The position numbers and the translations under genes were made by a program. Shown one piece after another: positions 1 through 64,000 of a DNA stretch of 64,000 nt. Below the pieces are notes generated by a model. It made no database searches, was not told where the DNA came from, and was given only the letters and a program-made list of their open reading frames with translations. Location of the stretch: assembly GCA_964407685.1 (NCBI GenBank), contig CAYOWI010000003.1, positions 1,681 to 65,680 of the forward strand, read 5' to 3'. This DNA comes from an uncultured Muribaculaceae bacterium. GTDB taxonomy: Bacteria > Bacillota_I > Bacilli_A > RF39 > UBA660. The stretch's first letter is position 1, and the number at the start of each line of letters is the position of its first letter.

Positions 1-231
1 TAAACATGTATTTTTATCTATTCTTCGAATTAATATATAACCTACTATTTCTTTATCTAAATAATAGGCAAGTAATACAATATTTTCATCATTTAGCATT
101 TTATTAAAATAATCTGTAATTACAATATTTGAATCTATTGTATCGTTATATTTTCTTTCATCTAATATTAATTCTGTTAATAATTTGTCACAAGCGTTTG
201 CATCTTCAATACTTTTTACTTCTTTAATCAT
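1..231 (-). CDS. GNAT-family N-acetyltransferase, N-terminal part (gene runs off the left window edge)
   Basis: Not in the ORF track because it is truncated. Minus-strand ATG at 231..229, then 77 in-frame codons to position 1: MIKEVKSIEDANACDKLLTELILDERKYNDT...ENIVLLAYYLDKEIVGYILIRRIDKNTCL. This pattern is typical of GNAT N-terminal strands. Confidence 0.4.
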   Translation of the reverse strand, partial: MIKEVKSIEDANACDKLLTELILDERKYNDTIDSNIVITDYFNKMLNDENIVLLAYYLDKEIVGYILIRRIDKNTCL

Positions 232-334
232 AAATATCACCTATATCAATTATACCACACAAAAAGGTATTTCTTATCAAAACACCTTTCATTTGTACTT
301 ATTTTCTCTTAATATATTGGTCTATCATAAATTA

Positions 335-487
335 TCACACTTGTTCAACTTGATGACAAATGTTTCTTTCTACACATCTTTCAATTACTGGTTCAACTAT
401 TGGTCCGCATCCACATTGGTTCATGTTACCAAAACCTTCTTGTTGCCAATTGTTTTGACAACAACACTTGTTATTATTAAAAAACAT
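335..487 (-). CDS. Small Cys-rich protein (50 aa), possibly a CotD-like spore-coat protein
   Basis: Hand-translated; below the ORF-track size cutoff. MFFNNNKCCCQNNWQQEGFGNMNQCGCGPIVEPVIERCVERNICHQVEQV*. SD AGGGGGA lies 7 nt upstream of ATG 487. The GPIVEPV..C....H pattern resembles the CotD family. The overlapping track ORF 185..514(+) looks spurious. Confidence 0.35.
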   Translation of the reverse strand: MFFNNNKCCCQNNWQQEGFGNMNQCGCGPIVEPVIERCVERNICHQVEQV

Positions 488-686
488 TTAAAATCCCCCT
501 TACCTACTTTATAGTATGAGAGTTTTAAATGTTGGAATAGGTCTTTGCCAATATAGAAATAAATATTTTCTTTTTTATAAAAATAATTATTATTTCGTAG
601 GGTAATTAACTTCTTTGTCTGTATAAAATTTATTAGTCATTAAATTTTCATTAGCTCTGTCTTTCAAAATAATAACTGTTTTTCCA

Positions 687-911
687 TTATCTTTTTTTCT
701 CCTTTAAAAAAAGACCCCTCATGTTAGCTACAATACAAATGGCAGATTTAATATCATCAACATCAAACAAACCTTGATTTAATAAATCTTGTGCTGCTTC
801 TAATATTATTTTAGATTCATCACCAAATCGTTTACTATTATTTATAATTTCTATTTCTATTTCTGCATTTTTACTTTCAGGCATTGTTTTTTTTCTTCCA
901 AATAAACTCAT
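687..911 (-). CDS. Hypothetical protein (74 aa)
   Basis: ORF with an SD-like GGAGAGGA upstream; no recognisable motif. Confidence 0.35.
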   Translation of the reverse strand: MSLFGRKKTMPESKNAEIEIEIINNSKRFGDESKIILEAAQDLLNQGLFDVDDIKSAICIVANMRGLFLKEKKR

Positions 912-990
912 TTTAAATTCCTCTCCTTATTTAAAATCGGCGTAATAAGATACTTTTTAATTTATATTATTTATTTTTATATTCATTCAT

Positions 991-2298
991 TTAAAAAGGC
1001 ATTTTAAAATTTCCATTTTTCATCATTTTCATCATTTTTTGCATTTGTTCAAACTGAGTAAGTAGTTTATTCACTTCTTGTACTGTTGTTCCACTACCAT
1101 TTGCTATTCTTTGCTTTCTTGATGCTTTTATTATTTCAGGATGACGTCTTTCTCTTATCGTCATAGAAGATATTATAGCTTCTAAACTACTAAACTGTTT
1201 AGGGTCAATATTAATGTTATTAAGTCCCAGTTTTCTAGCACCCGGAAGAAGTTTAATTAAGTTTTCGAGTGGTCCTAATTTCTTTATTTGCTTTAACTGA
1301 GATAAAAAATCTTCTAAATCCATTTTACCTGACTGGATTTTTCGAGCGGTAGACATTGCTTCTTTTTCATCAATAACAGACTCTGCCTTTTCTATTATAG
1401 ACATAATATCCCCGTTGCCTAATATTCTAGATACCATTCTTTGAGGATCAAAATAATCTATACCGTCTAATTTTTCAGATACACCAATAAATTTAATTGG
1501 AACGCCCGTTAAATGTTTTGTACAAAGTGCAACACCACCTTTAGTATCACCATCCATCTTTGTTAGTATTGTACCAGTAAGCGGCAAAGCTTCATTAAAA
1601 CCAGTTATAACGTTTATTGCATCTTGTCCAATCATTGCGTCAATAACCAATATTATTTCATTTGGATTAACTACTTCGTTTATGCGTCTTAATTCTTCCA
1701 TTAATACATCATCAACATGAAGTCTTCCAGCCGTATCTACTAAAACTAAGTCATACCCGTGTTCCTTAGCATAATTAACACCGTTTTCTACTATTTTAAC
1801 AGCGTTACCTTGACCTTCTTCATATACTTCTATATTAAGCTCACGCCCAATTGTTTTAAGCTGCTCTATGGCTGCCGGACGGTATACGTCTGCTGCTATA
1901 AACATTGGTTTTTTACTATTTTTCTTTCTAATTAAATTTCCTAATTTACCAATGGTAGTTGTTTTACCACTACCTTGAAGACCAACTAACATAATAATAG
2001 AAGGATTACTAGATAAATTAAGTTCTGCTTTATCATTACCCAATAAATCTAATAGTTCATCTTTTAATATTTTTAAGAAAACATCTCCAGGTTTTAATGA
2101 CTTTTTAACTTCTTCTCCTAAAGCTTTTTCTTTAACTTTATTAGTAAATTCTTTTACTACCTTATAGTTAACATCAGCTTCTAAAAGCGCGAGTCTAACT
2201 TCCCTCATCGCATCAGAAATATTTTCTTCAGTTATTACTCCGTAGCCTTTTATCTTATTTACCGCGTTTTCCAATTTTTCTGTTAAACTTTCAAACAT
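991..2298 (-). CDS. ffh: Signal recognition particle protein Ffh (SRP54)
   Basis: 435 aa. NG domain with GLQGSGKTTT and DTAGRL; Met-rich M domain (QMQKMMKMMK). Confidence 0.96.
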   Translation of the reverse strand: MFESLTEKLENAVNKIKGYGVITEENISDAMREVRLALLEADVNYKVVKEFTNKVKEKALGEEVKKSLKPGDVFLKILKDELLDLLGNDKAELNLSSNPSIIMLVGLQGSGKTTTIGKLGNLIRKKNSKKPMFIAADVYRPAAIEQLKTIGRELNIEVYEEGQGNAVKIVENGVNYAKEHGYDLVLVDTAGRLHVDDVLMEELRRINEVVNPNEIILVIDAMIGQDAINVITGFNEALPLTGTILTKMDGDTKGGVALCTKHLTGVPIKFIGVSEKLDGIDYFDPQRMVSRILGNGDIMSIIEKAESVIDEKEAMSTARKIQSGKMDLEDFLSQLKQIKKLGPLENLIKLLPGARKLGLNNINIDPKQFSSLEAIISSMTIRERRHPEIIKASRKQRIANGSGTTVQEVNKLLTQFEQMQKMMKMMKNGNFKMPF

Positions 2299-2308
2299 TT
2301 ATATCACC

Positions 2309-2605
2309 TTATTTAAATATTTTTTCTATTTCTTTTTTTATTTTTTCATCTTTTATGGTTTTTACTAGACTTTTTAATTTCATATCTTTTTCGTATAACT
2401 TTAGTTTATCTTCATAAAGCATAAGCTTACTTTCAGTACTTTTAATATGCTTATGAACCGCATTACGACTAATACCACTATTTTCTGCGATTTCTCCTAG
2501 TGATAAATTATCAAAATAGTAATCTTCAAAATATTTTTTATTATCTTCGTTTAATAGTTCTCCATAATAGTCATATAAAATAATTAAATAATTTCTTTCT
2601 TTCAT
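2309..2605 (-). CDS. ylxM: YlxM/UPF0122 putative HTH protein of the SRP operon
   Basis: 98 aa with HTH LSLGEIAENSGISRNAVHKHIK. Sits in the canonical position between ftsY and ffh. Confidence 0.85.
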   Translation of the reverse strand: MKERNYLIILYDYYGELLNEDNKKYFEDYYFDNLSLGEIAENSGISRNAVHKHIKSTESKLMLYEDKLKLYEKDMKLKSLVKTIKDEKIKKEIEKIFK

Positions 2606-2606
2606 A

Positions 2607-3590
2607 TTACATCATATCCTTAAATAAACCATATATATATTTTTCTATATCAAAGGTTTGTAAGTCTTCTTCTTTTTCACCTAAACCGATATATCTTACT
2701 GGAACTCCTACTTCATCTTTTATAGCAAGCACTATACCACCTTTTGCCGTACCATCTAACTTTGTTAAAACAATACCAGTCAAGTTGGTTATTTCTTTAA
2801 AAGCCTTAGCTTGAGTTATACCGTTTTGTCCAGTTGTTGCGTCTATTACCAAGAACGTTTCATGTGGTGCACCAGGAATAATTTTATCACCTACGTTATT
2901 TATTTTTTCAAGTTCTTTCATTAAGTTAACTTTATTTTGAAGACGGCCAGCAGTATCTATTAATACCATATCATAATTATCTTTTAACGCCTTTTCTAAA
3001 CCTTGATACACAACGCTTGCAGGATCAGTGGTAGTGTTGTCACTTACCACCTCACAACCTATTTTACCCCCCCAAGAAATAAGTTGTTCAACAGCCCCAG
3101 CTCTAAAAGTATCCGCTGCAACAAGAAGCACTTTTTTTCCTTCTTTTTTAAATCTAGATGCAAGCTTTGCAATCGTTGTTGTTTTTCCAACTCCGTTTAC
3201 TCCCACAAACAAAAGAACGGTTGGGCCTTTTTCATTATAATTTATTTTGTTTGATAAAATTTCATCATTTACGTATATTATAAATAGTTCATCAACAATT
3301 ATTTCTGTTAACATATTAGGATCTGTTATTTTTTCTTTTGATACTCTAAGTTGAAGTTTGTCCATAAAATCCATTACGGTGTTAACGCCAATATCAGCAT
3401 TAATTAATAACTCTTCTAATTCTTCAAAATAATTATCATTTATCTCATCGTATTCCTTAGAAAGATTAGCAAGTTTATTAACGAAGCCCTTTCTTGTTTT
3501 TGAAAGACCTTTTTCATACGTTGACACACTCTTATCTTCTTTTTTAAAAGCATCTTTTATTTTACTAAATAGTCCCATAACCTTTATCAT
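2607..3590 (-). CDS. ftsY: Signal recognition particle receptor FtsY
   Basis: NG domain motifs GVNGVGKTTT, DTAGRLQNK, TKLDGTAKGG. The true start is probably MGLFSK at 3578. Confidence 0.95.
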   Translation of the reverse strand: MIKVMGLFSKIKDAFKKEDKSVSTYEKGLSKTRKGFVNKLANLSKEYDEINDNYFEELEELLINADIGVNTVMDFMDKLQLRVSKEKITDPNMLTEIIVDELFIIYVNDEILSNKINYNEKGPTVLLFVGVNGVGKTTTIAKLASRFKKEGKKVLLVAADTFRAGAVEQLISWGGKIGCEVVSDNTTTDPASVVYQGLEKALKDNYDMVLIDTAGRLQNKVNLMKELEKINNVGDKIIPGAPHETFLVIDATTGQNGITQAKAFKEITNLTGIVLTKLDGTAKGGIVLAIKDEVGVPVRYIGLGEKEEDLQTFDIEKYIYGLFKDMM

Positions 3591-4548
3591 CTTCCCTTCT
3601 ATCTAATATTTCTATTCCATTTACAATATCAACTAAATATCTTTCAAACCCGCCTTTATTCGCGAAGAAATAATCTTCAATTTGTTTAATTAGCTCACCT
3701 AAATCTAAGAACTCTGCCTTACTATTAAAGTCTCTAACGTTATTATTAAATATTTTTTGTATTATATCTAGCATATCATCATCTTCTAGTTTAGGAAACT
3801 TTTTAAACGTAAAAAACAAACTCATAATATATAAAAGTATATCAGGGTCAGTATTTTTAAACTGATTATCTACGCATAATTCTGTTATTATGCTATCTGG
3901 TAATTTTTGATTATTATTTAAAAGTTCAAAAGACACATTTTCATTATCTACTTTCTCGTCAGTATAAAAGGTATCATTATTATTTATAGTACTATCAAAT
4001 AAACCGTAATATATAACATATAAAAGATTATTTTCAAAACCTTTTGTTTTTTCTAGTAGTAAAGTAAATTTTTCTAAAGCATCTTTATTTTGTAATCTAG
4101 AAATTTTATTGATAATTAAACTTGCCCTCAACATTATTCCTAGTTGCATTTTTACCGAAAAATATGTATCAAGACGTTTTCCTAAAAAAGATATTCTCTC
4201 GTAATATGGTAGTAACATCTTACTTGGACATAACTTCATGAAGTTATTTAATATATATAATGAAGTTAATTCATTTATATTGTAATTGCCACTTGCTTTA
4301 ATTACATCTTCTTTTAATTCGTCCCTAAGCATTTTAACAAGGTAATTTGAAGATTTTGCTAAATTAGAAATACTATCTTGTATTTCCATTATACTATTTA
4401 GATTCCTAATTTTACTTCCTGTATTCATTGCTTCTTCACTATAATCTAATATGGCTTTTGCTAAATAATCAGTCTTAGCAAGTTTTTCTAAAGCTTCTTT
4501 TATTAGTCTATAATTTAAAAACGGTTTCATAATATACACCTCTGTCAA
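3565..4548 (-). CDS. Hypothetical protein (327 aa, helical)
   Basis: Long ORF co-oriented with and overlapping the ftsY start; no motif recognised. Confidence 0.5.
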   Translation of the reverse strand: MTEVYIMKPFLNYRLIKEALEKLAKTDYLAKAILDYSEEAMNTGSKIRNLNSIMEIQDSISNLAKSSNYLVKMLRDELKEDVIKASGNYNINELTSLYILNNFMKLCPSKMLLPYYERISFLGKRLDTYFSVKMQLGIMLRASLIINKISRLQNKDALEKFTLLLEKTKGFENNLLYVIYYGLFDSTINNNDTFYTDEKVDNENVSFELLNNNQKLPDSIITELCVDNQFKNTDPDILLYIMSLFFTFKKFPKLEDDDMLDIIQKIFNNNVRDFNSKAEFLDLGELIKQIEDYFFANKGGFERYLVDIVNGIEILDRREDDKGYGTI

Positions 4549-4652
4549 TTATTATAACAAACAATAGACAAAAGTTCAAAAAAATAGTATAATTTTATTC
4601 GTTAATTCTTTTTTTAATTATTAACCAAAAAGAAAGGAGTTTATAAATATAA

Positions 4653-6332
4653 ATGAAAATTTTTGATACTAATCGTGCTGAAACACTAGTAGTTGCGCTA
4701 GGTGGTTTAGGAGAAGTCGGAAAAAATATGTACGCAATAATGCACGATGATGAAATTATTATAATCGATGCCGGAGTAATGTTTCCAAAAGACGAATTAA
4801 TGGGAATAGACTACGTAATACCAGATTTTTCTTTTCTTAAGAAAAATGAAGAAAAGATAAAGGCTTTATTTATTACCCATGGCCATGAGGATCATATAGG
4901 AGCGATTGCGTTTTTACTACAAACGGTAAATGTGCCTTGTATATACGCACCAAATCAAGCTTGTGGATTAATTAAAAGAAAACTTATGGATAGAAATATA
5001 AGTTATGACAATTTAAAGGTATATGATGAAAATACAAAGGTAAAATTTAAACATTTAACGGTTGAATTCTTTGCAACTACTCACTCAATACCAGATTCAC
5101 ATGGTATTATAATAAGTACCCCAAACGGAAAAATAGTTGAAACCGGAGATTTTAAATTTGACTTAACCCCAATTGGACCCATGAGTAATATTCATAAAAT
5201 GTCAGATACTGGAAAATCAGGTGTTAAACTTTTAATGAGTGAATCAACCAATGCTTTATCTCCTGGTTTTTCAATGAGCGAATCAAAAGTAGAAGAAGAA
5301 TTACAAGATATATTTGAAAAGAAAAAAGGAAGAATAATAGTTGCTACCTTCGCATCTAATATCTACAGACTTAAACACATTGTAGAAACATGTAAAAAAA
5401 ATAATAGAAAAATTGCTTTATTTGGAAGAAGTATGGAAAACAATATTGAAATATCAATTGAAGGTGGATACATAAAAGATGATAAAATCTTTGTTTCACC
5501 AGAAATTGCTAATACTCTTGCTCCAGAAGAAATATGCTTACTTTGCACAGGTTCACAAGGAGAGCCACTAGCCGCATTATCAAGAATTGCAAATGGTACT
5601 CATAAACAAATAAAATTAAGACCAACGGATACGGTTATCTTTTCTTCTAACCCTATTCCAGGTAATAATGCTAGCGTAGCTAAAACAATAAATCAGTTAT
5701 ATTTACAAGGCGTTGAAGTCTTTGTAAACAATTCAGAAAATGAAATCCATACGTCTGGGCATGCTAACAAGGAAGAATTAAAATTAATGATAAGATTATT
5801 AAAACCAGAATATTTTATGCCTATTCATGGTGAATACAGAATGCTTAAAGCTCACCAAGATTTAGCTATAGACTGTGATATTCCAAAAGAAAAAACATTT
5901 TTACTTGAAAACGGAGACGTTTTAGCACTAAATAAAAGCGGAATAAGAAAAGTCGGCAACATAGGAGCTGATGACGTATACGTTGATGGTAATCGTATTG
6001 GAGATATTGGAAACGTTGTTATAAGGGATAGAAAAATAATGGCAAATGATGGTATATTAGTAGCAATCTGCAACATAAACATGGACACCCATAAACTATT
6101 AGGTAAAATAAATATTACTACAAGAGGTTTTATCTTAGTAAACGAAAATGAAGAACTACTAAAGCAAATAGAAGAAGTTGCAACAAACACCGTAAATAAA
6201 GAATTAACAAAGAAAAATGTCAATTATAGTGAGTTAAAAGGGCAATTAATAAGTAATTTATTAACCTTTGTTTTTGACAAAACCGGTAGAAGGCCAATAA
6301 TATTACCAGTTATATTAGATGTAAAAAAATAG
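4653..6332 (+). CDS. rnj: Ribonuclease J (metallo-beta-lactamase/beta-CASP)
   Basis: 559 aa with the HxHxDH motif (THGHEDHIG), a beta-CASP region and an RNase J C-terminal domain. SD AAAGGAG upstream. Confidence 0.93.
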   Translation: MKIFDTNRAETLVVALGGLGEVGKNMYAIMHDDEIIIIDAGVMFPKDELMGIDYVIPDFSFLKKNEEKIKALFITHGHEDHIGAIAFLLQTVNVPCIYAPNQACGLIKRKLMDRNISYDNLKVYDENTKVKFKHLTVEFFATTHSIPDSHGIIISTPNGKIVETGDFKFDLTPIGPMSNIHKMSDTGKSGVKLLMSESTNALSPGFSMSESKVEEELQDIFEKKKGRIIVATFASNIYRLKHIVETCKKNNRKIALFGRSMENNIEISIEGGYIKDDKIFVSPEIANTLAPEEICLLCTGSQGEPLAALSRIANGTHKQIKLRPTDTVIFSSNPIPGNNASVAKTINQLYLQGVEVFVNNSENEIHTSGHANKEELKLMIRLLKPEYFMPIHGEYRMLKAHQDLAIDCDIPKEKTFLLENGDVLALNKSGIRKVGNIGADDVYVDGNRIGDIGNVVIRDRKIMANDGILVAICNINMDTHKLLGKINITTRGFILVNENEELLKQIEEVATNTVNKELTKKNVNYSELKGQLISNLLTFVFDKTGRRPIILPVILDVKK

Positions 6333-6358
6333 ATGTTTTTTTACATCTATTTTTTTAT
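6327..6358 (+). terminator. Rho-independent terminator of rnj
   Basis: ATAGATGT(6329-6336)/ACATCTAT(6343-6350) stem followed by T7. The stem overlaps the stop codon. Confidence 0.6.
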
Positions 6359-6413
6359 TTAAATTATTAGTTAGATTAAAAATAATAATTATATTAATTA
6401 CTTATTTATAGTA

Positions 6414-7172
6414 TTAATTAGAATTTAATTGAACAAAATTAAGCGTAAATTTTGTTTCTACTTTAAAATTAAAACTTCCGCCAGTAGGTCCACCCCAGAT
6501 CGAAGGATAATCTGCCATAAAAAGCAAATATATACTATTACCTGGTTTTAATCTAATTACCATGTCATCTTCTGTTGAAAAATCTTTAACATCTTCTTCT
6601 GGTGCCCCGTTAAAAGGACTAATCTTTGTTCCATCTGCCTTTTCGAAACCATAAGGAAAATAAAAATCAATTATATCATAAGAATTTAGTATTGACCCAA
6701 GGTAAGCTTGATTATGCTCGGGAATAGTACTATCTAATATTTCGTCCGAATCAAAAACTCCATTATTATTACCATCGTTATAAACTTTCCAAGACTTTTG
6801 TATACCAGAATCCATATCAAAAGATGCGTCAATGGTTCCGTTATTAGTTATTTTAGCAGTAAAATACCTAGCGGCCCCAGGATACTCAAACTCAGTACTA
6901 AACGACATAGTATCTCCAGAAACCGTACAATTATCATTTTTATATCCTCCTTCTTTAACATATACTTCAGGATCCATTGATATAAAATCATCTACTGTTG
7001 CCAAAGATGAATCAACACCTGTTTGACATGTTACTCCAATATCAAATTCACCTTTAGCAGTTGCTGTTCCATTAATAGTTATATTTTGGCTAAAGTACGC
7101 ATATCCAACTGATAAAACTAGTAGTAGTGCTAAACATCCTATTAATATTTTACTTTTCTTATTATTTATCAT
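6414..7172 (-). CDS. Secreted protein with a SipW-type (TasA/camelysin-like) signal peptide
   Basis: N-terminus MINNKKSKILIGCLALLLVLSVGYAYFSQN; the G-YAYF-S motif resembles the SipW-cognate signal class. Beta-rich body. SD AGGAG lies 8 nt before ATG 7172. The track start at 7202 lies inside the predicted -10. Confidence 0.5.
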   Translation of the reverse strand: MINNKKSKILIGCLALLLVLSVGYAYFSQNITINGTATAKGEFDIGVTCQTGVDSSLATVDDFISMDPEVYVKEGGYKNDNCTVSGDTMSFSTEFEYPGAARYFTAKITNNGTIDASFDMDSGIQKSWKVYNDGNNNGVFDSDEILDSTIPEHNQAYLGSILNSYDIIDFYFPYGFEKADGTKISPFNGAPEEDVKDFSTEDDMVIRLKPGNSIYLLFMADYPSIWGGPTGGSFNFKVETKFTLNFVQLNSN

Positions 7173-7206
7173 TTTTACTTCTCCTTTTTCTATTATTACC
7201 ATGTTT

Positions 7207-7234
7207 ATAATAGCATATACCCCCCCCCGGTCAA
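7207..7234 (-). promoter_or_regulatory. SigmaA-like promoter with a G9 homopolymer in the spacer
   Basis: Minus strand reads TTGACC(7234-7229)-GGGGGGGGG TATATGC (16 nt)-TATTAT(7212-7207), about 35 nt upstream of ATG 7172. Confidence 0.4.
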
Positions 7235-7414
7235 GGTTTTTTAAGGGCTGTTTATAATTTTTTTAGACACCTTAGATAGGGGGTGTATAATAAGAGAAAG
7301 GATGTATGCATTATGATACTGAACTTAAAAAGAAACTCTGTGAAGAAATTTGTTTAAATTATGCTCCTACTGTCAAAACTGATAATATTAAATGTTAAAA
7401 AATAATTGTTAAGT

Positions 7415-8137
7415 TTATAATATGTCTTTCAAATCAGGCAATCTTTTTATTATATATGTAGGAGCATATTCTTTTGGTAACACTTCATTTTCCGCATTAT
7501 ACCAAACACTATCTATACTAGCATTCGTTCCGCCTTTTACTTCAGAACATAAAGAATCTCCAATGATTAACATCTTATCCTTTTCATAAAAGTTTAAATA
7601 TTCTTCTAATTCATCAAAAAATTCTTTTTTAGGCTTTGTAATAGTTTTTCTAGTCATGTCTGCCGAAAAAATTGAATCAATAAACTTATAACAGCCAATT
7701 TTTTCTAATTTAGTTTGAGCTGCAGATGATGGACCATTAGTCGCAATAACTATTTTATATTTTTTATTTAAATATTCTAATGTCTCATAAGCTCCTTTTA
7801 TTGGAACAACAACTTCTTTTAGACTAGATAAAAATAAATCGTTAATTTCAAAAGCTTTTTCCAAAGAAATTTTATTATCAAAATATAATTGGTACCTTAA
7901 ACTTCTAACATACTTAACAAATAATTCTTGAGATATATTATATTCATTAGGTACCACTATTTTATTATTATGAAAATCTATCCAAAATTGTTTATCTAAC
8001 TCATACCATTTTTTAAAACCTTCTAAAGTATAATCCTCATTCATATAATTAACCATTTTAGTATAAGCATATCTTACGTTTTCTAAATTATCAATTAAAG
8101 TATCATCTAAATCAAATAATAAAATCTCGTATTTCAT
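7415..8137 (-). CDS. HAD-superfamily hydrolase (YjjG-like nucleotidase/phosphatase)
   Basis: Motif I FDLDDTL; later ATNGP and GDS motifs. SD AAGGAG precedes ATG 8137; the track start at 8158 is a TTG. Confidence 0.8.
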   Translation of the reverse strand: MKYEILLFDLDDTLIDNLENVRYAYTKMVNYMNEDYTLEGFKKWYELDKQFWIDFHNNKIVVPNEYNISQELFVKYVRSLRYQLYFDNKISLEKAFEINDLFLSSLKEVVVPIKGAYETLEYLNKKYKIVIATNGPSSAAQTKLEKIGCYKFIDSIFSADMTRKTITKPKKEFFDELEEYLNFYEKDKMLIIGDSLCSEVKGGTNASIDSVWYNAENEVLPKEYAPTYIIKRLPDLKDIL

Positions 8138-8166
8138 AATCGTATGCTCCTTTTTCAATGTTTAAT

Positions 8167-8877
8167 TTATTTATTTTCTTTATATAATGCTTTTCTTTGT
8201 TCATTTTGTTTTTTATAATTATCTAAGTCCACATATAGTTTTCTATACTCTTTTAAAATATCTTCTAGCAAAATGTACATAGATACAATATACCCTTCAT
8301 TATAAGCCATCATTAGTTCATAATGTAAGGAAAGTTGAGTTCGATTTTTTGACGCATCCTCCGCTATTTTATTAAATTTAGAATACGTAGGATATTCTTT
8401 TAATGCATCATTTATTGAATCTATTTTGCTATTAGAGTAACTTAAAAATTCCTTAACTATTAAATCTCTTTGTTCTAAGTAATAAAGCTTGTCTTTTTCT
8501 AATTTTAAAATTTCATCTTCGTTATCAAAATTTTTATTAAATTCAATATCTTTGTTAACTTCATCTACTCTAGCTTCAATTATCCCAATTAAAGTTATAA
8601 AAAAAAGGTAATCTGTAACTAACTCTTCTTGGTGTAAAAACGCCGGAGTACAGCTACTACCTTTAGTAATTAAGTCTATCATACTTTGCGTATTAATATC
8701 ATTTATATCTTTTAATTTTTTCTGATTAGTTAATAATTTAAGTTTGATATTTTCTAGTTTTGAATTTTCCACGTCATTTTCTTTGATTTCTGGTTTACTT
8801 TTTTTCTTAACATATAAATTCTCCTTTAATAATTTAAATTTTGCTGTTTTTATATCATAAATTTTATAAAAATACAC
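8167..8877 (-). CDS. Hypothetical protein (236 aa)
   Basis: ORF only; no motif recognised. Confidence 0.45.
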   Translation of the reverse strand: MYFYKIYDIKTAKFKLLKENLYVKKKSKPEIKENDVENSKLENIKLKLLTNQKKLKDINDINTQSMIDLITKGSSCTPAFLHQEELVTDYLFFITLIGIIEARVDEVNKDIEFNKNFDNEDEILKLEKDKLYYLEQRDLIVKEFLSYSNSKIDSINDALKEYPTYSKFNKIAEDASKNRTQLSLHYELMMAYNEGYIVSMYILLEDILKEYRKLYVDLDNYKKQNEQRKALYKENK

Positions 8878-8947
8878 ATAATTTATAACTTCTACAAAAT
8901 ATTACTATTAACAAGGATTGGAATGATACATAACAAAAAGAAGAAAA

Positions 8948-11149
8948 CTACTCTTCTGTATTTTCTTCTTTCTTTTTAATTTCTTTCTTTTCTGACTTTT
9001 CGTCTTTTATTTTATCTTTTACTAAAACTTCTTTTCTAGATAAGTTTAGTTTACCATTTTTAAATCCTGTTGCTTTAACGATGATATCATCTCCTTCAGA
9101 TACCACATCTGATGCTTTTGCAACTCTCTTATCAGATAATTGAGAAATATGAACTAATCCTTCGCATCCTTCCCAAAGTTCTACGAAACATCCTAATTCA
9201 TCAATTACCTTAACTACACGACCAGTATAAATTTTACCTACTTCAACTTCCTTTACTACGTTTCTTATCATTTCAGCAGTTCTATCAATTATTTCTTGGT
9301 CGGTATGATAAATAATTACCCTTCCATCTTCTTCTATATCTACCTTAACAGCGTTCATGTCAGTTACTGTTTCAACGTTTGAAGACTCAAGTATTATCTT
9401 AGTAATCATTTCTCCACCCTTACCAATTACGTCTTTTATTTTTAATGGATCAATAGTAAAGACAAGAGTCTTAGGAGCATACTTACTAACTTCTTTTCTT
9501 GGTTCTTTAATTTGTTTAGCAATTACTTTTAATATTTCAAGTCTTGCCTTTTTAGCTTGTGCTAAAGCTTCTTTTAAAATTTCTTTAGTTATACCTTTAA
9601 TTTTAATATCCATTTGAAGTGCACAAATACCATCTTTTGTTCCTGCAACCTTAAAGTCCATGTCTCCTAAGTGGTCTTCCATACCTTGGATATCAGTTAA
9701 AATTGTATAATCATCACCATCGGTAATAAGTCCCATTGCAATACCTGCAACTGGTGCTTTAATAGGAACACCTGCCGCCATAAGAGCCATACAACCAGCA
9801 CAAATAGAAGCTTGTGATGATGAACCATTACTTTCTAATATTTCAGATACAACACGGATTGTATATGGGAATACTTCTTCTGATGGAATTACTTGTAAAA
9901 GCGCTCTTTCTCCTAATGCACCATGGCCTACTTCACGACGTCCTGGAGCACCATATCTACCTGTTTCACCAACAGAGAATTGTGGGAAGTTATAATGTAA
10001 CATAAATCTTTTTTGATCTTCTGGTGATAATCCATCAATTATTTGATGTTCTCCGAGTGCCCCTAGTGTTACAACAGATAAACTTTGAGTTTCACCTCTC
10101 GTGAATAACGCTGAACCATGAGTTCTTGGAAGTAAATCTATGTCTGTAGAAAGTGGTCTTATTTCGGTCATCTTTCTTCCGTCAGCTCTCTTTTTTTCTT
10201 TAACTACTATCTTTCTAAATACGTCGTATTCAACTTCTGCTAAGCAAAGTTTAACCTTAGTTAGTAACTCATTAAGCTCTTCTTTTTCCATTTCTTCATT
10301 TTCATATTCAAATTTAGCTACAACGTCTTCTTTAACTTTATCAATAGCTTCATATTTTTCTAACTTATCTTTAATACGCATAGCTTTATCAAGTGGTTCT
10401 TTAGCAAGACTTTGAATTTCTTCTTTAAGTTCGTCAGTTATTTCAAGAACGTCATATTCCATCTTTTCCTGACCAACTTCTTTAATAATCTTTTCTTCAA
10501 ATTTAATTAATTCTTTTATAGCATCATGTCCAAACATTAAAGCATCTAACATATCGTCTTCTGAAGCCTCTTTAGCCCCTGCTTCTACCATGTTTATAGC
10601 ATCTTTTGTTCCTGCTACGGTTAAATCGATATCACTTTTGTCTAACTCATCTACACTAGGATTAATAACGAATTTTCCATCTACTCTTCCTACTTTAACA
10701 CCAGCGATAGGGCCATCAAAAGGCACTTTACTTATACACGTTGCTATACTAGAACCAAGCATTGCAGTAAGTTCTGGTGAATTATCAGGGTCAACTGATA
10801 ATACGGTATTTACAACCTGAACTTCATTTCTAAAGTTTTCTGGGAATAATGGACGCATTGGTCTATCAATCATTCTTGCGGCAAGTGTTGCGTTCTCTGT
10901 TGGTCTTCCTTCCCTTTTAATAAATCCACCTGGTATCTTACCTACTGAGTATAACTTTTCTTGGTATAAAACCATAAGTGGAAAAAAGTCAGATAACACG
11001 TTAGCTGTTTTACTTACACAAACGGTAGATAAAACAACTGTATCACCATATCTTACTAACACTGCCCCATGAGCTTGTTTAGCTAATTCTCCTACTTCAA
11101 CGGTTAAAGTTCTTCCTCTAAATTCTGTTTCAAATATTCTTTTTTCCAT
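8948..11149 (-). CDS. pnp: Polynucleotide phosphorylase
   Basis: 733 aa with two RNase PH domains, a KH domain (GKGGEMI) and an S1 domain ([16 protein letters not shown]). Confidence 0.97.
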
Positions 11150-11167
11150 AATACATCTCCTTTTTTA

Positions 11168-11197
11168 TATAAAAAGACACCCAAAAAAGAGTGCCTA
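11168..11197 (-). terminator. Hairpin plus U-run between rpsO and pnp
   Basis: AGGCACTC/GGGTGTCT stem (with G-U pairs) at 11175-11196, followed by a T-run on the minus strand. Confidence 0.45.
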
Positions 11198-11209
11198 CTT
11201 TTAATAACA

Positions 11210-11476
11210 TTATTTTCTTAATCCTAAACTCTTAATTAACTCACGATATCTGTTAATATCAGTTTTCTTTAGGTAATTAAGTAAATTTCTTCTTTTACCA
11301 ACCTTCATTAACAAACCTCTTTTTGAGTGGAAATCATGAATGTTTTCCTTTAAGTGATTAGTTAAAACATTAATTTCTTCAGTAAGAACAGCAATCTGTA
11401 CTTCTGGTGAACCAGTATCGCCAACGTGTGTTGCATACTTACTTATAATAGCTTGTTTAACTTCCTTTTTTAACAT
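11210..11476 (-). CDS. rpsO: 30S ribosomal protein S15
   Basis: 88 aa; ...[20 protein letters not shown]...; SD AGGAGG. Confidence 0.97.
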
Positions 11477-11600
11477 CTTTGTTCCTCCTTATTTCTATTT
11501 ATTCGCCTTCATCCAAGATACGGTTAGGAGTACTTTCCTATACCCTAGATGAGGTAACACTAATAATATACATTAATTTAATTAATTATGCAAGCGTAAA
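11477..11600 (-). promoter_or_regulatory. Structured rpsO 5' leader (possible S15 autoregulatory element)
   Basis: Locally GC-richer. Outer stem CCUCAUC/GGAUGAAGG spans ~11505-11555 and encloses the UAGGA-aaguac-UCCUA hairpin, directly upstream of the SD. Confidence 0.3.
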
Positions 11601-11619
11601 TGCTTTAATTTTAACGAAT

Positions 11620-12120
11620 TTACACATTCTTTATTTTTTTAGTACTAATACTTATAGCATCTAAAGCATCTTCATACTTAGTATTGTTATCTTCTATCTC
11701 TTTATTTATTTCCTTTTCTAATTCTTCTACCATTAACAAGCGTTCTTCTTCATCACTAAATAGATTAGATAGCTTTAAAAATATTAAAAACTCCGTATAA
11801 CTTTTAAATTGTTTTAATACTTCATCTTTCTTCGTATGAAATAAGTAAAAATACTTGTATTGTTTGTTACTACAACTATTTAGCTTTTCTTCAAACTTTT
11901 TACCATCTTCACTACTTAGTTTATTCTTATGACAAAGTAGTAACATGTAAGTATATTTACCCGTATCACTTTCAAATATAGTATCAAGATTTTTATATAA
12001 GCCTGAGTTAATTAAGTGACTTGGATCTTTACATAAAGTAAGAGCACCCTTTATTTCGTTAATATTATTACAAGAATCAGAAAGATAAAATCCAGTAAAA
12101 CATTTAGCTGCTAAACTCAT
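11620..12120 (-). CDS. Hypothetical protein (166 aa)
   Basis: ORF occupying the position where ribF usually lies between truB and rpsO; no motif recognised. Confidence 0.45.
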   Translation of the reverse strand: MSLAAKCFTGFYLSDSCNNINEIKGALTLCKDPSHLINSGLYKNLDTIFESDTGKYTYMLLLCHKNKLSSEDGKKFEEKLNSCSNKQYKYFYLFHTKKDEVLKQFKSYTEFLIFLKLSNLFSDEEERLLMVEELEKEINKEIEDNNTKYEDALDAISISTKKIKNV

Positions 12121-12353
12121 TTTATTTTTTTAGCAAAATATACAAAAGCTTCATAATAATCAAAAGGTGGTAAATCTCGAAAAAATTCATCTATAGTTGT
12201 GCAAACATTATCAAAAGTCTGAAGACTTAATTTATCAAGAGTTTGGATATGACGAGACTCACCGGAATACTGCACAAACTTAGATATTTCATCAAAATCG
12301 CCTCCATAAGTATTTTCTATTTTTCTTAATAACATTCTTTCTTTTAATTTCAT
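12117..12353 (-). CDS. Hypothetical protein (78 aa)
   Basis: ORF whose stop overlaps the start of the next gene by 4 nt. Confidence 0.4.
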   Translation of the reverse strand: MKLKERMLLRKIENTYGGDFDEISKFVQYSGESRHIQTLDKLSLQTFDNVCTTIDEFFRDLPPFDYYEAFVYFAKKIK

Positions 12354-12368
12354 TTTTTACACTCTCAT

Positions 12369-13220
12369 TTATATAAACATCTTATATGGTTTCATTTTAA
12401 TGTTATCTTTATCATAAATTTTATATATTGCAACTACTTCATTTTTATATATAAAAGTTATTATATCTTTATCATAGATATTATCTATTAAACCACCATT
12501 TTTAATTATATTAAATAATTTGTCTTTTATTATAACACACTTTTCATCTTTTAAAACATCAGTTATAGATAACATTTTATAATTGTTATCTTTTATATCT
12601 TTTAGTGTATATGAATCTTCTATTGCAAACTTACCTTGTCTTATTCTTTGTAAATCACTCATAACCCCTATTACACCTAATTTATCATTTATATCTTTAA
12701 TTAAGCTCCTTATGTAAGTTCCTTTTGATACCGTTACTTTAAACCTATATGAATCATTATTAAACTCTAATAACTCAATATCTTTTATATCAACAACTCT
12801 TTTTGGAAGTACCACCTTCTCATTATTTCTAGCGTATTCATATAATTTTTTTCCATTTATCTTAACCGCACTATAAATAGGCACTTCTTGGTTATATGTT
12901 CCAACAAAAGAATTAAGTGCTTCTATTAATTTATTTTTATCTAATTTTATATTTTCTTTTTTTATAATAGTGCCATCAGTATCTAAGGTATCGGTTAGTA
13001 TCCCTAACTTAACAGTTGCTATATATTCCTTGTCACTACTAGTTAATATTTCAACTAATTTAGTTGCTTTTCCAACACATAAAATAAGTACACCTGTTGC
13101 AATAGGATCAAGGGTTCCAGTATGACCGATTTTTTTAGTTTCAAGTATTTTACATACATTATTAACAACGTCTCTACTTGTAATACCCTTTGGTTTATCA
13201 ACTACAATTATTCCATCCAT
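12369..13220 (-). CDS. truB: tRNA pseudouridine(55) synthase TruB
   Basis: 283 aa with the catalytic Asp motif HTGTLDPIATGVL and a PUA-like C-terminus. Confidence 0.93.
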   Translation of the reverse strand: MDGIIVVDKPKGITSRDVVNNVCKILETKKIGHTGTLDPIATGVLILCVGKATKLVEILTSSDKEYIATVKLGILTDTLDTDGTIIKKENIKLDKNKLIEALNSFVGTYNQEVPIYSAVKINGKKLYEYARNNEKVVLPKRVVDIKDIELLEFNNDSYRFKVTVSKGTYIRSLIKDINDKLGVIGVMSDLQRIRQGKFAIEDSYTLKDIKDNNYKMLSITDVLKDEKCVIIKDKLFNIIKNGGLIDNIYDKDIITFIYKNEVVAIYKIYDKDNIKMKPYKMFI

Positions 13221-13249
13221 AAAATCACCATAATTATTTTAACAGAACA

Positions 13250-13480
13250 AAAGCAAAATTAAAATTTTGCGCATTGGTCGTCACCGATCAAACATTCCTG
13301 CCTCATAGATAAAGTATCCTTTATTCTCACACAGGCTTAAATTCCGATAGTCGCTACCGTACTCGTTCTTTTAATTTTTTATATTTTTATTTTATCCTAT
13401 TTATTATTTTATATCAAGACCTCATTCATGTACATTTTTAATCCTTCAAACATTATGTTTATACTTGCATTTATATCCCT
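13250..13480 (-). ncRNA. Putative TnpB-associated omega-RNA (reRNA); boundaries approximate
   Basis: Covers the 3' end of tnpB plus a conspicuously GC-richer 100-nt block (13269-13368) in a very AT-rich background. Local hairpins include CGGUAG-cga-CUAUCG and GGU-gacg-ACC. The position matches the known omega-RNA location at the IS right end. Confidence 0.45.
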
Positions 13481-14545
13481 ATCATTCACACTTCCACAAC
13501 AATCACATTTCCAACTTCTTACGTTTAAGTTATTGGTCTTTTTTGTTTTGTTATTACAATGATTACATATTTTGCTACTCGGAAAATAACTATCTACTTG
13601 ATAATAGTATTTTCCTTTTTCTTTTGACTTCCACTTTAACATCTCGCATATCTTATTAAAACTTGCATCTAGTATATTTTTAGTTAGAGTGTGGTTGTTA
13701 TGCATATTTTGTACTTGTAATTTTTCAGAGATTATTATGTCATAATCTTTTACTAATTTATTTACTATTGTTATGATATTATGACGCCTAGCATTTTTTA
13801 TCTTACTATGAACTTTTGATATTAATATCTTTGTCTTGTTATAGTTGTTGCTTCCTTTTATTTGCCTTGATAGTTTTCTTTGTAATCTTTTTAGTTTCTT
13901 TTCTCTTTTATCTAGTTCTTTTGGATTTTTATATTTTTCTGCATCTGACGTTACTACTATATCTTTTACGCCTAAGTCTATTCCTACTATACTTGTTGGT
14001 TTTATCTTTTTTATATTTACTTCTTTTTCAGAGGCTAAAATACTTACGTAGTATTTACCTGCAGTTTCTTTTGTTATGCAAGCATTTATTATGGTTCCTT
14101 TTATATATTTTAAATTTCTATATCCTCTAATATCCACTAATCCTAGTTTTGGCAGTTTTATTTGTTTATTTTTTAAATCTAGTTTTATATTACTATATTC
14201 TTTACCTTTATAAGTACTTCTTATGGCATTTGTTCTATAGCTTTGTTTGTAATATTTACTTTTTAGCTTAGGATATGATGATCTTTTTGAAAAGAAGTTT
14301 TTAAAACTATCTTCTAGGTTAAATATGGCACATCTTATTGAACATGAATCCACCTCTTTTAACCATGGACATTCTTCTTTTAAATCCTTTAACATATTAC
14401 ACATATCATATGCCTTTATATATCTATTATCTTTACATTTATCTAAAAAATAATTATAGATGAACCTTGCACATCCAAATGTTTTATTTATCAAAATACT
14501 TTGCTGGGCACTTGGATACATTCTAAATTTATATGCTTTGTACAT
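13409..14545 (-). CDS. tnpB: IS200/IS605-family TnpB (OrfB) RNA-guided endonuclease
   Basis: 378 aa. N-terminus MYKAYKFRMYPSAQQ...FGCARFIYN. RuvC-I IVGIDLGVKD, RuvC-II IISEKL, zinc finger CNHC...CDCC, RuvC-III DRDINASINI. Confidence 0.92.
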   Translation of the reverse strand: MYKAYKFRMYPSAQQSILINKTFGCARFIYNYFLDKCKDNRYIKAYDMCNMLKDLKEECPWLKEVDSCSIRCAIFNLEDSFKNFFSKRSSYPKLKSKYYKQSYRTNAIRSTYKGKEYSNIKLDLKNKQIKLPKLGLVDIRGYRNLKYIKGTIINACITKETAGKYYVSILASEKEVNIKKIKPTSIVGIDLGVKDIVVTSDAEKYKNPKELDKREKKLKRLQRKLSRQIKGSNNYNKTKILISKVHSKIKNARRHNIITIVNKLVKDYDIIISEKLQVQNMHNNHTLTKNILDASFNKICEMLKWKSKEKGKYYYQVDSYFPSSKICNHCNNKTKKTNNLNVRSWKCDCCGSVNDRDINASINIMFEGLKMYMNEVLI

Positions 14546-14673
14546 TAAGTATCACCTGCCTATCATTTAAGTAATATCTTTTATACTATCACTCATACAT
14601 ACGTTTGTATATATTAGATTTTTCTAATTACAAAAAACGCACTTTCCTAGTATATAAAAAAAGGAAGTATTAA

Positions 14674-16281
14674 TTACTTTCCTTTAACATATACGCCTTT
14701 TTGCATAGCCTCACTATAAGCATCACTATCATAATACCTAATCACAGCATCGACTTCATTACTACTTTCTGTATTATTCATATGGTAAGGCATACCATTA
14801 TTTTCATTACGATATAAACAAATTGTTTGGATTAAATCCTTATATCCATTATATTCGCTATCAGAAAGAAGCTTTTTTTCATTACCATCCTCACTAGTAA
14901 CAGTAACGTCTTTTACTTTTTTTAAATAGTCCATAGCTTGGTCCGTGTATTTTTCATCATAAGTACCAGATGCAACTAACTCTAAATATTGGTCTAATAT
15001 CGTAATAACTCGTGATTTATCTTTTGAAATAGATTCATCCTCCAACCTTTTAGACAAACCTTTAGATAATTTTTTAGCAATTTTGTTAGTAGCCCTTGTT
15101 TGATACAATTTTTCATTGCTATTACGACCTACTTTTTTAAATCCAGAATTATTAAGTCCCTCTTTATACAATTTTGGTTTCATCTTAGCTAGTTTATTTT
15201 TTGCTATAAATAGTTTAGCATTACTTACAATATCTTTTTCAGAAATACTTTTATTTACTTTTTCTATTTTATTTTCGTACTTAGCTTTTTTCTTTTCATA
15301 CCTAGCTTTTTTCTTATCGGTTTTAGCATTATCTAATTTATTTTCATATTTTTCTAATTTATTTTTATATTTTTTTAATTTGTTTTTATTAACTTTTGCA
15401 GCTTTTTTAGTTCTTGCAAAAAAGTTAACTATGCCGCCTAACATTTCAATAAATATATCAACACGACTATATTTTTTAATATCTTTTTTAGTTAATCCTT
15501 TTTGATAATCATTTTGAACTTGATTATTATAAGTGTTTATTATATCAACATAATCTTTAATTACATCTTTTGCCATATAAGAATCATCTAAATATTGAAC
15601 ACGATCTACTAATTCATCAATTTCATCTTTAATAATATCTTTTTTATCATCGATATCCTTAAGTATTTTTTTCTTTAATTCATTAAAACGATGTTCATTT
15701 TTTTCACGTACTTCTTGTATTCTTGTAGAAAGTGCCGATTTTTCTTTACATTCAGAAAGTGAATTAACAGCATCAAACGCACGTTTAAAATCCCTTGGCT
15801 TTTCTGTTTGTTCAAGCATTTGAACAAGTTTGCTCGCCGCCTCTACCTCTTCTATTAAAGCAGTATTTTCATTCTTTTTTACAATTACCTTGTGCTTTAA
15901 ATTCCAAATTTGTTTTTCCATATCTTTTTGAATATTTATAACATCAGCTAATTCATAATCAAATATATGAATTATTATGTAATTAATTTTAGAATTAATT
16001 ACATCAATATCCTTAAGCTTTTTTTCTAAGAACGCTATTTTTTTATTATGTTCTTCTATTTTTTGATTATAATGAAGTATTAATCTTTGCTTATTTCCTT
16101 TTTCTTGAAATTTTTCGATTGAAGATTTTAATGTTTCAATTTCTTTTTCGTTTTTATTAATTTCTTCTTTATATTCATTTGTATACTCATTTAAAATCCA
16201 TAATTGTGTATTAAAAAATTCCTTTGCAGCAAGCAATTGATTTTCTTTTGCTTGCTTTAACATTTCTTCATATTTTTCCAT
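14674..16281 (-). CDS. Hypothetical Lys/Glu-rich coiled-coil protein (535 aa)
   Basis: Long ORF with heptad repeats (KLKKYKNKLEKYENKL..KKARYEKKKAKYENKIEK). Confidence 0.55.
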   Translation of the reverse strand: MEKYEEMLKQAKENQLLAAKEFFNTQLWILNEYTNEYKEEINKNEKEIETLKSSIEKFQEKGNKQRLILHYNQKIEEHNKKIAFLEKKLKDIDVINSKINYIIIHIFDYELADVINIQKDMEKQIWNLKHKVIVKKNENTALIEEVEAASKLVQMLEQTEKPRDFKRAFDAVNSLSECKEKSALSTRIQEVREKNEHRFNELKKKILKDIDDKKDIIKDEIDELVDRVQYLDDSYMAKDVIKDYVDIINTYNNQVQNDYQKGLTKKDIKKYSRVDIFIEMLGGIVNFFARTKKAAKVNKNKLKKYKNKLEKYENKLDNAKTDKKKARYEKKKAKYENKIEKVNKSISEKDIVSNAKLFIAKNKLAKMKPKLYKEGLNNSGFKKVGRNSNEKLYQTRATNKIAKKLSKGLSKRLEDESISKDKSRVITILDQYLELVASGTYDEKYTDQAMDYLKKVKDVTVTSEDGNEKKLLSDSEYNGYKDLIQTICLYRNENNGMPYHMNNTESSNEVDAVIRYYDSDAYSEAMQKGVYVKGK

Positions 16282-16406
16282 TTCAAATTTCCCCCTCTTG
16301 TTTGAATGGCTTATATGCTAACACAATTTTTCTGTTTTGTCAATATTTTTTAAAAATTGTAATTTTGCGGTTGCATTTTACTATTTAACTAACCATATCA
16401 CAATTT

Positions 16407-17306
16407 TTACTTAACAAGTCCCTGTTTTTTCATTACTTTTACAAGTCTTTTATGGTTATCAGAACTAAGATCTGTTAGGGGCAAACGTAGGGCTCCACTT
16501 TCTATTAAACCCATTTCATAACATGCTTTCTTTATTGGTATTGGATTAACCTCACAAAAAAGTACATCAGAAAGTTCTTTTTGCTCATCTTGTAATTTTT
16601 TTGCATACTCTACATCACCATCTAAGTAATGAATAACTAAATCATGTGTCTTAGTTGGAGTTATATTAGCGCAAACAGAAATAACACCTACTCCTCCTTT
16701 TTCTAAAACATTAATAACATCATCGTCATTACCAGAATATAAATCAAACTCTAATTTCTCTTTTCTTGCTAACTCAGAGATTTTTTTTACCTGCATGGTT
16801 TTTCCAGAAGCTTCTTTTATACCAACTATATTTTTGTTTTCTAAAGCTATTTTTATAGCCGTTTCCGGCTCTATGTTACACCCTGTTCTACTAGGTACAT
16901 TATACATTATTATTGGTAATTTAGTTTTTTTTGCAATTGCCTCGTAATGTTTTTCAAGTCCATACTGAGTTGCTTTATTATAATACGGGGTTACAACAAG
17001 AAGTCCATTTGACCCTAATTCTTCTGCTTTTTTACTCATCATAACAGCATGCATGGTATTATTAGAACCAGTACCTGCAATTACAGGTATTCTTCCTTTA
17101 ACTATTTCAACACATCTTTTTATAACATTTAAATGTTCGTTATCATCAAGGGTTGGTGCCTCACCAGTTGTACCACAAATAATTATTGCATCAGTTTCAT
17201 TTTCTATCTGATAATTAATCATTCTTTCTAAAGATTCATAATCAACTGTTAAATCATTTTTAAACGGTGTTATTAAAGCCACACCAGAGCCTTTAAATAT
17301 ACTCAT
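16407..17306 (-). CDS. dapA: 4-hydroxy-tetrahydrodipicolinate synthase
   Basis: DHDPS family motifs GVALITPF, CGTTGE, IVGIKEASG. SD AGGAGG precedes ATG 17306; the track start at 17345 is upstream. Confidence 0.92.
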   Translation of the reverse strand: MSIFKGSGVALITPFKNDLTVDYESLERMINYQIENETDAIIICGTTGEAPTLDDNEHLNVIKRCVEIVKGRIPVIAGTGSNNTMHAVMMSKKAEELGSNGLLVVTPYYNKATQYGLEKHYEAIAKKTKLPIIMYNVPSRTGCNIEPETAIKIALENKNIVGIKEASGKTMQVKKISELARKEKLEFDLYSGNDDDVINVLEKGGVGVISVCANITPTKTHDLVIHYLDGDVEYAKKLQDEQKELSDVLFCEVNPIPIKKACYEMGLIESGALRLPLTDLSSDNHKRLVKVMKKQGLVK

Positions 17307-17345
17307 GTAAATCCTCCTAGTTATAACATATGAAATCAAAACCAA

Positions 17346-17377
17346 TAAAAAACAAAAAGCAGGTTTTTTTACCTGCT
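17346..17377 (-). terminator. Rho-independent terminator of the GNAT-kinase gene
   Basis: AGCAGGT/ACCTGCT stem (17358-17377) followed by UUUUGUUUUUU on the minus strand. The stem overlaps the stop codon. Confidence 0.6.
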
Positions 17378-18727
17378 AGATTTAAATGCAAAATAACCAA
17401 TAACTGCGATTACAACCATGATAAACGATAATATAATTACACTAATTTTACCACTTTTATCACCAGAATCATCTATGTTTTCAGTAGTATACATTTCACT
17501 TAAATACCGTTCATAAGAATCAGTTAAATAATATCTATCCTTACCCTTAAATATATGGTCATAGTAATTTTTAAAGCTTACTGGCAATTTATTTTTATTC
17601 TTGTTATATATTCTCTCAATTTCTTGAAAATCGGCTTCATTTGGAATTTTTTTATCTATTAAAAGTTGTAAAGTAGTAATGGCAAAGGCATAAAGATCAG
17701 TTTTTTCAGATACAATTTTATTTAACGGATCCCTATACTTTTGATCCACCTCATTATTAATAACGTTATTTTTAATAACAAAGGAATCACAATCTATTAA
17801 CTTAACTTTTCCTTCTTTATCAAAGAAAATATTATCCGGATTTAAATCACATATATATATGTTTTTATCATGAAGCTTTTTCATTACTTTTTCTATTTCT
17901 TTTATCTTATCTATTTTTTCCTCAAAACTATAGTTTTCACTTCTAGTCCATAAAGCTTCCCCTTCTGGTAAATACTCCATAATGTATCCAACAAATACAC
18001 CATCATAATAAACTAAATGTTTTGGTTTTACAATTTCTGGTATATCTATATTTTTTATATATTTAAGAGTTTCTTCTCTGTCTTTAACATAAGTAAAGGA
18101 AGTCGAAGTAAACATTTTAAGAATTCTTCCGTCTTGGGTTAAATAGATGTTACCTGATCTACCTTGGGCTATTTTTTTAACTAGTTTAAGACTTTTATAA
18201 TCAACAGAATCACTTGGAATATCCCTGAATTTATCATTTAACATTCTTACCCTAACCGCTGATATAACACTAACACTTAAAAGGCTACCGTCCTCATTAA
18301 TTCCTACTTCGTAAAAGCCAAGCGATTGATATAACTTAAGCATGATAGAATCATGCTCATCTACCGTTACAACCACGTTTCGACAGCCAACTTCTCCTGC
18401 GATATATATGACTCCTTCAATTAATAAAACTTCCATGTTTTTATTTTTAAATTCATCAAGCACATATAATTTATTTATTTCGACTTGAGAAATGTTATTA
18501 TTATTTTTAAATTCAAAGGTAGCATAACCAATAAGCATCTTATTAGTTTGAATAACAATGGTAATTTTATTTCTAAAGTACTCAGGAATAACATAATCAT
18601 CTAGGTCTAATAAACAATCCTTTTTTGCTTCTTCACTAGAAAAAGTATTAACAATATCAGCAAAAACATCAAAGTCTGTTTCTAATATTCCAAGATTAAG
18701 ATTTTCCTTTTTTACTAAATTAATCAT
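17369..18727 (-). CDS. Fusion protein: GNAT-like N-domain, Ser/Thr-kinase-like domain and C-terminal TM anchor
   Basis: Residues ~60-150 are GNAT-like (LYQSLGFYEVG). Kinase-like features: GRSGNIY glycine loop, ILKMF Lys, catalytic loop ICDLNPDNIFF, LIDCDS. C-terminal TM ISVIILSFIMVVIAVIGYFAF. Confidence 0.65.
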   Translation of the reverse strand: MINLVKKENLNLGILETDFDVFADIVNTFSSEEAKKDCLLDLDDYVIPEYFRNKITIVIQTNKMLIGYATFEFKNNNNISQVEINKLYVLDEFKNKNMEVLLIEGVIYIAGEVGCRNVVVTVDEHDSIMLKLYQSLGFYEVGINEDGSLLSVSVISAVRVRMLNDKFRDIPSDSVDYKSLKLVKKIAQGRSGNIYLTQDGRILKMFTSTSFTYVKDREETLKYIKNIDIPEIVKPKHLVYYDGVFVGYIMEYLPEGEALWTRSENYSFEEKIDKIKEIEKVMKKLHDKNIYICDLNPDNIFFDKEGKVKLIDCDSFVIKNNVINNEVDQKYRDPLNKIVSEKTDLYAFAITTLQLLIDKKIPNEADFQEIERIYNKNKNKLPVSFKNYYDHIFKGKDRYYLTDSYERYLSEMYTTENIDDSGDKSGKISVIILSFIMVVIAVIGYFAFKSSR

Positions 18728-18841
18728 ATAATACCACCCTTACCTTATTACTAATACAATTATACATTGTTTTTGCTTTTATTTCTACAAAAAAAGATAA
18801 TTTTTTAAATTATATAATAATAAAAAGAAATAAACATCTCA

Positions 18842-19180
18842 TTAATCGTTTATTTCTTTTATAATTTTTTCTATTTTATTGCCGTACGATATAGACTCAT
18901 CATATATGAATCTTAAATCTGGAATTTTCCTTATTTCTAGCTTTCTTTTTGCAAGTTCAGTTTTGATAAAACCTTTAGCTGCGTTTAAATCATGCATGCA
19001 CTTATCTTTTTTTGAATCATTAAGCACCGTGCAATACACTTGTGCCAAAGAAAGATCAGTATCTACCTTACATGCAGTAATAGTTACAAATTTTATATCT
19101 TCATCATACACTTCGTTTTGCAATATATCACTAATTTCCTTTATTAATAAGTTTGCTATTCTTTCTGTTTTAACGCTCAT
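18842..19180 (-). CDS. rbfA: Ribosome-binding factor A
   Basis: 112 aa; RbfA-like sequence in the canonical position after infB. Confidence 0.9.
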   Translation of the reverse strand: MSVKTERIANLLIKEISDILQNEVYDEDIKFVTITACKVDTDLSLAQVYCTVLNDSKKDKCMHDLNAAKGFIKTELAKRKLEIRKIPDLRFIYDESISYGNKIEKIIKEIND

Positions 19181-19183
19181 AAA

Positions 19184-21340
19184 TTACCTCTTTATTTCTA
19201 CTAGTTCATAAGCTTCTATAATATCTTTTTCTTTTATATCTTGATAATTCTCCAAGGTAATACCACACTCAAGGCCAGCTTTTACTTCTTTAGCTTGATC
19301 TTTTTCTCTTTGAATAGTATTAATTGCACCATCATATATTACAACACCATCACGGATAACACGTGCTTTAGCATTTATCTTAATAACACCATCAAGTACG
19401 TAACAACCAGCGATGTTACCAGTTTTAGAAAACTTGTATATTTTTCTTATTTCAGCTTGTCCTAATGTTTTTTCTTCATACTCTGGATCAAGCATTCCCT
19501 TCATAGCTGATTCCATTTCTTCAACAACTTTATAAATAATGTTATGAAGTCTTACGTCTACCCCATATTCTTTAGCAACATCAAGTATCTTACCTGATGG
19601 TCTTACGTTAAAGCCAATAATTATTGCACTAGAGGCATTTGCAAGTACGATATCACTTTCTGTTATTGTTCCAACACCGCTTCTAATTACGTTTAACTTA
19701 CATCCTTCAACTTCTATTTTAGCAAGTGTGTTTTTAACGGCTTCTTCACTACCTTTAACATCAGCTTTTAAAACGATATTTATTTCCTTTAAACCTTCTG
19801 ATATTTTACCAAATAAATCATCCAAGCTTAACGCACTAGATAGAGTGTTTGCTTTTAGCCTAGCAGTTTCACTTCTTTGCTCCGCAATCAAGTGAGCTTG
19901 TTTTTCTGATTCAAAAGCCATGAATTTATCACCAGCCGTTGGAACTCCTGATATTCCAGTTACTTCAACTGGTGCTGCCGGAAGAGCCTCAACAACTTCC
20001 TCTCCTAAATCATTTTTAAGAGTTCTTATCTTACCAAAGTATTCTCCAATTACAACTGGATCACCTAATCTTAAGGTACCATTTTGAACAAGTAATGTGA
20101 CAACTGAGCCAACGTTTTTATCTAATTTAGATTCAATAACGGTTCCCATCGCGTACCTTTTCGGATTAGCTTTTAATTCTTCCATTTCAGCAATTAAAAG
20201 TAAGTTTTCTAATAACTTATCTATACCCTCATGGGTTTTCGCAGAAATTGGAACAAATAAAGTATCTCCGCCCCAAGCTTCTGGGGTAAGACCTCTTTCG
20301 CTCATCTCACGCATTACTTTATCTGGATTTGCTCCTGGTTTGTCCATTTTGTTTACAGCAACTATAATTGGCACTTTAGCCGCTTTAGCATGATCAATCG
20401 CTTCAATTGTTTGAGGCATAACCCCGTCATCTGCTGCAACTATTATTATTACAATATCAGTAATTGATGCACCGCGTGCCCTCATTTCGGTAAACGCCGC
20501 ATGACCTGGCGTATCTATAAAAGTAATTTTTTTATCATTATATTTAACTTGATAAGCTCCTATGTGCTGGGTTATACCACCAAACTCACCATCAACTACG
20601 CTACTTTGTCTTATGGCATCTAAAAGTGAAGTTTTACCATGATCAACGTGTCCCATTATCGTTACAACTGGTGCTCTTTCGGTTAAATCTTTAGGATCAT
20701 CATTAACTTCAAACATCTCAAAATTAGAAATATCCGCGGTTTCCTCTTTTTTTAACGTTTTGTTATACTCAAGAGCTAATACTGATGCATCGTCAAAGCT
20801 CAATAATGCATTCATATTAGCCATGATTCCAAGTCCCATTAACTTTTTAATTATTTCAGGCACCGGAATCAAAATAGACTGAGCAAAATCCTTAATCGTC
20901 ATACCATTTTTATACAAAATAACGCTTTCATCAGCCTCACTTTCATTTGAAACTAATTTTTCTTTATTTTTATACATCGCCTTTTTAGCTTCTTTTATAT
21001 CCTTGGTTTTGCCCTTATTTTTATTTTTTTTCTTCTTAGCAATAGGTTCACTATTATAAATGGTATCTTTTTTATCAATTAAAGTATCCACAACCTCGTC
21101 ATAATAGTCATCTTCCTCCATCTTTTTAATTATTTCCTCGTCTTGTTCAACAATCTCATTTAAAGAAGCATCTTCCCCTTCATTTTGAAATGCATTATCA
21201 AGTTCCACTATCGCATCATCATTTAACATATCATCTTCTTTTGATGCGTTAATTCCTAATTTTTTACACATTGCAAGAACTTCTTCATTTGTTTTATTCA
21301 TATCTAAAGCATATTCTAATACACTCATCATGACAATCAC
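19184..21340 (-). CDS. infB: Translation initiation factor IF-2
   Basis: GTPase motifs GHVDHGKTSLLD, DTPGH, NKMD; acidic/basic N-terminal region. Confidence 0.97.
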   Translation of the reverse strand: MIVMMSVLEYALDMNKTNEEVLAMCKKLGINASKEDDMLNDDAIVELDNAFQNEGEDASLNEIVEQDEEIIKKMEEDDYYDEVVDTLIDKKDTIYNSEPIAKKKKNKNKGKTKDIKEAKKAMYKNKEKLVSNESEADESVILYKNGMTIKDFAQSILIPVPEIIKKLMGLGIMANMNALLSFDDASVLALEYNKTLKKEETADISNFEMFEVNDDPKDLTERAPVVTIMGHVDHGKTSLLDAIRQSSVVDGEFGGITQHIGAYQVKYNDKKITFIDTPGHAAFTEMRARGASITDIVIIIVAADDGVMPQTIEAIDHAKAAKVPIIVAVNKMDKPGANPDKVMREMSERGLTPEAWGGDTLFVPISAKTHEGIDKLLENLLLIAEMEELKANPKRYAMGTVIESKLDKNVGSVVTLLVQNGTLRLGDPVVIGEYFGKIRTLKNDLGEEVVEALPAAPVEVTGISGVPTAGDKFMAFESEKQAHLIAEQRSETARLKANTLSSALSLDDLFGKISEGLKEINIVLKADVKGSEEAVKNTLAKIEVEGCKLNVIRSGVGTITESDIVLANASSAIIIGFNVRPSGKILDVAKEYGVDVRLHNIIYKVVEEMESAMKGMLDPEYEEKTLGQAEIRKIYKFSKTGNIAGCYVLDGVIKINAKARVIRDGVVIYDGAINTIQREKDQAKEVKAGLECGITLENYQDIKEKDIIEAYELVEIKR

Positions 21341-21354
21341 GTCCTTTCCATTAG

Positions 21355-21621
21355 TTATTTATTATTAATAACTTTTTCTAACTCACCATATAAATCATCA
21401 CTTAACATGATGTCTAAATACCTATCCAATACCTTGGTTTTCTTTGCTAACTTTAGAACTTCTAAATCTTTTTTTATATATGCTCCGTGCCCGTTTACTT
21501 TTCCAGTAGCATCAACAAATACGTTACCAAGATTATCTTTAACTATCCTTATAAGATCTTTTTTTGGCCATTTTTCCTTAGTAACAACACACGTACGCAT
21601 CGGTATTTTTTTTTGTTTCAA
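21355..21621 (-). CDS. ylxR: YlxR/RnpM family RNA-binding protein (DUF448)
   Basis: 88 aa; PMRTCVVTKE motif; lies between nusA and infB. Confidence 0.85.
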   Translation of the reverse strand: MKQKKIPMRTCVVTKEKWPKKDLIRIVKDNLGNVFVDATGKVNGHGAYIKKDLEVLKLAKKTKVLDRYLDIMLSDDLYGELEKVINNK

Positions 21622-21637
21622 TTCTAATCACCCTGCC

Positions 21638-22735
21638 TTATGATATTGCATTAGTTAAATCTATTTTTTCTTCTTTTACTTGTTCATTTGTTTTTACATC
21701 TATTTTATAGTGCGTTAAACGGGCCGCAAGACGTACATTTTGTCCTTTTTTACCAATCGCAAGTGATAAATTATCTCCCTCTGCTATGGCTAACGCTTCA
21801 TTTTTCTTCTCGTTTAGGATGTAAACCTTAACTTCTTTAGCTGGTGATAAAGCATTTTTAATAAAAGTTATTGGATCTTTATCATACATAACAACGTCTA
21901 TTTTCTCGCCACCTAATTCGTTAGTAATACGATTAATTCTAGAACCTTTTTCACCAATACAAGCTCCTACTGCATCAACTTTTTCGTCTTCTGAGTAAAC
22001 GGCTATTTTACTTCTTACCCCAGCATCTCTTGCAACGCTATACAAAATTACGGTACCATCGTTTAATTCTGGTATTTCATTTTCAAGTAATCTTTTAACA
22101 AAACCATAGTGACTTCTTGATAAAAGTACAAGTGGGCTTTTACCAGTATCATCAATTTTAGTAACATATACTTTAACCGATGACCCCATGGTAAGTTCTT
22201 CTCCTTTAATTAGCTCGGTTTTAGGAAGTATCCCATGCATTCTTCCTAAATCAACATAATAGTTTTGAGCATCCTCACGGGATAAAGTACCTACTAATAA
22301 TTCTCCTTCTTTATCTTCAAACTCAGTCATTATACTTTGTCTTTCGGCTTCTCTTACCTTCTGAACTAATATTTGTTTAGCGGTACTCGTTGCAACACGT
22401 CCAAAATCCTTTAATGATACTTCTTCTTCAATTGTTTCCCCTGGTTTTATATCAGGTACAATTTTCTTAGCATCTTCAAGAAGAATTTCAACCGTCTCTT
22501 CGCCGTCTTCTTCATCATCTTCACCATCAGTATATTCTTCTACTACCTTCTGATATGAATACCCCTTTATTTCTCCAGTATCTTTGTTTATATCTATCCT
22601 TATGTTTGGAAGACCAGTTTCTTTCGTATACGCCTTTTGCAAAGCCGTTTCCATACCATCAAAGATAACGTCCTCGCTTATCCCTTTTTCTTCACAAATG
22701 TTTTTTAATGCTTTTACAAATTCTTTACTATTCAT
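21638..22735 (-). CDS. nusA: Transcription termination/antitermination factor NusA
   Basis: S1 domain plus two KH domains (GACIGEKGSRI, AIGKKGQNVRLA). The likely start is MNSKEF at 22735, with SD GGAGA upstream. Confidence 0.95.
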   Translation of the reverse strand: MNSKEFVKALKNICEEKGISEDVIFDGMETALQKAYTKETGLPNIRIDINKDTGEIKGYSYQKVVEEYTDGEDDEEDGEETVEILLEDAKKIVPDIKPGETIEEEVSLKDFGRVATSTAKQILVQKVREAERQSIMTEFEDKEGELLVGTLSREDAQNYYVDLGRMHGILPKTELIKGEELTMGSSVKVYVTKIDDTGKSPLVLLSRSHYGFVKRLLENEIPELNDGTVILYSVARDAGVRSKIAVYSEDEKVDAVGACIGEKGSRINRITNELGGEKIDVVMYDKDPITFIKNALSPAKEVKVYILNEKKNEALAIAEGDNLSLAIGKKGQNVRLAARLTHYKIDVKTNEQVKEEKIDLTNAIS

Positions 22736-22736
22736 T

Positions 22737-22994
22737 TTATTTATCTCCTTTTTCCACAGAACATACGTCAAGTACGTATGCATCATCAAATTCATCTTCT
22801 ATTTTATCAATTAAGGGATTAATAACGTCAGTTGCGCTAACGCAAGTATCAACGTCAACAAACGGTTCCTTATCAATTACTATTCGTAAAAAATATGTTG
22901 CACCCTCCTTAACATAGCAAACGTCACAAAGTTTAACGTTAATCTTCTTAAGTGGTTCTTCAATTAACGACCTAACCTTATCAATCATAAACAT
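22737..22994 (-). CDS. rimP: Ribosome maturation factor RimP, short form (85 aa, N-domain only)
   Basis: An N-terminal RimP-like domain in the canonical position upstream of nusA. The stop abuts the nusA start. Confidence 0.65.
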   Translation of the reverse strand: MFMIDKVRSLIEEPLKKINVKLCDVCYVKEGATYFLRIVIDKEPFVDVDTCVSATDVINPLIDKIEDEFDDAYVLDVCSVEKGDK

Positions 22995-23106
22995 TCCTCC
23001 CTAATTATAAAGAGCAGGACTTTTGCCCTACTCTTTGTTGCTATAAGTATTATAACACAATTATGTACTATTGCAATATTTTTTTATACTTTTATTAATA
23101 ACTCTA

Positions 23107-23361
23107 TTAATCTTTGTTATTCTTTTTTAAATTTTTAAATATACAAGGATGAGAATTTATCTTTTCTAACAACTCATCATCTACGTAATTAACATTCTTT
23201 TTAATTTTTCTATAAGCAGATTCAACGGTGATTTCACTTCCATCAAGCATTTTTATTAAAGCTTTACTTCCTGCACCACTATTAGGCGAATATTCAAACA
23301 TTTCTAAAAAATATATAACTTGTATTGCTATGTAATCAATTTCTAAATTGCTTTTACTCAT
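23107..23361 (-). CDS. Hypothetical protein (84 aa)
   Basis: ORF only. Confidence 0.4.
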   Translation of the reverse strand: MSKSNLEIDYIAIQVIYFLEMFEYSPNSGAGSKALIKMLDGSEITVESAYRKIKKNVNYVDDELLEKINSHPCIFKNLKKNNKD

Positions 23362-23458
23362 AATAAATAATTCCCACCTTTGTCAGTTTTAGTATTATAC
23401 ATTTTACTTTTAAAAAAAGCAACCTCTATGTTATAATCATTAATAGAGGTGAAATGAA

Positions 23459-24184
23459 TTGACAGATGATTTATTCAAAAATATTTATGATAAGTATTTT
23501 AAAAACTGGTTTAAAAAGAATAATAAATTTCTAATAACTATTTTATTATACATTCTATACCAAAGTAATTTTATAATAGCTTTTATTAGCTCTTTTGGAA
23601 TAAGCATTAGTAAAATACCAAAAATACCCAGGATATTTTGTTTTTTTATAAGTGATTTAATATACGTAATAGTTTTAATACTAATATTTAAAAATGAGAT
23701 AAAAAAGGGAATAAAAGACCTAAAAGAAAATTTTAATAATAGGGCTATATTATCACTTAACTGTTGGATATTAGGTTGTCTTTTAATGACGATATCATCA
23801 GTAGTTATCAGTCTTATTTTAAAACAAGATATATCAACTAACGAAGCGCTAGTTAGACAAAGCATTAAAACAGCACCACTTTACATGTTATTTACCTGTT
23901 CTATAGTAGCTCCCATATTTGAAGAATTAGTATTTAGAAGATCACTTTACGGACTAATTAAGTTTAAATGGCTATTTATCTTGATAAGTGGTCTAGGTTT
24001 TGGGCTTTTACACGTTTTAGGTAGTTATAATAATCCACTTGATTTTTTATACATAATACCATATGGTTCAATGGGATGCGCGTTTGCCTACCTTCTTACA
24101 AAAACTAATAACATTGTTTTACCAATTATAATTCACATGCTTCATAACACCGTGCTTGTTATATCACAAATACTTGGAGGCTAA
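23459..24184 (+). CDS. CPBP-family intramembrane glutamic endopeptidase (CAAX protease-like)
   Basis: Multi-TM protein with motifs EELVFRR, FGLLHVLG, IIHMLHN. Confidence 0.85.
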   Translation: MTDDLFKNIYDKYFKNWFKKNNKFLITILLYILYQSNFIIAFISSFGISISKIPKIPRIFCFFISDLIYVIVLILIFKNEIKKGIKDLKENFNNRAILSLNCWILGCLLMTISSVVISLILKQDISTNEALVRQSIKTAPLYMLFTCSIVAPIFEELVFRRSLYGLIKFKWLFILISGLGFGLLHVLGSYNNPLDFLYIIPYGSMGCAFAYLLTKTNNIVLPIIIHMLHNTVLVISQILGG

Positions 24185-24185
24185 C

Positions 24186-25010
24186 ATGGTAAAAGAAGAA
24201 AGTAAAAAAAAGAAAAAAAAACTTAAGTGGCAAATAAAACTAATAATAATTATTACAGTAATTATTTTGTATGCATTTTTTATCGGAACAAAAGGAATTT
24301 TTATAAAAGAATACAAAATTAATACAACAAAAATAAACGTCACTATGCATGGACTTAAAATTTTACAATTTTCTGATCTTCACTATGGATCATCAGTAAA
24401 TGATAAAATGATTCAAGAATTAGTTAATAAAATAAATGAAACAAAACCAGATGTAGTTATATTTTCTGGAGATTTGATAGATGAAAGGCATAAATTAACA
24501 GATAAAGAAAAAGAGTCTGTTATAAAAAAATTATCCAAAATAAACGCTCAGTTAGGAAAGTATTACGTAACCGGAGAAGAAGACTATGAACAGGCAACAT
24601 CTATTTTAAATTTATCTGGTTTCATAAACCTAGATAATCAAGAACAATTAATATACCTAAATGATTCACTACCAATCGTACTTCTAGGGAAAGATACAAT
24701 TAAAAACTATACCGAAGCAAATAAAGAAATACCTCTTTTTAAAATGTTAATCATTCATAACCCAAATGACATAGAAGATTATAAAGATTACGATTTAGAC
24801 GTAGTAATTGCCGGTCACACACATAATGGTGGTATAAACATACCAAAAATAAAAGATCTAATAATTAATAGTAATTACAAAAAAAATTACCAAACAGTTA
24901 ATAATATTAAATTATTTATAAATCCAGGAATTGGGACAAGCAAAATAAACGTAAGATTATTTAACCATCCAACAATTTACTTATATAGATTAAATAAAAC
25001 ATCCAATTAA
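24186..25010 (+). CDS. Membrane-anchored calcineurin-like metallophosphoesterase
   Basis: Motifs SDLHYG, GDLID, GHTHNGG; N-terminal TM. SD GGAGG precedes ATG 24186. Confidence 0.85.
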   Translation: MVKEESKKKKKKLKWQIKLIIIITVIILYAFFIGTKGIFIKEYKINTTKINVTMHGLKILQFSDLHYGSSVNDKMIQELVNKINETKPDVVIFSGDLIDERHKLTDKEKESVIKKLSKINAQLGKYYVTGEEDYEQATSILNLSGFINLDNQEQLIYLNDSLPIVLLGKDTIKNYTEANKEIPLFKMLIIHNPNDIEDYKDYDLDVVIAGHTHNGGINIPKIKDLIINSNYKKNYQTVNNIKLFINPGIGTSKINVRLFNHPTIYLYRLNKTSN

Positions 25011-26221
25011 CTGGATGCTTTATTATTAATGGGAATTGTTACCCTAACCGTTGTACCCTTTGTTTCTTTCGAAAAATAAGTGACTGTACCACCATGTCTT
25101 TCTATTATCTCCTTAGATAAGCAAACCCCTAGCCCAGTACCATTTTTCTTTGTCGTATAAAAAGCCGTACCAATTTTTTTAATAGTTTCGCTATCCATTC
25201 CTATTCCGTTATCTCTTATATTTATAACATAGTTTTTATTTACAATTTTTCCTTCTAAAATAACCATTCCACTATCTTTAATAGATTCTTTAGCATTTTT
25301 AACTAAGTTTATCAATACCTGTTTAAGTCTATTATAATCGCCATCCACTAAAACTTCATCATCAAAAAAATCATACTTAAACTTAACGTTCGTATTAAAT
25401 GCTAGCAATACCTCATCACACACATCTTCCATTAACATTGTTATATCCATTATGTTTTTTTCTATCTTTATTTTAGAAATATCAGAAAAATCTTTTAACA
25501 ACATTAAAGTCCTATCTATTTCTTGGTTAATTATATTTACATATTTATTAGCTTTTTTAGGGTTTTTAATATCAAACATATCTAGGTATCCTTTGCAAAC
25601 CGCTAATGGATTTTTTATCTCATGGGTTATTTTAAATAATGATTCATATAATTTTTTTTCCTTTGTTATACCATATAACGAATAATACATATTAACAATA
25701 CTTTCCGCCTTAGTATAAAATAATATTATAAAACAAAATACAACATACATAACTATAAGTAAGGTAATAACGTATATCACGCTATTAAACCCGATAATAT
25801 AATCAGGAATTAAAAACAAAGATATAATCCCAAATAAAATTTTAAATACTAAAAAAACATTAATAGTTTTATATTTATTAAAAAATGAGAATATAAATAT
25901 TACCATATATTCAAAAATCAAAAAATACATTGAAACATTATATATTTCTGATAAAAAAACCGCTATACAAAGTGACAAAACAAATGATGGAACTATTCTT
26001 TTTTTATAAAGAGCCAACAAAAGCGGAATATTAATTAAAAACGCATACATAGCAGGAATATCCCCAAATCTACTACATATGTAATAACTAGAAAAAATAG
26101 CTAAATCCAAAAATAGGAATTTTTCTTCTTCAAATCTAACTTTACTATAAACTAAGTAAAGAAAGTAGCTCATCAAAGGAAACACCAAATAAATAATATT
26201 TAAAAACACAGAAACAACCAT
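25007..26221 (-). CDS. Orphan sensor histidine kinase (multi-TM N-terminus)
   Basis: H-box THEIKNPLAV, N-box LINLVKNAKES, G-boxes DNGIGM and GTGLGV. No adjacent response regulator. Confidence 0.85.
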   Translation of the reverse strand: MVVSVFLNIIYLVFPLMSYFLYLVYSKVRFEEEKFLFLDLAIFSSYYICSRFGDIPAMYAFLINIPLLLALYKKRIVPSFVLSLCIAVFLSEIYNVSMYFLIFEYMVIFIFSFFNKYKTINVFLVFKILFGIISLFLIPDYIIGFNSVIYVITLLIVMYVVFCFIILFYTKAESIVNMYYSLYGITKEKKLYESLFKITHEIKNPLAVCKGYLDMFDIKNPKKANKYVNIINQEIDRTLMLLKDFSDISKIKIEKNIMDITMLMEDVCDEVLLAFNTNVKFKYDFFDDEVLVDGDYNRLKQVLINLVKNAKESIKDSGMVILEGKIVNKNYVINIRDNGIGMDSETIKKIGTAFYTTKKNGTGLGVCLSKEIIERHGGTVTYFSKETKGTTVRVTIPINNKASS

Positions 26222-26314
26222 AATAATCCCCTTTCATCAAGAATTATTATATCTGTTAACTGTGTTCTTTTTTGTCGAATTTTGGTTAATAACATTAGAA
26301 TTTGTAAAATTTAG

Positions 26315-26629
26315 TTACTCTTCATTTAATTGATCAATGTATTTTTTTAGTTTTTTAGCATCATCTTGAAAAATTATTTTCATAGTATTATCTATTTCAA
26401 CAATACCCCTAGCTCCTAATTTTTGAATTCCTTCTTTATTTACTTTAGAAGGATCCTTAAGCGTAACTTTAAACCTTGAAACACTAACTTCCATATTAGT
26501 AATATTTTTTATTCCACCCAAGTATTCCACTAACTTATTGGCTTCGTACTTAAAGTCCGGTTTATTAGCTTTGATCACTACTAATGCTATTATAATAAGA
26601 ACCGCAATAATAATAATGTATTTTAACAT
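26315..26629 (-). CDS. Membrane-anchored PTS EIIB(Glc)-like domain protein lacking the phospho-Cys
   Basis: LGGIKNITNMEVSVSRFKVTLKDPSKVN...LGARGIV aligns with the EIIB consensus LGG.NI....C.TRLR..L.D; Ser replaces the active-site Cys. N-terminal TM. Confidence 0.6.
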   Translation of the reverse strand: MLKYIIIIAVLIIIALVVIKANKPDFKYEANKLVEYLGGIKNITNMEVSVSRFKVTLKDPSKVNKEGIQKLGARGIVEIDNTMKIIFQDDAKKLKKYIDQLNEE

Positions 26630-26782
26630 TTAATCACCCTAAAACAAATTATATAACATCATTAGTAAAAAAGCAATATAACAAAATACTAATAAATTAA
26701 TAAGACTAGGGCTTTTAAAGTGGTACTAATTACCATTATTTGAATAAGCTACTAATGAAAAAGATAGAAAGGGTGAAATATT

Positions 26783-27190
26783 ATGTGTAATAATTCTAAT
26801 TCTAGTTCAAAATGCAACTGTATTGCTGAAATACTAAAAGTTATAAACATTCTTCAAAGTGAAGTGTGTCCTGGTGATTCGTGCTTAGAAACATGCACAA
26901 GAGCTTTCTTTGGACCAAACTCATCAGTTGATTTTAATACTAGACCAGTAACTCTATATACATGCGATGGTAACTTAGTTCAAATACCTGTATCAAATAC
27001 ACCAGGAGAAGCAGTTACTTCAAGTACGTTTAGAGTTGAAAAAGTAGATGGATGTTGCGCAACACTTAGAGTACTAACATATAATGCAGAAACAGCAACT
27101 TATACAGCAACAAACTCATTTTTCACAATAAACACAGATTGCTTATGCGCTATAAAATGTCTAGGAGACACCTTTGTTGAAGGAGTTTAA
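26783..27190 (+). CDS. CotY/CotZ-family spore coat/exosporium protein
   Basis: 135 aa, Cys-rich. FRVEKVDGCCATLRVL and NTDCLCAIKCL match the CotZ blocks F.RVE.V.G.CATL and D.DCFCAI.CL. Confidence 0.7.
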   Translation: MCNNSNSSSKCNCIAEILKVINILQSEVCPGDSCLETCTRAFFGPNSSVDFNTRPVTLYTCDGNLVQIPVSNTPGEAVTSSTFRVEKVDGCCATLRVLTYNAETATYTATNSFFTINTDCLCAIKCLGDTFVEGV

Positions 27191-27212
27191 AAAAAGGCCA
27201 CATTGTGGTCTT

Positions 27213-27545
27213 TTATTTTATATCATAAATTTCATCGATGTATATTCTTTCTCCTTCAAAAGTTAATAAGTAATTATCTTTAATTCCTACTATTTTTTTA
27301 TTTATATTTTTACCGTTTTTGTACAAAATAGTAATATCAGCCTGATATACGTAATCAGGTCTTGAAAAAATACTATTTATTTTTTTTACAAGCGTCATCT
27401 TATCTATTTCTACGGTTTCCTTTTTTTCTATTTTCTCTTCACTCACTAAATCTTTATTATCATGATGATAATAAAACTCCTTTTGAACCTTACTCTTTAA
27501 CTTATCAACCCGATTTTTAAAAATTTCTGGAAATTTATCTTTCAT
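27213..27545 (-). CDS. Hypothetical protein (110 aa)
   Basis: SD AGGAGG precedes ATG 27545; the track start at 27599 is upstream. Confidence 0.45.
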   Translation of the reverse strand: MKDKFPEIFKNRVDKLKSKVQKEFYYHHDNKDLVSEEKIEKKETVEIDKMTLVKKINSIFSRPDYVYQADITILYKNGKNINKKIVGIKDNYLLTFEGERIYIDEIYDIK

Positions 27546-27589
27546 AAACAAAATCCTCCTATAAAAATTTATGTTATAAGGACAAAAAA

Positions 27590-28759
27590 ATGATAGCAAA
27601 GGCGGTGATTATCATAAAGAATAGCACAAAAACAAAGTACCAATTAATAACTTTACTTCTTTTCTTCTTTATAATAAGCATTATTACAATATATAGCGCT
27701 TCTTTTTCATTTTCTAACACACAGGTTTTCACAAAACAAATTATATGGTATTTAATTGGTTTTTTCTTAATCTTTCTAACTTCAAAGTTTAATTGTAGTA
27801 AAGTGTTAGATATAGCAATCGTATTATACGTTTTTATAAACATTTTACTTTTTTTACTTCTTATTTTTGGAACGGAAGTAAATGGTTCTAAATGCTGGTT
27901 TATGGTTCCTGCGATAGGTTCTATCCAGCCAAGTGAATTTGCTAAAATAATTTTAATTTTAATAAATACAAAAGCTTTTGAAATATTTAACAAAAGATAT
28001 TCTAAAAGAAGTTTTTGGGATGACGTTAAGATAATTTTTATAATTATGATAATAACACTAATTCCAGGTATTTTAACTTTTTTAGAACCAGATACCGGTA
28101 TGGTGATAATATACTTTTTAATATCATTTATAATGCTATTTATTTTTGGAATTAGAAAAAGTATATTTTTCATAATAATAGGATTAGGAGCCTTAATTAT
28201 ATCCGTTTTTTTATATTATTATTTCAATTATGAAGACAATTTTATTAGCATATTTGGCACCTCATTTTTCTACCGCATCAATAGATTATTAGACTGGTCA
28301 AATAATAGTGGTATGCAACTAACAAACGCTATAGCCGCAGTAAAAGCAGCAGGTTTATTCGGATTTGGAATTAAAGATACCCCAATATATATTCCCGAGG
28401 CACATACCGACTTTATCTTTTCTGTATATGCAAGCAACTTTGGGTTAATTGGAACGATAATTTTAATTACAATAATTCTATTATTTGACTTTACTTTATT
28501 CAAACTAGCAAAGGATACGAACGACAAAAACTACCGTTTTATAATAACTGGTTTTCTCGGAATGATCTTATATCAACAAATTCAAAACATCGCAATGAAC
28601 ATAGGATTACTACCAATAACTGGAATAACCCTACCCTTTATAAGTTATGGTGGCTCATCTCTTATTAGTTATATGATAGGTATTGCGCTCATTTTAAATT
28701 ATAATAAGACGACGTGTAAAAAAGAAAAAAGTTATGATTATAAGAAAACCATGAAATGA
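27590..28759 (+). CDS. SEDS-family peptidoglycan polymerase (FtsW/RodA/SpoVE)
   Basis: Ten-TM-type protein with motifs PSEFAKI, HTDFIFS, LPITGITLPFISYGGSS. Confidence 0.9.
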   Translation: MIAKAVIIIKNSTKTKYQLITLLLFFFIISIITIYSASFSFSNTQVFTKQIIWYLIGFFLIFLTSKFNCSKVLDIAIVLYVFINILLFLLLIFGTEVNGSKCWFMVPAIGSIQPSEFAKIILILINTKAFEIFNKRYSKRSFWDDVKIIFIIMIITLIPGILTFLEPDTGMVIIYFLISFIMLFIFGIRKSIFFIIIGLGALIISVFLYYYFNYEDNFISIFGTSFFYRINRLLDWSNNSGMQLTNAIAAVKAAGLFGFGIKDTPIYIPEAHTDFIFSVYASNFGLIGTIILITIILLFDFTLFKLAKDTNDKNYRFIITGFLGMILYQQIQNIAMNIGLLPITGITLPFISYGGSSLISYMIGIALILNYNKTTCKKEKSYDYKKTMK

Positions 28760-29549
28760 TATAAAATCATAATAGATGGAAGTTAAATGGAAGCATATGA
28801 TACTAATAAGATGCAAAGAGTATAATTAATAATAACAAACAATATGAATATAATATAAGTCGAAAAACGAAAATATTCAAACAAACGATAATATCAGAAA
28901 TAAATGATATTTTTAGGTATTATAAAGTCCTGGTTTCTTTTTCAGATATTGAAATATTAATAAATGATACATTTTTTTATATTAAAAATAACCTTGGGGG
29001 TATAAAAAGATAATGATGATAAGCGATGCAATTGGAAAACTTAGGTTCAACACCCAAAATAAAGAACAAATACCGTTCATGGTATTCAAAAAATAAAATA
29101 ATTTAAATAAAGTGATCAATGTAAAGCAAAGTTTCATTTTTTAATAATTTATATATTGACCCTACTACAATATAATAAATATTATCCACAACGAAAAGAA
29201 AACTTATGTTATTGCAAAGTGAAATTAGTAAATTAACCGACGAATATATAAAAATAAGGTGACAATAATCATGAAAAAAACTAATATTAATGTAACTTGC
29301 AAAATCAAAATACAATAAATACTTAAAAAATGTAAAAAATCAATTAGTAAACTAAAAGCAATTACTTTTTTATATAATAAATTTAATATGTGAAGTAACG
29401 CTTAAATTGATATCACAATAACTACCATCAGTAATCTAATACCTTTTGACGTTCAAAACTAGAACAGTTTTAAAAAGAAAAAATGATATTAACGATAATC
29501 TACAACACACCGAAAATTTATCATTATTTAAATAAGGTTTATCCTAAAC

Positions 29550-29586
29550 AAAAAAATAAACTCTTGTAAAACAAGAGTTTTTTTCT
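29550..29586 (-). terminator. Terminator downstream of the tRNA-Ile/tRNA-Glu pair
   Basis: AAACTCTTG/CAAGAGTTT stem (29558-29580) flanked by T/A runs on both sides. Confidence 0.55.
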
Positions 29587-29590
29587 ATTA

Positions 29591-29667
29591 TGGTGACGCG
29601 TATGGGATTTGAACCCATGAATGCCGCCGTGAAAGGGCGGTGTGTTAAACCACTTCACCAACGCGCC
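29591..29667 (-). tRNA. tRNA-Glu (UUC)
   Basis: Hand-folded cloverleaf. Acceptor GGCGCGU/ACGCGUC, anticodon arm CCGCC-CUUUCAC-GGCGG, T-loop GGTTCAAAT, encoded CCA. Confidence 0.9.
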
Positions 29668-29682
29668 AGTTTAAATATAAAA

Positions 29683-29759
<77 letters not shown>

Positions 29760-29933
29760 ATTTCATAATACTGGTAAAACTGACTATTTAATTCTACTAT
29801 ATAAAAATTAAAAATGCAATATATTTTTTAATTTTTTTATAATTTTAGTGCAACTGAAACAAAATATGTGTCGAAATTATTGATTAAACTACTAATTAAA
29901 CGCATCATACACTTTAAAGAAAGGATGGTTATA

Positions 29934-30848
29934 ATGACTACAGACATAATTGGGATTCCTAAAGGTCTTTTATATTATCAGTACGAAACTTTATGGAAAG
30001 AATTTTTTAATAATTTAAATATTAAATATATAACTAGTGGTGAAAGCAATTTTAAAATACTAAACGATGGTAAAAATAAATGCGTCGATGAGGCCTGTCT
30101 TTCTTTAAAAATATTTATTGGCCACGTTGAAGCCTTGAAAGACAAATGTAATTACGTACTTATTCCAAGAATTTATTCAATAGAAAAACATGAACAAGTA
30201 TGTACCAATTTTAATTGCCTATATGATTTAGTCAGAAACTTATACCCTAACTTAAAAATAATTAATTATAACGTTGATGTAAAACATAATGTAACTGAAA
30301 AAAAAGCCTTTTTAAAGTTAGGAAAAAAATTAGGTTTTAATAAGAAAACAGTTTTAAACGCATATGAAAACGCAAAGATAAAAGAACAAAAAAATATTTC
30401 AAGCAAAGAATTATCTGGCAAGAAAAAATTATCTTCAAATAAAAAAAAGATATTATTACTAGGACATCCATACAATTTAAAAGACTCCCTTATTGGTAAA
30501 GTGGTTAGCGAGTATCTTCATAAAAATAACATTGAAATTATTTATAGCTATGAATTACCACAAAAATGCATAAAAGATTATAGCAGTAAAATATCTCCAA
30601 GAGTACATTGGACAATGAACAAAGAATTACTTGCCTCTTTTATGTACTATAAAGAAAAAGTGGATGGCGTAATTTTAATAACATCCTTCCCTTGCGGGCC
30701 AGATTCTCTTACAAATGAAATGATCCTAAGAAAAAAAGGTAAAATCAACGTATTGTTACTTACCTTTGAAGAGCTATCTAGTGACGTTGCAATAATAACT
30801 AGACTTGAAAGTTTTCTAGATATGATAAAAGGAGGTATTAATTCATGA
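29934..30848 (+). CDS. Acyl-CoA dehydratase activase-related protein (DUF2229-like), subunit 1
   Basis: IGIPKGLLYYQYETLWKEFF and the PCGPDS motif are typical of the uncharacterised partner domain of BcrAD/BadFG activases. SD precedes ATG 29934. Confidence 0.65.
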   Translation: MTTDIIGIPKGLLYYQYETLWKEFFNNLNIKYITSGESNFKILNDGKNKCVDEACLSLKIFIGHVEALKDKCNYVLIPRIYSIEKHEQVCTNFNCLYDLVRNLYPNLKIINYNVDVKHNVTEKKAFLKLGKKLGFNKKTVLNAYENAKIKEQKNISSKELSGKKKLSSNKKKILLLGHPYNLKDSLIGKVVSEYLHKNNIEIIYSYELPQKCIKDYSSKISPRVHWTMNKELLASFMYYKEKVDGVILITSFPCGPDSLTNEMILRKKGKINVLLLTFEELSSDVAIITRLESFLDMIKGGINS

Positions 30849-31915
30849 AGCAAATAATAAGTTTTCCACACCTAGGTGATTACTATCATCCAATTAGCAA
30901 ACTTGTAAAAAATCTAACTAATTTAGAAGTATTACAAGCACCACCAATAACTAAAAAAACCATTTTTTTAGGAAGTAAACACAGTCCAGATTCCGTGTGC
31001 GTTCCGTTTAAATATAACTTAGGAAATTTTATTGAAGCTTTAGATAACGGAGCAAATATATTATTACAAGCAGGTGGTGGATGTAGGTACCGTTATTATG
31101 CGGAAGTTCAAGAAACAATATTAAAAGATTTAGGATACGATTTTAAGTTTATACAAATAATCGGAAAGGATCATTTTAGATTAAAAGAATTATTCACAAT
31201 ATTTAAAAGTCTAAATCCTAATCTCTTAAAAAGAAAATTTTTCCATGAACTATTAATGGCGTTTTTTTACATAAAATACCTAGATAACATAGATAGTATA
31301 ATAAGAAGCAGAATTGGATTTGAAAAAAAAGAGGGATCTTTTGCTAAATTGAAAGAAGAATTTCTTAATTGTTGTGATAAAACAAATAGTATCTTTAAAT
31401 TGAAGATTATGTACGTAAAATATAAACATAAATTTAAGAAGGTCCCTATTAGTAAACCAAAAGATAGGATAAAAGTAGGTATCATCGGAGAATTGTATAC
31501 CGCGATGGAGCCTTTTTCAACTTATGAACTCGAAAAAATGCTAGCTAAATATCATATTGAAGTTAAAAAGTTTACTAATCTTACTTATTTACTATGGAAA
31601 AAAGCCTTATTACTTCCCTATCTTAAATGGAAAAGTAAAAAATACTGTAAATATACTTTAGGAGCTGATGGACTTGACAATGTATATCGAGTTCTATGGC
31701 TAAAAAAACATCATTACGATGGAATAATACATACTAAACCTACTGGTTGTACACCAGAAATTGGCGCAATGCCAATTATTATGAAGGCTGCCTCGGATAA
31801 CAAAATTCCAATTATTTTCTTATCGTTTGATGAACAAACAAGTAATGAAGGTCTAAAAACTAGAATTGAGGCTTTTTATGATCTTATAAAAGCCAGAAAG
31901 GAAAAGAAGAAATGA
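30845..31915 (+). CDS. Activase-related protein (DUF2229-like), subunit 2
   Basis: Translationally coupled by a 4-nt overlap. Motifs SPDSVCVPFK and GCTPEIGAMP parallel subunit 1. Confidence 0.65.
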   Translation: MKQIISFPHLGDYYHPISKLVKNLTNLEVLQAPPITKKTIFLGSKHSPDSVCVPFKYNLGNFIEALDNGANILLQAGGGCRYRYYAEVQETILKDLGYDFKFIQIIGKDHFRLKELFTIFKSLNPNLLKRKFFHELLMAFFYIKYLDNIDSIIRSRIGFEKKEGSFAKLKEEFLNCCDKTNSIFKLKIMYVKYKHKFKKVPISKPKDRIKVGIIGELYTAMEPFSTYELEKMLAKYHIEVKKFTNLTYLLWKKALLLPYLKWKSKKYCKYTLGADGLDNVYRVLWLKKHHYDGIIHTKPTGCTPEIGAMPIIMKAASDNKIPIIFLSFDEQTSNEGLKTRIEAFYDLIKARKEKKK

Positions 31916-32862
31916 ACGGATATTTAGGCATAGACATAGGATCAATATCCACTAAAGGAGTTATAATTGATGAAGAAAAAAATATGATAGCAAGTACGTA
32001 TCTTTGGACAGAAGGTAATCCTCTCGAAGCAGTTAAAAAGGTTTTAAATGATTTAAAAAAACAAATAAGTGGTAAAAACATCAATGTTATGGGGGTTGGA
32101 ACGACTGGTTCGGCCAGAAAATTAATAGGAATCATGATTGGAGCTACCAGCATAAAAAATGAAATAACCGCGCATGCCATAGGAACCTTATCACTGCATC
32201 CTTCAGTTAAAACAATAATAGAAATTGGAGGTCAGGACTCTAAAATAATATTATTGGAAGATGGTATCGTTACCGATTATGCCATGAATACCTTATGCGC
32301 CGCGGGTACTGGGAGTTTTCTTACAAGCCAATCGAAAAGATTAGGAGTTGACGTAGAAGAGTTTGGAAAAATTGCTCTGCAAAGTAAACGTCCAACAAAC
32401 ATAGCAGCAAGGTGTACCGTATTTGCCGAAAGCGACTTGGTTCATAAAATACAAATGGGTTATCAAAGGGAGGATATTATAGCAGGGCTATGTAATAGTG
32501 TTGCATCAAATTATCTAAATAATGTTGCTAAGGGTAAAAAAATAAAAGAACCAATCATTTTTCAAGGTGGCGTAAGTAAAAATGTAGGAGTTAAAAAAGC
32601 TTTTGAAAAAATACTCAAATCACAAATAATAACTGACGAAAACGGTCACCTTATGGGAGCATTTGGGAGTGCCATTTTATCTATGAATAAAAAACTTGAA
32701 AAACCATTTAATTTTGAAGTTTCCAATAGTAATTTTGAAACAAAAGGAATAGAATGTAATGGTTGTCCTAATCATTGTGAGATAATTGTCGTTAAAAAAG
32801 ATGGAAAAAAGTTAGATTCTTGGGGTAATAGATGTGAAAAAGGAAAAGTGACAACAAAATAA
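31912..32862 (+). CDS. BcrAD/BadFG-family (HgdC-like) ASKHA ATPase activase with a C-terminal Cys cluster
   Basis: Motifs GIDIGSISTKGV, GVGTTGSA, EIGGQDSK, CAAGTGSF; C-terminus CNGCPNHC...C. Confidence 0.85.
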   Translation: MNGYLGIDIGSISTKGVIIDEEKNMIASTYLWTEGNPLEAVKKVLNDLKKQISGKNINVMGVGTTGSARKLIGIMIGATSIKNEITAHAIGTLSLHPSVKTIIEIGGQDSKIILLEDGIVTDYAMNTLCAAGTGSFLTSQSKRLGVDVEEFGKIALQSKRPTNIAARCTVFAESDLVHKIQMGYQREDIIAGLCNSVASNYLNNVAKGKKIKEPIIFQGGVSKNVGVKKAFEKILKSQIITDENGHLMGAFGSAILSMNKKLEKPFNFEVSNSNFETKGIECNGCPNHCEIIVVKKDGKKLDSWGNRCEKGKVTTK

Positions 32863-32880
32863 TCATGTTGCCACTTTTTA

Positions 32881-33548
32881 TTAAATAATAAACTCGTTAT
32901 AATTAGTAACTTTACCATTTATCATAAACATATATTCTCTATTTAAATATTGGGCTGCTTTCTTTGGAATTAACACGGCTTTATTCCAATTTTTAAGAAT
33001 GTGTTTATCAAAATCTTCATTGGTTAAATAATTTACAATCAAATAATTATTATTTATTTTAATATCTACCCTTTTAATTTTTTGAATTTCCTTGTTCATT
33101 TTATCCTGAATACTAGAATCTTTTGTTCTATGAAATGTTACGTCTAATTTATCCGCAAGTACTAATGATAAACCTATTAGTGTTTGTATGTTATCACCAT
33201 TAGAATGATCCTTAATTGCTTGCTCTAATATAATTAATTCATCTTTTTTAAAATCAGCTGGATTAAGGTACTTTTTAAAAATCCTGCTACTTTCTAAGGC
33301 ATGATCTACTTTATTTCCTTTACATAATCCTATGTCATGAAGTAAAGCTGCTACCATTCCAAGCTCAATCGTTCTTTTATCAACACCAAGTTGTGATAAA
33401 ATAATTTGTACATAATTAGCAACCCTTTTATAATGGCCTAATCCGTGCTCCCAATCCCATTTGCCATCATAATAAATTTTATATTTTCTATTTTTTTAAC
33501 AATGGTCAAATAGTTTTCATTATTTAACAAGTTTTCATATATGTTCAT
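32881..33548 (-). pseudogene. HD-domain phosphohydrolase, frameshifted at an A7 run
   Basis: ATG 33548 opens MNIYENLLNNENYLTIVKK, then the frame stops. The rest (..YYDGKWDWEHGLGHYKRVANY...AALLHDIGL...) is in another frame and joins track ORF 32881..33357. One extra A in the A7 run (T7 on the plus strand, 33491-33497) restores a single ORF. Confidence 0.75.
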
Positions 33549-33571
33549 AACTATACCTCTTATGTAATTTA

Positions 33572-33595
33572 AAACCGAGCTTTTAGGCTCGGTTT
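33572..33595 (-). terminator. Hairpin downstream of tRNA-Ala
   Basis: AAACCGAGC-ttttag-GCTCGGTTT, a perfect 9-bp stem. Confidence 0.45.
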
Positions 33596-33604
33596 ATTTA
33601 CAAA

Positions 33605-33681
33605 TGGTGGAGCTTAAGGGATTCGAACCCTTGACCTCCTCGGTGCAAGCGAGGCGCTCTAGCCAGCTGAGCTAAAGCCCC
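33605..33681 (-). tRNA. tRNA-Ala (UGC)
   Basis: GGGGCTTTAGCTCAGCTGG... with the G3:U70 identity pair; anticodon arm CCUCG-CUUGCAC-CGAGG; encoded CCA. Confidence 0.9.
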
Positions 33682-33768
33682 ACAAAATATGCATTTAATT
33701 AATGCATATTAATAATATCAAAAAGATTAATAAAAATCAATACCTAAATTAATTTTTTTTATTGTTAA

Positions 33769-34083
33769 TTATAATTGCTGAAATTCTTGCTCTATCATGT
33801 TTAGTTTTTGAGTGATTTTATTTTGATCTGATTGTTCTAAGCAATACCAACCTTTCTTAAACATTAAATTATATATTTCTCTTTGAAGATCACTCACATC
33901 ATTAAACATGTCACAATAATCTTCATATAAATCATTATTACTAGCTTCCGTTAAAGCTACCGCATAATCCTTTACCATTGCCTTTTCAATAGTAAGTACA
34001 GTTGTAATGTAATCTTTGTCATTCATTTCTTTAGTTTCTGGAACTTCTGTTTTTGGGTTGCTTATCTTATTATTCACTTTCAT
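33769..34083 (-). CDS. CotF-family spore coat protein
   Basis: 104 aa; the Coat_F-like sequence DKDYITTVLTIEKAMVKDYAVALTEASNNDLY... Confidence 0.7.
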   Translation of the reverse strand: MKVNNKISNPKTEVPETKEMNDKDYITTVLTIEKAMVKDYAVALTEASNNDLYEDYCDMFNDVSDLQREIYNLMFKKGWYCLEQSDQNKITQKLNMIEQEFQQL

Positions 34084-34088
34084 TCTCC

Positions 34089-34295
34089 TTATCCTAAAAT
34101 ATTTAATACTGCCCTGCAGTGTTCTTTATGAACCTCTGCTACTTTTATTAACAATTGCTTTATTTCTTCATCTTCTACTTCATTTACAAAATGATTGCAT
34201 AGTTTACAAGCGTTAAAGTTCCAATTATAAATATCACTTAAATAATCTAAATCCTTTCCTGAAATCATACTTGGAACACTTTCATAATTTTGCAT
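34089..34295 (-). CDS. Small protein co-transcribed with cotF-like gene (68 aa)
   Basis: The ORF ends 5 nt upstream of the CotF-like gene; no motif recognised. Confidence 0.4.
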   Translation of the reverse strand: MQNYESVPSMISGKDLDYLSDIYNWNFNACKLCNHFVNEVEDEEIKQLLIKVAEVHKEHCRAVLNILG

Positions 34296-34374
34296 ATTTT
34301 TTCCTCCTTCACTTTTATTATGTGAATAATAATTATTTTATAAACAACAAAAAGAGCATTTTTAGCCCTTCTTG

Positions 34375-34722
34375 TTATAAACAATTAACCGCACTTTCAA
34401 TTAAGATTTCCAATTCCGTATCACTAACGTTTATCTTCTTTTCTTTCATCCATTCCAACGACTTTTCTAGAGCCTTGTTCTTTTTTTCAGCACAACTTAA
34501 ATCTTTACCTACTTGTTCAACATATTTAACCGTTTTTTCAACTATATCTCTTTTAACTTTATCCTGAATAAAGTCCTGATATAAGTTTTTAATCCTTATT
34601 CCTAAATACCCAATAACACCGGTAATTACTGTACTTACAATTTGAATAAGATTATCAGAAATTAAACCAATAATATCACTCAAGCCAAACTCCCCCAAAT
34701 TTAAATAAAGATGCATCTTCAT
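34375..34722 (-). CDS. Phage holin, LL-H-like family (single N-terminal TM)
   Basis: TM VSTVITGVIGYLGI followed by a charged helical tail (VKYVEQVGKDLSCAEKKNKALE), as in LL-H holins. Isolated gene beside tRNAs. Confidence 0.5.
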   Translation of the reverse strand: MKMHLYLNLGEFGLSDIIGLISDNLIQIVSTVITGVIGYLGIRIKNLYQDFIQDKVKRDIVEKTVKYVEQVGKDLSCAEKKNKALEKSLEWMKEKKINVSDTELEILIESAVNCL

Positions 34723-34796
34723 TATTATTTTATTCTAAACAAAAAACAAGGCCATTACTTATGTCCATTGTTTTTACTTTTTATGTTTTATAATTA

Positions 34797-34873
<77 letters not shown>

Positions 34874-34878
34874 ATAAA

Positions 34879-34925
34879 TGGCGCTCACGATGAGAGTTGA
34901 ACTCATGACCTTTACCTTCGGAGAA
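34879..34925 (-). other. 3' fragment of a tRNA-Arg(CCG)-like gene: candidate att junction of the ICE
   Basis: The minus strand reads CUCCGAA (anticodon loop)-GGUAA-AGGUC-AUGAG-UUCAACU-CUCAU-CGUGAGC-G-CCA. No matching 5' half (anticodon-stem 5' strand, D-arm, acceptor 5' strand) follows. The integrase gene starts its 3' end 240 nt away. Confidence 0.6.
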
Positions 34926-35166
34926 CTTCGGAAAACAATTGTCATAATTTCAAACTCTCTTTGTTTTTTCTAAAAGCCTTATTTTATTTATAAAAAAGGC
35001 TTCTTTTTTTTACTTATTTTTTTAAACTTTTGGAGTTTTTGAAACCTTTTTTCTAAATATCGCGACAAATTCGCGAATTTAAATTTAAAATTTCTATCCT
35101 AATACTTAGAAGCCTTTTTATAATTAAATTATAACATAACTCTTCCTCTTAATACAATTGCAAACA

Positions 35167-36936
35167 TCATTTTATAGAGCATAATATAAATTCAGAACCA
35201 TACATTTCTTCTTGTTCCTCTAACCAATCAAATACATTATCTAAACTAACATTTGATATATTTATACTCTTAAATATCGGATATCTATTATCAATATAAT
35301 CCTTTATTAAAGAATATTTATAATCATTCTTATCATCTGAATTAACAGCAAAATTTAGCAATTCATTTATTTCATTAGTAGATGTAAATTTGACTCTTGT
35401 ATATAATGAAAGCATTTGATTAAATCCTACTTTTTGTTCTCTATTCGTATTATAGTATTTATCAAAAATCGACACTGCATCCTCTTTTTTATCCTTATTA
35501 GAATGAGTATAATGAAATGTTGTAGTTAACTGAGAGTGTCCCATTAGGCGTTTAACATCAGCAGGGGCTAAGTTAGGATTTTCATTCATTTGAATTGTAC
35601 AATAACTATGTCTCAACCCATGTAGAGAAACATTTTTTATATATGGATATTTTTTTCTGAAATCTAACCATTTACTACTAGGTGTATCAGGAAACATAAT
35701 ACCTCCAGTTTTACTTAAAAATAAATTTTTTGGAGGTATATAACCTTTAATTTTTCTTTTAAATCTAGTTATTATTCTTAAACGTAGTTTTAAATATTCC
35801 TTAATAACTTCTGTACAGAAAATTGGAATAGGAATATCACGGACACTGCCTTTTGTTTTAGTTTCCTTCTCTATTACTTTACGTTTTTTTTCGTCCCATA
35901 CAACTGCCCTTCTAATACTAATAACATTATTATTAAAATCTATATCATCAGTATGAAGTCCGATTAATTCTCCTCGTCTTACACCAGTGCATATCGCAAT
36001 AGTAAACAAAGTTTCAGTTAAAATATCTTCAGTTTTTAATAGTTCTAATACTTCTAATAATTCCTCCCTATTATAAGATAATTTTTCTTCTTTAGATACA
36101 CCTGGTGCTTTAACCTTTAAAACTGGATTCTTTTCTATATAGTCCCATTCTTGTGCTTTATTTAATATCTTTCTCAACAAACAATAAATATTATTTATTG
36201 TTGATAATGATAACTTAACTTTATTACCATTTTTATCTGGTCTTAAACTATATTTTTCTTTAAGTGAATTAACTATTCTTTGAACTGTTAATACGCTTAT
36301 TTTATCTAAATATACATTTGCAAGTTCAGGAAGTATATAATTTTTCAAATCTACTTTTCCACTCCTTACTGTTGTAGGGCTAAGTTCCTTTTCTGCATAT
36401 TCTTTATAATAAATTCTTGCAAAATCAATAAACTTAATATTCCTACTATTATTTTTCTTTAACTTTAATTCTGCTAATTTTTTATCTCTTTCCTTTCTTG
36501 ATTGTGCTAATGTTCCCTCAAATACTGCAGAATAATAATCTCCTTTTTTTCCATTAGAGCCTCCTTTTCTAATGAATATTCTATATTTCTTTCCTTTTTC
36601 AATTTCATATATATATTTATCAACTTTTTTTGTATTTGTTATAGTTGTTTTATTATTTGGCTTCTTTGGTTTGTTATTTACTTTCTTAGATTTATCTTTA
36701 TTATAATCTTCCAAAATACAAGTAATTTCACTCTTTTTTTCTAAAAATAAACCATTTTCCTCTAACTTCTTATCTCTTAAAAATATAGCATCTTCAAGTG
36801 ATCCATCTATATATTGATCAAAGTTAATTCTTTTATTGTTTTTTTTATCAACTTTTAAAAATTTAACTCTATATTTATCTTCAGATACATAATAAATATA
36901 TTTTTCTACTCTTTCTTGCATAATTTCTCCGTTCAA
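35167..36936 (-). CDS. int: Tyrosine recombinase/integrase (589 aa, extended N-terminus)
   Basis: Catalytic-domain signatures TGVRRGEL (Arg), HGLRHSYCT, GHSQLTTTFHYTH (His/Tyr). Confidence 0.9.
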   Translation of the reverse strand: MNGEIMQERVEKYIYYVSEDKYRVKFLKVDKKNNKRINFDQYIDGSLEDAIFLRDKKLEENGLFLEKKSEITCILEDYNKDKSKKVNNKPKKPNNKTTITNTKKVDKYIYEIEKGKKYRIFIRKGGSNGKKGDYYSAVFEGTLAQSRKERDKKLAELKLKKNNSRNIKFIDFARIYYKEYAEKELSPTTVRSGKVDLKNYILPELANVYLDKISVLTVQRIVNSLKEKYSLRPDKNGNKVKLSLSTINNIYCLLRKILNKAQEWDYIEKNPVLKVKAPGVSKEEKLSYNREELLEVLELLKTEDILTETLFTIAICTGVRRGELIGLHTDDIDFNNNVISIRRAVVWDEKKRKVIEKETKTKGSVRDIPIPIFCTEVIKEYLKLRLRIITRFKRKIKGYIPPKNLFLSKTGGIMFPDTPSSKWLDFRKKYPYIKNVSLHGLRHSYCTIQMNENPNLAPADVKRLMGHSQLTTTFHYTHSNKDKKEDAVSIFDKYYNTNREQKVGFNQMLSLYTRVKFTSTNEINELLNFAVNSDDKNDYKYSLIKDYIDNRYPIFKSINISNVSLDNVFDWLEEQEEMYGSEFILCSIK

Positions 36937-37256
36937 ATATTGTATTTAATTCTTTCATTTTTTGTCTTAGTTTCTTTATCTAACCATTTATCAATTTCTT
37001 CTTTATTAAACATTCTTCTATTTCCAATAAAAAAGTAAGGTAAGTTATCTTTTTCTATTGCTTTATTTATGTTATATCTAGTAAAAAAAGGATATTTCTC
37101 TATCAGTTCATCTATTGTATAAAGAATTTTATGGTTTTCGTTATTGATTTTTTTTCTATCTTCTTTTTCATCTTCAGAGCGATCAATAAGTATTAAAACT
37201 AATTCTTTTAACGTCATATTCTTTAAAGTTCTATAAAGATCATTCTCCCTTGTCAT
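36933..37256 (-). CDS. xis: Excisionase-type HTH DNA-binding protein
   Basis: YTIDELIEKYPFFTRYNINKAIEKDNLPYFFIGNRRMFNKEEIDKWL (MerR/HTH_17 excisionase pattern). A 4-nt overlap with int. Confidence 0.75.
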   Translation of the reverse strand: MTRENDLYRTLKNMTLKELVLILIDRSEDEKEDRKKINNENHKILYTIDELIEKYPFFTRYNINKAIEKDNLPYFFIGNRRMFNKEEIDKWLDKETKTKNERIKYNI

Positions 37257-37873
37257 CCAAAAAAATCATCCTTTCTATTTATTTTTAATTCATATTCACA
37301 TATTCTATTTTTTAGATTTATTGGTCTACTATTACTTTCCAAAATATCTTTTTTGGTTTTTGAAAAATCTGAACACCAATATATTGCATCAAGCTCATTA
37401 TTAAATGTTTCTGATTCAACTTTATTTCTATACTGTCTTACTGATTTGTATTTATTTTTAAAATGGCAATAATAATTATTAAAAAAGATTCTATTGATAT
37501 TTTTCGATTCATCATAAATTTTCAAAAAATCCCCAATTGAAACTTTAAAAACAATCGGAAATATCCCATCATCAAATATTTTTATTACATTTGTATCTAT
37601 ACTAAAAAAGTCATAATTTTTTTTGTAACATTCCATTATATTTTTAGAATAGATATTTCCACATTTAGGTTTTAAAATAAAACTCATTTCATCATTCGTT
37701 CTTATCAAGTACCAAACTTCATTAAAATCATTATCTATAATTTCATATATTTTTCTTATTACATTAGATTTGTGTAACTCCTTAAGTTCCTTCTCCCATA
37801 TAGTAGGAACTTTACTTATTCCAAAATAATAACTCCACATTACTTCAATTTCTCTTTTTTCCATCTTTATCAC
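37253..37873 (-). CDS. Hypothetical protein (206 aa)
   Basis: ORF coupled to xis by a 4-nt overlap; no motif recognised. Confidence 0.5.
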   Translation of the reverse strand: MIKMEKREIEVMWSYYFGISKVPTIWEKELKELHKSNVIRKIYEIIDNDFNEVWYLIRTNDEMSFILKPKCGNIYSKNIMECYKKNYDFFSIDTNVIKIFDDGIFPIVFKVSIGDFLKIYDESKNINRIFFNNYYCHFKNKYKSVRQYRNKVESETFNNELDAIYWCSDFSKTKKDILESNSRPINLKNRICEYELKINRKDDFFG

Positions 37874-37982
37874 TCCTAATTTTCAAAGTAAGTAATGCAA
37901 TTTATATTTTTATTAAAAAAGGAATCGCATTACAGAAACATAATACTAATTCCATTTCTTTTTTACGAATGTGTAAAATCGT

Positions 37983-38198
37983 TTATTTACCAATTTTTAT
38001 AGATTTGACTTTTTTTATTTTTTTAGCTTTATATTTAAATTCATAAGAACCATCAAAAATGAAGTTTATATCTTTATTACTATTACTATAATTTTTTAGT
38101 AAAGATTTAACTTTTTTTAATGCGTCTTTTTTGCAAGATGCATTTACCATCATATTTGTACTTTGAATAAATTTAACGTTCACTAAATAATTCTTCAT
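37983..38198 (-). CDS. Small hypothetical protein (71 aa), tandem paralog B
   Basis: MKNYLVNVKF...; shares its N-terminal pattern and length with the upstream gene; 4-nt overlap. Confidence 0.45.
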   Translation of the reverse strand: MKNYLVNVKFIQSTNMMVNASCKKDALKKVKSLLKNYSNSNKDINFIFDGSYEFKYKAKKIKKVKSIKIGK

Positions 38199-38419
38199 GC
38201 ACTCACCTTAATAAACTGAATAGATAAATTTTCTTTTTTCTTTGATCTTAGTTCTTCCTTTTGAAGTCTGTATTTTATATTATTACTATTATTAATATTT
38301 AAAATAACATTATTTTCGATCATGTCTTTTACCATGTTAATGGCTGATAGCTCATCATTAGCTATTACTTTAAAATTAATATTCTTACATAATCTAACTT
38401 TTATATTAAAATTTTTCAT
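38195..38419 (-). CDS. Small hypothetical protein (74 aa), tandem paralog A
   Basis: MKNFNIKVRL...INFKVIANDELSAINMVKDMI; the pattern is similar to paralog B. Confidence 0.45.
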   Translation of the reverse strand: MKNFNIKVRLCKNINFKVIANDELSAINMVKDMIENNVILNINNSNNIKYRLQKEELRSKKKENLSIQFIKVSA

Positions 38420-38575
38420 TACAAAATTTCCTTTCTTTTATTTTTATATTGTAATTAATGAGGGTTTTAGTTTACCCACAACTCCCGTGCTAATAGGGAT
38501 TGACTACCTAGCTTTTTTTAAGTGCTAACATATCGGTGATTTTTAACACTGCCAAATTGTCAAAGATCAACCTGT

Positions 38576-38615
38576 AAAAAAAACAGGTAAAAGGAAATAA
38601 TATCCTCTCACCTGT
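38576..38615 (-). terminator. Rho-independent terminator after sigma-like gene 1
   Basis: ACAGGU(38615-38610)...ACCUGU(38588-38583) followed by U7 on the minus strand. Confidence 0.55.
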
Positions 38616-38645
38616 TTCCTCACTAATAAGCACTTTTACGAAGTC

Positions 38646-39116
38646 TTATTTTAAAGTTTCTTTTAATTTTTTTAATGCAATATTTAAAGTGTATTGAATT
38701 GATCTAATATCTACATTTTCTTCATCTGCTATTTGTTTCTGTGTCATATCTTCAAAATAATACTTTTTAATTCTCCTTTTTTGTATTTCTGGAAGTAAAT
38801 CTATCGCTTTCTTTAAATCTTCAAAAGTAGATTTCTGAATGACATAATCTTCTAATCCAATAGACTTATTCAATGCTCTTGCTTCAAGATTATTTTCAGT
38901 TAGTTCAGAATGTTCAATATGACGATCAAATTCATTCATTTCACATATATCATCAAGTTCAAATCCATCCATAACATTAAAAACCACTTCACTTACGTCC
39001 ACCATTCTTAAAATTCCCATACCGTCTTTAAATAAAACTCTAAAGCTATCCTTATCGTCTATATACTCCAATGTATAAGGATTATCATTCTTTTTACGCC
39101 TTTTTGGTCTTTTCAT
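38646..39116 (-). CDS. ICE sigma-70 region-4-like HTH regulator, copy 1 (156 aa)
   Basis: C-terminal region-4 pattern LPEIQKRRIKKYYFEDMTQKQIADEENVDIRSIQYTL..ALKKL. N-terminal RRKKNDNPY and HIEHSELTENNL motifs are typical of the sigma-like proteins of Tn1549/CTn-type ICEs. Confidence 0.7.
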   Translation of the reverse strand: MKRPKRRKKNDNPYTLEYIDDKDSFRVLFKDGMGILRMVDVSEVVFNVMDGFELDDICEMNEFDRHIEHSELTENNLEARALNKSIGLEDYVIQKSTFEDLKKAIDLLPEIQKRRIKKYYFEDMTQKQIADEENVDIRSIQYTLNIALKKLKETLK

Positions 39117-39123
39117 TTGCTAT

Positions 39124-39154
39124 CCTTTCTATTGATTTATTTCAATAGAAAAGG
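39124..39154 (-). promoter_or_regulatory. SD-sequestering hairpin upstream of sigma-like gene 1
   Basis: Minus-strand RNA CCUUUUCUAUUGA-aauaaa-UCAAUAGAAAGG (12 bp plus 1 bulge). The 3' arm contains the SD GAAAGG, 7 nt before ATG 39116. Confidence 0.5.
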
Positions 39155-39181
39155 TGGCCCTCTAGAAAAATAAAAAGGTAC

Positions 39182-39225
39182 AAAAAAAATCCCAGATGGG
39201 ATATTACTAATATCACACCCAGGAT
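39182..39225 (-). terminator. Intrinsic terminator inside the leader of sigma-like gene 1
   Basis: A 16-bp stem (AUCCUGGGUGUGAUAUU-agu-AAUAUCCCAUCUGGGAU, with 3 G-U pairs and 1 mismatch) followed by U8. It lies 27 nt upstream of the SD hairpin. Confidence 0.55.
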
Positions 39226-39407
39226 TTAAAGTTAAAAATACAAATAAAAACCAAAACCCACTAATCATAGCAGCACACCCCATCAATGCCACAACAATTT
39301 ACTGCAATAGTAAAAGTGTTTAGATGTACTGCTAAATATCTAATCCTTATACCTAAAAAATATTATAATTTCCTATTATAAAAGCATTGTCTCCTTTTTT
39401 GCTTGCT

Positions 39408-39436
39408 ATTATATATTTTTATGGTATAAATGTAAA
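39408..39436 (-). promoter_or_regulatory. SigmaA-type promoter for the sigma-like gene 1 leader
   Basis: Minus strand TTTACA(39436-39431)-17 nt-TATAAT(39413-39408). Confidence 0.5.
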
Positions 39437-39513
39437 TGAGAATTTTCTAATATAAAAAAACAACACAAATATAATATTTAAATTATATTTCTTTTTCAAG
39501 TTTAAAATAATAT

Positions 39514-39542
39514 AAAAAAATCTGGTTAAAAATTTAACCAGA
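39514..39542 (-). terminator. Rho-independent terminator of the 39574..39906 gene
   Basis: UCUGGUUAAA/UUUAACCAGA stem followed by U7 on the minus strand. Confidence 0.6.
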
Positions 39543-39573
39543 TTAATCCTATATTGCATATAATTAATTTTAT

Positions 39574-39906
39574 TTAACAATCATTATTTTTTTCAATATT
39601 CTCTCTAACCTTTTCTAGTACTTGATAGTAATCAATTTCTTCTATAATATTACTGGTATATAGCAAGAATTGAGAAATAATATCAATTGCTTCATTTATA
39701 TATAATCTTACATCTATTTCTATATCATTATTAATATTCCTTGGTACACTATACCTTAATAATTTTTCCTTAGTTAACTTTGCTAAATCTCTTTCATTTT
39801 CATCAATTTGCTTTTCAATATTTTTTGTTAATACACCTATTAAATTATTATATTCTTTTTTATTTAACATTAATTTTATTGGTGGTATTCTCTTTGAATA
39901 TGCCAT
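39574..39906 (-). CDS. Hypothetical protein (110 aa)
   Basis: ORF between the two sigma-like genes, with its own terminator. Confidence 0.45.
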   Translation of the reverse strand: MAYSKRIPPIKLMLNKKEYNNLIGVLTKNIEKQIDENERDLAKLTKEKLLRYSVPRNINNDIEIDVRLYINEAIDIISQFLLYTSNIIEEIDYYQVLEKVRENIEKNNDC

Positions 39907-40010
39907 TTTTTATTCTCCTTTTCCGATCAATTTGTTGTGTAACTTTTAGCCATATTTTTTTAAATATAATTATATTTTTGCATTATAGGATAAAAGAGAA
40001 AAAATCCCTT

Positions 40011-40529
40011 TCACTTATTTCCCCACTCATAAAAGAAATTGCAGACACTTTTTTTATTTTTTAATATTTTTTTTAAATTTTTCTTAGCCCTCTCTAAAAT
40101 AATATGTACTGATTGATGAGTACTATTTTCTTCTTTAGCAATTTCAATTTCGTTTTTACCTTCAAAATAATATTTTTTTATTCTTCTCTTTTGAATAATA
40201 GGTAGTTTTTCAATAGCCATATATAGTTCGGAAAAAGCTATTTCTTTAATAACTTGTTCTTCTACACTTTCAACTTTATAATTTGTTCTTTTATATAATC
40301 TCTCATCGTCTAATTCAGAATGCTCTATATGTCTTTCATATTCATGCATTTGTGATATATCAATTAATTCAAAACTATTAAATGCATTATAAACTTCTTC
40401 ACTTATCTCAACTGTTTTATTTTCTTTAATACCATTATTAAAAGAAATAATATATATTTTCTCATTTTTATTATATTGTAATATATAAGGATTATCTCTA
40501 TCCTTTCTTCTTTTTGGATGATTATCCAT
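40011..40529 (-). CDS. ICE sigma-70 region-4-like HTH regulator, copy 2 (172 aa)
   Basis: Paralog of 38646..39116. Shared motifs RRKDRDNPY, ERHIEHSELDDERL, LPIIQKRRIKKYYFEGKNEIEIAKEENSTHQSVHIIL.RAKKNL. Confidence 0.7.
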   Translation of the reverse strand: MDNHPKRRKDRDNPYILQYNKNEKIYIISFNNGIKENKTVEISEEVYNAFNSFELIDISQMHEYERHIEHSELDDERLYKRTNYKVESVEEQVIKEIAFSELYMAIEKLPIIQKRRIKKYYFEGKNEIEIAKEENSTHQSVHIILERAKKNLKKILKNKKSVCNFFYEWGNK

Positions 40530-40534
40530 TTTTT

Positions 40535-40571
40535 CCTCCTATCAATAATTTTTTTAATTATTGATAGGAGG
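40535..40571 (-). promoter_or_regulatory. Perfect 16-bp SD-sequestering hairpin (or operator) upstream of sigma-like gene 2
   Basis: Minus-strand RNA CCUCCUAUCAAUAAUU-aaaaa-AAUUAUUGAUAGGAGG-aaaaa-AUG. The SD AGGAGG is fully paired with the anti-SD CCUCCU. Confidence 0.55.
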
Positions 40572-40597
40572 CGAACGTTCCTTCATCAAAGTGTATG

Positions 40598-40650
40598 AAA
40601 AAAGACTATATTTCATATTTTTTTTAAAACGAAATATAGTCTTTTTTAAT
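40598..40650 (-). terminator. Intrinsic terminator in the leader of sigma-like gene 2
   Basis: AAGACUAUAUUUC/GAAAUAUAGUCUU stem (40598-40647) followed by U6 on the minus strand. It lies 26 nt upstream of the SD hairpin. Confidence 0.55.
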
Positions 40651-40907
40651 TTAATATCAAATAATATTATTATTAGAAAAAAGTAGTATTTCATATTTCG
40701 CAATCCTCAAAATTGCAAATACCATAATTATTGGTAGAGAAAATACTACTTTAGATTCAGTCCAATAAGCATAACTTGTAATATATAACTGAAGAAAGAA
40801 TTTACTTCTATACTACTTATATTAATACTAATTATTACTTAATTTTTAAAACAATGCTACTTACTTTCCCCCATATATAATACATGCATAGGCATTGCTA
40901 CTCCTAC

Positions 40908-40935
40908 ATTATACTACAAAATTCTACATAATCAA
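40908..40935 (-). promoter_or_regulatory. SigmaA-type promoter immediately after the holin stop codon
   Basis: Minus strand TTGATT(40935-40930)-16 nt-TATAAT(40913-40908). Confidence 0.45.
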
Positions 40936-40941
40936 TTAAAT

Positions 40942-41346
40942 TCAGTTATTTTTATCACTCTCTTCAGAATTTAACTTTTCTAATGATTTATATAGAGCTT
41001 TTGGTATTTTTATTCCCATTTCACTACCATTTTCTAAAATAGAAAGCATTTCATTAAAAATAAATGATATTATTACTAATGTTCTTAATCCGCCATTTAT
41101 ATTAAGTAATTGATCTAATAAAACTGATAATGCAATTATACATAAATAGGCAACTTTCTTTATAATTCCTTTAGCACCAATACTACTATTTACCTTATTT
41201 TGAATAAAAGACTTACAAACACCAGTTATATAATCTAGCAACATTAACGCAAGTATTGTTTTTAATAAAAAATCAAAATCACCAAACAAAAATACGAAAA
41301 AAGTTCCAATAGCACTGCTTAATTTAATAATAATACTTTTCATCAT
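40942..41346 (-). CDS. Holin, phage_holin_4_1 (toxin-secretion/phage-lysis, TcdE-type) family
   Basis: Three TM segments. Family pattern LLDYITGVCKSF...NSSIGAKGIIKKVAYL...LLDQ...FIFNEMLSILENGSEMGIKIP. SD AGGAGA precedes ATGATG at 41346/41343. Confidence 0.85.
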   Translation of the reverse strand: MMKSIIIKLSSAIGTFFVFLFGDFDFLLKTILALMLLDYITGVCKSFIQNKVNSSIGAKGIIKKVAYLCIIALSVLLDQLLNINGGLRTLVIISFIFNEMLSILENGSEMGIKIPKALYKSLEKLNSEESDKNN

Positions 41347-41437
41347 ATCATCTCCTTTCAACAATAAATAAAATTTTAAAATTAAATATACATCTAATAT
41401 TTTATTATTACATACATTAACAAATCATATTTCAACA

Positions 41438-42031
41438 TTAAATTTCTAAAATTTGTCCTGGCTTAATTAAATTAGGATTTTCTCCAATAATAGCTTTATT
41501 TTTTTCATAAATTTTATTCCATGTAGTTTCAAATTTTTCTGCTATATCGTATAATGTATCCCCATAAACAACTTTATATCTTATATTTCCTTTTGTTTTA
41601 TTTGGTTGATAATCATAACTATGTGGGTCTTGGTAGTTATCCCCATCACTATCTTTCATTCCTAAATGTAAGTGGATTCCAGTTGCTTTTCCAGTCATAC
41701 CGGTATATCCTAATATGGTTTCTTCATCCACTTTTTCTCCAGTTTTAACACAAATACTATCTAAATGATAGTGTAAAAGTTTTTTATTAATTCTCGGATA
41801 ATTAACCCAAACAAACTTGGCACCATCACTTGCAATCCCACAGCTAATTATTACCCCATCTTCTAATGCATATTGTGGCCATTTTTCTCTATTAGTACCA
41901 TAATCACAACCATAATGATATTTACCAGTAATACCATTTCTTGTAATAATGCTTTTTCTATTTCCGAATGATGATGTTACATACCAATCGTCTCTTTTAA
42001 AGATTTTACTTGCTAATTTCAATTTAATCAC
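41438..42031 (-). CDS. M23 (LytM) metallopeptidase plus C-terminal LysM, no signal peptide
   Basis: HxxxD (HYGCDYG) and HxH (HLHLG) zinc motifs. LysM YKVVYGDTLYDIAEKF...IKPGQILEI. The N-terminus is hydrophilic. Confidence 0.85.
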   Translation of the reverse strand: MIKLKLASKIFKRDDWYVTSSFGNRKSIITRNGITGKYHYGCDYGTNREKWPQYALEDGVIISCGIASDGAKFVWVNYPRINKKLLHYHLDSICVKTGEKVDEETILGYTGMTGKATGIHLHLGMKDSDGDNYQDPHSYDYQPNKTKGNIRYKVVYGDTLYDIAEKFETTWNKIYEKNKAIIGENPNLIKPGQILEI

Positions 42032-42096
42032 CTCTTATCTCTTATTTTAATAATCAAAAAAATCAAATCATAAAACTCTTTTTCAACATTAGCAAT

Positions 42097-42138
42097 ATAA
42101 AAAAAGAGGAATGCATTATTATCAAAATGCATTCCTCT
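42097..42138 (-). terminator. Strong rho-independent terminator after the lipoprotein gene
   Basis: Perfect 13-bp stem AGAGGAATGCATT/AATGCATTCCTCT (42105-42138) followed by U7 on the minus strand. Confidence 0.7.
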
Positions 42139-42161
42139 TTTATAATTTTCTATGGTAATAA

Positions 42162-42731
42162 TTAAGTTTCTACTTCACAAATGGTAGATTCTAAAGAGCA
42201 TTTTACATATTTAATTTCACCAGAGAAATCACCTTTTTCTCCTTCGAAATATATATAACCATTTTGTATTTTATAAATTCTAGCGTTGTATAAATTTACT
42301 TTTGTAGTTAAATCCCTTCTCTGAGTATTTATTCCATCTAAAGTATACTCGTAGATTTTACCACCAGAGCACCTAGAAATATATAATTTATTACCTGAAA
42401 AATAAGTATATTTTTCAGAACTATAAGCATTTGCATTACAAGACTCGTATTCATCTATTTTAATATAATCATTTTCTTTAACTTTCATAAATATACCATC
42501 TTTTATCATTTCACTACCCTCTTGAGAAATATCAGTAACAATATAAATTTCTTTTTCTTTTGTCTTATCACTTATAGTTTCATAAACCATAGATTTAATG
42601 TCTCTATTTTTTAAATCATAATGCTTAATATTTGCATATCTATTTTTATTACATCCAAAAACACAAAAAGTTAAAATAAAAATTAAAATCGCTTTTTTCA
42701 CACATATCACCATAATCATTATATCATACAA
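42162..42731 (-). CDS. Lipoprotein (candidate immunity/accessory protein)
   Basis: Signal peptide KKAILIFILTFCVFGC with a lipobox Cys. It starts 20 nt after the 747-aa gene. Confidence 0.65.
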   Translation of the reverse strand: MYDIMIMVICVKKAILIFILTFCVFGCNKNRYANIKHYDLKNRDIKSMVYETISDKTKEKEIYIVTDISQEGSEMIKDGIFMKVKENDYIKIDEYESCNANAYSSEKYTYFSGNKLYISRCSGGKIYEYTLDGINTQRRDLTTKVNLYNARIYKIQNGYIYFEGEKGDFSGEIKYVKCSLESTICEVET

Positions 42732-42751
42732 TGCAAATTAATTTAATATAA

Positions 42752-44995
42752 TTAATACCATGCACGGTTTACTCCTGAACTAGCATATTCTAGTCCAACG
42801 CATGCATATCCAGAGAAAGTTGTAAAAGTACTACTTCCTTTACGTTTTATTCCATTAATTCGTGTAGCCCACGGTCTTGTCCCTCCTGGATTAACTAAAT
42901 TACTTCGATTTATTCTAATATAATCTCCATTTTGAAGAGTCCCAACATAATTACCATTTGGATCTATGTAAACTACTGGTTTATTAATATAAAAATCACG
43001 ATATGATGAACTATCATAATTATGAAGAATATAACTATCAGTAGAAGGTACATATTCAACGCAAGTAAATGGTTCATGCCCTACTAATATTTGAGCATCA
43101 ACAACATCGTCATTAGCTGGGTCATCTTGCATACCTGCGGGAATATATTGTTCTCTAATATATCCCGTTTTTACATCTGTTCCATCATTAAACATAACCT
43201 TATGAACATTATCATTTTGAGGTTGCTCAACCGCATATCTTACATACATATCATGTGGTCTTATATATCCAATAATATTACCAGCTGGATTATATTCAAA
43301 CACTTCTGGTTCAGAAGGTAAATTAATCTCTTTTCTTTCATATACTGGAACCGATTCTTGAGTCATATTGATTAAAATTCTACAATGTCTTTCTAATGTG
43401 TGTGAATTATCATTAGTTTTAGAATATTCTTGAGATATTCCACTATATTGCCCTGAATATCCGTTTTTATCTATTTCTATAGATTGACCATTTGAAGAAA
43501 TTGTCGTCGTTGCAAACTGATCTAATGCCCAATTATCTGGTATAGAAAATCCAAGGTTTCCACTATAACCAGTAGACATATCGCTAACAAAACTACTACA
43601 AGCATATCCAGCTTTGCATACTCTAGAACATACATTTCTAGTTCCATAAACCCCAATCCTATATTTTGCTTTACCATTGAAAACCAAAGATTTACGAACA
43701 GCTTCAAAATAAGGAAGTATATTATTTGTAATTTCAGTATCTGTTGCATCATAATCTACCGCAAAATAAATAATTGTACCAAACTGTAATTGTAAATTAT
43801 CAGCTGCTATTGCCGCTGCCGATGCATCTGTTGTTCCTTGCGTCGCATTAAAATATGAAAGATATGTCCCAGAAGTTTGGAATATAGGGAATAATCTAAT
43901 TCCATTTCCAAACAATACTTGAATTTCACTTGAGGTTATTTTTTTATCTTTCCCTCCAGAAGCATTTGTTAAATATCTTGCAATATATCTATAATTTTTA
44001 TTTAATAATACCTGAACATTACTGCTATTAATTTTAGTCATACAGTCGCAGGCAATAGCATTTCTATCTGTGTCACCACAACTTACTAATAAAGATAACC
44101 ATGTAGTATAATCAAGATTCCCTGTTTGTGGTATTCCATACTTTGATTGAAATGCTTGAATAACACTTACTGTTAGATTCGATGTTATATCTCCATTACC
44201 AAATCCATTAAAATATAAAGCAATATTAGCTATTTTTTTGAATTTATTAATTTTATCGGAACTATAATTTTGTCCACTATAATTAGTTCCAGAATATGAA
44301 CCATTTGATAAAATTGTTGGTAAACAATTTTTTGTTGATGGGCCACAATTTCCATTAGCAACAGAAGTCGGCATTCCCTCTTCCGCTTGAACCGCATATA
44401 GTACCGCTTTACTTGTATTTCTTCCATATATTCCGTCGCACGGTGATAGTCCAATATATGCTTCATAATTAGCATTCAAATATCTTTGCATGGAAATTAT
44501 GTTTTGTATTCTCTCGGATTGATCATATGAATAAAAATAATCCATAGACATTAAAGCCTTCATAACATTAAGTGTTACAGTTGAAGAAGATGCATTAATT
44601 CCAGCATCTTGTTTTAGTTTTTTTATAGCAGAACCTGTTCCTGAATAAAAATTACATGTTGGAGCTCCAGTTCCTATAGAATATCCTTTACATAATAAGC
44701 CACCTTGAATAATTCCATAAATATTTTTCTTTGTCTCATCATCGTCAGCCTGTTGCTGAACACCATTTGGATACTTATTATTAAACGCTGATATTGTACC
44801 AGCACCAAAATTATCTGCTGTTGCAGTAATACCTAATTCAATTTGTAATGCATGAAGCAATGCATAAATTGTAGGCCACCCTGTTTTTCCGTTTTCTTGT
44901 ATTTCAGTATATCCAGTTTTACCTCGATATGTTTCATTAACCCACTCTTGTACTGCGAGTACATATGGATCTCCAGTTGTAGCTTTTTCAGCCAT
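42752..44995 (-). CDS. 747-aa leaderless multidomain cell-wall protein: PG-binding repeats, a DUF1906/Rv2525c-like glycoside-hydrolase-like domain and an unknown ~200-aa C-terminal region
   Basis: Starts MAEKATTGDPYVLAVQEWVN with no signal peptide or TM. PG_binding_1-type repeat VSVIQAFQSKYGIPQTGNLDYTTWLSLL. GH-like core YRYIARYLTN..KKITSSE..GIRLFPIFQ...IIYFAVDYD...RIGVYGTRNVC...DNWALDQF. Confidence 0.75.
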   Translation of the reverse strand: MAEKATTGDPYVLAVQEWVNETYRGKTGYTEIQENGKTGWPTIYALLHALQIELGITATADNFGAGTISAFNNKYPNGVQQQADDDETKKNIYGIIQGGLLCKGYSIGTGAPTCNFYSGTGSAIKKLKQDAGINASSSTVTLNVMKALMSMDYFYSYDQSERIQNIISMQRYLNANYEAYIGLSPCDGIYGRNTSKAVLYAVQAEEGMPTSVANGNCGPSTKNCLPTILSNGSYSGTNYSGQNYSSDKINKFKKIANIALYFNGFGNGDITSNLTVSVIQAFQSKYGIPQTGNLDYTTWLSLLVSCGDTDRNAIACDCMTKINSSNVQVLLNKNYRYIARYLTNASGGKDKKITSSEIQVLFGNGIRLFPIFQTSGTYLSYFNATQGTTDASAAAIAADNLQLQFGTIIYFAVDYDATDTEITNNILPYFEAVRKSLVFNGKAKYRIGVYGTRNVCSRVCKAGYACSSFVSDMSTGYSGNLGFSIPDNWALDQFATTTISSNGQSIEIDKNGYSGQYSGISQEYSKTNDNSHTLERHCRILINMTQESVPVYERKEINLPSEPEVFEYNPAGNIIGYIRPHDMYVRYAVEQPQNDNVHKVMFNDGTDVKTGYIREQYIPAGMQDDPANDDVVDAQILVGHEPFTCVEYVPSTDSYILHNYDSSSYRDFYINKPVVYIDPNGNYVGTLQNGDYIRINRSNLVNPGGTRPWATRINGIKRKGSSTFTTFSGYACVGLEYASSGVNRAWY

Positions 44996-45073
44996 ATTTT
45001 TTCATCTCCTTTAGTATTAAAATAATCATTTAATATATAGAAAAATCAAAAATACCGTATTTAAATCCGTTCT

Positions 45074-45144
45074 AATTCACAATATTAAATTAATTGACAA
45101 TTAAATTTATGAACATGCGATTAATGTACCTTATTGTCCGGACA
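45074..45144 (-). promoter_or_regulatory. Conserved cargo-operon control module, copy A
   Basis: 28-nt box AATTCACAATATTAAATTAATTGACAAT (45074-45101; contains the 11-bp palindrome AATTGACAATT, 45092-45102), then 33 nt, then the perfect palindrome TGTCCGGACA (45135-45144). The box starts 78 nt upstream of ATG 44995. It is near-identical to copy B. Confidence 0.6.
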
Positions 45145-45332
45145 TATAAAGTTATATTAATATACTTTTATAAATAAAAAACAGTGCTAGTCAATTAAAA
45201 CGTAAGTTTAAATATTAACTAACACCGCATATTCACCATATCTATTTGTCAATATAATGATATAATATTTTTCATATATAAGTCAATCTTTTTTTATATT
45301 TTTTAATAATATTTTTTCACATAATTAAATCA

Positions 45333-46400
45333 TCAACTATCTTTAATCATTTTTATAATAGTTATTCGTTTTATTTTAATATATATTAAAGTAACAACTA
45401 ATACAAGCATAAGTAAAATAGCAAAAAAATTTTTCATTATTATAATAAAGTCAAATAAATTTTTTATATCTAACAATGAAATAAATAATAAATTTATAAA
45501 CCCAATAGTAATAGTTGAAATTATCAAGGAAAACAACAGTATAAAAATAAAGTATGATAATATCAAAATTAAAATAAATATATTACTATATCCAAATGTT
45601 TTTAAGAGCGCTATACTATAGCTTTTTTCTGCAATGTTTGAGAATAATAAAAATAAAAACATTAACAATAAAGTTATATAACATAATAAGAAAAATCCTC
45701 TTAAAATATTATTAATATCCTTGTATGTTTGTACCTCATTTTGATATGAATCATCGATAAATTCTATTGAACAATCATTATCTTTTAATTTTTTTTCAAC
45801 TTTTTTATAACTAGACCTATTATTAATTAATACAATATATCTATTACTATTTTTAATTAATTTATTGATATTGTTATCGTTAGATATATATATGTAGTAA
45901 TTATCACTCCCGGTATTAGAATATACTCCAACAATGGTTAATTCTATACTTTGATTCTCTATAATAACTTTTATTTTTTTATTTATAACATCTTCTATAT
46001 TTTTATTATTTTTACTTAAAAATTTTTCCGAAACAATGGCTTCATTATATCCTAGATTATTAATTTTTCCTTTAACTAAATTTAATTTAATTAAGGGGTT
46101 TATAAATTTAAAACTACATTTATCAAATTTATTACATTTAGCATAAAATGAGCCTGTATTATAAGATACATCTTGAACATTCGGAAGGGATTTAATTAAT
46201 TTAGATTTATCCGTCCCATCATTACTAATAACATACATTGCTCTATTCTCAATTTTATTTATTATTTGTATATCTACTTTCCTTTCAGTTGAATTTATAA
46301 TTAATGCTATAATATTTATTACAAAAATCATGAAAGAGAATAATAAAATATAATATTTAGCTTTATCTGTTTTAATAGTTTTAAATAATAAATTAAACAT
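45333..46400 (-). CDS. ABC transporter permease, FtsX/MacB-like (355 aa)
   Basis: N-terminal TM, a ~200-aa extracytoplasmic domain and three C-terminal TMs (FtsX topology). Confidence 0.7.
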   Translation of the reverse strand: MFNLLFKTIKTDKAKYYILLFSFMIFVINIIALIINSTERKVDIQIINKIENRAMYVISNDGTDKSKLIKSLPNVQDVSYNTGSFYAKCNKFDKCSFKFINPLIKLNLVKGKINNLGYNEAIVSEKFLSKNNKNIEDVINKKIKVIIENQSIELTIVGVYSNTGSDNYYIYISNDNNINKLIKNSNRYIVLINNRSSYKKVEKKLKDNDCSIEFIDDSYQNEVQTYKDINNILRGFFLLCYITLLLMFLFLLFSNIAEKSYSIALLKTFGYSNIFILILILSYFIFILLFSLIISTITIGFINLLFISLLDIKNLFDFIIIMKNFFAILLMLVLVVTLIYIKIKRITIIKMIKDS

Positions 46401-46409
46401 AAAAATACA

Positions 46410-47603
46410 TTACCATTTTTTTATTTTATATCTAAGGAAGAAAGTCATTATAAGGCAAATAATAGATGATAAGAGTAAGTTTAAGTACATGGCTATATAA
46501 TTTATTTTAATTCTTAAATCATAAAACATTATTTTTTCAGAAATATATAACCTTTGAAAAATTATTATTATAATATTATAAAATAATATTGAACATAAAA
46601 AAGCAAATATAAATTCCAACATAAGTTCTACAATATATATTTTCGTTATTTGTGAATTTGAATAACCAGTTGCTTTCATAACTGAATAATCTTTTTTTCT
46701 TTTATTTATTTTTTTTATAGACATATAAGTTATTAATGCTATTGATAAAACTACAATGATTCCTGATACTATAAATATCAATGAAATAACATTATTGCCT
46801 AGTTCTTTATTTATATGTAAAGTAGGCATAATTATTTCAATCCCGTCTTTCTTCATTTCTTGCACTACTAAATTTTCATTATCTACATTATCTATTACCA
46901 TATACACAAAATTCTTATACGGATTTTTTTCTAAAAATATATCAGGTTGATATTTTTTATTTAGTTTTTTAACAACATCTAATTTTGTATAACATACATT
47001 CCCTTCTGTATGATTTGCTTTAGCATCGTATAAACCAACAATTTTAAACCGTTCCAAACTAGTAGAAGTAAGGAACGATAAATTTATATTTTTTCCTAAT
47101 TTATTAGTTATATCTATGCTTTTAGATGTCAGATAATCCTTTTGGTATTTTTCTACAAAAGGGTAAAATTGCTTTGCACAAATAATAGGATTTTCATTTA
47201 ATGATACGCTGTTCAAGTCATTACCATATATCAACTTTATAGGATCAGAAATAGTTCCTATAAGGTGTATACTGTTATTTTCATTAACAATACCAGTATC
47301 CATCACCCGCATTGATATCATATAGGATATTTCATCAAATGCATCAACTACGTGATTATAACTTTTAATTTTTTCTATTACACTATCTATATCATACTTT
47401 TTATTATTGAATCTAACTATATACGTTCTATAATCTACTAACTTTTTTACAGTATTATTCCAATAATTATTTAACGATTTTTTAAATGAAAAGCATAATA
47501 AGGTTAAAGCAAACATAAGACCAATAAGTAAAATACTTACTATATTTTTTTTATCTCTAATGAAATTTTTAAAACCAATAGTAGCTAAATATTTATTTTT
47601 CAT
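46410..47603 (-). CDS. ABC transporter permease, FtsX/MacB-like (397 aa)
   Basis: Same topology as the downstream permease; 4-nt overlap with the ATPase gene. Confidence 0.7.
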   Translation of the reverse strand: MKNKYLATIGFKNFIRDKKNIVSILLIGLMFALTLLCFSFKKSLNNYWNNTVKKLVDYRTYIVRFNNKKYDIDSVIEKIKSYNHVVDAFDEISYMISMRVMDTGIVNENNSIHLIGTISDPIKLIYGNDLNSVSLNENPIICAKQFYPFVEKYQKDYLTSKSIDITNKLGKNINLSFLTSTSLERFKIVGLYDAKANHTEGNVCYTKLDVVKKLNKKYQPDIFLEKNPYKNFVYMVIDNVDNENLVVQEMKKDGIEIIMPTLHINKELGNNVISLIFIVSGIIVVLSIALITYMSIKKINKRKKDYSVMKATGYSNSQITKIYIVELMLEFIFAFLCSILFYNIIIIIFQRLYISEKIMFYDLRIKINYIAMYLNLLLSSIICLIMTFFLRYKIKKW

Positions 47604-48274
47604 CTTTCTTCACCTCTCAATACTCCGCTTTCAATATATATAATTTTATCAGCATATTTAGTAATTGATTCACTATGACTTACTACAACTACACATTTAC
47701 CTATTTTAGATAACTTTTTCAATAAGTTAAATATTATTTGCTCATTTCTATTATCTAAATTCCCGGTTGGTTCGTCAGCGAGAATCATTTGTGGATTATT
47801 TACCAACGCACGAGCAATAGCAACACGTTGCTTTTCTCCTCCAGATAATTCTTTGGGAAAGTGATTTGCTCTATCACACAAATTAATCATATTTAATAAA
47901 TCTTTAACTATTTTTCTCTTTTCTATTATTAATAAATCATTATTTATTAATAAAGGTAACATAATATTTTCATATACCGTTAAATTTTCATTTAAATAAC
48001 ACTCTTGAAAAACAAAACCGATTTCACTTAGTCGTAATATGTTTTTTTCTTTTTCTGTAAGAGTAGAAGTATTATGACCATTAATACATAAAATACCAGA
48101 AGTGGGCTTATCTAAAAGCCCACTTATATTAAGCAATGTAGATTTCCCACTTCCTGAAGGTCCAATTATTGCGTAAAATTTACCGGTTTCAAATTTCATA
48201 CTTACATTATTTAATGCTAAAATTTCTTTTTTTGAATTTGTAAATTTTTTATATATACCATTTAATTCAATCAC
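47600..48274 (-). CDS. ABC transporter ATP-binding protein (MacB/LolD-type)
   Basis: Walker [13 protein letters not shown], signature [15 protein letters not shown], Walker [12 protein letters not shown]. Confidence 0.92.
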
Positions 48275-48288
48275 AATATTTCCTCCTT

Positions 48289-48738
48289 CTATGCTGCTGG
48301 ATACATATAGACTTCGCTAGATTTTACGCCATCATAATAGTTTCGTCCACCAGTAGAACTATTATAAATATCACTAAAGAAAGTATAAGATCTATAACCA
48401 GCTTCATATGTTCCCATTCGTACTTCTTTACAAGTACCGTAAGTATACACAGACGTATTATATTTGTAAGCACGTCCTGTAGCCACATCCCATAATCCTA
48501 GTTCCATAGTTGTAGAACCACTTTTTCGTACACTACCACTTGAAGTATTAAAACCATCTACAGCAACACTAATTTTATTTAATCCTTGGGCATAATTACG
48601 TGATGCGCCATTATGTATAGTACCATACGGCATATTAAGAGTTGATTTCCATCCAGCAGCACTAACACTACCAGTTAATGATAAAGATGTAATTATACCA
48701 AGTAATAATACAAATACCATGTTTCTTATTCTTTTCAT
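48289..48738 (-). CDS. Secreted beta-rich protein (149 aa), candidate bacteriocin-like or ABC-associated factor
   Basis: Sec signal MKRIRNMVFVLLLGIITSLSLTGSVSA/AG. The mature ~120 aa is rich in G, S, T and Y. It is the first gene of the ABC operon. Confidence 0.6.
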   Translation of the reverse strand: MKRIRNMVFVLLLGIITSLSLTGSVSAAGWKSTLNMPYGTIHNGASRNYAQGLNKISVAVDGFNTSSGSVRKSGSTTMELGLWDVATGRAYKYNTSVYTYGTCKEVRMGTYEAGYRSYTFFSDIYNSSTGGRNYYDGVKSSEVYMYPAA

Positions 48739-48807
48739 AATTTACCTCCTTTCTTAATATTTTTATTTAATATTTAGAAAGAACCAAATCCGAAATATAA
48801 CCATTAT

Positions 48808-48877
48808 AATTCATAATATTAAATTAATTGACAATGAAAAACTTAAATATTTTTTATTTTCTATTACTGTCCGGACA
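48808..48877 (-). promoter_or_regulatory. Conserved cargo-operon control module, copy B
   Basis: AATTCATAATATTAAATTAATTGACAAT (48808-48835; 27/28 identical to copy A), then 32 nt, then TGTCCGGACA (48868-48877). The box starts 69 nt upstream of ATG 48738. Confidence 0.6.
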
Positions 48878-48976
48878 AGTAATATTAAAATAAAAAGTAT
48901 TGATCATTAATAATCTAAATCAATAGAATTATAATAATCAATACCGTATATTTTCCGTTCTTTAATTGTCAATTTT

Positions 48977-49005
48977 ATAATAGCATTTTTATTTTTTATT
49001 GTCAA
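48977..49005 (-). promoter_or_regulatory. SigmaA-type promoter upstream of the secreted-protein/ABC operon
   Basis: Minus strand TTGACA(49005-49000)-17 nt-TATTAT(48982-48977). Confidence 0.45.
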
Positions 49006-49018
49006 TGTCAAAATTTAT

Positions 49019-49549
49019 TTAATTAATATAATTTAATTTTAATTTTTCTGTTTTGCAAATATCATTCCTGTAACAATATTTTATTTCAAATTTAAATGAA
49101 CTTTTAAAATCATCTTTCGTTGTTTCTAAAAATGAGTCTGATTCCCCATATTTATCTTTACTGTATTTACCAGTTTCTTCTATAGACAACTCTTTGATTT
49201 TATTTTCAAGACTCGATTCATTTAAGTCAATAAATTCGTTGGTAAACATTGATATATCATTAAAACTTAAATTAACAGAAAATTTTTCAATTTCGTTTTG
49301 TTTATCTATATTTTTTATAATTTTAAAGTTAGTAAGTAAAATATACCGTTGATCTTCATCTCCATAATATACTTTACCTGTTTCGAATCCGAAATGTTCA
49401 GATGTTCCTGTAAATTTATAAGTAACATTACTAGGGGTATCATAACCAAAATCATCTTTGAAATTTATAAAACATTTGGATTCATTACTACATCCTGAAA
49501 TAATTAATACACTAAAAATCACAACTATACTTAATAAAATTTTTTTCAT
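49019..49549 (-). CDS. Lipoprotein (176 aa)
   Basis: MKKILLSIVVIFSVLIISGC lipobox. SD GGAGA precedes ATG 49549; the track start at 49579 is upstream. Confidence 0.65.
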   Translation of the reverse strand: MKKILLSIVVIFSVLIISGCSNESKCFINFKDDFGYDTPSNVTYKFTGTSEHFGFETGKVYYGDEDQRYILLTNFKIIKNIDKQNEIEKFSVNLSFNDISMFTNEFIDLNESSLENKIKELSIEETGKYSKDKYGESDSFLETTKDDFKSSFKFEIKYCYRNDICKTEKLKLNYIN

Positions 49550-49751
49550 AATTTTTCTCCTCTGATAGAAATATATCATAACTACTTATTTTTTTCAACC
49601 TAGAAAAAGATTTCCAAATAAAAAGAGCACAAATATTTTCATCATTTTTACTATATATATTTTGAAAATACTTTTAATTAAATCAATATTCGACAAATTA
49701 ATACAAACAAATTTGTTATTATACAAAACTTGTAAGGGGGATTATTAAAAA

Positions 49752-49910
49752 ATGAAGCAATTAAACAGGAAAGAATTAGAAAAATTCACAAAAAAATACT
49801 TTAGGAAATATGGTAATGACATTAAAAAAGTTACATATTTTACCTATGGTAATAAAATAGAATACTTAATAAATGATCATTACATATATATAAAAATAAA
49901 AAAGATTTAG
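49752..49910 (+). CDS. Small hypothetical protein (52 aa)
   Basis: Hand-found. SD AAGGGGGA lies 9 nt before the ATG. MKQLNRKELEKFTKKYFRKYGNDIKKVTYFTYGNKIEYLINDHYIYIKIKKI*. Confidence 0.3.
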   Translation: MKQLNRKELEKFTKKYFRKYGNDIKKVTYFTYGNKIEYLINDHYIYIKIKKI

Positions 49911-49942
49911 ATATACCCTATAACGTTATATCCAAATCTTTT

Positions 49943-50107
49943 TCATTTTTGTTTTAAGCATTCTTCTATCATTGAAATTACAACATTATTAAAAGAAGTA
50001 TTATTGTCTTTTGCTATTTTTTCTAATTTATATAAAAGTTTCTTTTTTATATATAAGGATTTATAACTAGAAGGCTCCTTATTTTTTGTTGATTTAGGTA
50101 CAAACAT
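49943..50107 (-). CDS. Ribbon-helix-helix (CopG/Arc-like) small DNA-binding protein (54 aa)
   Basis: Hand-translated. MFVPKSTKNKEPSSYKSLYIKKKLLYKLEKIAKDNNTSFNNVVISMIEECLKQK*, with a beta-strand (SLYIKKKL) followed by two helices. It lies directly downstream of 50115..50324. Confidence 0.45.
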   Translation of the reverse strand: MFVPKSTKNKEPSSYKSLYIKKKLLYKLEKIAKDNNTSFNNVVISMIEECLKQK

Positions 50108-50114
50108 AATATAA

Positions 50115-50324
50115 TCACCTATCCATTTTCATTTTATCAAATTTACTGAAATTCATTTTATTTTTAGAATCATTACCCATAACTTTTGATAGTTCTAAGT
50201 AACCATTATATATAATATCCTCTAGTTTTTCTTCTACTTCTGGAGATACTTTTTCGGATTTTAAAATATCCTCAATATTTTTTATGAAAGTCATAATTAT
50301 CCTCTCAATACTGCTATATTTCAT
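50115..50324 (-). CDS. Hypothetical protein (69 aa)
   Basis: ORF forming a two-gene unit with the RHH gene. Confidence 0.4.
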   Translation of the reverse strand: MKYSSIERIIMTFIKNIEDILKSEKVSPEVEEKLEDIIYNGYLELSKVMGNDSKNKMNFSKFDKMKMDR

Positions 50325-50375
50325 TATTATTCCTTTTTACTCTTTCCATATTTATTATATAACTTCTACTCTTAA

Positions 50376-50570
50376 TTCAAATGTGAATTTTATCGCACTC
50401 AAAGAGGCTGGTCAAAAGAGAAATTAGCTGAAAAAGTTAATGACAGCAGAAATAATATCTCTGATATAGAGAATGCTAAATATCTGCCAACTTTAACTAA
50501 AGAAGAAGATATAGCCAATGCGCTAATATTGAAATTTATAAATTGTTTTTCCATAAAAAGCACGCAATAA
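50376..50570 (+). pseudogene. XRE-family HTH gene remnant lacking a start codon
   Basis: Open frame FKCEFYRTQRGWSKEKLAEKVNDSRNNISDIENAKYLPTLTKEEDIANAL...* with a complete HTH_3-like core. TAA lies immediately upstream and there is no ATG, GTG or TTG. Confidence 0.35.
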
Positions 50571-50673
50571 TTATGATTGTGTGTTTTTATTATACCTCAT
50601 GTATAGGGGTAATACAAGTATCTTATTTACAAGTATTATATTTAGTACAATTCTAATATAGGATGGTGATAAT

Positions 50674-50874
50674 TTGGTAAAATTAAGAATAGAAGAGCGC
50701 TTACAAGAATTAAATAAATCTAAATATTGGTTATGCCAAGAAATGAATATAACAAATAAAAATTTAAACAGAATAATTAATGGAGAAACAATATCAATTT
50801 CATTTAAATATATAGAACTTTTTTGTAAAATACTTAAGTGTTCTCCTGGAGATTTAATAATTATTACAAAGTAA
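50674..50874 (+). CDS. XRE/Cro-type HTH transcriptional regulator (66 aa)
   Basis: LQELNKSKYWLCQEMNITNKNLNRIINGE...ELFCKILKCSPGDL. TTG start with SD AGGATGGTGA. Confidence 0.7.
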   Translation: MVKLRIEERLQELNKSKYWLCQEMNITNKNLNRIINGETISISFKYIELFCKILKCSPGDLIIITK

Positions 50875-50888
50875 TTTTAAAAAGACTG

Positions 50889-50927
50889 TAAAATTAAATT
50901 AAAATACAGTCTTTTTATTATAATTCT
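50889..50927. terminator. Bidirectional terminator between the XRE gene and the CHAP hydrolase gene
   Basis: AAAAGACTGTA/TACAGTCTTTT stem flanked by A and T runs. Confidence 0.6.
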
Positions 50928-50943
50928 TTAAATTTTTTTGGGG

Positions 50944-52407
50944 TTAATACTTAGGAATACCATATCCATAAATATATTTGCTATTTATAGAATATTTTTT
51001 CTTCTTTACCGCATCACGTGAGTTACCTTCAACAGTGTATATATCTTTACCATCACTTTTTTCAACAATACCAACATGATCAGTATGGCCATCTTGTTCC
51101 CAATCAAAGAAGATTATATCACCCGATTTAGGAACATAGCCTTTTTCTCTCCATAAACCAAAGGTTTTAAACCATGGTACACCTTGCGGGTGACAGGTAG
51201 AAAACTTAGGTACTGCTATATTAAGATAACCAGCTTGATTATAAACCCAGCTAACAAATACTGCGCACCATTCTATCCTAGAGTTAAAACCATACCAACG
51301 CCAGTATGGTTCTCCACCAATGTTACCTACCTGCGATAATGCAATATCAACTACGTTTGAGTTACCAATGCTACCTCCGTATACTACGTTCGACCACATA
51401 TCTTCATACTTATCACTAAGTAATTCATTCATTTGCTTTTGCTGAACTTGATTAAGACTATACTCTGTGATCATATCATTAACAGTTTTACCATCAATAT
51501 TTATATATAGTATTTTTTTAATGTTACCAAACTCATCTTGTTCTTCCCCAATATTATATGTAACAATATTCATCTTCCAGAATACATCTTTAAGTATATT
51601 AGCTTTATTTTCATTTACAGTAATAACATCTGTTGCATTATCTCCATTTGCAACAATGACGGTATAAATAGATAAAATATATTTCCAATCTGTCCTATTT
51701 AAATTTAATACGTAATCATCATGAGGATTATCATTTTGAATAGTTGTTATCTTTTCAGCAAGTTCATTATCCAGATCGGATATAACACTACTCATTGTTT
51801 TATCACCTGTATTTTCACTACTCAGAAAAATACCAAAAACAGAGTTTAATAATAATGCGATTACACATATAACAATTATTATAACTACTACTATCCAACC
51901 AACAGCAATTAAAGCAGATATTATTGCTTTAGTTCCAATAACAATGGTCTTTATAGTTTTTATAGTTACTTTTATAACAGCTTTAGTTGTTTTAACTAAT
52001 CTCTTTAAATTATTAACAATTCTTTTAGGCGTTTTCACAGTTTCCTTAACAACCTTTTTACTAGCTTTTGTTGCACCTTTAACTGCAACTTTACTACTTT
52101 TCTTTATAGTTCTCTTTTTAGCAAGTTTTTCCTTCAATAATTTAACTTTATTTTTAAGTTTAATCATATTATTCTTAGTAGTTCGAACTGATTTATTACC
52201 TATCTTTTTAGAACGATTAACAAATCTTTTAGCAGCATAATTACTCGCATATTCAATTTTATTACTACCATATTCAGAAACAGAAGATTCATTATCTTTT
52301 TCTTTTATATCAAATAAATTTTCTTTATATTTCGATGAGGCGATATTTCTTTTATTTAACGTTTTAATAGATTTACCTTTAAAATCTCTAAGCTTTATTT
52401 TAGTCAT
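50944..52407 (-). CDS. Conjugation-associated cell-wall hydrolase (basic N-terminus, TM, C-terminal CHAP/NlpC-P60 domain)
   Basis: Catalytic Cys context EWCAVFVSWVYNQAG and His HTDHVGIV. TM IGTKAIISALIAVGWIVVVIIIVICVIALLL. Confidence 0.85.
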   Translation of the reverse strand: MTKIKLRDFKGKSIKTLNKRNIASSKYKENLFDIKEKDNESSVSEYGSNKIEYASNYAAKRFVNRSKKIGNKSVRTTKNNMIKLKNKVKLLKEKLAKKRTIKKSSKVAVKGATKASKKVVKETVKTPKRIVNNLKRLVKTTKAVIKVTIKTIKTIVIGTKAIISALIAVGWIVVVIIIVICVIALLLNSVFGIFLSSENTGDKTMSSVISDLDNELAEKITTIQNDNPHDDYVLNLNRTDWKYILSIYTVIVANGDNATDVITVNENKANILKDVFWKMNIVTYNIGEEQDEFGNIKKILYINIDGKTVNDMITEYSLNQVQQKQMNELLSDKYEDMWSNVVYGGSIGNSNVVDIALSQVGNIGGEPYWRWYGFNSRIEWCAVFVSWVYNQAGYLNIAVPKFSTCHPQGVPWFKTFGLWREKGYVPKSGDIIFFDWEQDGHTDHVGIVEKSDGKDIYTVEGNSRDAVKKKKYSINSKYIYGYGIPKY

Positions 52408-52409
52408 GC

Positions 52410-54728
52410 TTACCTTTCTGTTGGCTTAGTAGTCATTAATTTATATAGCTTAGTATCTTTAGGAAATTTATTAACAAACGGAACAAGTGAGCTACCATAT
52501 TTTATAAGGCCACAACCTGCATCTGAATTAGTTATATAAGATAATTGTTCATCTGATATGTTTAATAGTCTAGCTAACTCTTGTCTATCTGAAGAAGCTT
52601 GATTAAGCATTACTATAAATTCACTATTAGAAAGCATAGTTGATGCATCAACTGATGATAATAAATATTCAACATTTTGTGTAATAGCAGTTGGATAAGC
52701 ATTTCTCTTTCTAAATTGTCGCCATGCACTATTAAAGAATGCTGCTGAATACTCATTTTCAAACATAACGTGAATTTCATCTATAAAGATATGTGTTCTT
52801 TTACCTTTTTTATAATTTTCTGCAACACGGTTAATCATTGCATCGGTAATTACTAAAAGTCCCATAGTCTTCAATTGTTTACCTAACTTATAAATATCAT
52901 AAGATATAATTCTACTGCTTGTATTGACATTGGTTTCATGTGAAAAAACGTTTAAAGAGCCACTTGTAAATAGTTCAAGTGACAAAGCTAACTCACTAGC
53001 TTCTTTTTCAGGTTGTTCTAATAACTTTTTTCTTAAGTCAATAAGTGTAGGCATTACGTTGGTTTTATAGTAATCATCATAAACTAAAGCGGTACACCTA
53101 TCAATAATTGATTTTTGTTTAGGTCCTAAGCCTTTTTTATCCAATTGTTCAAATAGGGATAAAATAAACTCCGATTTGTCACTAACCGGATTAACTCCAT
53201 CACCATATCCTTCCAACATATCCATAGCATTTATGTGATCCCTACTACTTGCTGATATTTCTACTACTTCCCCACCCATGGCGGTAACAAGTGCAGAATA
53301 TTCCCCTTCGGGATCGCATACTAAAATATCATCATTGGTAGATAATGAAAGGAAGGTAATAAGTTCCTTAGCACTAAATGACTTTCCTGATCCAGGTACA
53401 CCAAGTAAAAATGAAGATTGATTTAAAAGATTTTCTTTATTAACCATAATTAAATTATGTGATATAGCATTTTCACCATAATATATTCCGCCTTTATCAA
53501 TTATTTCCTGTACTCTAAAAGGATTTAGTGTCGCTAAACTTTCAGTAGTTAATGTTCTTAACGTTTCAATTTTTCTAACGCCAATCGGTAAAACGGTATT
53601 AAGTCCATCCATTTGTTGATACTTTAATGGTACTATCTGGCAAAGATGCTTTCTAGCGGTAATCAATACCGTTTCAGTATCTGCATCTAATTGTTCCTTA
53701 CTATCAGCGGTAATAACTAAGGTAAGATTAGCAAACATCATACGTTGATCACGGGTTGTTAAATCATCTAAAAATTCTTTACTTTCTTTTCTTTGTTGCT
53801 CCATGTCATAAGGTATAACTGCACTAAAGTTATTATTAGCATTTTGCTTGCGTTGCCAATTAGTTATATTAGTTTCAACACCAAGCAATCTATTTTCAAC
53901 TTCCTTAACCGCTTCATCAGTAGGTATTGGAATAATATCTATACTAAGCATCATATTTTGATTCATATCTGTTAGTTCCGAAATCATACTATCTTTAATA
54001 TATGAAGCATATTCCTTTAAAAATAAGACTCTTCCATACTTATTACCCATTTCAAAATAATCTTTTTCAAAAGAAAATCCATCAGGGCATATATAGTCTT
54101 TAAAATTATGTCCTTTACGTATTAGGGTTTTTAAATCTAAATTATAGTTTGATTCTTCGCCTATTCTATAAAAATCATGTAATATTCTCAAATGTTCTAC
54201 TGCATCTAACGAAACACACTTAGATCCTAACTTAGCTAAATGAGATACTATATCACTTGATATTCTTCTAAAATAACTCTTTGCTTCTTCATGATTCTTT
54301 TTAAATACTGATATAGTAAGGTAAATTTCTCTAACCATTCCATTACTATTAACTGCTTTATCAAGTAACATCTGATTATACTCTTGTCTATAAATATCTA
54401 ATCCATCTTGTTTGAATTTTAATAAAATATCCTCTTCAAAATTCTTCTTATTAATTCTTCTAAGTGCAATGGTTATCTTTGTAGTTGCCACACTATCAAA
54501 AGAATTAAGTAATTCCGAATAATCTAAAAACATAACTTCTTTATCTTCTTTAGAAGCAACAGCATAATTAATATCGGTAAACTTATATGTTAAAGAGTAT
54601 TTATTTTTACCCACCAAAAATATACCATCTTGCCATATCTTTTTTATAGGGATCAACTGCTGAACACTTTTAGGAATTGTAAAATTATCTTTTTCCATTC
54701 TTTTAATATTCTTTATTGTTTTTATCAT
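52410..54728 (-). CDS. virB4: VirB4-like conjugative transfer ATPase (CD1110/TcpF-PrgJ type)
   Basis: 772 aa with Walker A LGVPGSGKSFSAKE and Walker B region HIFIDEIH. Confidence 0.9.
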   Translation of the reverse strand: MIKTIKNIKRMEKDNFTIPKSVQQLIPIKKIWQDGIFLVGKNKYSLTYKFTDINYAVASKEDKEVMFLDYSELLNSFDSVATTKITIALRRINKKNFEEDILLKFKQDGLDIYRQEYNQMLLDKAVNSNGMVREIYLTISVFKKNHEEAKSYFRRISSDIVSHLAKLGSKCVSLDAVEHLRILHDFYRIGEESNYNLDLKTLIRKGHNFKDYICPDGFSFEKDYFEMGNKYGRVLFLKEYASYIKDSMISELTDMNQNMMLSIDIIPIPTDEAVKEVENRLLGVETNITNWQRKQNANNNFSAVIPYDMEQQRKESKEFLDDLTTRDQRMMFANLTLVITADSKEQLDADTETVLITARKHLCQIVPLKYQQMDGLNTVLPIGVRKIETLRTLTTESLATLNPFRVQEIIDKGGIYYGENAISHNLIMVNKENLLNQSSFLLGVPGSGKSFSAKELITFLSLSTNDDILVCDPEGEYSALVTAMGGEVVEISASSRDHINAMDMLEGYGDGVNPVSDKSEFILSLFEQLDKKGLGPKQKSIIDRCTALVYDDYYKTNVMPTLIDLRKKLLEQPEKEASELALSLELFTSGSLNVFSHETNVNTSSRIISYDIYKLGKQLKTMGLLVITDAMINRVAENYKKGKRTHIFIDEIHVMFENEYSAAFFNSAWRQFRKRNAYPTAITQNVEYLLSSVDASTMLSNSEFIVMLNQASSDRQELARLLNISDEQLSYITNSDAGCGLIKYGSSLVPFVNKFPKDTKLYKLMTTKPTER

Positions 54729-55083
54729 TTTCTATAACCTCCTTTTCTCTAGTTTTTAAATACGGTGTTAAAATTTGATAATAAATATTTTCAGAAACAA
54801 ATTTTAAATGCTTAGGTACTAACACTTCTGATTTAACCCATGCCAATATAAACTTTTCAATAGTCATTCCGTTATATTTTATAAAACCAAGAGCTGCGAA
54901 AGGAGCAGCACCTAAAATACATATCCAAGATGTAACTTCCATACCTAGTTTTTGCTTAAATAAAAAATATAATATTACTGCTACTATACAAGCTAATACA
55001 GAAAAAATGAACTGTCTTAAAGACAGTCCAAAAAATATGCTTTCTGTATAGTTTCTAATTTCTTTATTTATTTTTACTTCCAT
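54703..55083 (-). CDS. PrgI/VirB3-like small T4SS membrane protein
   Basis: 126 aa with two TMs (FIFSVLACIVAVILYFLF; ICILGAAPFAALGFI). It overlaps the virB4 start. Confidence 0.65.
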   Translation of the reverse strand: MEVKINKEIRNYTESIFFGLSLRQFIFSVLACIVAVILYFLFKQKLGMEVTSWICILGAAPFAALGFIKYNGMTIEKFILAWVKSEVLVPKHLKFVSENIYYQILTPYLKTREKEVIENDKNNKEY

Positions 55084-55084
55084 A

Positions 55085-56098
55085 TTATCTTTCCCTTTCC
55101 TTAGATTTTTTACTTTTTACATAATCATTTTTTTTATATAACTCTCTTCCTCTATACATAATAGAAGTTATATGTGAAAATTCAAAATCTTCTTTCCATC
55201 TATTATTTTCTTTATTTAATGAATTTTCTTTTATAAAATCAGATACTTTATAATAAGCAGCACCAAAGCCATATCCATTATTTTCATCGTTTGCTAAAGC
55301 CCGTTTTAATATAGGGTAATCATATTTAAAAGTTAAAGTTTTCTTATTATACATTATTGTTATATTTAGCTTTTTTGCATCAATATTTTTAATAGAATTA
55401 TACATTTTCTTTTTCATATATAAATCATTAAACTCATAACCATAATTCGTTTTAATTTTATTTAAAAGCTTAATTGCATCATCATATAAAAGCAATGCTA
55501 CTCCTAAACTTTCTTTATTATTGTCAATAATAAGATTCGCATATTTACTAATCGTTTTATCAGCATTATTTAAATATTCAATAAAAATATTTCCGTTTTT
55601 ATAATCTTTTAAACAGGTGACATCGCTCTCTGAATAAAACTTTGGTAGTTCAATCTCAGTATCATCATTTGTTATAAAAAAACGTCTTACATCAGAATTA
55701 TACCTTTTAACTCTATAATCATCTGAATTGCTATATTCATATGAAGCTAATCTTTCAAGTTCTTCCTTGTTTTCAAAAGAATATTTTTCAATATATTCTT
55801 CTATTTTATTGGTAAACTCTTTTTCTAAATCATCAAAACTTTTTATAGATATAATAGTTTGGCCTGAAAAAAGTTTTCTTAATGTATAATCGCATCCATA
55901 TATTATTTTATCCTTAGTATCAAAATACCCACCGACCGTATAGTCATCTTGCATAAGTCCTTCATTATAATGCTTCTCATATAAAATAGTAAATCTATCA
56001 TCAAATTTTTCTTTATGAATTTTCACTTTCCCATAAACTACATCAAATATATTGTCATTTAGTTCTTCATTAATCAATAAATTTTCTATACTACTCAT
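55085..56098 (-). CDS. Hypothetical protein (337 aa) within the T4SS operon
   Basis: ORF only; tightly packed with its neighbours. Confidence 0.5.
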   Translation of the reverse strand: MSSIENLLINEELNDNIFDVVYGKVKIHKEKFDDRFTILYEKHYNEGLMQDDYTVGGYFDTKDKIIYGCDYTLRKLFSGQTIISIKSFDDLEKEFTNKIEEYIEKYSFENKEELERLASYEYSNSDDYRVKRYNSDVRRFFITNDDTEIELPKFYSESDVTCLKDYKNGNIFIEYLNNADKTISKYANLIIDNNKESLGVALLLYDDAIKLLNKIKTNYGYEFNDLYMKKKMYNSIKNIDAKKLNITIMYNKKTLTFKYDYPILKRALANDENNGYGFGAAYYKVSDFIKENSLNKENNRWKEDFEFSHITSIMYRGRELYKKNDYVKSKKSKERER

Positions 56099-56106
56099 AA
56101 ACTCAC

Positions 56107-56637
56107 CTATCTATCATCTCTTTCATAATCTCTTTTGTTAAACATGTTATTTTCATGTTCTTCAAATTTATTAGATTCCCTTACTACATGAGCTTGCAAT
56201 GCTGGGTTATCTTTAGCTTCTTTAAATGCTGATATAATATCTTCATTTAAAAAGTGAAAATCCTTTTTTTCTACTGATTTCTTATCATCAATAAATTCTT
56301 TAGTATATTCAATAGCTATTTGTTCATCCACTCTTAAATCTTTTGGATTAAGTCCTAAATCCATGCATAATAAAGCCTGATTAAAATACTTTTCATCTTC
56401 CTTTTTTAAGTTATTTAATTGCGTATACATAATGGTTAAAAATTGTCTACTCGTAATATCACTCATATATTTTTCTGTTACTTGATCCAATATTTTTTCA
56501 TAATGAATAGCAGGTACTCTAGTAGGTACCTGTGTTTCAGGATTTATATATTTATAAGTCATATCACTTATACTCTTACTCATATCTTTAATTTTTAATT
56601 GCGTAAAATCATCATATTGTCTTCTCATAAAAACCAT
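56107..56637 (-). CDS. Hypothetical protein (176 aa) within the T4SS operon
   Basis: ORF only. Confidence 0.5.
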   Translation of the reverse strand: MVFMRRQYDDFTQLKIKDMSKSISDMTYKYINPETQVPTRVPAIHYEKILDQVTEKYMSDITSRQFLTIMYTQLNNLKKEDEKYFNQALLCMDLGLNPKDLRVDEQIAIEYTKEFIDDKKSVEKKDFHFLNEDIISAFKEAKDNPALQAHVVRESNKFEEHENNMFNKRDYERDDR

Positions 56638-56643
56638 CTCCTA

Positions 56644-56970
56644 TCATCTTTCTTTTGTCTTCTTTATTTTTTCCATTTGATTTGCAATATTTATGTATTC
56701 TGAAGCTATACTAGAAAAAGCCCAATATTGGTAATCATTTTTCATTTCTTTAGATATATAATTTATTATTTTTTTTATTTGTTTTGTGGTTAAAGGCTTT
56801 TCATAAAATATTTTTAATTCTCTCTGTTGAAATTCTGTACCCAAAGATAATTGTAAAGGAGTATCACTTAAATATTTTAATTTCACTAGACTATGTGCTA
56901 ATACATCTCTATATACTGAATCTAAACTATATAAACTATTTTCAATATTATCTACTGTAATTTTTATCAT
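56644..56970 (-). CDS. Hypothetical protein (108 aa) within the T4SS operon
   Basis: ORF only. Confidence 0.45.
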   Translation of the reverse strand: MIKITVDNIENSLYSLDSVYRDVLAHSLVKLKYLSDTPLQLSLGTEFQQRELKIFYEKPLTTKQIKKIINYISKEMKNDYQYWAFSSIASEYINIANQMEKIKKTKER

Positions 56971-56981
56971 AAATTTTTCTC

Positions 56982-57818
56982 CTATAATCCCATCATCTCT
57001 TTAACTACTCTATCAGCTAGTTTCACCGTTCCTACTAAAACCAACATATTAAATATTAATTCACTTACATATTTCCATGCTTGAGTTACTGCTGCTGCAT
57101 TTGAGTCCACTACTGGCGGTGAAGATGCAAACAAGGTAAAAATTATACACGCAAGTACTATAATTGCACCCTCCATACAAACACCAATATATGATTTTAT
57201 AAAACTACGCCCAACATTCTGAGTTGTTTCACCCGCAAAGGTTGATAACGGTACTGGTGCAATGGCGGTATATAAATACAATTTAAAAAATCTTCCATAA
57301 ACGGTCATTATCATAATAAATGAAAGAACGGTTATAACTAATCCACCTACTAAAGTAACAACCCATAGCGGTATAGAATCCATAAAACTACAACTTTCAA
57401 TAGTAGCTATAAGACTATCTGGAAGTACGGTATTTGATGAAAACCTTATACCAGCATTTTTTATAATAGTTGATATAATACCTTGAACTATTTTAAATAT
57501 TGCAAGCATTAACTCTAAGCCATAAGTAACAATTCCTTTTGCAATTGCAAATCTTATGAAATGTTTTAAAGCATGTTCTGGCTTTTTTATATCCTGAAAA
57601 GACGTACAAGTCTTAACAATACTTACTACAAAAAACAAAACTAAAAGAGCTAGGCCAATTGCTTGCATAGCTCCATGAATATCTTTAATAACATTCCATA
57701 TAACACCATCTTTAAAAGTTTCAGGTGTTTCCATAATTAAATTCCATATTTCACTTAGCTTAGAATCCCAAGTTGATAAGGCATTTTGTAAGTTCTGAAC
57801 GACCCAATTATCACTCAT
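56982..57818 (-). CDS. VirB6/TrbL-like polytopic T4SS membrane protein (CD0415/CD1112-type)
   Basis: 278 aa with at least 5 TM segments; positioned between Maff2 and the VirB4 block. Confidence 0.65.
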   Translation of the reverse strand: MSDNWVVQNLQNALSTWDSKLSEIWNLIMETPETFKDGVIWNVIKDIHGAMQAIGLALLVLFFVVSIVKTCTSFQDIKKPEHALKHFIRFAIAKGIVTYGLELMLAIFKIVQGIISTIIKNAGIRFSSNTVLPDSLIATIESCSFMDSIPLWVVTLVGGLVITVLSFIMIMTVYGRFFKLYLYTAIAPVPLSTFAGETTQNVGRSFIKSYIGVCMEGAIIVLACIIFTLFASSPPVVDSNAAAVTQAWKYVSELIFNMLVLVGTVKLADRVVKEMMGL

Positions 57819-57849
57819 GATGTATCACCTCCTCATAGCAATAAAAAAA

Positions 57850-58170
57850 TTATCCAGCAATCATATTTATTATTTCTTTTGAGAACGTAATAATAATTCC
57901 TCCAGCAACAGTTAAAATACTATTTGCTCTCTGTGATGGATCATGACTTTTTAATGATAGTCCAAATTGAACAACACCAAAGCCTAACATAATCATTCCT
58001 ATTGCTCTCATTAGTGTAAAAATAAAATCAGACAGATTATTTACAACAGCAATCGGATCATCAGCTGCAAAAACTGGTGTCATAGTTCCAAACATAATAA
58101 AAAAGAGCAAAACCCCCATAACATAAATTCTATAAACTTTGTATAATTTTTTTTCGTATTTATTTTTCAT
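57850..58170 (-). CDS. Maff2-family small membrane protein
   Basis: Signal/TM region, then FAADDPIAVVNNL..., and two further TMs (GMIMLGFGVVQFGLSL; ILTVAGGIIITF). Confidence 0.65.
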   Translation of the reverse strand: MKNKYEKKLYKVYRIYVMGVLLFFIMFGTMTPVFAADDPIAVVNNLSDFIFTLMRAIGMIMLGFGVVQFGLSLKSHDPSQRANSILTVAGGIIITFSKEIINMIAG

Positions 58171-59965
58171 TTCTTTCCCTCCTAATTAAATACTCTTCAA
58201 TATTTTCCGAAGATATAACTTCATAATCACTATCCGTATCATTATTTAAAGTAGCTTTTTGCTCCTCTAATAAAACATCATAATTAATATTAATAGAAGC
58301 AACCGCTTTATCGCATTCTCCATGAATATATGGTTTAGCACCACCTATAAGTGACTTTTTAACGTTAATATGCCGTAATACATCATACTTTAAATCTTTT
58401 ATTGGCCTTTCACCCCGTATAAAAAGAAGTGCATACTTATTATCAAGCCTGGCTAATTCATCAGGTGTCATTAGTTCTCTACCACTTATTTGATAATTAG
58501 TAGAATAATTACCAGAACGTCCACTACTTTTACCATACGTATTCATATCTATTGTAGCTTTTCCTAACAACTCACTTGCATATTTATGCACAGATTGCTC
58601 ATTTCCACCAAGATATAAAAATTCATCGCAGTTACCAACTATACTTTCCCATTGTTTTTCAAATAAAGCCTTAATTTGAGCTAAATTTTGTAATATTATT
58701 GATACGAAAATCTGCCTAGATCGAATCACAGACAAAATCTTTTCAAAATCATTAGGAAGACTTACGTTATTAAATTCATCCATTAAAAAATGAACTGGAA
58801 TTGGTAAACTACCACCGTACTTATAATCAGCCAAAAAAAACAACCGTTGAAACAGTTGTGTGTATAATATACTAACTAAAAAATTAAATGATGAATCATT
58901 ATCTGGAATAATAGCAAATAATGCTACCTTTTTATTACCAAATGAATCTAATTCTAATTCATCGGTAGCTGTTAAAGAAGCAACACTATCCAAGTTAAAT
59001 TTTTCAAGTTTAGATACTAACGTAATCTGAATAGATTTTAAAGTTTTCGCAGAGCCACTACGGTAATTTTTATAATATTTAACCGCAATATGATTAGGTT
59101 CTCTTTCCTCTAACCTTTCAAATAATAAATCTAGTGGACTCGAATACATATCATCGTCTTCCTTAACATCTCCATAGCGAATCATTTCCATTACCATCGA
59201 AAAATTTTGTTCTTCTTCTGGAGCTTCGTGCTTTAGGTAAAAGATTAAAGCAGATAATAGCATACTAGCAGCAGTATCCCAAAAAGGATCTGATGCCGTG
59301 CCTACTTTAGGCGTAGTAGATTTAAATATATTAGTTACTAACCTTTGAACGTCATTATCATTAGTTACATATACGATTGGATTATAACAATGACTACGTT
59401 CCATATTTATTAAATCAAGAACCTTAACTTCATAACCTTCACTTTTTAAAAAACCCCCAGTTGCTCTTATTATCTCTCCTTTAGGATCTAAAATAACGTA
59501 TGAAGTATTAGCTTGTAAAATATTAGGTATAGCATAAAACCTTGTTTTCCCAGCACCTGATCCACCTATAACCAGTGTATTAAGATTTCTTCTATGGATT
59601 CTACCATCTAAACCAATTGATACATTATTAGTTAATAGTTTATTATTACAAGATGGAGCTTGATAATACTTCTTTTTAATAGTAGATATATTCCCCCATC
59701 TCGCAGAACCATGCTCTTCACCTTTACGGTAATTTCTTTTGGTAGCAATATATACACCTATTCCCATTAAATAAATAAAACTGAATATACATATTACTTT
59801 AAAACTATCATTACACCAAATAATACGGAATGGATTATCTATTAAACTCGGAAATATTTTTATTATTCCAAATAATCCTTGATTTATATAAGGTGCTGTT
59901 AAAAGAGCCAACCAAATACATGGTATTAAACCAAATATATATAATAAAATATTACTTTTATTCAT
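58160..59965 (-). CDS. virD4: Type IV coupling protein (VirD4/TraG family)
   Basis: 601 aa with N-terminal TMs, Walker A VIGGSGAGKTRF and Walker B region HFLMDEF. Confidence 0.9.
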   Translation of the reverse strand: MNKSNILLYIFGLIPCIWLALLTAPYINQGLFGIIKIFPSLIDNPFRIIWCNDSFKVICIFSFIYLMGIGVYIATKRNYRKGEEHGSARWGNISTIKKKYYQAPSCNNKLLTNNVSIGLDGRIHRRNLNTLVIGGSGAGKTRFYAIPNILQANTSYVILDPKGEIIRATGGFLKSEGYEVKVLDLINMERSHCYNPIVYVTNDNDVQRLVTNIFKSTTPKVGTASDPFWDTAASMLLSALIFYLKHEAPEEEQNFSMVMEMIRYGDVKEDDDMYSSPLDLLFERLEEREPNHIAVKYYKNYRSGSAKTLKSIQITLVSKLEKFNLDSVASLTATDELELDSFGNKKVALFAIIPDNDSSFNFLVSILYTQLFQRLFFLADYKYGGSLPIPVHFLMDEFNNVSLPNDFEKILSVIRSRQIFVSIILQNLAQIKALFEKQWESIVGNCDEFLYLGGNEQSVHKYASELLGKATIDMNTYGKSSGRSGNYSTNYQISGRELMTPDELARLDNKYALLFIRGERPIKDLKYDVLRHINVKKSLIGGAKPYIHGECDKAVASININYDVLLEEQKATLNNDTDSDYEVISSENIEEYLIRRERNEK

Positions 59966-59971
59966 ATTAAA

Positions 59972-60748
59972 TTATCTTTCCATATCTCTTTTTTTATTTG
60001 ATAATGCTATATTCTTAAAATGCTCTTGCATTTGGAAATTTATATCTCCCATAACATTTCTCATAGAATTTAACTCTGCTCGTATTTGCCATTGATCAAA
60101 TTTAGAAAACTCTTTAGGTACACTTAAATTATTAAAACAAGAAGTGTCTATATTATACCTATTACAAATCATATAAGATATAGATTGTCCTTTAAACTCT
60201 AGGAAAGGATCATTTACATTAAGTTTAGACTTCGCGTACTCGCAAGCTATATCTCTAAAGACAACACTTGCTCTAGGGTCTCTTTTAATATATAAAATTT
60301 TATCATTCCAATCCCATAAAGCATTTTTATCACTACCACTAATATCATCTAATACTTTAATGTCTTTTTCAATAGCATTTAACAAAGCTGTTAACTTAAT
60401 TCTATTATCATAATTTATTCGTGGTTTATAATTTGATGTAGTTTGGGATATATCATACATTTTAATAGCCGAATAAGATGTTGCCCCACCATCATCAGGT
60501 ATTAATTTTAATATATACCTATCATCTATAACATCAACAGCTAATCTATTCCATTGGTCTTCTGTCTTTACTTGTTTTGCTTTAGGAAATTGAGACGCTA
60601 CTAATAATGAATTACCTACCGAATCAATATCTAAATTACTTTGCACATTAAGATAATCAAAATATTTATTTGTATCATTTGTTATATCTATCGCCATTTT
60701 ACCGATTATATCATACGCCTTTTCTTCTAAACGTAAATCATCATTCAT
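59972..60748 (-). CDS. Hypothetical protein (258 aa)
   Basis: ORF between pcfB and the T4CP gene; no motif recognised. Confidence 0.5.
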   Translation of the reverse strand: MNDDLRLEEKAYDIIGKMAIDITNDTNKYFDYLNVQSNLDIDSVGNSLLVASQFPKAKQVKTEDQWNRLAVDVIDDRYILKLIPDDGGATSYSAIKMYDISQTTSNYKPRINYDNRIKLTALLNAIEKDIKVLDDISGSDKNALWDWNDKILYIKRDPRASVVFRDIACEYAKSKLNVNDPFLEFKGQSISYMICNRYNIDTSCFNNLSVPKEFSKFDQWQIRAELNSMRNVMGDINFQMQEHFKNIALSNKKRDMER

Positions 60749-60765
60749 AATCTATCACCTTCTTA

Positions 60766-61488
60766 TTATTTTGTTCTGGTATTTGATTTTATTTTTTTTA
60801 CCGTCTCTTTAGGATCTAAAATTTGATTATCCTTTGAATCAGCAAGTTTCTTTCGATCTATTTGCTTTTTTAAATTTTTTAAAGCCCTTCTAACAGACGG
60901 TTTTTTTCTTTTTTTAGAGCCCTCTTTTAAATGCTTCGAGATAGAATCGGACTGAGGGCTTTGTTCCGATTCTCGGTTGGGGTTTACTATAGGTTCATTA
61001 TCCTTTTGTCTATTTTTATTTTTCATTAAAATATCATCAACGACTTCTTCTTTAGCTTTATATTTTTCATCCTTAACCTTTTCTTCTTCCTTCTTAACAG
61101 AAGCCTTTTCAAATGCTGAAAATTTAAATCTTTCAAAAATACGATTTATTTTTGCTGCATCCTCTGCTCTTACAATAATATCAACTAATCCATCTTTTTT
61201 ATACTGCTTATTATTAACAATGACGGTATACAAAACTCCATATTTTTTTGCTTCTTTTGCAAACTTTTTTAAATCATCCTTACTTAGTGTAAATACTTTT
61301 AGTTCTTTACCAGATCTAAGCATATTGTTTAAAGTAGATTTCCCTCTAGTTTTTGTTTTACCTTTAGAAATTGCTAGTAATGCTGCCCCTACGTTTTTAG
61401 CTGCCGACCCAGTTATCCGAAGTGCAACTTGGGTACCTTCTAAAGTCATCTTTACCATTGATTCAGCTGCGTCACTTGATGAGTTCAT
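60766..61488 (-). CDS. PcfB-family (DUF3801) conjugation protein
   Basis: N-terminal domain ...EGTQVALRITGSAAKNVGAALLAI...ELKVFTLSKDDLKKFAKEAKKYGVLY; basic C-tail. Confidence 0.7.
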   Translation of the reverse strand: MNSSSDAAESMVKMTLEGTQVALRITGSAAKNVGAALLAISKGKTKTRGKSTLNNMLRSGKELKVFTLSKDDLKKFAKEAKKYGVLYTVIVNNKQYKKDGLVDIIVRAEDAAKINRIFERFKFSAFEKASVKKEEEKVKDEKYKAKEEVVDDILMKNKNRQKDNEPIVNPNRESEQSPQSDSISKHLKEGSKKRKKPSVRRALKNLKKQIDRKKLADSKDNQILDPKETVKKIKSNTRTK

Positions 61489-62821
61489 TTATACATTCCT
61501 CCTTTTCTTTTTCATTTTCAAAATCTTTTACATTCTTTTCTATTACTTTAGATTTCTCTTCTATTTCAACACATAATTTCACCTCCTCTCTTAGTTTTAC
61601 TATTTCCTTAAATAAGGAAACAATCTTAGTTTTAATTACTTCCTTATCATTATTATTGGCTTTCTTATGTTGATACCATAATTTACTGCGTTCATATAAT
61701 AATAGATCCAGCTTATTTTTAAGAGTATTACTATAAGAAAAAAATTGCTCATAAGTTTTAATTTTATTACTTACAAGCAAGTTAGTTTGTTTAGATATAC
61801 TTTCCATTTTATTAACATCTGCCCTTATTGATGCAGATAATCTTTGTCTAGGATTTTGCTGTGGAAAAACTTTTAATAAATAGCAATAATATAAGTATAA
61901 ACCATACAACCCTTTATGTTTATCCCTTACCCGTATACTTTTAGCCTTACTTTTTCTTTTAATTCCATATTCTTCTATGAATGGTATTCCTTGCTCATAG
62001 GTGTCATTAATACGTTCTTTTATTCTATCCATACTATATTCTTCACCAAAGTTTCTCTCAATCCTAATATTTTTTTTATAAGGTTCTCTTCTTATACTCA
62101 TAATATTCTTGCCTCGGTATATAATTTCATAATCCATGGCCTTCATAAGATTTTCAAAATCTTTATATGAATAAGCCTGTGCAATAGCTCTGTCAATATC
62201 ATTTTTTGCGGTTACATAATATGTATCATTTGAAACATAATTACCATAGTAATTAGCATAATTTATCTTACTACGTCTACAAGGTTTTTCTTTTAAAACG
62301 CTAAGTCCATATTCTTCACATAATGAATCTGATAGTTGTCTTAATTTAGCATAATTAACTCTATTATCATAATATTTTTTGCCATCCTTAAAAGATACAG
62401 AATTAATAACAAAATGATTATGGATATGATTTGTATTAATATGCGTTGATACTACAACTTCAAATCTATCTCCCCACATTTCTTCAGCTAGTTTAACACC
62501 AATAGCATGAGCTTTTTCTGGAGTAACTTCTCCCTCTGCAAAAGATTGAAATGCATGAAAACCAAGTATACCATTAGTTTTATTATATTGTTTTTTAGAC
62601 AATGTCATTTCCTCATAAGCACTTTCAACATTACAGTTTATACCTGAGGTATAATACTGTTCTTCACTTATAAAACCCATTCCATCATACTCATTAAGGT
62701 TATGTAAAACTTTGTAAGTTTCTTTACCATAGTTTTCATTGATTGTTTTTTCTATGTTAGTTACATAATCTATTACATGATCTAATCTTTTTTCTATTTT
62801 CCATATACCTGTTGTAGCCAT
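61472..62821 (-). CDS. Relaxase/mobilisation nuclease (MobA/VirD2 superfamily)
   Basis: N-terminus MATTGIWKIEKRLDHVIDYV, His-triad HINTNHIHNHFVINSV, coiled-coil C-terminus. Confidence 0.88.
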   Translation of the reverse strand: MATTGIWKIEKRLDHVIDYVTNIEKTINENYGKETYKVLHNLNEYDGMGFISEEQYYTSGINCNVESAYEEMTLSKKQYNKTNGILGFHAFQSFAEGEVTPEKAHAIGVKLAEEMWGDRFEVVVSTHINTNHIHNHFVINSVSFKDGKKYYDNRVNYAKLRQLSDSLCEEYGLSVLKEKPCRRSKINYANYYGNYVSNDTYYVTAKNDIDRAIAQAYSYKDFENLMKAMDYEIIYRGKNIMSIRREPYKKNIRIERNFGEEYSMDRIKERINDTYEQGIPFIEEYGIKRKSKAKSIRVRDKHKGLYGLYLYYCYLLKVFPQQNPRQRLSASIRADVNKMESISKQTNLLVSNKIKTYEQFFSYSNTLKNKLDLLLYERSKLWYQHKKANNNDKEVIKTKIVSLFKEIVKLREEVKLCVEIEEKSKVIEKNVKDFENEKEKEECINELIK

Positions 62822-62827
62822 AGTTCA

Positions 62828-63157
62828 TTATTCGTTTTCTTTTGGTAATAAAAACTCTTTTTTTACCTTAATCATAAATCTATTCCAATTTTCAGCTTCT
62901 TTTTTATATGATGAATAATCTATAAAATTAATTGAATTGGCTTTTCGTGCTATTTGATTAAGGTTATTACCAATTTCTCTCATTTCTTTCATTACATCGT
63001 AAAACCTATCGTCAGGTTTTTCTTTTGGTTCAAAACCAGTTATTAATTGTCTTATCAGTTCTGATTCTTTAAAACCTACCTTCTTAGCCTTCTTCTTTAA
63101 AAGCATGGCTTCTCCTCTATTTAACCATACCTGTTTTTTTATTTGTCTTTTTCTCAT
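62828..63157 (-). CDS. mobC: MobC-like relaxosome accessory protein
   Basis: Characteristic EMREIGNNLNQIARKAN motif. Confidence 0.8.
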   Translation of the reverse strand: MRKRQIKKQVWLNRGEAMLLKKKAKKVGFKESELIRQLITGFEPKEKPDDRFYDVMKEMREIGNNLNQIARKANSINFIDYSSYKKEAENWNRFMIKVKKEFLLPKENE

Positions 63158-63287
63158 CTTCTACCTCCTCATTATCTTTTTTATTATCAAGTTCATATAT
63201 TCTATTTATTTGTAATAAACACATAAGCGTTGTAGCAAATAAACCGCCTACCATCATTCCTAAAATAAAAAATAATAATTCTTTCAT
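63117..63287 (-). CDS. Small single-TM protein (56 aa), DUF3789-like
   Basis: Hand-found. SD GGAGA, then MKELLFFILGMMVGGLFATTLMCLLQINRIYELDNKKDNEEVEDEKKTNKKTGMVK*. It overlaps the mobC start by 41 nt. Confidence 0.45.
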   Translation of the reverse strand: MKELLFFILGMMVGGLFATTLMCLLQINRIYELDNKKDNEEVEDEKKTNKKTGMVK

Positions 63288-63313
63288 ATACAATTTCTCC
63301 TTTCAAAATATAT

Positions 63314-63348
63314 AAAAAGTTAGTACTAACATAGCACTAACTTTTTTT
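63314..63348 (-). terminator. Hairpin terminator between the 66-aa ORF and the DUF3789-like gene
   Basis: AAGTTAGT/ACTAACTT stem flanked by A5 and T7 runs. Confidence 0.5.
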
Positions 63349-63356
63349 ACATAAAA

Positions 63357-63557
63357 TTAATCTTCTATTAAATATATCTTTTTATGATAAACTAAAATTT
63401 CTTTTATCACTCTATTATTACCATCATATATACGGTAATAAGTACCCCAAAATCTTTTCCAATGCCACCAAAAAGATTTTTTATTCTTTTGTTTATTTCT
63501 ATTTATAGTCATAACTAATAACCTTTCAATATTATCTGGGGATTGGGGTTTCCCCAT
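63357..63557 (-). CDS. Hypothetical basic, Trp-rich protein (66 aa)
   Basis: ORF only (KKSFWWHWKRFWGTYYRIY). Its 5' end overlaps a GGGG-aaa-CCCC hairpin, so coding status is uncertain. Confidence 0.3.
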   Translation of the reverse strand: MGKPQSPDNIERLLVMTINRNKQKNKKSFWWHWKRFWGTYYRIYDGNNRVIKEILVYHKKIYLIED

Positions 63558-63560
63558 TTA

Positions 63561-63613
63561 TGAATATTTGCGGGAGTAAATATTCAGTGCTGGCTAGGAC
63601 ATAAAGGCCTAGC
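63561..63613. promoter_or_regulatory. Candidate oriT: two adjacent inverted repeats
   Basis: IR1 TGAATATTT-n8-AAATATTCA (63561-63586); IR2 GCTAGG-n9-CCTAGC (63593-63613). GC-richer intergenic DNA between the Toprim gene and the mob genes. Confidence 0.3.
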
Positions 63614-63622
63614 AACATAACT

Positions 63623-64000
63623 TTATATTCTGTCCCTATCACTTATCTTTTTTAATGTATTATCTTGTAATGTCCTTAAAAGATAGTCATTATAATCCTT
63701 TCCATATAATGGTGGATCATTAATTACTTCATAAAAAGGAGATAATGCAATTTTTATTGCACGTGCTGAAGAAATTCCAGCAGCATCATTATCTAAATGG
63801 AGTACTATTCTCTTAATATCCTTATAATGATCTAAATATGTAGTTAGTGTAGATGGTGCTTTACTATCTTCTATATTTTTAGAAGGACTATAAACACCAG
63901 CTAATGATATTAAAGTATCTCTTCTCCAATCTTTATTAACCATTTTAAGTAAAGTAGCATAAGATAATAAATCTATTACACTCTCAAACACATGAACTGT
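63623..64000 (-). CDS. Toprim-domain protein (DUF3991/Toprim primase-like), C-terminal part; gene continues beyond the window
   Basis: The frame is open to the window edge (..TVHVFESVIDLLSYATL..). Toprim acidic motif LHLDNDAAG. Confidence 0.7.
   Translation of the reverse strand, partial: TVHVFESVIDLLSYATLLKMVNKDWRRDTLISLAGVYSPSKNIEDSKAPSTLTTYLDHYKDIKRIVLHLDNDAAGISSARAIKIALSPFYEVINDPPLYGKDYNDYLLRTLQDNTLKKISDRDRI

What the first reader, a model, noticed from the sequence alone, without database searches (positions are those of the whole stretch)
7197..7240. G9 homopolymer inside the -35/-10 spacer of the TasA-like secreted protein gene: candidate phase-variable promoter
On the minus strand the sequence reads TTGACC-GGGGGGGGG-TATATGC-TATTAT, with the -35 at 7234-7229 and the -10 at 7212-7207. 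This is a 16-nt spacer of which 9 nt is a G run (C9 on the plus strand, 7220-7228). It lies about 35 nt upstream of the SD and ATG (7172) of a secreted protein with a SipW/TasA-like signal peptide.

A 9-nt G/C homopolymer is highly unexpected in DNA this AT-rich. Slipped-strand changes in tract length would alter spacer length and thus promoter strength. That is the classical phase-variation mechanism, known from Haemophilus hif, Neisseria opc and Mycoplasma vlp promoters. Surface or matrix proteins are typical targets of such switching.
Basis: partly seen in the sequence, partly recalled or inferred. Interest (0 to 1): 0.6.

Follow-up and report, generated by a model that had tools for sequence, protein, structure and literature searches.

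The report
Poly-G switch promoter of a surface-protein family
A run of nine G's sits inside the promoter of one member of a roughly 20-copy family of secreted proteins in an uncultured rodent-gut bacterium; the same G-run promoter recurs across the family and in related gut bacteria with differing run lengths, so it is very probably a slippage-driven on/off or volume switch for surface variation, though switching was not observed directly at this locus.

Summary
On the minus strand the sequence reads TTGACC (7234-7229), G9 (7228-7220), TATATGC, TATTAT (7212-7207), giving a 16-nt spacer with a TRTG/TGn extended -10. It lies 35 nt upstream of the ATG at 7172.

Its depth is about 20 times that of the flanks in four metagenomes that hold the window.

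Across 75 related loci plus the window (599 kb), 38 of 39 G/C runs of 7 or more sit exactly between a TTGAC -35 and a TGn -10 of such genes.

Run length differs between near-identical paralogs (G7-G13) and between samples at orthologous loci. Interrupted alleles never vary in length.

Ordinary TGn promoters in these genomes use 17-18 nt. Pure G-tract promoters are mostly 16 nt. Interrupted alleles of the window's module type are 17-18 nt in 11 of 12 cases.

The family's core operon in relatives encodes a SipW-type signal peptidase. TasA homology itself is unproven.

Verdict: this is a phase-variable promoter of the porA/fetA/vlp kind, in a newly recognised multigene family. Still missing are per-molecule tract counts at this locus, a mapped transcription start, and expression as a function of tract length.

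The parts
7237..7242 (-). A6 run just upstream of the -35 (UP-element-like); the upstream edge of the repeated cassette is at about 7245
   Evidence: An A-rich block before TTGAC is invariant in the 10-sequence promoter alignment. Depth falls from about 300 to about 75 between 7241 and 7248.
7229..7234 (-). -35 hexamer TTGACC
   Evidence: TTGAC directly precedes the G run in all 38 promoter runs found in relatives and the window.
7220..7228 (-). G9 homopolymer (C9 on the + strand), the proposed slippage tract inside the spacer
   Evidence: Contigs with identical flanks carry C8, C9 and C10 in runs X1-X4, and C9 to C11 in X5. Homologous promoters carry G7-G13.
7213..7219 (-). Fixed part of the spacer, TATATGC, containing the TRTG / TGn extended -10 motif (TG at 7215-7214)
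   Evidence: ATG-n-TATTAT is invariant across species.
7207..7212 (-). -10 hexamer TATTAT
7199..7206 (-). Conserved AAACATG(G) block; the transcription start is predicted at about 7199-7201 (inferred, not mapped)
   Evidence: The block is conserved in the alignment. The start position follows from the usual 6-8 nt distance from the -10 (established knowledge). The 'RNA?' runs were uninformative.
7181..7184 (-). Shine-Dalgarno GGAG, 8 nt before the ATG
   Evidence: An AGGAG-type motif sits at the same place in homologues.
6414..7172 (-). Coding sequence of 252 aa. It has an N-terminal signal/anchor helix, then an invariant segment FSQNITINGTATAKGEF, then a variable beta-sandwich body. It belongs to an unnamed family.
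   Evidence: AlphaFold2 pLDDT 85.9; helix 4-29; residues 30-43 low confidence; then beta strands.
7044..7245 (-). Multicopy cassette comprising promoter, 5' UTR and codons 1-43, shared by about 20 copy-equivalents in the same metagenomes
   Evidence: Word depth is 443-717 here against about 25 in the flanks in X1, with similar ratios in X2-X4 and about 9x in X5. Many different continuations appear on both sides. There is no second copy within the window.
6323..6349 (-). Hairpin TAGATGT-A6-ACATCTA followed by T7: a likely terminator of the gene, shared with the convergent RNase J gene
   Evidence: Read directly. The consensus scan did not list it (AT-rich stem).

Best explanation
The G9 run is the variable part of the spacer of a sigma-A-type promoter (TTGACC, 16 nt, TGn-TATTAT). 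That promoter drives one member of a large family of SipW-type secreted surface or matrix proteins in an uncultured, AT-rich rodent-gut member of the Bacilli.

Proposed mechanism: slipped-strand mispairing during replication adds or removes G's. This changes the distance and the rotational phasing between the -35 and -10 elements, so each family member independently drifts between weak or off and strong states.

In the assembled state the spacer is 16 nt, one short of the 17-18 nt used by ordinary promoters of this lineage. This copy is therefore predicted to be low or off, and one inserted G away from the canonical spacing.

About 20 genes share the same promoter and N-terminal cassette but have different bodies. 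The population would therefore display changing combinations of variants, which is surface or antigenic variation.

Shown: the promoter anatomy; its conservation; the multicopy cassette; length polymorphism between paralogs and between samples; length stability and 17-18 nt spacing of interrupted alleles of this module type; and a SipW-type peptidase next to core family genes in relatives.

Inferred: that slippage occurs at a high rate within a population; that transcription starts at this promoter; that expression depends on run length; and which length is ON.
For: Anatomy. Rarity: 0.006 runs of 9 or more expected.

Position: in 598,678 nt of related loci plus the window, 38 of 39 G/C runs of 7 or more lie directly after TTGAC and before a TGn -10. 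All are on the sense strand of a downstream secreted or membrane protein gene. The exception is coding sequence in ftsY.

Module conservation: AAAAA-TTGACn-Gn-TATATGn-TATTAT-AAACATG is about 90% conserved between species whose proteins are only 40-50% identical.

Lengths between paralogs: G7-G13, giving spacers of 13-20 nt with a mode of 16.

Spacer statistics: ordinary TGn promoters in the same genomes have 17 nt (9 cases) or 18 nt (10 cases) and never 16 nt. Pure-run promoters have 17-18 nt in only 8 of 35 cases (Fisher p = 2.8e-6). Interrupted or non-repeat alleles of the same module have 17-18 nt in 11 of 12 cases (p = 4e-5).

Orthologous loci in different metagenome assemblies differ in pure-run length: G6/7/7/9/9; G10x3 and G9; G10 and G9x3; G9x3 and G10; G10 and G9. 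Interrupted alleles (5 and 2 sequences) never differ in length.

A single 3,279-nt contig of rat-gut run X33 spans both unique flanks of L018 promoter 1. It has G10 where the MAG has G11.

In the window's own metagenomes, contigs with identical flanks carry C8, C9 and C10. A related strain in another study carries C9 to C11.

The same promoter module also drives other surface-protein genes, including a lipoprotein and membrane-anchored proteins.

The mechanism is established for fetA and porA (PMC5320596) and for vlp, maa2 and vmm (PMC2268961).
Against: No per-molecule counts exist for this locus. Only short assembled contigs of the runs are available, and they cannot link the tract to the unique flanks. 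The C8/C9/C10 mixture may therefore be fixed differences between paralogs. The C10 fraction in X1 (1.3%) is within homopolymer sequencing error.

No transcription start or expression data exist.

The promoter has a strong TRTG extended -10, which can lessen dependence on the -35 and hence on spacing.

No terminator is evident between the upstream HAD-type gene and the promoter, so read-through could contribute.

In a sister lineage the module TTGACAYCC-Gn places TTGACA 19-20 nt from the -10. Its interrupted alleles are all 19 nt, so the simple '17 = ON' rule does not transfer.

A homopolymer next to a promoter can be functionally inert, as shown for the T-tract of the M. agalactiae vpma promoter (PMC2268961).
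Confidence: 0.75

Rival explanations
1. The G run is a fixed promoter feature, for example a spacer with particular DNA stiffness or the binding site of a regulator. Expression would be controlled conventionally, and length differences between copies would be old, slowly accumulated differences rather than a switch.
For: The run's position and strand are strictly conserved. G9 and G10 are the commonest lengths in both module types even though their spacers differ by 3 nt. One locus class has G10 in all four samples.
Against: Length varies between promoter copies whose flanks are identical and between samples at orthologous loci. A protein-binding site would not tolerate G7 to G13. Interrupted alleles exist and keep the spacer at the ordinary length.
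Confidence: 0.1
2. The run does slip, but without consequence. The promoter works through its extended -10 alone, or the gene is transcribed by read-through, and the run persists only because it is copied along with a promoter cassette spread by duplication and gene conversion.
For: A TRTG extended -10 is present in every copy. There is no obvious terminator upstream. Sister-lineage alleles have 19-20 nt between TTGACA and the -10. The cassette is clearly spread by duplication or conversion.
Against: In a 27.5% G+C genome an unselected G9-G13 run should decay, yet pure runs are kept in dozens of copies in several species. TTGAC is conserved immediately before every run. Interrupted alleles of the window's module type settle at 17-18 nt, the ordinary spacing (11 of 12), which shows that spacing to TTGAC matters.
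Confidence: 0.12
3. The tract or its length is an assembly or sequencing artefact.
For: Homopolymers are error-prone. Many contigs break at these cassettes.
Against: The same tract appears in contigs of four runs of one study, and a related strain in a run of another study (X5) carries the cassette with tracts of C9 to C11. Homologous tracts occur in dozens of independent assemblies. Differences of 2-3 G between samples exceed consensus error.
Confidence: 0.02

Closest known systems
Neisseria porA, fetA (frpB) and opc promoters: a homopolymeric G or C tract between -35 and -10
   Same: A G/C homopolymer of about 9-14 nt forms part of the -35/-10 spacer of a surface-protein gene. Tract length differs between strains and sets the level of transcription (PMC5320596; the opc details are from my own knowledge).
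   Different: Those are single-copy genes of Gram-negative pathogens. Here the same promoter module heads about 20 paralogs plus other gene families in uncultured Gram-positive-lineage gut commensals. Dependence of expression on tract length is not yet measured.
Mycoplasma hyorhinis vlp (also M. arthritidis maa2 and M. mycoides vmm)
   Same: A multigene family of surface proteins shares a highly conserved promoter, 5' UTR and signal-peptide block followed by divergent bodies. Each gene is switched independently by insertions or deletions in a homopolymer in the -35/-10 spacer (PMC2268961). Several related MAGs here are labelled Mollicutes or Mycoplasma by their depositors.
   Different: vlp uses a poly-A tract and encodes lipoproteins with tandem-repeat C-terminal regions. 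Here the tract is poly-G in 27% G+C DNA, the proteins have no conserved lipobox and no repeats, and genes are scattered rather than in one cluster. The window has one copy.
Bacillus subtilis TasA / TapA / SipW (biofilm fibre) and the related archaeal bundling-pilus or AbpX proteins
   Same: The N-terminus follows the SipW-dependent pattern (hydrophobic helix, G-x-x-A, then F-S/N-D/E..., then G-x-F/L-D-I/L). In at least 20 related loci, core family genes sit in an operon with an archaeal/ER-type signal peptidase I (TIGR02228, 89 bits). After the signal comes an invariant, poorly modelled N-terminal segment ahead of a beta-sandwich. That is what a donor strand would look like (donor-strand assembly of TasA: PMC9674648, PMC9245690).
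   Different: There is no significant sequence or fold match. TIGR04088 scores 15.2 against a cut-off of 19. Peptidase_M73 matches 2 of 60 members weakly. AbpX scores E = 0.019. hhalign to a TasA sequence I wrote from memory gives E = 0.043. Foldseek has no hit with E <= 0.001, and TasA is not in the top 50. TasA is not known to be phase-variable.
Campylobacter jejuni poly-G contingency loci
   Same: G8-G11 tracts in an AT-rich gut bacterium, with many loci per genome affecting surface structures (my own knowledge; review hit PMC10027602).
   Different: Campylobacter tracts are mostly inside coding sequence and act by frameshift. Here every non-coding long G run found lies in a promoter spacer.

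Membership tests
Repeat-mediated transcriptional phase variation (promoter-spacer homopolymer; porA / fetA / vlp type) | Homopolymeric tract long enough to slip (about 7 or more) located between the -35 and -10 hexamers | tested here: met
   G9 lies between TTGACC and TGn-TATTAT. The same position holds in 38 of 39 long runs in relatives.
Repeat-mediated transcriptional phase variation (promoter-spacer homopolymer; porA / fetA / vlp type) | Tract length is polymorphic between strains, or between copies whose flanks are conserved | tested here: met
   Identical-flank contigs carry C8, C9 and C10, and C11 in another study. Orthologous loci in sister lineages differ by 1-3 G while interrupted alleles never do.
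Repeat-mediated transcriptional phase variation (promoter-spacer homopolymer; porA / fetA / vlp type) | Reversible, high-frequency length change at one locus within a clonal population | not testable with these tools
   Only assembled short contigs of the relevant runs are held, and they cannot tie the tract to the unique flanks.
Repeat-mediated transcriptional phase variation (promoter-spacer homopolymer; porA / fetA / vlp type) | Transcription starts downstream of this -10 and its level depends on tract length | not testable with these tools
   The 'RNA?' runs X7 and X17 also cover the promoter and upstream DNA, so they say nothing about the start. The only indirect support is spacer statistics.
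SipW-dependent secreted proteins / TasA-camelysin family (TIGR04088 signal; Pfam PF12389 Peptidase_M73) | N-terminal signal matches the TIGR04088 model above its cut-off | tested here: not met
   The score is 15.2 bits (E = 0.018) against a cut-off of 19. The match covers residues 9-39 on profile positions 1-31 of 34. Only 2 of 60 family members reach E <= 0.01. Resemblance only.
SipW-dependent secreted proteins / TasA-camelysin family (TIGR04088 signal; Pfam PF12389 Peptidase_M73) | A SipW-type (archaeal/ER-type) signal peptidase I is encoded with the substrate genes | tested here: met
   Met in relatives, not in the window. L069 6494-7690 matches TIGR02228 at 89.3 bits (cut-off 51.85). It lies downstream of four family or family-like genes, and homologues sit next to family genes in 22 loci. 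tblastn finds none in the 64-kb window.
SipW-dependent secreted proteins / TasA-camelysin family (TIGR04088 signal; Pfam PF12389 Peptidase_M73) | Mature domain homologous to TasA/camelysin by sequence or fold | tested here: not met
   Pfam PF12389 matches 2 of 60 members at E = 0.034 or weaker. The PDB profile search gives AbpX at E = 0.019 as best hit. hhalign against TasA gives E = 0.043, probability 1.2%. Foldseek against the PDB has no hit with E <= 0.001.
Mycoplasma Vlp-type variable lipoprotein families | Lipoprotein signal with a lipobox cysteine, and a tandem-repeat C-terminal region | tested here: not met
   No conserved lipobox. Cys13 lies at the start of the helix and is absent from many members. 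No internal repeats appear in the alignment or the model. It works like vlp but is not a member.

The most novel reading that the evidence does not exclude
Uncultured, small-genome gut Bacilli of mice, rats and humans carry a previously undescribed contingency system built on a portable poly-G promoter module. The module heads dozens of paralogous subunits that share an invariant N-terminal (donor-strand-like) segment and are processed by a SipW-type peptidase. By slippage, the cells would continually reshuffle which variant subunits build a TasA-like surface fibre. This would be antigenic variation of a donor-strand-exchange filament in commensals, possibly driven by IgA or phage pressure. 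The same module is reused for lipoproteins and other membrane proteins.
Probability: 0.3. Interest if true: 0.8.

Novelty: new member of a known kind. Interest (0 to 1): 0.6.

Why it matters
Phase variation by simple repeats is textbook for a few pathogens such as Neisseria, Haemophilus, Campylobacter and Mycoplasma. It is scarcely documented for the uncultured, reduced-genome Bacilli that are common in mammalian guts. My literature searches found no description of this family or of SipW-linked phase variation.

If the switch is real, these commensals devote around 20 genes per genome to stochastic surface variation. That would bear on how they persist under IgA and phage attack.

It would also explain why their assemblies break at these loci. 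Metagenome pipelines that collapse or 'polish' homopolymers may therefore erase biologically meaningful states.

The roughly 20 paralogs with different tract lengths form a natural reporter series that a single metatranscriptome could read out.

Tried and rejected
(1) Locus-specific tract counts. Runs X1-X4 and X5 are held only as short assembled contigs that end at branch points (7247 and within 7040-7245). Tract variants therefore cannot be assigned to this locus. A search for PacBio runs returned only host-genome runs with the same species label, which I did not use.

(2) C8:C9:C10 depth ratios across four samples. The C8 share is 9-24% and the C10 share is 0-8%. That is too noisy, and confounded by paralogs and homopolymer error, to count as evidence of switching.

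(3) Transcription-start evidence from the 'RNA?' runs X7 and X17. Their contigs also cover the -35 and upstream DNA, so this is DNA carry-over or read-through and is uninformative.

(4) Exact-protein look-ups of the window protein and of its likely paralogs P0004 and P0078 found no contigs on record.

(5) A second cassette copy inside the window: none found.

(6) TasA homology by Pfam, NCBIfam, PDB profile search, hhalign and Foldseek: all below significance.

(7) The rule that a 17-nt spacer is universally ON was rejected as a general statement, because the sister module's interrupted alleles are 19 nt from TTGACA.

(8) I considered a G-quadruplex (only one G run), a lipoprotein signal (Cys13 is not conserved), and a terminator between the upstream gene and the promoter (the ACACC/GGTGT hairpin at 7266-7287 lacks a T run). 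All were rejected from the sequence.

Full report
THE OBSERVATION. The minus strand reads AAAACC-TTGACC (7234-7229), G9 (7228-7220), TATATGC (7219-7213), TATTAT (7212-7207), AAACATGG. It continues to GGAG (7184-7181) and ATG (7172). The spacer is 16 nt and includes a TRTG/TGn extended -10.

The ORF finder extends the frame to an ATG at 7202. Homologues all start at MINNKK/MNKK, so 7172 is the start.

The window has 27.5% G+C and only one G/C run of 8 or more. An independent-base model expects 0.006 runs of 9 or more. The other run of 7 or more (3067-3073) lies inside ftsY and encodes W-G-G-K.

Promoter-likeness by consensus alone is weak in this AT-rich DNA: 18 sites were found against 8.6 expected. 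The case therefore rests on the comparative evidence below.

SURROUNDINGS. The gene (6414-7172, minus strand, 252 aa) lies among housekeeping genes:
- ffh, ylxM-like and ftsY (991-3590);
- RNase J (4653-6332, plus strand, convergent);
- a YjjG/HAD-type nucleotidase (7415-8158, minus strand, upstream);
- PNPase (8948-11149).

A hairpin with a T7 run at 6323-6349 serves as a terminator. I saw no terminator between the HAD-type gene and the promoter, so read-through cannot be excluded.

Positions 7305-7397 on the plus strand hold a 30-codon remnant of a gene. A longer copy of that gene exists elsewhere in the same metagenomes.

I laid the contigs of four runs that hold the window on positions 6900-7600. 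Word depth is about 25 (X1) in the unique flanks and 443-717 between 7044 and 7235. Ratios are similar in X2-X4, and about 9x in a related strain from another study (X5).

Many different sequences continue from both edges of the cassette. The block runs from about 7245 to 7044. It comprises the A-rich stretch, -35, G run, -10, 5' UTR and codons 1-43, and is present in roughly 20 copy-equivalents.

The window itself has only this one copy. Four database proteins (P0004, P0011, P0078, P0086) have the identical first 40 residues and different bodies.

THE FAMILY AND ITS PROMOTER IN RELATIVES. The protein has 195 unnamed homologues, all from genomes or metagenomes.

A scan of species-representative genomes returned 75 loci from uncultured gut MAGs. 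Their depositors label them Bacilli, Mollicutes, Mycoplasma sp. or Clostridium sp. Some MAGs contributed around ten loci each, and many loci lie at contig ends.

Upstream of the family genes in at least six MAG species, the promoter is AAAAA-TTGAC[C/G/T]-G(7-13)-TATATGn-TATTAT-AAACATG, or a variant with TATTCT. The module is about 90% conserved between species whose proteins are only 40-50% identical.

In 598,678 nt there are 39 G/C runs of 7 or more. Of these, 38 lie in exactly this position, always as G on the sense strand.

A more distant clade of 170-aa proteins lies in a conserved operon and has ordinary TTGACT-17/18-TATTAT promoters without a G run.

The same poly-G module also heads other genes in relatives: a lipoprotein, two membrane-anchored proteins and a 271-aa protein.

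HOW THE RUN BEHAVES.

Between paralogs of one MAG, flanks are nearly identical while run length differs:
- CASEKZ: G9 and G10.
- CANEGO: G9 to G11.
- CAZTRE: G8 to G12.
Spacers range from 13 to 20 nt, with 16 nt in 20 cases and 17 nt in 9.

Ordinary promoter-like sites in the same loci peak sharply at 17 nt (30 cases) and 18 nt (11 cases). With a TGn motif they are 17 nt (9) or 18 nt (10), and never 16 nt.

Pure-run promoters fall at 17-18 nt in only 8 of 35 cases (Fisher p = 2.8e-6).

Alleles of the window's module type in which the run is interrupted or replaced are 17-18 nt in 11 of 12 cases (p = 4e-5). Examples are GGGGGGGAGG, GGGGTGGGGG, GAGGGGGGGG, GGGGGAGGGG, and CATTGTGGGG in five CAMFOH promoters.

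The functional spacing to TTGAC is thus 17-18 nt. Stabilised alleles sit there, and slippery alleles are mostly one step away.

A metagenome scan for the module gave 75 more loci. Grouping by unique flanks shows that pure runs differ between samples at the same locus. The locus classes below are named by the 12 nt upstream:
- TCTATTTATGAC: G6, G7, G7, G9, G9.
- AAATTTATAGAC: G10 three times and G9 once.
- TGTAATTATACC: G10 once and G9 three times.
- AAATTAAAAATC: G9 three times and G10 once, plus a further pair of G10 against G9.
- One class has G10 in all four samples.
Interrupted alleles (5 and 2 sequences) never differ in length.

In rodent runs, one 3,279-nt contig of X33 spans both unique flanks of L018 promoter 1. 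It has G10 where the MAG has G11.

In the window's own metagenomes, contigs with identical flanks (7198-7245) occur as C8, C9 and C10. In X5 they occur as C9 to C11. These cannot be assigned to this locus. The rare C10 class in X1 (1.3%) is within sequencing error. I therefore count this as showing only that the cassette exists in several lengths.

THE PRODUCT. There is no Pfam family. The SipW-cognate signal model TIGR04088 scores 15.2 bits, below its cut-off of 19. Only 2 of 60 members reach E <= 0.01.

Genome context does support a SipW-type pathway. In L069 (Clostridium sp. CAG:594), two core family genes and two family-like genes (signal ...VGYAFFNDSLTINGVAS) are followed by a 398-aa protein. 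Its C-terminal domain matches archaeal/ER-type signal peptidase I (TIGR02228, 89.3 bits against a cut-off of 51.85). It scores 52.6 on the SipW model, below that model's cut-off. Homologues of this peptidase lie beside family genes in 22 loci, including MAGs that carry the poly-G paralogs.

The AlphaFold2 model (60-sequence alignment, pLDDT 85.9) shows a helix at residues 4-29 and a low-confidence stretch at 30-43. That stretch is the family's invariant FSxxITINGTATAKGxF segment. A beta-sandwich follows.

Searches for TasA homology were all below significance:
- Foldseek against the PDB gave no match with E <= 0.001.
- A profile search of the PDB gave AbpX, a TasA-like archaeal matrix protein, at E = 0.019.
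- hhalign to a TasA sequence written from my memory aligned only the PG...TNxG(T/S)(I/L) strand, at E = 0.043.

'TasA-like' is therefore justified for the signal and secretion context. It is only a hypothesis for the fold and for fibre formation.

MECHANISM. The most likely mechanism is slipped-strand mispairing in the G run, which changes the -35/-10 spacing and so the promoter strength of each family member independently.

With G9 (16 nt) this copy is predicted weak or off. G10 (17 nt) would give the canonical spacing.

With about 20 such genes, plus other surface genes on the same module, the population would express shifting subsets. This is the logic of vlp in Mycoplasma hyorhinis and of porA, fetA and opc in Neisseria (PMC2268961; PMC5320596).

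Shown: anatomy, conservation, copy number, length polymorphism, the spacing statistics and the peptidase context.

Inferred: the switching rate, the transcription start, the dependence of expression on length, and the identity of the ON length.

CAVEATS AND AN UNEXPLAINED POINT. The extended -10 might make the -35 partly dispensable.

In a sister lineage from the metagenome scan, many of whose contigs are labelled human gut, the module is TTGACA[C/T]CC-G(6-10). This places TTGACA 19-20 nt from the -10 at the usual G9/G10, and its interrupted alleles are all 19 nt. One 329-kb contig carries both module types. Possible readings:
- the -35 is read differently there;
- those promoters are independent of the -35;
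- those genes are silent.
I could not decide between them.

A homopolymer next to a promoter can also be inert, as reported for the vpma T-tract (PMC2268961).

NOVELTY. The mechanism is classical. What is new is the system:
- an unnamed, large, SipW-linked family;
- in uncultured gut Bacilli;
- with a conserved, reusable poly-G promoter module.
Literature searches found no description of it.

I file it as a new member of a known kind. It works like porA/fetA/vlp. It is not a Vlp lipoprotein and is not a demonstrable TasA homologue.

Noticed in passing
window 7305-7397 (+), with a promoter-like TAGACA-16-TATAAT at 7264-7291 (+): A 30-codon ORF (MHYDTELKKKLCEEICLNYAPTVKTDNIKC) with its own SD. 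The same metagenomes hold a second, longer copy: 7 mismatches over 7305-7381, its own start 'MTMHYD...', continuing '...VKTAGEYNVPLKT'. The window copy looks like a truncated gene remnant beside the family gene, perhaps a scar of its insertion.
   Followed up: partly
window 3067-3073: The only other G/C run of 7 or more in the window (C7 on the + strand) lies inside ftsY (2607-3590, -) and encodes W-G-G-K. It is the single exception among the 39 long runs surveyed.
   Followed up: yes
L038 814-824 and 3489-3499; L049 4651-4658; L046 247-255; L132 86-121: The same poly-G promoter design heads unrelated surface-protein genes in related MAGs. These are a 180-aa membrane protein, a 271-aa protein, a lipoprotein with lipobox FAGC, and a 296-aa membrane-anchored protein (MGVLKNDVGRPSKK...). 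This suggests a genome-wide set of promoter-switched genes.
   Followed up: partly
L069 4007-7690 (and 21 other loci, e.g. L043, L045, L062): A conserved core operon holds two 170-aa family genes, two family-like genes, and a 398-aa protein. That protein fuses a polytopic membrane domain to an archaeal/ER-type signal peptidase I. The operon is driven by ordinary promoters without a G run.
   Followed up: partly
L076-L150, e.g. L091, L113, L122, L125 (all on contig ERZ857785.8): A sister module TTGACA[C/T]CC-G(6-10) places TTGACA 19-20 nt from the -10, and its interrupted alleles are all 19 nt. One contig carries this module together with the window-type TTGACC-G9 (16 nt). This is unexplained by the 17-nt rule.
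   Followed up: partly
window 7068-7083 (codons 30-36); alignment A2: The invariant N-terminal segment contains N-x-T sequons (NIT and NGT, with N34-G35-T36 nearly invariant). Some paralogs from other genomes end in C-x(2-3)-C motifs (P0066 CYSGC, P0071 CFYQC, P0075 CIGGC, P0080 CYRGC). The significance is unknown.
   Followed up: no
L013 4001-4090: In MAG CANEGO, one family gene has the window's N-terminus (MINNKKSKILIGCLALLLVLSVGYALFS) interrupted by a stop codon and has no G-run promoter upstream. It is a probable pseudogene or silent copy.
   Followed up: no
window 3565-4548 (-) and 8167-8877 (-): Two ORFs of 327 and 236 aa among the housekeeping genes have no Pfam or NCBIfam match.
   Followed up: no
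L017-type loci; table (L007, L008, L016, L020, L022, L027, L033, L038): Many MAG contigs end within about 50-900 nt upstream of a family gene, that is at the repeated promoter cassette. The cassette is a systematic assembly breakpoint in these genomes.
   Followed up: partly

Follow-up and report, generated by a model that had tools for sequence, protein, structure and literature searches.

Results

Organisation of the ICE module

The window analysed here, that is, the whole 64-kb stretch of DNA, carries ICE genes encoding a relaxase, a coupling protein, VirB4, Xis and an integrase, together with a tRNA-Pro gene. Excision triggers are poorly understood for most Gram-positive ICEs. The part of the module that concerns us comprises the following features.

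34797-34873, tRNA-Pro, adjoining the integrase gene
35167-36936, minus strand, tyrosine integrase gene, presumed output module
36933-37256, minus strand, xis-like HTH_17 gene, presumed output module
38646-39116, minus strand, sigma-like gene 1, 156 aa
40011-40529, minus strand, sigma-like gene 2, 172 aa, 45% identical to gene 1

Sigma-like gene 1 has 838 relatives in a database search. Sigma-70 region 4 is the sole detectable region of the encoded protein. The matches obtained for the regulated gene are PF08281/PF04545, TIGR02937 (positions 85-165) and region 4 of FliA and SigE in the PDB; the N-terminal half of the protein, with the motifs RPKRRKxxDNPY and HIEHSE, gave no match, and sigma-70 region 2 was not detected in it. 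The proposal made in a first-pass annotation of this DNA, that the regulators lie upstream of xis and int, agrees with the ICE gene order in the window and with that of the homologous locus L023, where the order of small upstream ORF (uORF), sigma-like gene, xis and int is conserved. Distant members of the leader family are located directly 3' of tet(O)/tet(40). Rfam hits in the window and in the homologous loci were limited to tRNAs and, in the homologs, a downstream pemK RNA, which follows the sigma-like gene in 12 of the 12 homologs scanned and is missing from the 64-kb window in the same type of scan.

Two leaders of the same architecture

The leader of sigma-like gene 1 (ATG 39116) contains the following parts.

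39408-39436, minus strand, promoter-like site TTTACA-17-TATAAT, 11 of 12 consensus matches
39268-39334, minus strand, 5'UTR stem in which AGCAGUACAUCUA (39334-39322) pairs with the uORF1 SD region GGGUGUGCUGCUA (39280-39268), from the MFE and centroid folds
39281-39278, minus strand, uORF1 SD, GGGG
39137-39268, minus strand, uORF1, ATG 39268, 43 codons (MISGFWFLFVFLTLNPGCDISNIPSGIFFVPFYFSRGPPFLLK), 132 nt, frame kept in homologs
39182-39227, minus strand, intrinsic-terminator-like hairpin plus U8 inside uORF1, from folding and shuffles
39152-39163, minus strand, arrest-type motif R-G-P-P (AGA GGG CCA CCT) of uORF1
39124-39154, minus strand, SD-sequestering hairpin of sigma-like gene 1, from folding and family covariation

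The promoter-like site is the top-scoring one within 35000-42500 in a promoter scan, in line with the first-pass annotation, which had picked it out as consensus-like; such sites as a class are not enriched in this region (61 found versus 60.5 expected), and the site is non-homologous to the promoter conserved across the leader family. The 5'UTR stem is the counterpart of the conserved outer and inner stems that flank the uORF ribosome-binding site in homologs. The terminator-like stem (39227-39187, with U8 at 39189-39182) comprises 18 pairs around a single internal mismatch and has a dG of -17.8 kcal/mol (z = -4.2, 0/200 shuffles as stable). Its U-tract is separated by 27 nt from the SD hairpin, the arms of which, CUUUUCUAUUGA (39153-39142) and UCAAUAGAAAGG (39135-39124), pair with a dG of -14.5 (z = -3.6). 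The 3' arm carries the sole SD-like purine run ahead of ATG 39116, whereas the 5' arm, the anti-SD, overlaps the second Pro codon of the motif and the codons after it; the uORF1 stop codon (TAA, 39139-39137) is placed within the hairpin loop.

The leader of sigma-like gene 2 (ATG 40529) is composed as follows.

40908-40935, minus strand, promoter TTGATT-16-TATAAT with an upstream TG
40680-40752, minus strand, outer stem pairing AAAGUAGUAUUUU (40752-40740) with AAAUACUACUUU (40691-40680)
40554-40694, minus strand, uORF2, ATG 40694, 46 codons (MKYYFFLIIILFDIKLKKTIFRFKKNMKYSLFSYTLMKERSPPINN)
40598-40647, minus strand, intrinsic-terminator-like hairpin plus U6 inside uORF2, dG -19.6, z = -8.1
40566-40577, minus strand, arrest-type motif R-S-P-P (CGT TCG CCT CCT) of uORF2
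40535-40571, minus strand, SD-sequestering hairpin of sigma-like gene 2, dG -22.4, z = -8.4

The promoter of leader 2 corresponds in the alignment to the promoter conserved throughout the leader family, and the conserved TAGCAATGCC box comes after it. The outer stem encloses the uORF2 ATG and its SD, GAGGA (40708-40704), and its AAAUACUACUUU arm constitutes the codons K-Y-Y-F of uORF2; the homolog L078 has a compensatory change in this stem (GCAGUAUUC/GAAUACUGC). Tyr-Tyr was also considered as a pair of regulatory codons and rejected, because the K-Y-Y codons are the 3' arm of the conserved stem with GUAGUAUUU, of which L078 alters both sides. The SD hairpin of leader 2 is a perfect 16-bp helix in which CCUCC pairs with GGAGG; it begins 26 nt after the U-tract, and the uORF2 stop codon (TAA, 40556-40554) sits in its loop. 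Terminator-like sites are enriched in this region, with 6 found versus 0.9 expected.

The hairpin with its U8, the 27-nt gap and the SD-sequestering hairpin that the first-pass annotation had described for gene 1 are thus all present at the positions given there and far exceed what chance would produce, and their order and near-identical spacing do recur upstream of the paralog. Two further points of that annotation have to be revised. The leader of about 285 nt had been described as untranslated, whereas 132 nt of it form a conserved small ORF, and the two leaders, held not to be obviously alignable, have a recognisable element in common, which is the uORF with R-x-P-P.

The uORF and its R-x-P-P motif are conserved

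The comparisons cover 56 homologous leaders, all distinct, taken from genomes of gut Bacillota; the frame and some codon counts are over 55. Every homolog has a uORF of about 37-72 codons that runs through the terminator and in most cases ends in Cys-Arg-(Ser/Gly/Asp/Ala)-Pro-Pro. In the motif-bearing frame the open stretch has a median length of 62 codons, versus 8 and 4 in the two alternative frames (55 leaders), and in 53/55 it reaches at least 40 codons. The majority of the uORFs have an SD of their own (GGAG or GGAGG) ahead of the ATG; start codons are uncertain in some, the SD being weak or lacking in L022, L043 and L079. The coding signature indicates that the leader is translated, with a small conserved uORF, and not untranslated.

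R-x-P-P occurs in 54/56 leaders, the other two having KSPP and HSPP. Position x is Ser in 36, Gly in 12, Asp in 5 and Ala in 2, and Cys directly precedes the motif Arg in 48 of 55 (TGT 33, TGC 15). Codon usage within the motif varies, with AGA (37), CGT (16) and AGG (1) for Arg and five kinds of Ser codon (AGT, AGC, TCG, TCT and TCA); these synonymously varying codons fall outside the SD helix (columns 1-12 of the A2 alignment). The only differences between L081 and L082 are three synonymous changes in C-R-S, and in distant GC-richer elements the motif is spelled CGC/CGT-TCC/TCT-CCG-CCT. A six-frame translation of the 64-kb window has R[SGAD]PP at two sites only, 39163 and 40577, and the count is 0 in the 17,658 residues of the window's ORFs of at least 100 aa. 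In L001, the nearest relative of leader 1, neither the RxPP motif nor the start codon of the sigma-like gene has survived.

Upstream of the motif the uORF peptide is poorly conserved (20% mean column identity). Judged by eye, the W1, W2, L041 and L076 peptides have hydrophobic N-termini and those of many members, such as L004, L016 and L078, are charged and soluble, so that an N-terminal signal or TM segment is not general among them. Peptides of this type have been called as proteins 49 times in a 5.8-billion-protein database, none of them named, and they have no Pfam or NCBIfam match.

The RNA elements are conserved

A hairpin with a U-tract inside the uORF is found in 56/56 leaders (median dG -22) versus 15 of 418 control windows (3.6%). 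The terminator loops and stems were too divergent for reliable MAFFT alignment, and this figure was obtained by folding each sequence separately against a background control; different lineages have unrelated stem sequences, and the distance from terminator to motif varies from 17 to 57 nt.

In the SD hairpin, 96% of cells are paired in the homologous leaders versus 81% in shuffles, with compensatory change at 10/14 pairs (equalled in 0/500 shuffles), whereas slid controls are 30-51% paired. U-G wobbles occur at two of its pairs in 18-24 of 46 sequences. Since these wobbles are abundant and strand-specific, the hairpin is an RNA structure and not a DNA palindrome. The helix starts at -2 to +4 nt from the first Pro codon in 54/56 leaders, whereas the position of the uORF stop varies and can be in the loop, within the 3' arm or past the sigma start codon. 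The parser of helix boundaries is crude, stray outer pairs inflating the loop sizes, and the offset distribution and the classes of stop location are the only outputs used.

Further conserved features of the 5'UTR are the TAGCAATGCC box, an AGCAGUA hairpin and a GUAGUAUUU/AAAUACUAC stem, with a second AAAUACUAC copy 3' of the terminator in the L027 group only. A GGUG/CACC mini-hairpin was considered as the reason for the conservation of TGTAGAAGTCCA and rejected, being present in a subset (L027, L039, L013 and L003 among others) and absent from CGT-type leaders. We found no conserved antiterminator pairing in the homologous leaders. Neither window leader nor any of 12 homologous leaders gave an Rfam hit at gathering or E-value thresholds.

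Comparative analysis thus establishes that all the leader parts exist and are conserved, and how they are arranged, and the check on conservation and covariation in homologous leaders that the first-pass annotation had suggested came out in its favour. Its proposal of two-layer control stands as regards the terminator and the SD-occluding hairpin, both real and conserved; its setting, an untranslated leader, does not.

Discussion

Proposed mechanism

The arrangement of these leaders suggests to us that a ribosome translating the uORF probably suppresses the terminator, stalls at RxPP and unmasks the SD of the ICE regulator. Arrest, read-through and output are modelled here on RAPP/RGPP, SecM, MifM, ErmCL, pyrBI and the Tn916 tet(M) leader. 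The promoter would give rise to a structured leader RNA with the uORF ribosome-binding site held in stems. The motif comes 7-13 codons after the terminator, and its second Pro codon with the next 10-15 nt makes up the anti-SD arm opposite the SD of the sigma-like gene. In the OFF state, with no ribosome behind RNA polymerase, the terminator would form and the transcript would end within the uORF; in read-through mRNA the SD would stay paired. A ribosome on the uORF close behind RNA polymerase would cover the 5' arm of the terminator, and transcription would go on. The same ribosome would then be halted at R-x-P-P, its P site holding Pro and its A site Pro-tRNA, and its footprint would cover the anti-SD arm; at the predicted stall on uORF1 the P-site codon is CCA (39157-39155) and the A-site codon CCU (39154-39152), following the register in PMC12992588. 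The SD and start codon, 20-35 nt farther downstream, would be freed for translation of the sigma-like regulator, which would drive the downstream xis-int module and hence ICE excision. The first-pass annotation had invoked a separate antiterminating factor; its role would most economically be taken by the ribosome translating the uORF.

Several observations bear on how such a device might work. Candidates for the input are the state of translation, antibiotics and a factor that acts on the 5'UTR stems, and constitutive arrest alone does not explain the sensed signal. No release mechanism for the stalled ribosome is evident from the leader sequences, and the force-release logic of RAPP monitoring substrates is inapplicable since the uORF peptides have no general N-terminal signal or TM segment; Sec/YidC-type force sensing was ruled out likewise. 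Ribosome-coupled antitermination needs tight transcription-translation coupling, which is reportedly weak in Bacillus subtilis. Counting against strong arrest is the RSPP core of most leaders, which is only partially arrest-competent in ApdA/ApdP contexts (PMC12992588). The poor conservation of the upstream peptide, where any arrest-strengthening contacts with the tunnel would be made, also weighs against the model.

Alternative explanations

One might suppose that the leader is untranslated after all, that antitermination is due to a trans-acting factor, be it an RNA-binding protein, an sRNA or a small ligand, and that a separate event opens the SD hairpin. Both RNA elements are indeed conserved, as are 5'UTR stems and boxes that could bind a factor (those described above). 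We nevertheless think this improbable, because it leaves unexplained the open frame with its median of 62 codons, the SD and ATG ahead of it and the synonymous turnover that preserves C-R-S/G-P-P outside the helix; nor is there a match to an Rfam riboswitch or leader family. Even less credible is a model with no ribosome logic, in which the terminator serves mainly as an insulator against read-through from upstream cargo or conjugation genes, like Tn916 T1, and the hairpin is an RNA thermometer or a DNA operator palindrome. Insulating terminators are used by Tn916 (PMC11658703), and our terminator scan lists no site between the holin gene stop at 40942 and the hairpin in uORF2, although the scan missed that hairpin too. 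An insulator role is, however, compatible with the uORF model and no replacement for it. Stems of -15 to -30 kcal/mol, as found here, are probably too stable for an RNA thermometer, and a DNA operator is ruled out by the strand-specific U-G wobbles, which would be A-C mismatches on the other strand or in the duplex symmetry.

If the leader is translated, the question becomes what its translation is for. The uORF could be an independent small-protein gene with its own terminator (for a hydrophobic peptide of the type I toxin kind, an anti-sigma peptide or the precursor of a signalling peptide), with the SD hairpin as a separate, simple brake on translation or an mRNA stabiliser. The hydrophobic N-termini of uORF1, uORF2 and some homologs would fit this, as would a uORF ribosome-binding site buried in long-range stems, like those of type I toxin mRNAs, and the 49 peptides called as proteins in public data. 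We regard it as very unlikely, given that the terminator lies inside the ORF and 5' of the conserved C-terminal motif, so that terminated transcripts would have no stop codon, that beyond R-P-P the peptide is hardly conserved, that many members are non-hydrophobic (e.g. MIVDDDEYYELN... and MDRRYYSPKKEN...) and that Pfam and NCBIfam have no match. Plain translational coupling, in which the hairpin would open briefly for any ribosome passing through the anti-SD arm, with Pro-Pro serving as a CCNCC anti-SD or as a short EF-P-sensitive pause and not as a programmed arrest, is unlikely but deserves more weight: the second Pro codon does belong to the anti-SD, the uORF frequently ends within the loop or with its stop overlapping the sigma start codon, an arrangement typical of coupled gene pairs, and RSPP is just partly arrest-competent. 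The need for an anti-SD, however, accounts for the second CCN only and not for the first Pro, the invariant Arg or the preceding Cys; the register of motif to helix is fixed while the stop position varies; and the observed x residues, Ser, Gly, Asp and Ala, are all among the few arrest-permissive ones.

Relation to known systems

The published arrest motifs are RAPP and RGPP, which are robust, and RSPP and RDPP, which are partial; few x residues support arrest (Ser, Gly, Asp and Ala, partly Pro, and Glu or Val in ApdP), the motif Arg is irreplaceable, in stalling of the RAPP type the P site is occupied by the first Pro and the A site by the second, and the arrest is refractory to EF-P (PMC12992588). 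RxPP is especially depleted in Bacillota proteomes, and RAPP/RGPP uORFs are reported absent from many Bacillota (PMC12992588). The RAPP/RGPP arrest peptides (ApdA, ApdP, the related ApcA, and SecM; Sakiyama 2021, Morici 2024, Fujiwara 2024/2025) are likewise encoded by a small ORF directly upstream of the regulated gene. The leaders described here resemble the ApdA/ApdP class in their R-(A/G/S/D)-P-P core near the uORF C-terminus, with a predicted Pro/Pro stall, in having the downstream SD in a stem-loop that a stalled ribosome could open and in the avoidance of the motif elsewhere in the proteome. They differ in their host, a mobile element of low-GC Bacillota, and in their target, a sigma-like ICE regulator and not a Sec/YidC component or a copper-related protein; a signal peptide or TM segment that could serve force-dependent release is not general among them, the RSPP core predominates, Cys stands before Arg, and the terminator is embedded in the uORF.

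The parallel to Tn916 drawn in the first-pass annotation is apt, as is one to the CTnDOT leader peptide. In the Tn916 tet(M) leader (orf12; Su, He and Clewell 1992) and in pyrBI, a leader ORF likewise overlaps an intrinsic terminator, and by a similar logic a ribosome keeping pace with RNA polymerase would block termination; with Tn916 the present leaders also share the ICE setting and an output that feeds xis/int regulators. In contrast to the tet(M) leader, however, the device here sits directly on the regulator gene and not on a resistance gene, and unlike both systems it has no run of rare or regulatory codons, no antiterminator pairing that we could find, and a combination with an arrest motif and an SD hairpin. 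A leader peptide with an SD-occluding hairpin is also found in ermC/ErmCL, cat and CTnDOT tetQ-rteA-rteB, where a stalled ribosome remodels the hairpin, and in CTnDOT such translation attenuation controls ICE excision. Whereas the stall in those systems needs an antibiotic, the motif here is of a putatively intrinsically arresting RxPP type, and nothing in the sequence implies drug dependence; the one hint of it is the location of distant members just 3' of tet(O)/tet(40). The Tn916 orf7/orf8 module likewise has a sigma-70 region-4 protein just upstream of xis-int, and the SD of orf7 also falls within a hairpin (CUCACUUCCUUUC/GAAAGGGGGUGAG), with a terminator-like hairpin some 150 nt farther upstream; similarity to Tn916 Orf7 is confined to 31 residues of region 4. 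The orf7 leader was considered for the RxPP class and does not belong to it, as it has no R-x-P-P uORF, the overlapping ORF reading T-N-P-P.

Significance

The kind of control proposed is already known, and the combination of an RxPP uORF, an embedded terminator and an SD hairpin is a new variant of it; we found neither a family in Rfam, Pfam or NCBIfam nor a paper that covers the leader and uORF. More tentatively, and as a possibility that we lean slightly against, these leaders may represent an undescribed, widespread class of RxPP arrest-peptide riboregulators on Bacillota mobile elements, in which one ribosome antiterminates and then, once arrested, unmasks the SD of the master regulator of excision, and which would range from ICEs of gut commensals to tet(O)/tet(40)-bearing elements of Streptococcus suis and Enterococcus faecalis. 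Were this the case, mobilisation of the ICE would be coupled directly to the host's translational state and perhaps to antibiotics that target the ribosome.

The conserved small ORF and its leader are currently missed by annotation pipelines and by Rfam, and the proposed model is testable via point mutations in a five-codon motif. If true, it would mean that RAPP-like arrest peptides also operate in low-GC Bacillota, on mobile elements and on a target unrelated to protein localisation, with a design in which a single uORF is common to arrest and to intrinsic termination. Should the model hold, excision in a large family of gut Bacillota ICEs would be gated by a self-contained ribosome-sensing switch, and their relatives beside tetracycline-resistance genes would be gated likewise.

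Results

The 5' regions of the two sigma-like genes carry a conserved, unannotated leader-peptide riboregulator bearing an RxPP (Arg-x-Pro-Pro) arrest-type motif. The minus-strand sequence bears out every element that the first-pass annotation had listed for leader 1, which precedes sigma-like gene 1 (ATG 39116), and likewise its claim that the paralog (ATG 40529) shares their order and spacing, with 27 nt between terminator-like element and SD hairpin in leader 1 and 26 nt in leader 2.

Features of the two leaders, including their small ORFs (uORFs)
39436-39408, minus strand: leader 1 promoter-like site TTTACA-17-TATAAT, the top match of this kind within 35000-42500
39268-39137, minus strand: uORF1, MISGFWFLFV...FSRGPPFLLK*, with SD GGGG at 39281-39278
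39227-39187, minus strand: stem of the long terminator-like hairpin of leader 1, with U8 at 39189-39182
39153-39124, minus strand: 12-bp SD hairpin of leader 1, its 3' arm being the only SD before ATG 39116
40694-40554, minus strand: uORF2, MKYYFFLII...MKERSPPINN*, with SD GAGGA at 40708-40704
40647-40598, minus strand: terminator-like hairpin of leader 2, with U6
40571-40535, minus strand: perfect 16-bp SD hairpin of leader 2 (CCUCC.../...GGAGG), preceding ATG 40529

All four hairpins beat dinucleotide shuffles (z -3.6 to -8.4; equally good shuffles 0/200), and the whole-leader folds are unusually structured (z = -3.7 and -6.7). The sigma-like protein family has 838 database relatives, and scanning a single genome for each species gave 80 loci, mostly in gut MAGs of Bacilli, Clostridia and 'Tenericutes', with 56 distinct upstream regions, essentially all of which contain the SD-sequestering hairpin. 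From 46 distinct sequences aligned with MAFFT, RNAalifold recovered a 14-pair helix, with compensatory double changes at 10 pairs and 96% of cells paired vs 81% after shuffling; 0/500 shuffles attained any of five measures, and slid controls gave pairing of only 30-51%. U-G occurs at two pairs, in 18 and 24 sequences, and is viable there only as RNA of this strand, which rules out a DNA palindrome. A hairpin plus U-tract (median dG -22 kcal/mol) lies 17-57 nt 5' of the SD hairpin region in 56/56 leaders, compared with 15/418 random sense-strand windows from the same loci under the same criteria; its stem sequences are unrelated across lineages. Given this conservation and covariation in homologs, both RNA elements are real.

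The leader 1 region was previously described as "about 285 nt of untranslated leader", a description that does not stand, since one frame is open and its motif is kept despite synonymous codon change. Just beyond the paired columns, on the 5' side of the SD helix, a conserved block encodes Cys-Arg-Ser-Pro-Pro, as TGT-AGA-AGT-CCA-CC in some loci, TGY-CGT-AGY-CCA-CC or TGT-CGT-TCG-CCT-CC in others and TGT-AGG-TCA-CCA-CC in one. R-x-P-P is found in 54/56 distinct leaders, the remaining two having KSPP and HSPP, with x being Ser (36), Gly (12), Asp (5) or Ala (2). The Arg codons are AGA (37), CGT (16) and AGG (1), Ser is encoded by five different codons from both codon families, and the Cys that precedes Arg in 48/55 is encoded by both TGT and TGC. 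In these AT-rich leaders the open stretch of the motif frame has a median length of 62 codons, vs 8 and 4 for the other two, and reaches 40 codons or more in 53/55; most motif frames begin at an ATG with a correctly spaced GGAG/GGAGG upstream. Six-frame translation of the 64-kb window gives exactly two matches to R[SGAD]PP, at the uORF1 and uORF2 motifs, and none occurs among the 17,658 residues of its long ORFs. The terminator lies inside the uORF in every case. The peptides are poorly conserved (mean column identity 20%) except for R-P-P, an N-terminal Tyr-Tyr and a Phe that mirrors the U-tract; they have no Pfam or NCBIfam match, and few are called as proteins in public data, none of them named.

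The alignment places the helix start at the first base of the second Pro codon, and in 54/56 leaders it falls -2 to +4 nt from the first Pro codon, itself 37-57 nt (median 51) upstream of the regulator's ATG. The uORF stop is found in the loop, the 3' arm or past the regulator's start, and the terminator-to-motif distance also varies; the fixed register is thus that of motif versus helix. A ribosome covers ~13-16 nt 3' of its P site and the anti-SD (5') arm is 12-17 nt long; one stalled with its P site on the first Pro codon would cover nearly the whole arm, leaving the SD and ATG, 20-35 nt downstream, accessible.

Leader 2 and most homologs share a promoter (TTGACAAATTTnGCA...TGTCGTATAATG), followed by an AGCAGUA... 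hairpin (terminator-like in the homologous locus L027) and an outer stem, GUAGUAUUU/AAAUACUAC, whose 3' arm is formed by the K-Y-Y codons of the uORF. Within it, an inner hairpin (GGCAUUGAC...GGAG...UGCC) contains the uORF's own SD and ATG, so that uORF initiation is probably itself regulated; these 5'UTR stems could be where an input acts. The outer stem is altered jointly on both sides in locus L078 (GCAGUAUUC/GAAUACUGC) and has a diverged version in leader 1 (39334-39322 paired with 39280-39268). Directly 3' of the family promoter's conserved -10, a conserved TAGCAATGCC box is present at 40880-40905 and in most homologous loci (alignment A3, columns about 225-300), and is missing from leader 1; abutting the -10, it occupies the position of a DNA operator or the extreme 5' end of the RNA.

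The leaders belong to an ICE that runs on the minus strand from ~35.2 kb to the end of the low-GC (~27%) window, and which encodes a MobA/VirD2 relaxase, VirD4-type coupling protein, VirB4-like ATPase, CHAP hydrolase, holin, M23/LysM peptidase, the two sigma-like proteins, an HTH_17 excisionase-like protein and a tyrosine integrase. The tRNA-Pro(CGG) gene adjoining the integrase end (34797-34873) is likely the integration site; beyond it come a further three tRNAs, for Ala, Ile and Glu (29591-33681). Sigma-70 region 4 is the only part detectable in both regulators, which are 45% identical to each other, and the gene appears to have been duplicated along with its leader. Between the two genes lies a 110-aa ORF (39574-39906) with its own terminator (39544-39519) and no family match. 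The sigma-like gene heads a module ending in xis and int, an order identical in locus L023. Between sigma-like gene 1 and xis, a pair of small paralogous ORFs (37983-38419; 74 aa, MKNFNIKV..., and 71 aa, MKNYLVNVKF...) resembles those flanking the pemK toxin of L023 (MKRKNYRVKV..., MKEKNYIVNI...).

In 12/12 homologous loci scanned, a pemK RNA (Rfam RF02913, 49-65 bits) lies 210-260 nt 3' of the sigma-like gene, followed in L023 by a small ORF, a PemK/MazF-like toxin, xis and int. The motif is not in window 37200-41000, and the window's ICE has neither it nor a PemK/MazF-like toxin.

Features in homologous and distant loci
L053 4682-4762; L027 3624-3704; L023 4729-4809; 9 further loci: pemK RNA sites
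L082 2674-2870; L081 about 2670-2866: distant uORF elements (S. suis, E. faecalis)

The same uORF and hairpin design occurs directly 3' of tet(O)/tet(40) in two distantly related elements, one on an E. faecalis plasmid and the other in S. suis; the protein encoded downstream hardly aligns with that of the window (E = 0.13). There, the first of three tandem sigma-region-4-like genes has a uORF, an in-frame hairpin plus U-tract and an SD hairpin; the uORF reads ...RCRSPPLHL, overlapping CCUCUCCAUCUGGAUUUUU/AAAAAUUCAGAUUGGAGG, and the two loci differ by three synonymous third-position changes inside C-R-S. The second tandem gene (L082 3383-3476) combines a strong terminator (AGCCCCCU.../...AGGGGGCU plus U-tract) with a hairpin, further 3', that sequesters its SD (CCUCUCAAUCA/UGAUUGGAGG); it has no R-x-P-P uORF and is thus a motif-less version of the architecture. 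In the Tn916-type element of pCF10 (L083 2290-2500), orf7 resembles the window leaders in having its SD (GAAAGGGGG) inside a hairpin (CUCACUUCCUUUC/GAAAGGGGGUGAG) and a terminator-like hairpin plus U-tract ~150 nt upstream, but lacks R-x-P-P; an overlapping ORF reads ...ATNPPFT..., its Pro-Pro codons beginning another hairpin, and the lack of Arg rules out membership of the RxPP class. The closest relative of leader 1 (L001 3846-3990; protein 82% identical) retains the promoter, 5'UTR and uORF start, with the RGPP motif destroyed (...LGHRLFY*) and the sigma-like gene without an ATG; this copy appears to be decaying.

Discussion

The comparative analysis shows that the parts exist, are conserved, bear a coding signature and stand in a defined register. 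A ribosome-operated two-step switch is the best-supported reading; we infer arrest, read-through, SD unmasking and the switch's output, and regard the full mechanism as fairly probable. With no ribosome close behind RNA polymerase, the terminator would form within the uORF, and in any full-length mRNA made without uORF translation the SD would stay paired. A co-transcriptionally translating ribosome would sit on the terminator's 5' arm and then arrest at R-x-P-P, keeping the anti-SD arm open such that the sigma-like regulator is made. The two-layer control proposed in the first-pass annotation is partly borne out: the conserved RNA elements and the position of the genes upstream of xis and int are retained, but the leader is translated.

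An attenuator that is purely RNA- or factor-based leaves the open frame and its synonymous turnover unexplained. Simple translational coupling via the uORF accounts for translation being required, yet gives no reason for an invariant Arg and Cys, for the first Pro codon or for a motif-helix register that is fixed. The uORF is unlikely to be a small-protein gene in its own right, given a terminator located before the conserved C terminus and a peptide that is otherwise unconserved. A role of the terminator as an insulator is compatible with the ribosome-operated switch.

In RxPP arrest, Arg is irreplaceable, Gly fully and Ser, Asp or Pro partially substitute for the Ala of RAPP, the third motif codon occupies the P site and the fourth the A site, and EF-P gives no relief (Fujiwara et al. 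2025, PMC12992588). The residues at x in our leaders (S, G, D, A) all belong to the few that permit arrest of the RAPP type. RGPP, RAPP, RDPP and RSPP rank among the tetrapeptides with the strongest under-representation, above all in Bacillota, and RAPP/RGPP uORFs are reported to be absent from many Gram-positive bacteria including Bacillota (PMC12992588). Our literature search found no paper on this leader motif or on arrest peptides tied to conjugative elements. Both halves of the device have parallels in ICEs, i.e. the leader peptide-dependent transcription attenuation of Tn916 tet(M) and the leader peptide-dependent unmasking of the ribosome-binding site of CTnDOT tetQ (PMC5812530). The leader device would be a variant of known arrest-peptide and attenuation control.

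Follow-up and report, generated by a model that had tools for sequence, protein, structure and literature searches.

The window, that is, the whole 64-kb stretch of DNA analysed here, contains two genes for sigma-like proteins, and it is the leader of one of these, gene 2, that concerns us. The product of gene 2 has a sigma-70 region 4 HTH at its C-terminus, recognizable by similarity to Pfam Sigma70_r4_2 and to region 4 of FliA; a PDB sequence search with the protein returned nothing beyond sigma region 4 similarity. Its start, assigned to ATG 40529 in an earlier sequence-only reading of this DNA, is backed by N-terminal conservation across 28 homologs. Located 3' of the other gene, gene 1, are small ORFs, xis (36933-37256) and a gene for a tyrosine integrase (35167-36936). 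The leader belongs to the regulation/recombination end of a conjugative element (ICE) with Tn1549-like gene content: the conjugation genes of the element specify a MOBP relaxase, VirD4, PrgI, VirB4 and CHAP, a set that we take to fit a Tn1549-like element. The leader had been cast as a regulatory device for a sigma-like gene positioned upstream of xis and int, a view that our analysis supports. The features on which the argument turns are as follows, all leader coordinates being those of the minus strand:

40908-40935, minus strand: promoter-like TTGATT-16-TATAAT right after the holin stop codon, a candidate start of the leader transcript (10/12 match)
40740-40752, minus strand: 5' arm of a long-range helix, AAAGUAGUAUUUU, the same as the 5' arm of the second terminator claimed earlier
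40704-40708, minus strand: SD of the leader uORF, GAGGA, in the loop of a small hairpin (GCAAU...AUUGC), 9 nt from ATG 40694
40554-40694, minus strand: leader uORF of 46 codons plus TAA, peptide MKYYFFLIIILFDIKLKKTIFRFKKNMKYSLFSYTLMKERSPPINN, in a frame that is open in homologs
40680-40692, minus strand: 3' arm of the long-range helix, GAAAUACUACUUU, reaching over codons 2-5 of the uORF and the G (40692) of its ATG
40598-40647, minus strand: intrinsic terminator (hairpin and U6) within the uORF, with Leu-Phe-Ser as the codons of its U-tract
40566-40577, minus strand: CGT TCG CCT CCT, encoding Arg-Ser-Pro-Pro, a RAPP-like motif; the anti-SD arm starts with the 6 nt of its Pro codons
40535-40571, minus strand: anti-SD/SD hairpin of gene 2, a perfect 16 bp with a 5-nt loop, covarying in homologs
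40571-40556, minus strand: 5' (anti-SD) arm of this hairpin, CCUCCUAUCAAUAAUU, followed by the loop AAAAA
40550-40535, minus strand: 3' arm of this hairpin, AAUUAUUGAUAGGAGG, followed by AAAAA-AUG (40529)
40540-40535, minus strand: SD of gene 2, AGGAGG, paired within the 3' arm
40011-40529, minus strand: sigma-like gene 2, 172 aa
39137-39283, minus strand: uORF of the gene 1 leader, ending in FSRGPPFLLK, with an in-frame ATG at 39283 or 39268 and its stop codon in the hairpin loop
39182-39227, minus strand: intrinsic terminator of the gene 1 uORF (AAAUCCUGGG...CCCAUCUGGGAUUU plus U8)
39124-39154, minus strand: anti-SD/SD hairpin of gene 1 (CCUUUUCUAUUGA / UCAAUAGAAAGG), with the RGPP codons at 39163-39152
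38646-39116, minus strand: sigma-like gene 1, 156 aa, 45% identical to gene 2

The TTGATT/TATAAT site is not regarded as validated because the number of promoter-like matches in the region (42) equals the expectation from shuffles (38.4). A permissive scan of positions 36000-46000 with 4227 Rfam covariance models gave chance-level hits only (E up to 5), and a blastn search with the leader and both sigma-like genes against plasmids gave no match.

The SD hairpin and the structures upstream of it

The 16-bp hairpin burying the SD, which the sequence-only reading had placed directly 5' of gene 2, is borne out: its arms are complementary at 16 of 16 positions (40571-40535, minus strand), and the SD is paired in the MFE fold (-22.4 kcal/mol). 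Perfect hairpins of at least 14 bp occur at only three loci across the 64-kb window, and 30 dinucleotide shuffles yielded 0.03 of these and none of at least 16 bp; the gene 2 leader as a whole likewise folds far more stably than its shuffles (z = -6.3). For comparison we used 108 distinct homologous leaders from gut Bacillota, consisting of 63 leaders and 45 further metagenome leaders. The palindrome is no peculiarity of the window: roughly 100 distinct homologs have the hairpin, with compensatory changes, and MFE folding pairs the SD in 57 out of 63 leaders. In an alignment of 55 leaders, 85% of the cells are paired as against 35-52% when the partners are slid, double compensatory changes are seen at 10/10 upper-stem pairs, and these covariation values were reached by none of 500 shuffles. 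RNAalifold returned no structure from the MAFFT alignment of the 55 hairpin regions, because the arm registers vary between subgroups; therefore, the explicit structure was scored on the alignment and combined with per-sequence folds. Across the homologs the loop varies in length and the arms differ with compensation, the 3' arm always ending in the SD and the 5' arm always beginning in the Pro-Pro codons of the uORF. The SD hairpin is thus real, non-random and conserved.

The hairpin plus U6 that had been claimed just upstream is indeed an intrinsic terminator, separated from the SD hairpin by 26 nt. Its arms, GACUAUAUUUC and GAAAUAUAGUC, are lengthened by A/U pairs, and the U6 lies at 40603-40598. 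Of 63 leaders, 62 have an equivalent hairpin on the sense strand (median -20.9 kcal/mol) with a run of at least five U, this U-tract preceding the Pro-Pro codons by 15-63 nt; the hairpin keeps its structure across homologs and varies in sequence. The second terminator-like structure, proposed at ~40755-40672, is not supported as a terminator. The window does have a stem there, with U6 following the 3' arm of its outer portion (40752-40740/40692-40680), but in the homologs the corresponding helix joins a hairpin loop (GUAGUAUU) to the first codons of the uORF and no U-tract follows it. Pairing between GUAGUAUU and AAUACUAC extends over at least 8-9 bp in 22 of 62 leaders, with compensatory changes, and RNAalifold predicts this long-range helix independently. 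An N-terminal 'KYY' was considered as a peptide motif and rejected in favor of an RNA helix covarying with the upstream loop.

The uORF and its Arg-x-Pro-Pro motif

The sequence-only reading, partly right about this leader, overlooked the conserved 46-codon uORF (40694-40554) and its R-S-P-P. A uORF of about 45-70 codons is common to all 108 leaders and has a clear coding signature: the Pro-Pro frame is open for 16-85 codons in the 63 leaders, versus about 1-10 in the other two frames, and this was replicated in the 45 additional metagenome leaders. Most leaders provide the uORF with a strong SD and an ATG (in many homologs GGAGG/AGGAG stands 6-10 nt ahead of it), and in one, L085, a gene caller called the uORF independently. 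The TAA of the gene 2 uORF extends from the final base of the SD hairpin's 5' arm into the loop, where it takes up the first two bases; among the homologs the stop codon is widely scattered, between -33 and more than +9 counted from the main start, and at two loci the uORF is fused in frame with the sigma-like ORF. The uORF reads through the terminator hairpin, the U-tract coding for Phe. As in an attenuator, the leader ORF overlaps the terminator, and ribosome position could control terminator folding.

Across homologs the uORF ends in [C/I]-R-[S/G/A/D]-P-P, with a fixed overlap whereby the Pro-Pro codons and the bases next to them make up the anti-SD arm. The form R-[S/G/A/D]-P-P is found in 102 of the 108 distinct leaders, the exceptions being one HSPP, one KDPP, two KSPP and two leaders without the motif; the 45 new metagenome leaders account for 41 RxPP and 2 KSPP. 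In 60 distinct peptides the first position is Arg in 58 (with one His and one Lys), the second is Ser (35), Gly (13), Asp (6) or Ala (6), both Pro are invariant (60 and 60), and the preceding residue is Cys in 36 and Ile in 11. The motif Arg is encoded by AGA (33), CGT (19), AGG (4) and CGA (3), and the Ser, as read from the sequences, by AGT/AGC in some leaders and TCG/TCA/TCT in others. Since each is encoded by both codon families, selection acts on the peptide. The CCNCC is also needed as the anti-SD, so the two Pro are not independent evidence, and only R and x are. In one natural variant a synonymous change of CCT to CCC breaks a base pair and keeps the Pro. The block upstream of CCNCC was also considered as a promoter or ECF-type -10 element and as an anti-anti-SD; both were rejected, the alternation of AGA/CGT and AGT/TCG being that of codons. 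A search for R[SGAD]PP in 117,093 residues of the other ORFs of these loci recovered only the uORFs themselves; depletion of RxPP in the proteome of these loci could not be demonstrated because merely 0.5 occurrences were expected.

The motif lies 3-19 residues (median 9) before the stop codon in peptides with a median length of 57 aa. The peptide context ahead of it is F-rich and Cys/Ile-ended. Only 6 of 62 uORF peptides have a TM-like segment 20 aa or more away from the P site, which leaves the usual pulling-force release without an obvious source; in the window, the gene 1 peptide has a TM-like N-terminal segment and the gene 2 peptide is borderline. The gene 1 leader, with RGPP, is built like that of gene 2, and a variant copy of it (L092) differs by a 2-nt change from GGG to GCA that turns RGPP into RAPP. 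Distant sigma-like homologs from an E. faecalis plasmid and an S. suis element (~32% identity) have no uORF and no RxPP; the device is therefore clade-specific. One TSS paper gives GGAGG-N7-ATGGCAAAAGAGTATTAT for the region upstream of CD1878, a Tn1549-like sigma factor of C. difficile.

A putative two-lock switch and the alternatives to it

In RAPP-type arrest the Arg is irreplaceable, replacement of the Ala by Gly retains full activity and by Ser, Asp or Pro partial activity, at the stall the P site is occupied by the third codon and the A site by the fourth, EF-P does not relieve arrest at RAPP or RGPP, and RxPP is depleted, especially in Bacillota (PMC12992588). Such arrest works on both B. 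subtilis and E. coli ribosomes (PMC10951233), and arrest of the SecM type opens an SD-sequestering stem-loop (PMC10987492). The x residues allowed in the present leaders match those that experimentally support RAPP-type ribosome arrest. We consider it likely that the gene 2 leader is a two-lock leader-peptide switch in which a ribosome stalled at RxPP opens the SD hairpin. The first lock would be transcriptional, with most transcripts ending at the in-uORF terminator (40647-40598) unless a ribosome translating the uORF close behind the RNA polymerase blocks the terminator hairpin, making read-through ribosome-dependent. Tight transcription-translation coupling is not known to be the norm in Bacillota and would be needed here to suppress the terminator. 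The second lock would be translational—the AGGAGG is buried in a hairpin whose 5' arm starts with the Pro-Pro codons of the uORF. By analogy with the RAPP, RGPP and RAGP arrest peptides, the ribosome would be arrested with the first Pro codon in its P site and the second in its A site, and its mRNA channel (~+12 to +15 nt) would take up practically all of the 5' arm. For the duration of the arrest the SD, located 31-36 nt downstream of where the P-site codon begins, would then be single-stranded and AUG 40529 open to initiation by further ribosomes. In homologous leaders the bases that pair with the SD are 0-11 nt away from the nucleotide that comes first in the P site, and the distance from the P site to the AUG is 38-57 nt, never below. 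Hence, on this model, the regulator is probably made only when a ribosome on the leader stalls at the hairpin and opens it. The long-range helix over the first uORF codons probably limits uORF initiation, and the sigma-like protein, once made, may activate xis/int and transfer.

Some observations count against arrest: RSPP, the commonest motif here, is only partially permissive in ApdA/ApdP, 4 of the 108 leaders have H or K in place of the 'irreplaceable' Arg, with 2 of the 108 being devoid of the motif, and at the two loci mentioned the uORF and the sigma-like ORF are fused.

The stop codon of the uORF falls within the hairpin loop in both copies in the window, as would suit plain translational coupling without programmed arrest, whereby a passing ribosome melts the hairpin and allows initiation or re-initiation at AUG 40529, RxPP being a slow spot at most. 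The partial permissiveness of RSPP points the same way, as does the finding that a known arrest peptide, when mutated so as not to arrest, still allowed some induction through transient unwinding (PMC10987492). However, we consider this mechanism unlikely: it leaves unexplained both the near-invariant Arg, drawn from both codon families, and the limitation of x to S/G/A/D, and the spread of stop positions is unlike that of termination-reinitiation coupling.

It is improbable that the leader serves as a read-through or antitermination conduit from the holin/M23 operon to the sigma-like regulator, its hairpin being opened by a trans-acting factor such as a protein, sRNA or RNase III. In favor of it, the stretch from the holin stop codon (40942) to the leader has no predicted terminator, and Tn916 provides a precedent in its orf7/orf8 cascade, which is fed by read-through from tet(M) (PMC5812530). 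Against this, the coupling to holin/M23 envisaged in the sequence-only reading is no feature of the family: the leader is a self-contained module whose many different upstream neighbors include, often, a divergent XRE-type HTH gene, and otherwise a signal peptidase or response regulator gene. Moreover, the leader brings a uORF with an SD of its own, the analysis yielded no candidate for a trans factor or a binding motif, and the conserved RxPP coding signal would be ignored.

In IS10 and IS50, an SD-sequestering hairpin shields transposase translation from read-through transcripts, and the present leader shares with them such a hairpin protecting a mobile-element gene. A comparable fold-back insulation would place a native promoter between the terminator and the hairpin, giving a native mRNA without the anti-SD, with the terminator and hairpin only silencing transcripts coming from outside. 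This would shield a master regulator from outside transcription, and there is a conserved block between terminator and hairpin. We nevertheless hold it to be very unlikely, because the internal promoter required in IS10/IS50, where the native mRNA is without the 5' arm, has no conserved counterpart (no -35/-10 pair) in the mere 15-63 nt available here, and the 5' arm is coding; the alternating codons of the block (AGA/CGT, AGT/TCG) differ at every base, showing that it is conserved as codons and not as a DNA motif. That an ICE HTH protein uses the 37-bp palindrome, which overlaps the RBS, as its DNA operator is scarcely credible: the window copy has perfect dyad symmetry and HTH proteins are encoded nearby, but the arms of homologs change with compensation around loops of differing length, G-U pairs are enriched on the sense over the antisense strand (100 vs 56), the sense-strand fold is stabler than the antisense one in 54 of 63 leaders, and the two arms are tied to the SD and the Pro-Pro codons, respectively.

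Relation to known leaders and biological significance

The RAPP-like arrest peptides (ApdA, ApdP, ApcA, SecM with its RAGP, CruR and the Streptomyces lividans uORFs) share with the leader described here a small co-directional uORF, a C-terminal R-[A/G/S/D]-P-P core behind variable upstream sequence, a motif 3-19 residues before the stop codon and a downstream SD in a stem-loop, which ribosome stalling at the motif would break up. The present leaders differ in that they come from gut Bacillota/Tenericutes-type MAGs, their target is a mobile-element regulator and not Sec/YidC, metal or redox genes, most of their peptides have no signal peptide or TM segment, RSPP predominates, the Pro-Pro codons are themselves part of the anti-SD, and the uORF contains a strong intrinsic terminator. 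According to a 2025 survey, Bacillota largely lack RAPP/RGPP uORFs; of those in S. lividans, two lie upstream of ECF sigma factor genes.

Tn916 shares the arrangement of a divergent XRE-type repressor gene followed by a sigma-region-4-like gene upstream of xis/int (orf9 - orf10 - orf7 - orf8 - xis - int, the small orf10 being directly upstream of orf7). The sigma-like protein resembles Orf7 in its sigma-70 region 4 HTH, its position upstream of xis/int and the divergent XRE context, a likeness of domain and context alone. Tn916 also has a leader peptide, orf12, that overlaps terminators such that ribosome position decides read-through; the described attenuator lies upstream of tet(M), not of orf7, and for orf7 no arrest motif or SD hairpin has been described. 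Stalling in the erm leaders needs a tunnel-bound macrolide and acts via a four-segment alternative-pairing relay. These leaders (ermC, translational; ermK, transcriptional and translational) have in common with ours that a leader-peptide stall remodels the RNA and exposes the SD, but in our case the ribosome would stall on top of the anti-SD itself, and nothing implies that a drug is needed. In ermK the stalled ribosome is reported to override the leader terminators as well (PMC5118997).

Taken as an extension of the two-lock switch, it is conceivable, though we advance it tentatively, that the RxPP leader peptide is a cytosolic translation-state sensor that times the switching-on of the conjugative element, with the GUAGUA-loop domain upstream as a further riboregulator, of a kind so far undescribed, acting on uORF initiation. 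The inputs to the arrest could be Pro-tRNA or EF-P/ABCF status, ribosome-targeting antibiotics, or ribosome-polymerase coupling, the last being read out by the in-ORF terminator. As the leader peptide has no secretion signal, a cue different from Sec/YidC pulling would set or release its arrest.

Judged from its sequence features, the leader is probably a variant of the arrest-peptide switch within the regulatory module of a conjugative element. Elements of the Tn1549 and Tn916 type spread resistance and cargo genes in the gut, and their regulation is poorly understood beyond Tn916 itself; a conserved, compact switch of uORF, RxPP, SD hairpin and in-ORF terminator would help explain their rare activation and its trigger. 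It would also extend RAPP-like arrest peptides to Bacillota, to mobile-element control and to peptides without localization signals. The papers on arrest peptides that we examined describe no uORF with an intrinsic terminator inside it. If the leader peptide does act as a sensor, then a three-tier RNA-and-peptide device of a kind not described so far would connect horizontal gene transfer in gut Bacillota directly with translational stress in the host.

Sequestered ribosome-binding sites of two tandem sigma-like genes

Gene 2 (40011-40529, minus strand; 172 aa) and its paralog gene 1 (38646-39116, minus strand; 156 aa) code for proteins that are 45% identical, in which little beyond a sigma-70 region 4 helix-turn-helix (HTH) is recognizable. 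Like all genes relevant here they lie on the minus strand, between cargo genes (holin, M23/LysM peptidase, an Rv2525c-like glycoside hydrolase-like protein with a peptidoglycan-binding domain and an ABC transporter ATPase) and those for xis and a tyrosine integrase. Farther along this strand are MOBP relaxase, VirD4, PrgI, VirB4-like and CHAP genes, a content that we take to fit a Tn1549-like integrative and conjugative element (ICE). The RNA 5' of the gene 2 ATG at 40529 (minus strand) reads CCUCCUAUCAAUAAUU-AAAAA-AAUUAUUGAUAGGAGG-AAAAA-AUG, and the gene 1 leader (39117-39436, minus strand) has the same architecture as that of gene 2. The features are:

40752-40740/40692-40680, minus: outer stem, gene 2 leader
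40694-40554, minus: gene 2 leader reading frame (uORF), MKYYFF...MKERSPPINN, stop
40647-40598, minus: hairpin followed by U6
40571-40535, minus: perfect 16-bp hairpin, entire AGGAGG Shine-Dalgarno (SD) paired
39436-39408, minus: near-consensus TTTACA-17-TATAAT, gene 1 leader, 11/12 match
39283-39137, minus: gene 1 uORF, ...FSRGPPFLLK, stop
39227-39182, minus: terminator inside the gene 1 uORF
39154-39124, minus: gene 1 SD hairpin

The fully paired SD and the U6 hairpin of gene 2 are as the sequence-only reading had described them. The TTGATT-16-TATAAT promoter that it placed upstream of gene 2 exists as a site, but is indistinguishable from background. The gene 2 SD hairpin has a minimum free energy of -22.4 kcal/mol, and the whole leader a folding z of -6.3; no Rfam family matches the leader. 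The 64-kb window (27.5% G+C) has no more than three loci with a perfect hairpin of at least 14 bp, and its dinucleotide shuffles have essentially none.

With a profile built from 28 homologs, 80 loci were retrieved from species-representative genomes, for the most part gut MAGs with the labels Bacilli, Tenericutes or Clostridia, giving 63 distinct leaders including both window copies. Nearly all show, 5' to 3', a strong hairpin with a U-run, 15-63 nt, a conserved block ending in CCNCC, an SD-sequestering hairpin and the start codon; the device is absent from more distant sigma-like genes (~32% identity). The SD hairpin is retained among homologs as a form rather than a sequence: 85% of the aligned cells pair, against 35-52% with slid partners, double compensatory changes occur at all 10 upper-stem pairs, and none of 500 shuffles reaches the observed values. 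That it might instead be a DNA operator, as had been suggested, is disfavored because G-U pairs number 100 in the sense RNA versus 56 in the antisense and the sense fold is the more stable in 54 of the 63 leaders.

A leader peptide ending in RxPP

The conserved block upstream of the SD hairpin, which had been overlooked, is coding. Although the composition is rich in A+T and in stop codons, the frame in which CCN-CCN encodes Pro-Pro stays open over 16-85 codons upstream, compared with ~1-10 codons in the remaining two; at most loci it is headed by a strong SD and ATG, and an independent gene finder called one of these uORFs. Alignment of 60 distinct peptides on the motif gives [C36/I11]-R58-[S35/G13/D6/A6]-P60-P60, with K or H replacing the Arg in a few leaders. 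Across leaders the Arg is specified by AGA, AGG, CGT or CGA, and the Ser by AGT/AGC in some and TCG/TCA/TCT in others; such switches alter two or three bases, and only amino-acid-level selection can account for them. Metagenome contigs, scanned independently, contributed 45 new distinct leaders (41 with RxPP, two with KSPP, one point-mutated and one without the motif), and among 117,093 residues of other ORFs at these loci the sole matches to R[SGAD]PP were the uORFs themselves. In one variant of the element, two substitutions have turned RGPP into RAPP, together with a synonymous CCT to CCC change that loses a base pair and retains the Pro. The motif Pro codons are constrained by their anti-SD role too.

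In both window uORFs the stop codon lies at the hairpin loop. At two loci (L021 and L062) the RxPP uORF runs without a stop into the sigma-like ORF, in frames of 260 and 215 aa; read-through there would therefore yield an N-terminally extended regulator. Comparison of the leader peptides with Pfam gave no matching family. The gene 1 uORF combines a TM-like N-terminus with an RGPP end, but as such a segment is present in only 6 of 62 peptides, they are not classic Sec/YidC monitoring substrates. Given the likeness of the two leaders, genes 1 and 2 form a tandem pair of regulators, and each has an arrest-type leader to itself.

Arrest peptides and a proposed two-lock mechanism

The cores of the arrest peptides ApdA, ApdP and SecM are R-A-P-P, R-G-P-P and R-A-G-P. 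The Arg is irreplaceable; replacing Ala by Gly leaves full or greater activity, and Ser, Asp or Pro gives partial activity; the stalled ribosome holds the third codon in the P site and the fourth in the A site; EF-P does not relieve RAPP/RGPP arrest; and RxPP tetrapeptides, RSPP and RDPP among them, rank with the most depleted, especially in Bacillota (PMC12992588). Ribosomes of B. subtilis and of E. coli alike are arrested at their peptidyl-transferase centre (PMC10951233), and systems of the SecM type use the stalled ribosome to open a stem-loop hiding a downstream SD (PMC10987492). The residues at position x here (S, G, A, D) fall within the experimentally permissive set, although RSPP is only partly permissive in ApdA/ApdP, and the motif requires a supportive upstream nascent chain. 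In a 2025 survey, RAPP/RGPP uORFs preceded a variety of genes, among them those for ECF sigma factors in Streptomyces, but were largely missing from Bacillota. Our literature search found no paper joining arrest peptides with ICEs.

The SD-pairing bases are 0-11 nt away from where the P-site Pro codon begins, so that a ribosome stalled at Pro-Pro would have them in its mRNA channel. The main AUG is 38-57 nt from the first base of this codon (42 nt in gene 2) and in no leader closer, which, given the footprints of a ribosome and a 30S subunit, leaves room for the latter beside the stalled ribosome. Inside the uORF, 62 of the 63 leaders have an intrinsic terminator (median -20.9 kcal/mol). We picture two locks. 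The terminator would halt most transcripts unless a uORF-translating ribosome closely trails the RNA polymerase, a logic also proposed for the Tn916 tet(M) leader; the second lock, the SD hairpin, would be opened during arrest on R-x-P-P. The structures, their conservation and the uORF coding signature are findings of this analysis, whereas arrest, unmasking of the SD and ribosome-dependent read-through are inferred.

What had been read as a second terminator is present as the outer stem, but corresponds in homologs to a long-range helix, which lacks the U-tract. Its partners are a hairpin loop, GUAGUAUU (GCAGUAC in the gene 1 subgroup), and the RBS or opening codons of the uORF; in 22 of 62 leaders it extends over at least 8-9 bp. 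It shows compensatory changes, is independently predicted by RNAalifold and probably restricts uORF initiation. Several (A)GUAGUA/GCAGUA-like copies lie upstream of the uORF (40760-40900, minus strand, and L001, L013, L026, L055, L058 and L076), ~10 nt apart in the window and often in hairpin loops; these could be alternative partners of the UACUAC arm or protein binding sites. Some 100-150 nt before the uORF start, L027 and L038 (similarly L032 and L063) have a further, switch-like pair of mutually exclusive helices, UAGAAAU...AUUUUCUA versus AGCAGUAA...UUGCUGCU; in L027 and L038 a U8 tract behind the second would form a third terminator tier. A mini-ORF (MPMHVLYMGESK, stop; 40857-40895, minus strand; AGGAG at 40905-40901), whose start context GGAG-N-ATGCCTATG is like that of uORFs in L027 and other homologs, may be what is left of an ancestral uORF start; the variant copy L092 does not conserve it.

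The regulator in its element

Homologs recurrently show the order divergent XRE HTH gene, ~670-nt leader, sigma-like gene, small genes, xis and integrase, parallel to orf9-orf10-orf7-orf8-xis-int of Tn916. There, orf10, a small ORF of unassigned function directly upstream of the sigma-like orf7 (PMC7288454), occupies the position of our uORF. A perfect 16-bp hairpin at 42102-42141, with an A-run on one side and a U-run on the other, forms a bidirectional terminator between the M23/LysM gene and an upstream 189-aa ORF; the holin/M23 pair is therefore transcribed separately from the genes above. Directly downstream of gene 1, ahead of small ORFs toward xis/int, the terminator-like AAACAGGU...ACCUGUUUUUUUU (38570-38615, minus strand) may be another regulated read-through point; homologs likewise have a ~460-nt gap behind the sigma-like gene.

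We infer that the regulator of this gut conjugative element family would be gated by a leader of the RxPP arrest type, in which a terminator is embedded and Pro-Pro codons are part of the anti-SD. CD1878 of C. difficile 630 is a "Sigma factor Tn1549-like", whose upstream sequence, GGAGG-N7-ATG GCA AAA GAG TAT TAT, is tabulated among promoters of transition-phase sigma-factor genes (PMC7438776). It resembles the SD-led ORF start with the (K/E)YY arm found here. The same leader may be present on CTn5 of C. difficile, in which case this organism would provide an experimentally tractable host.
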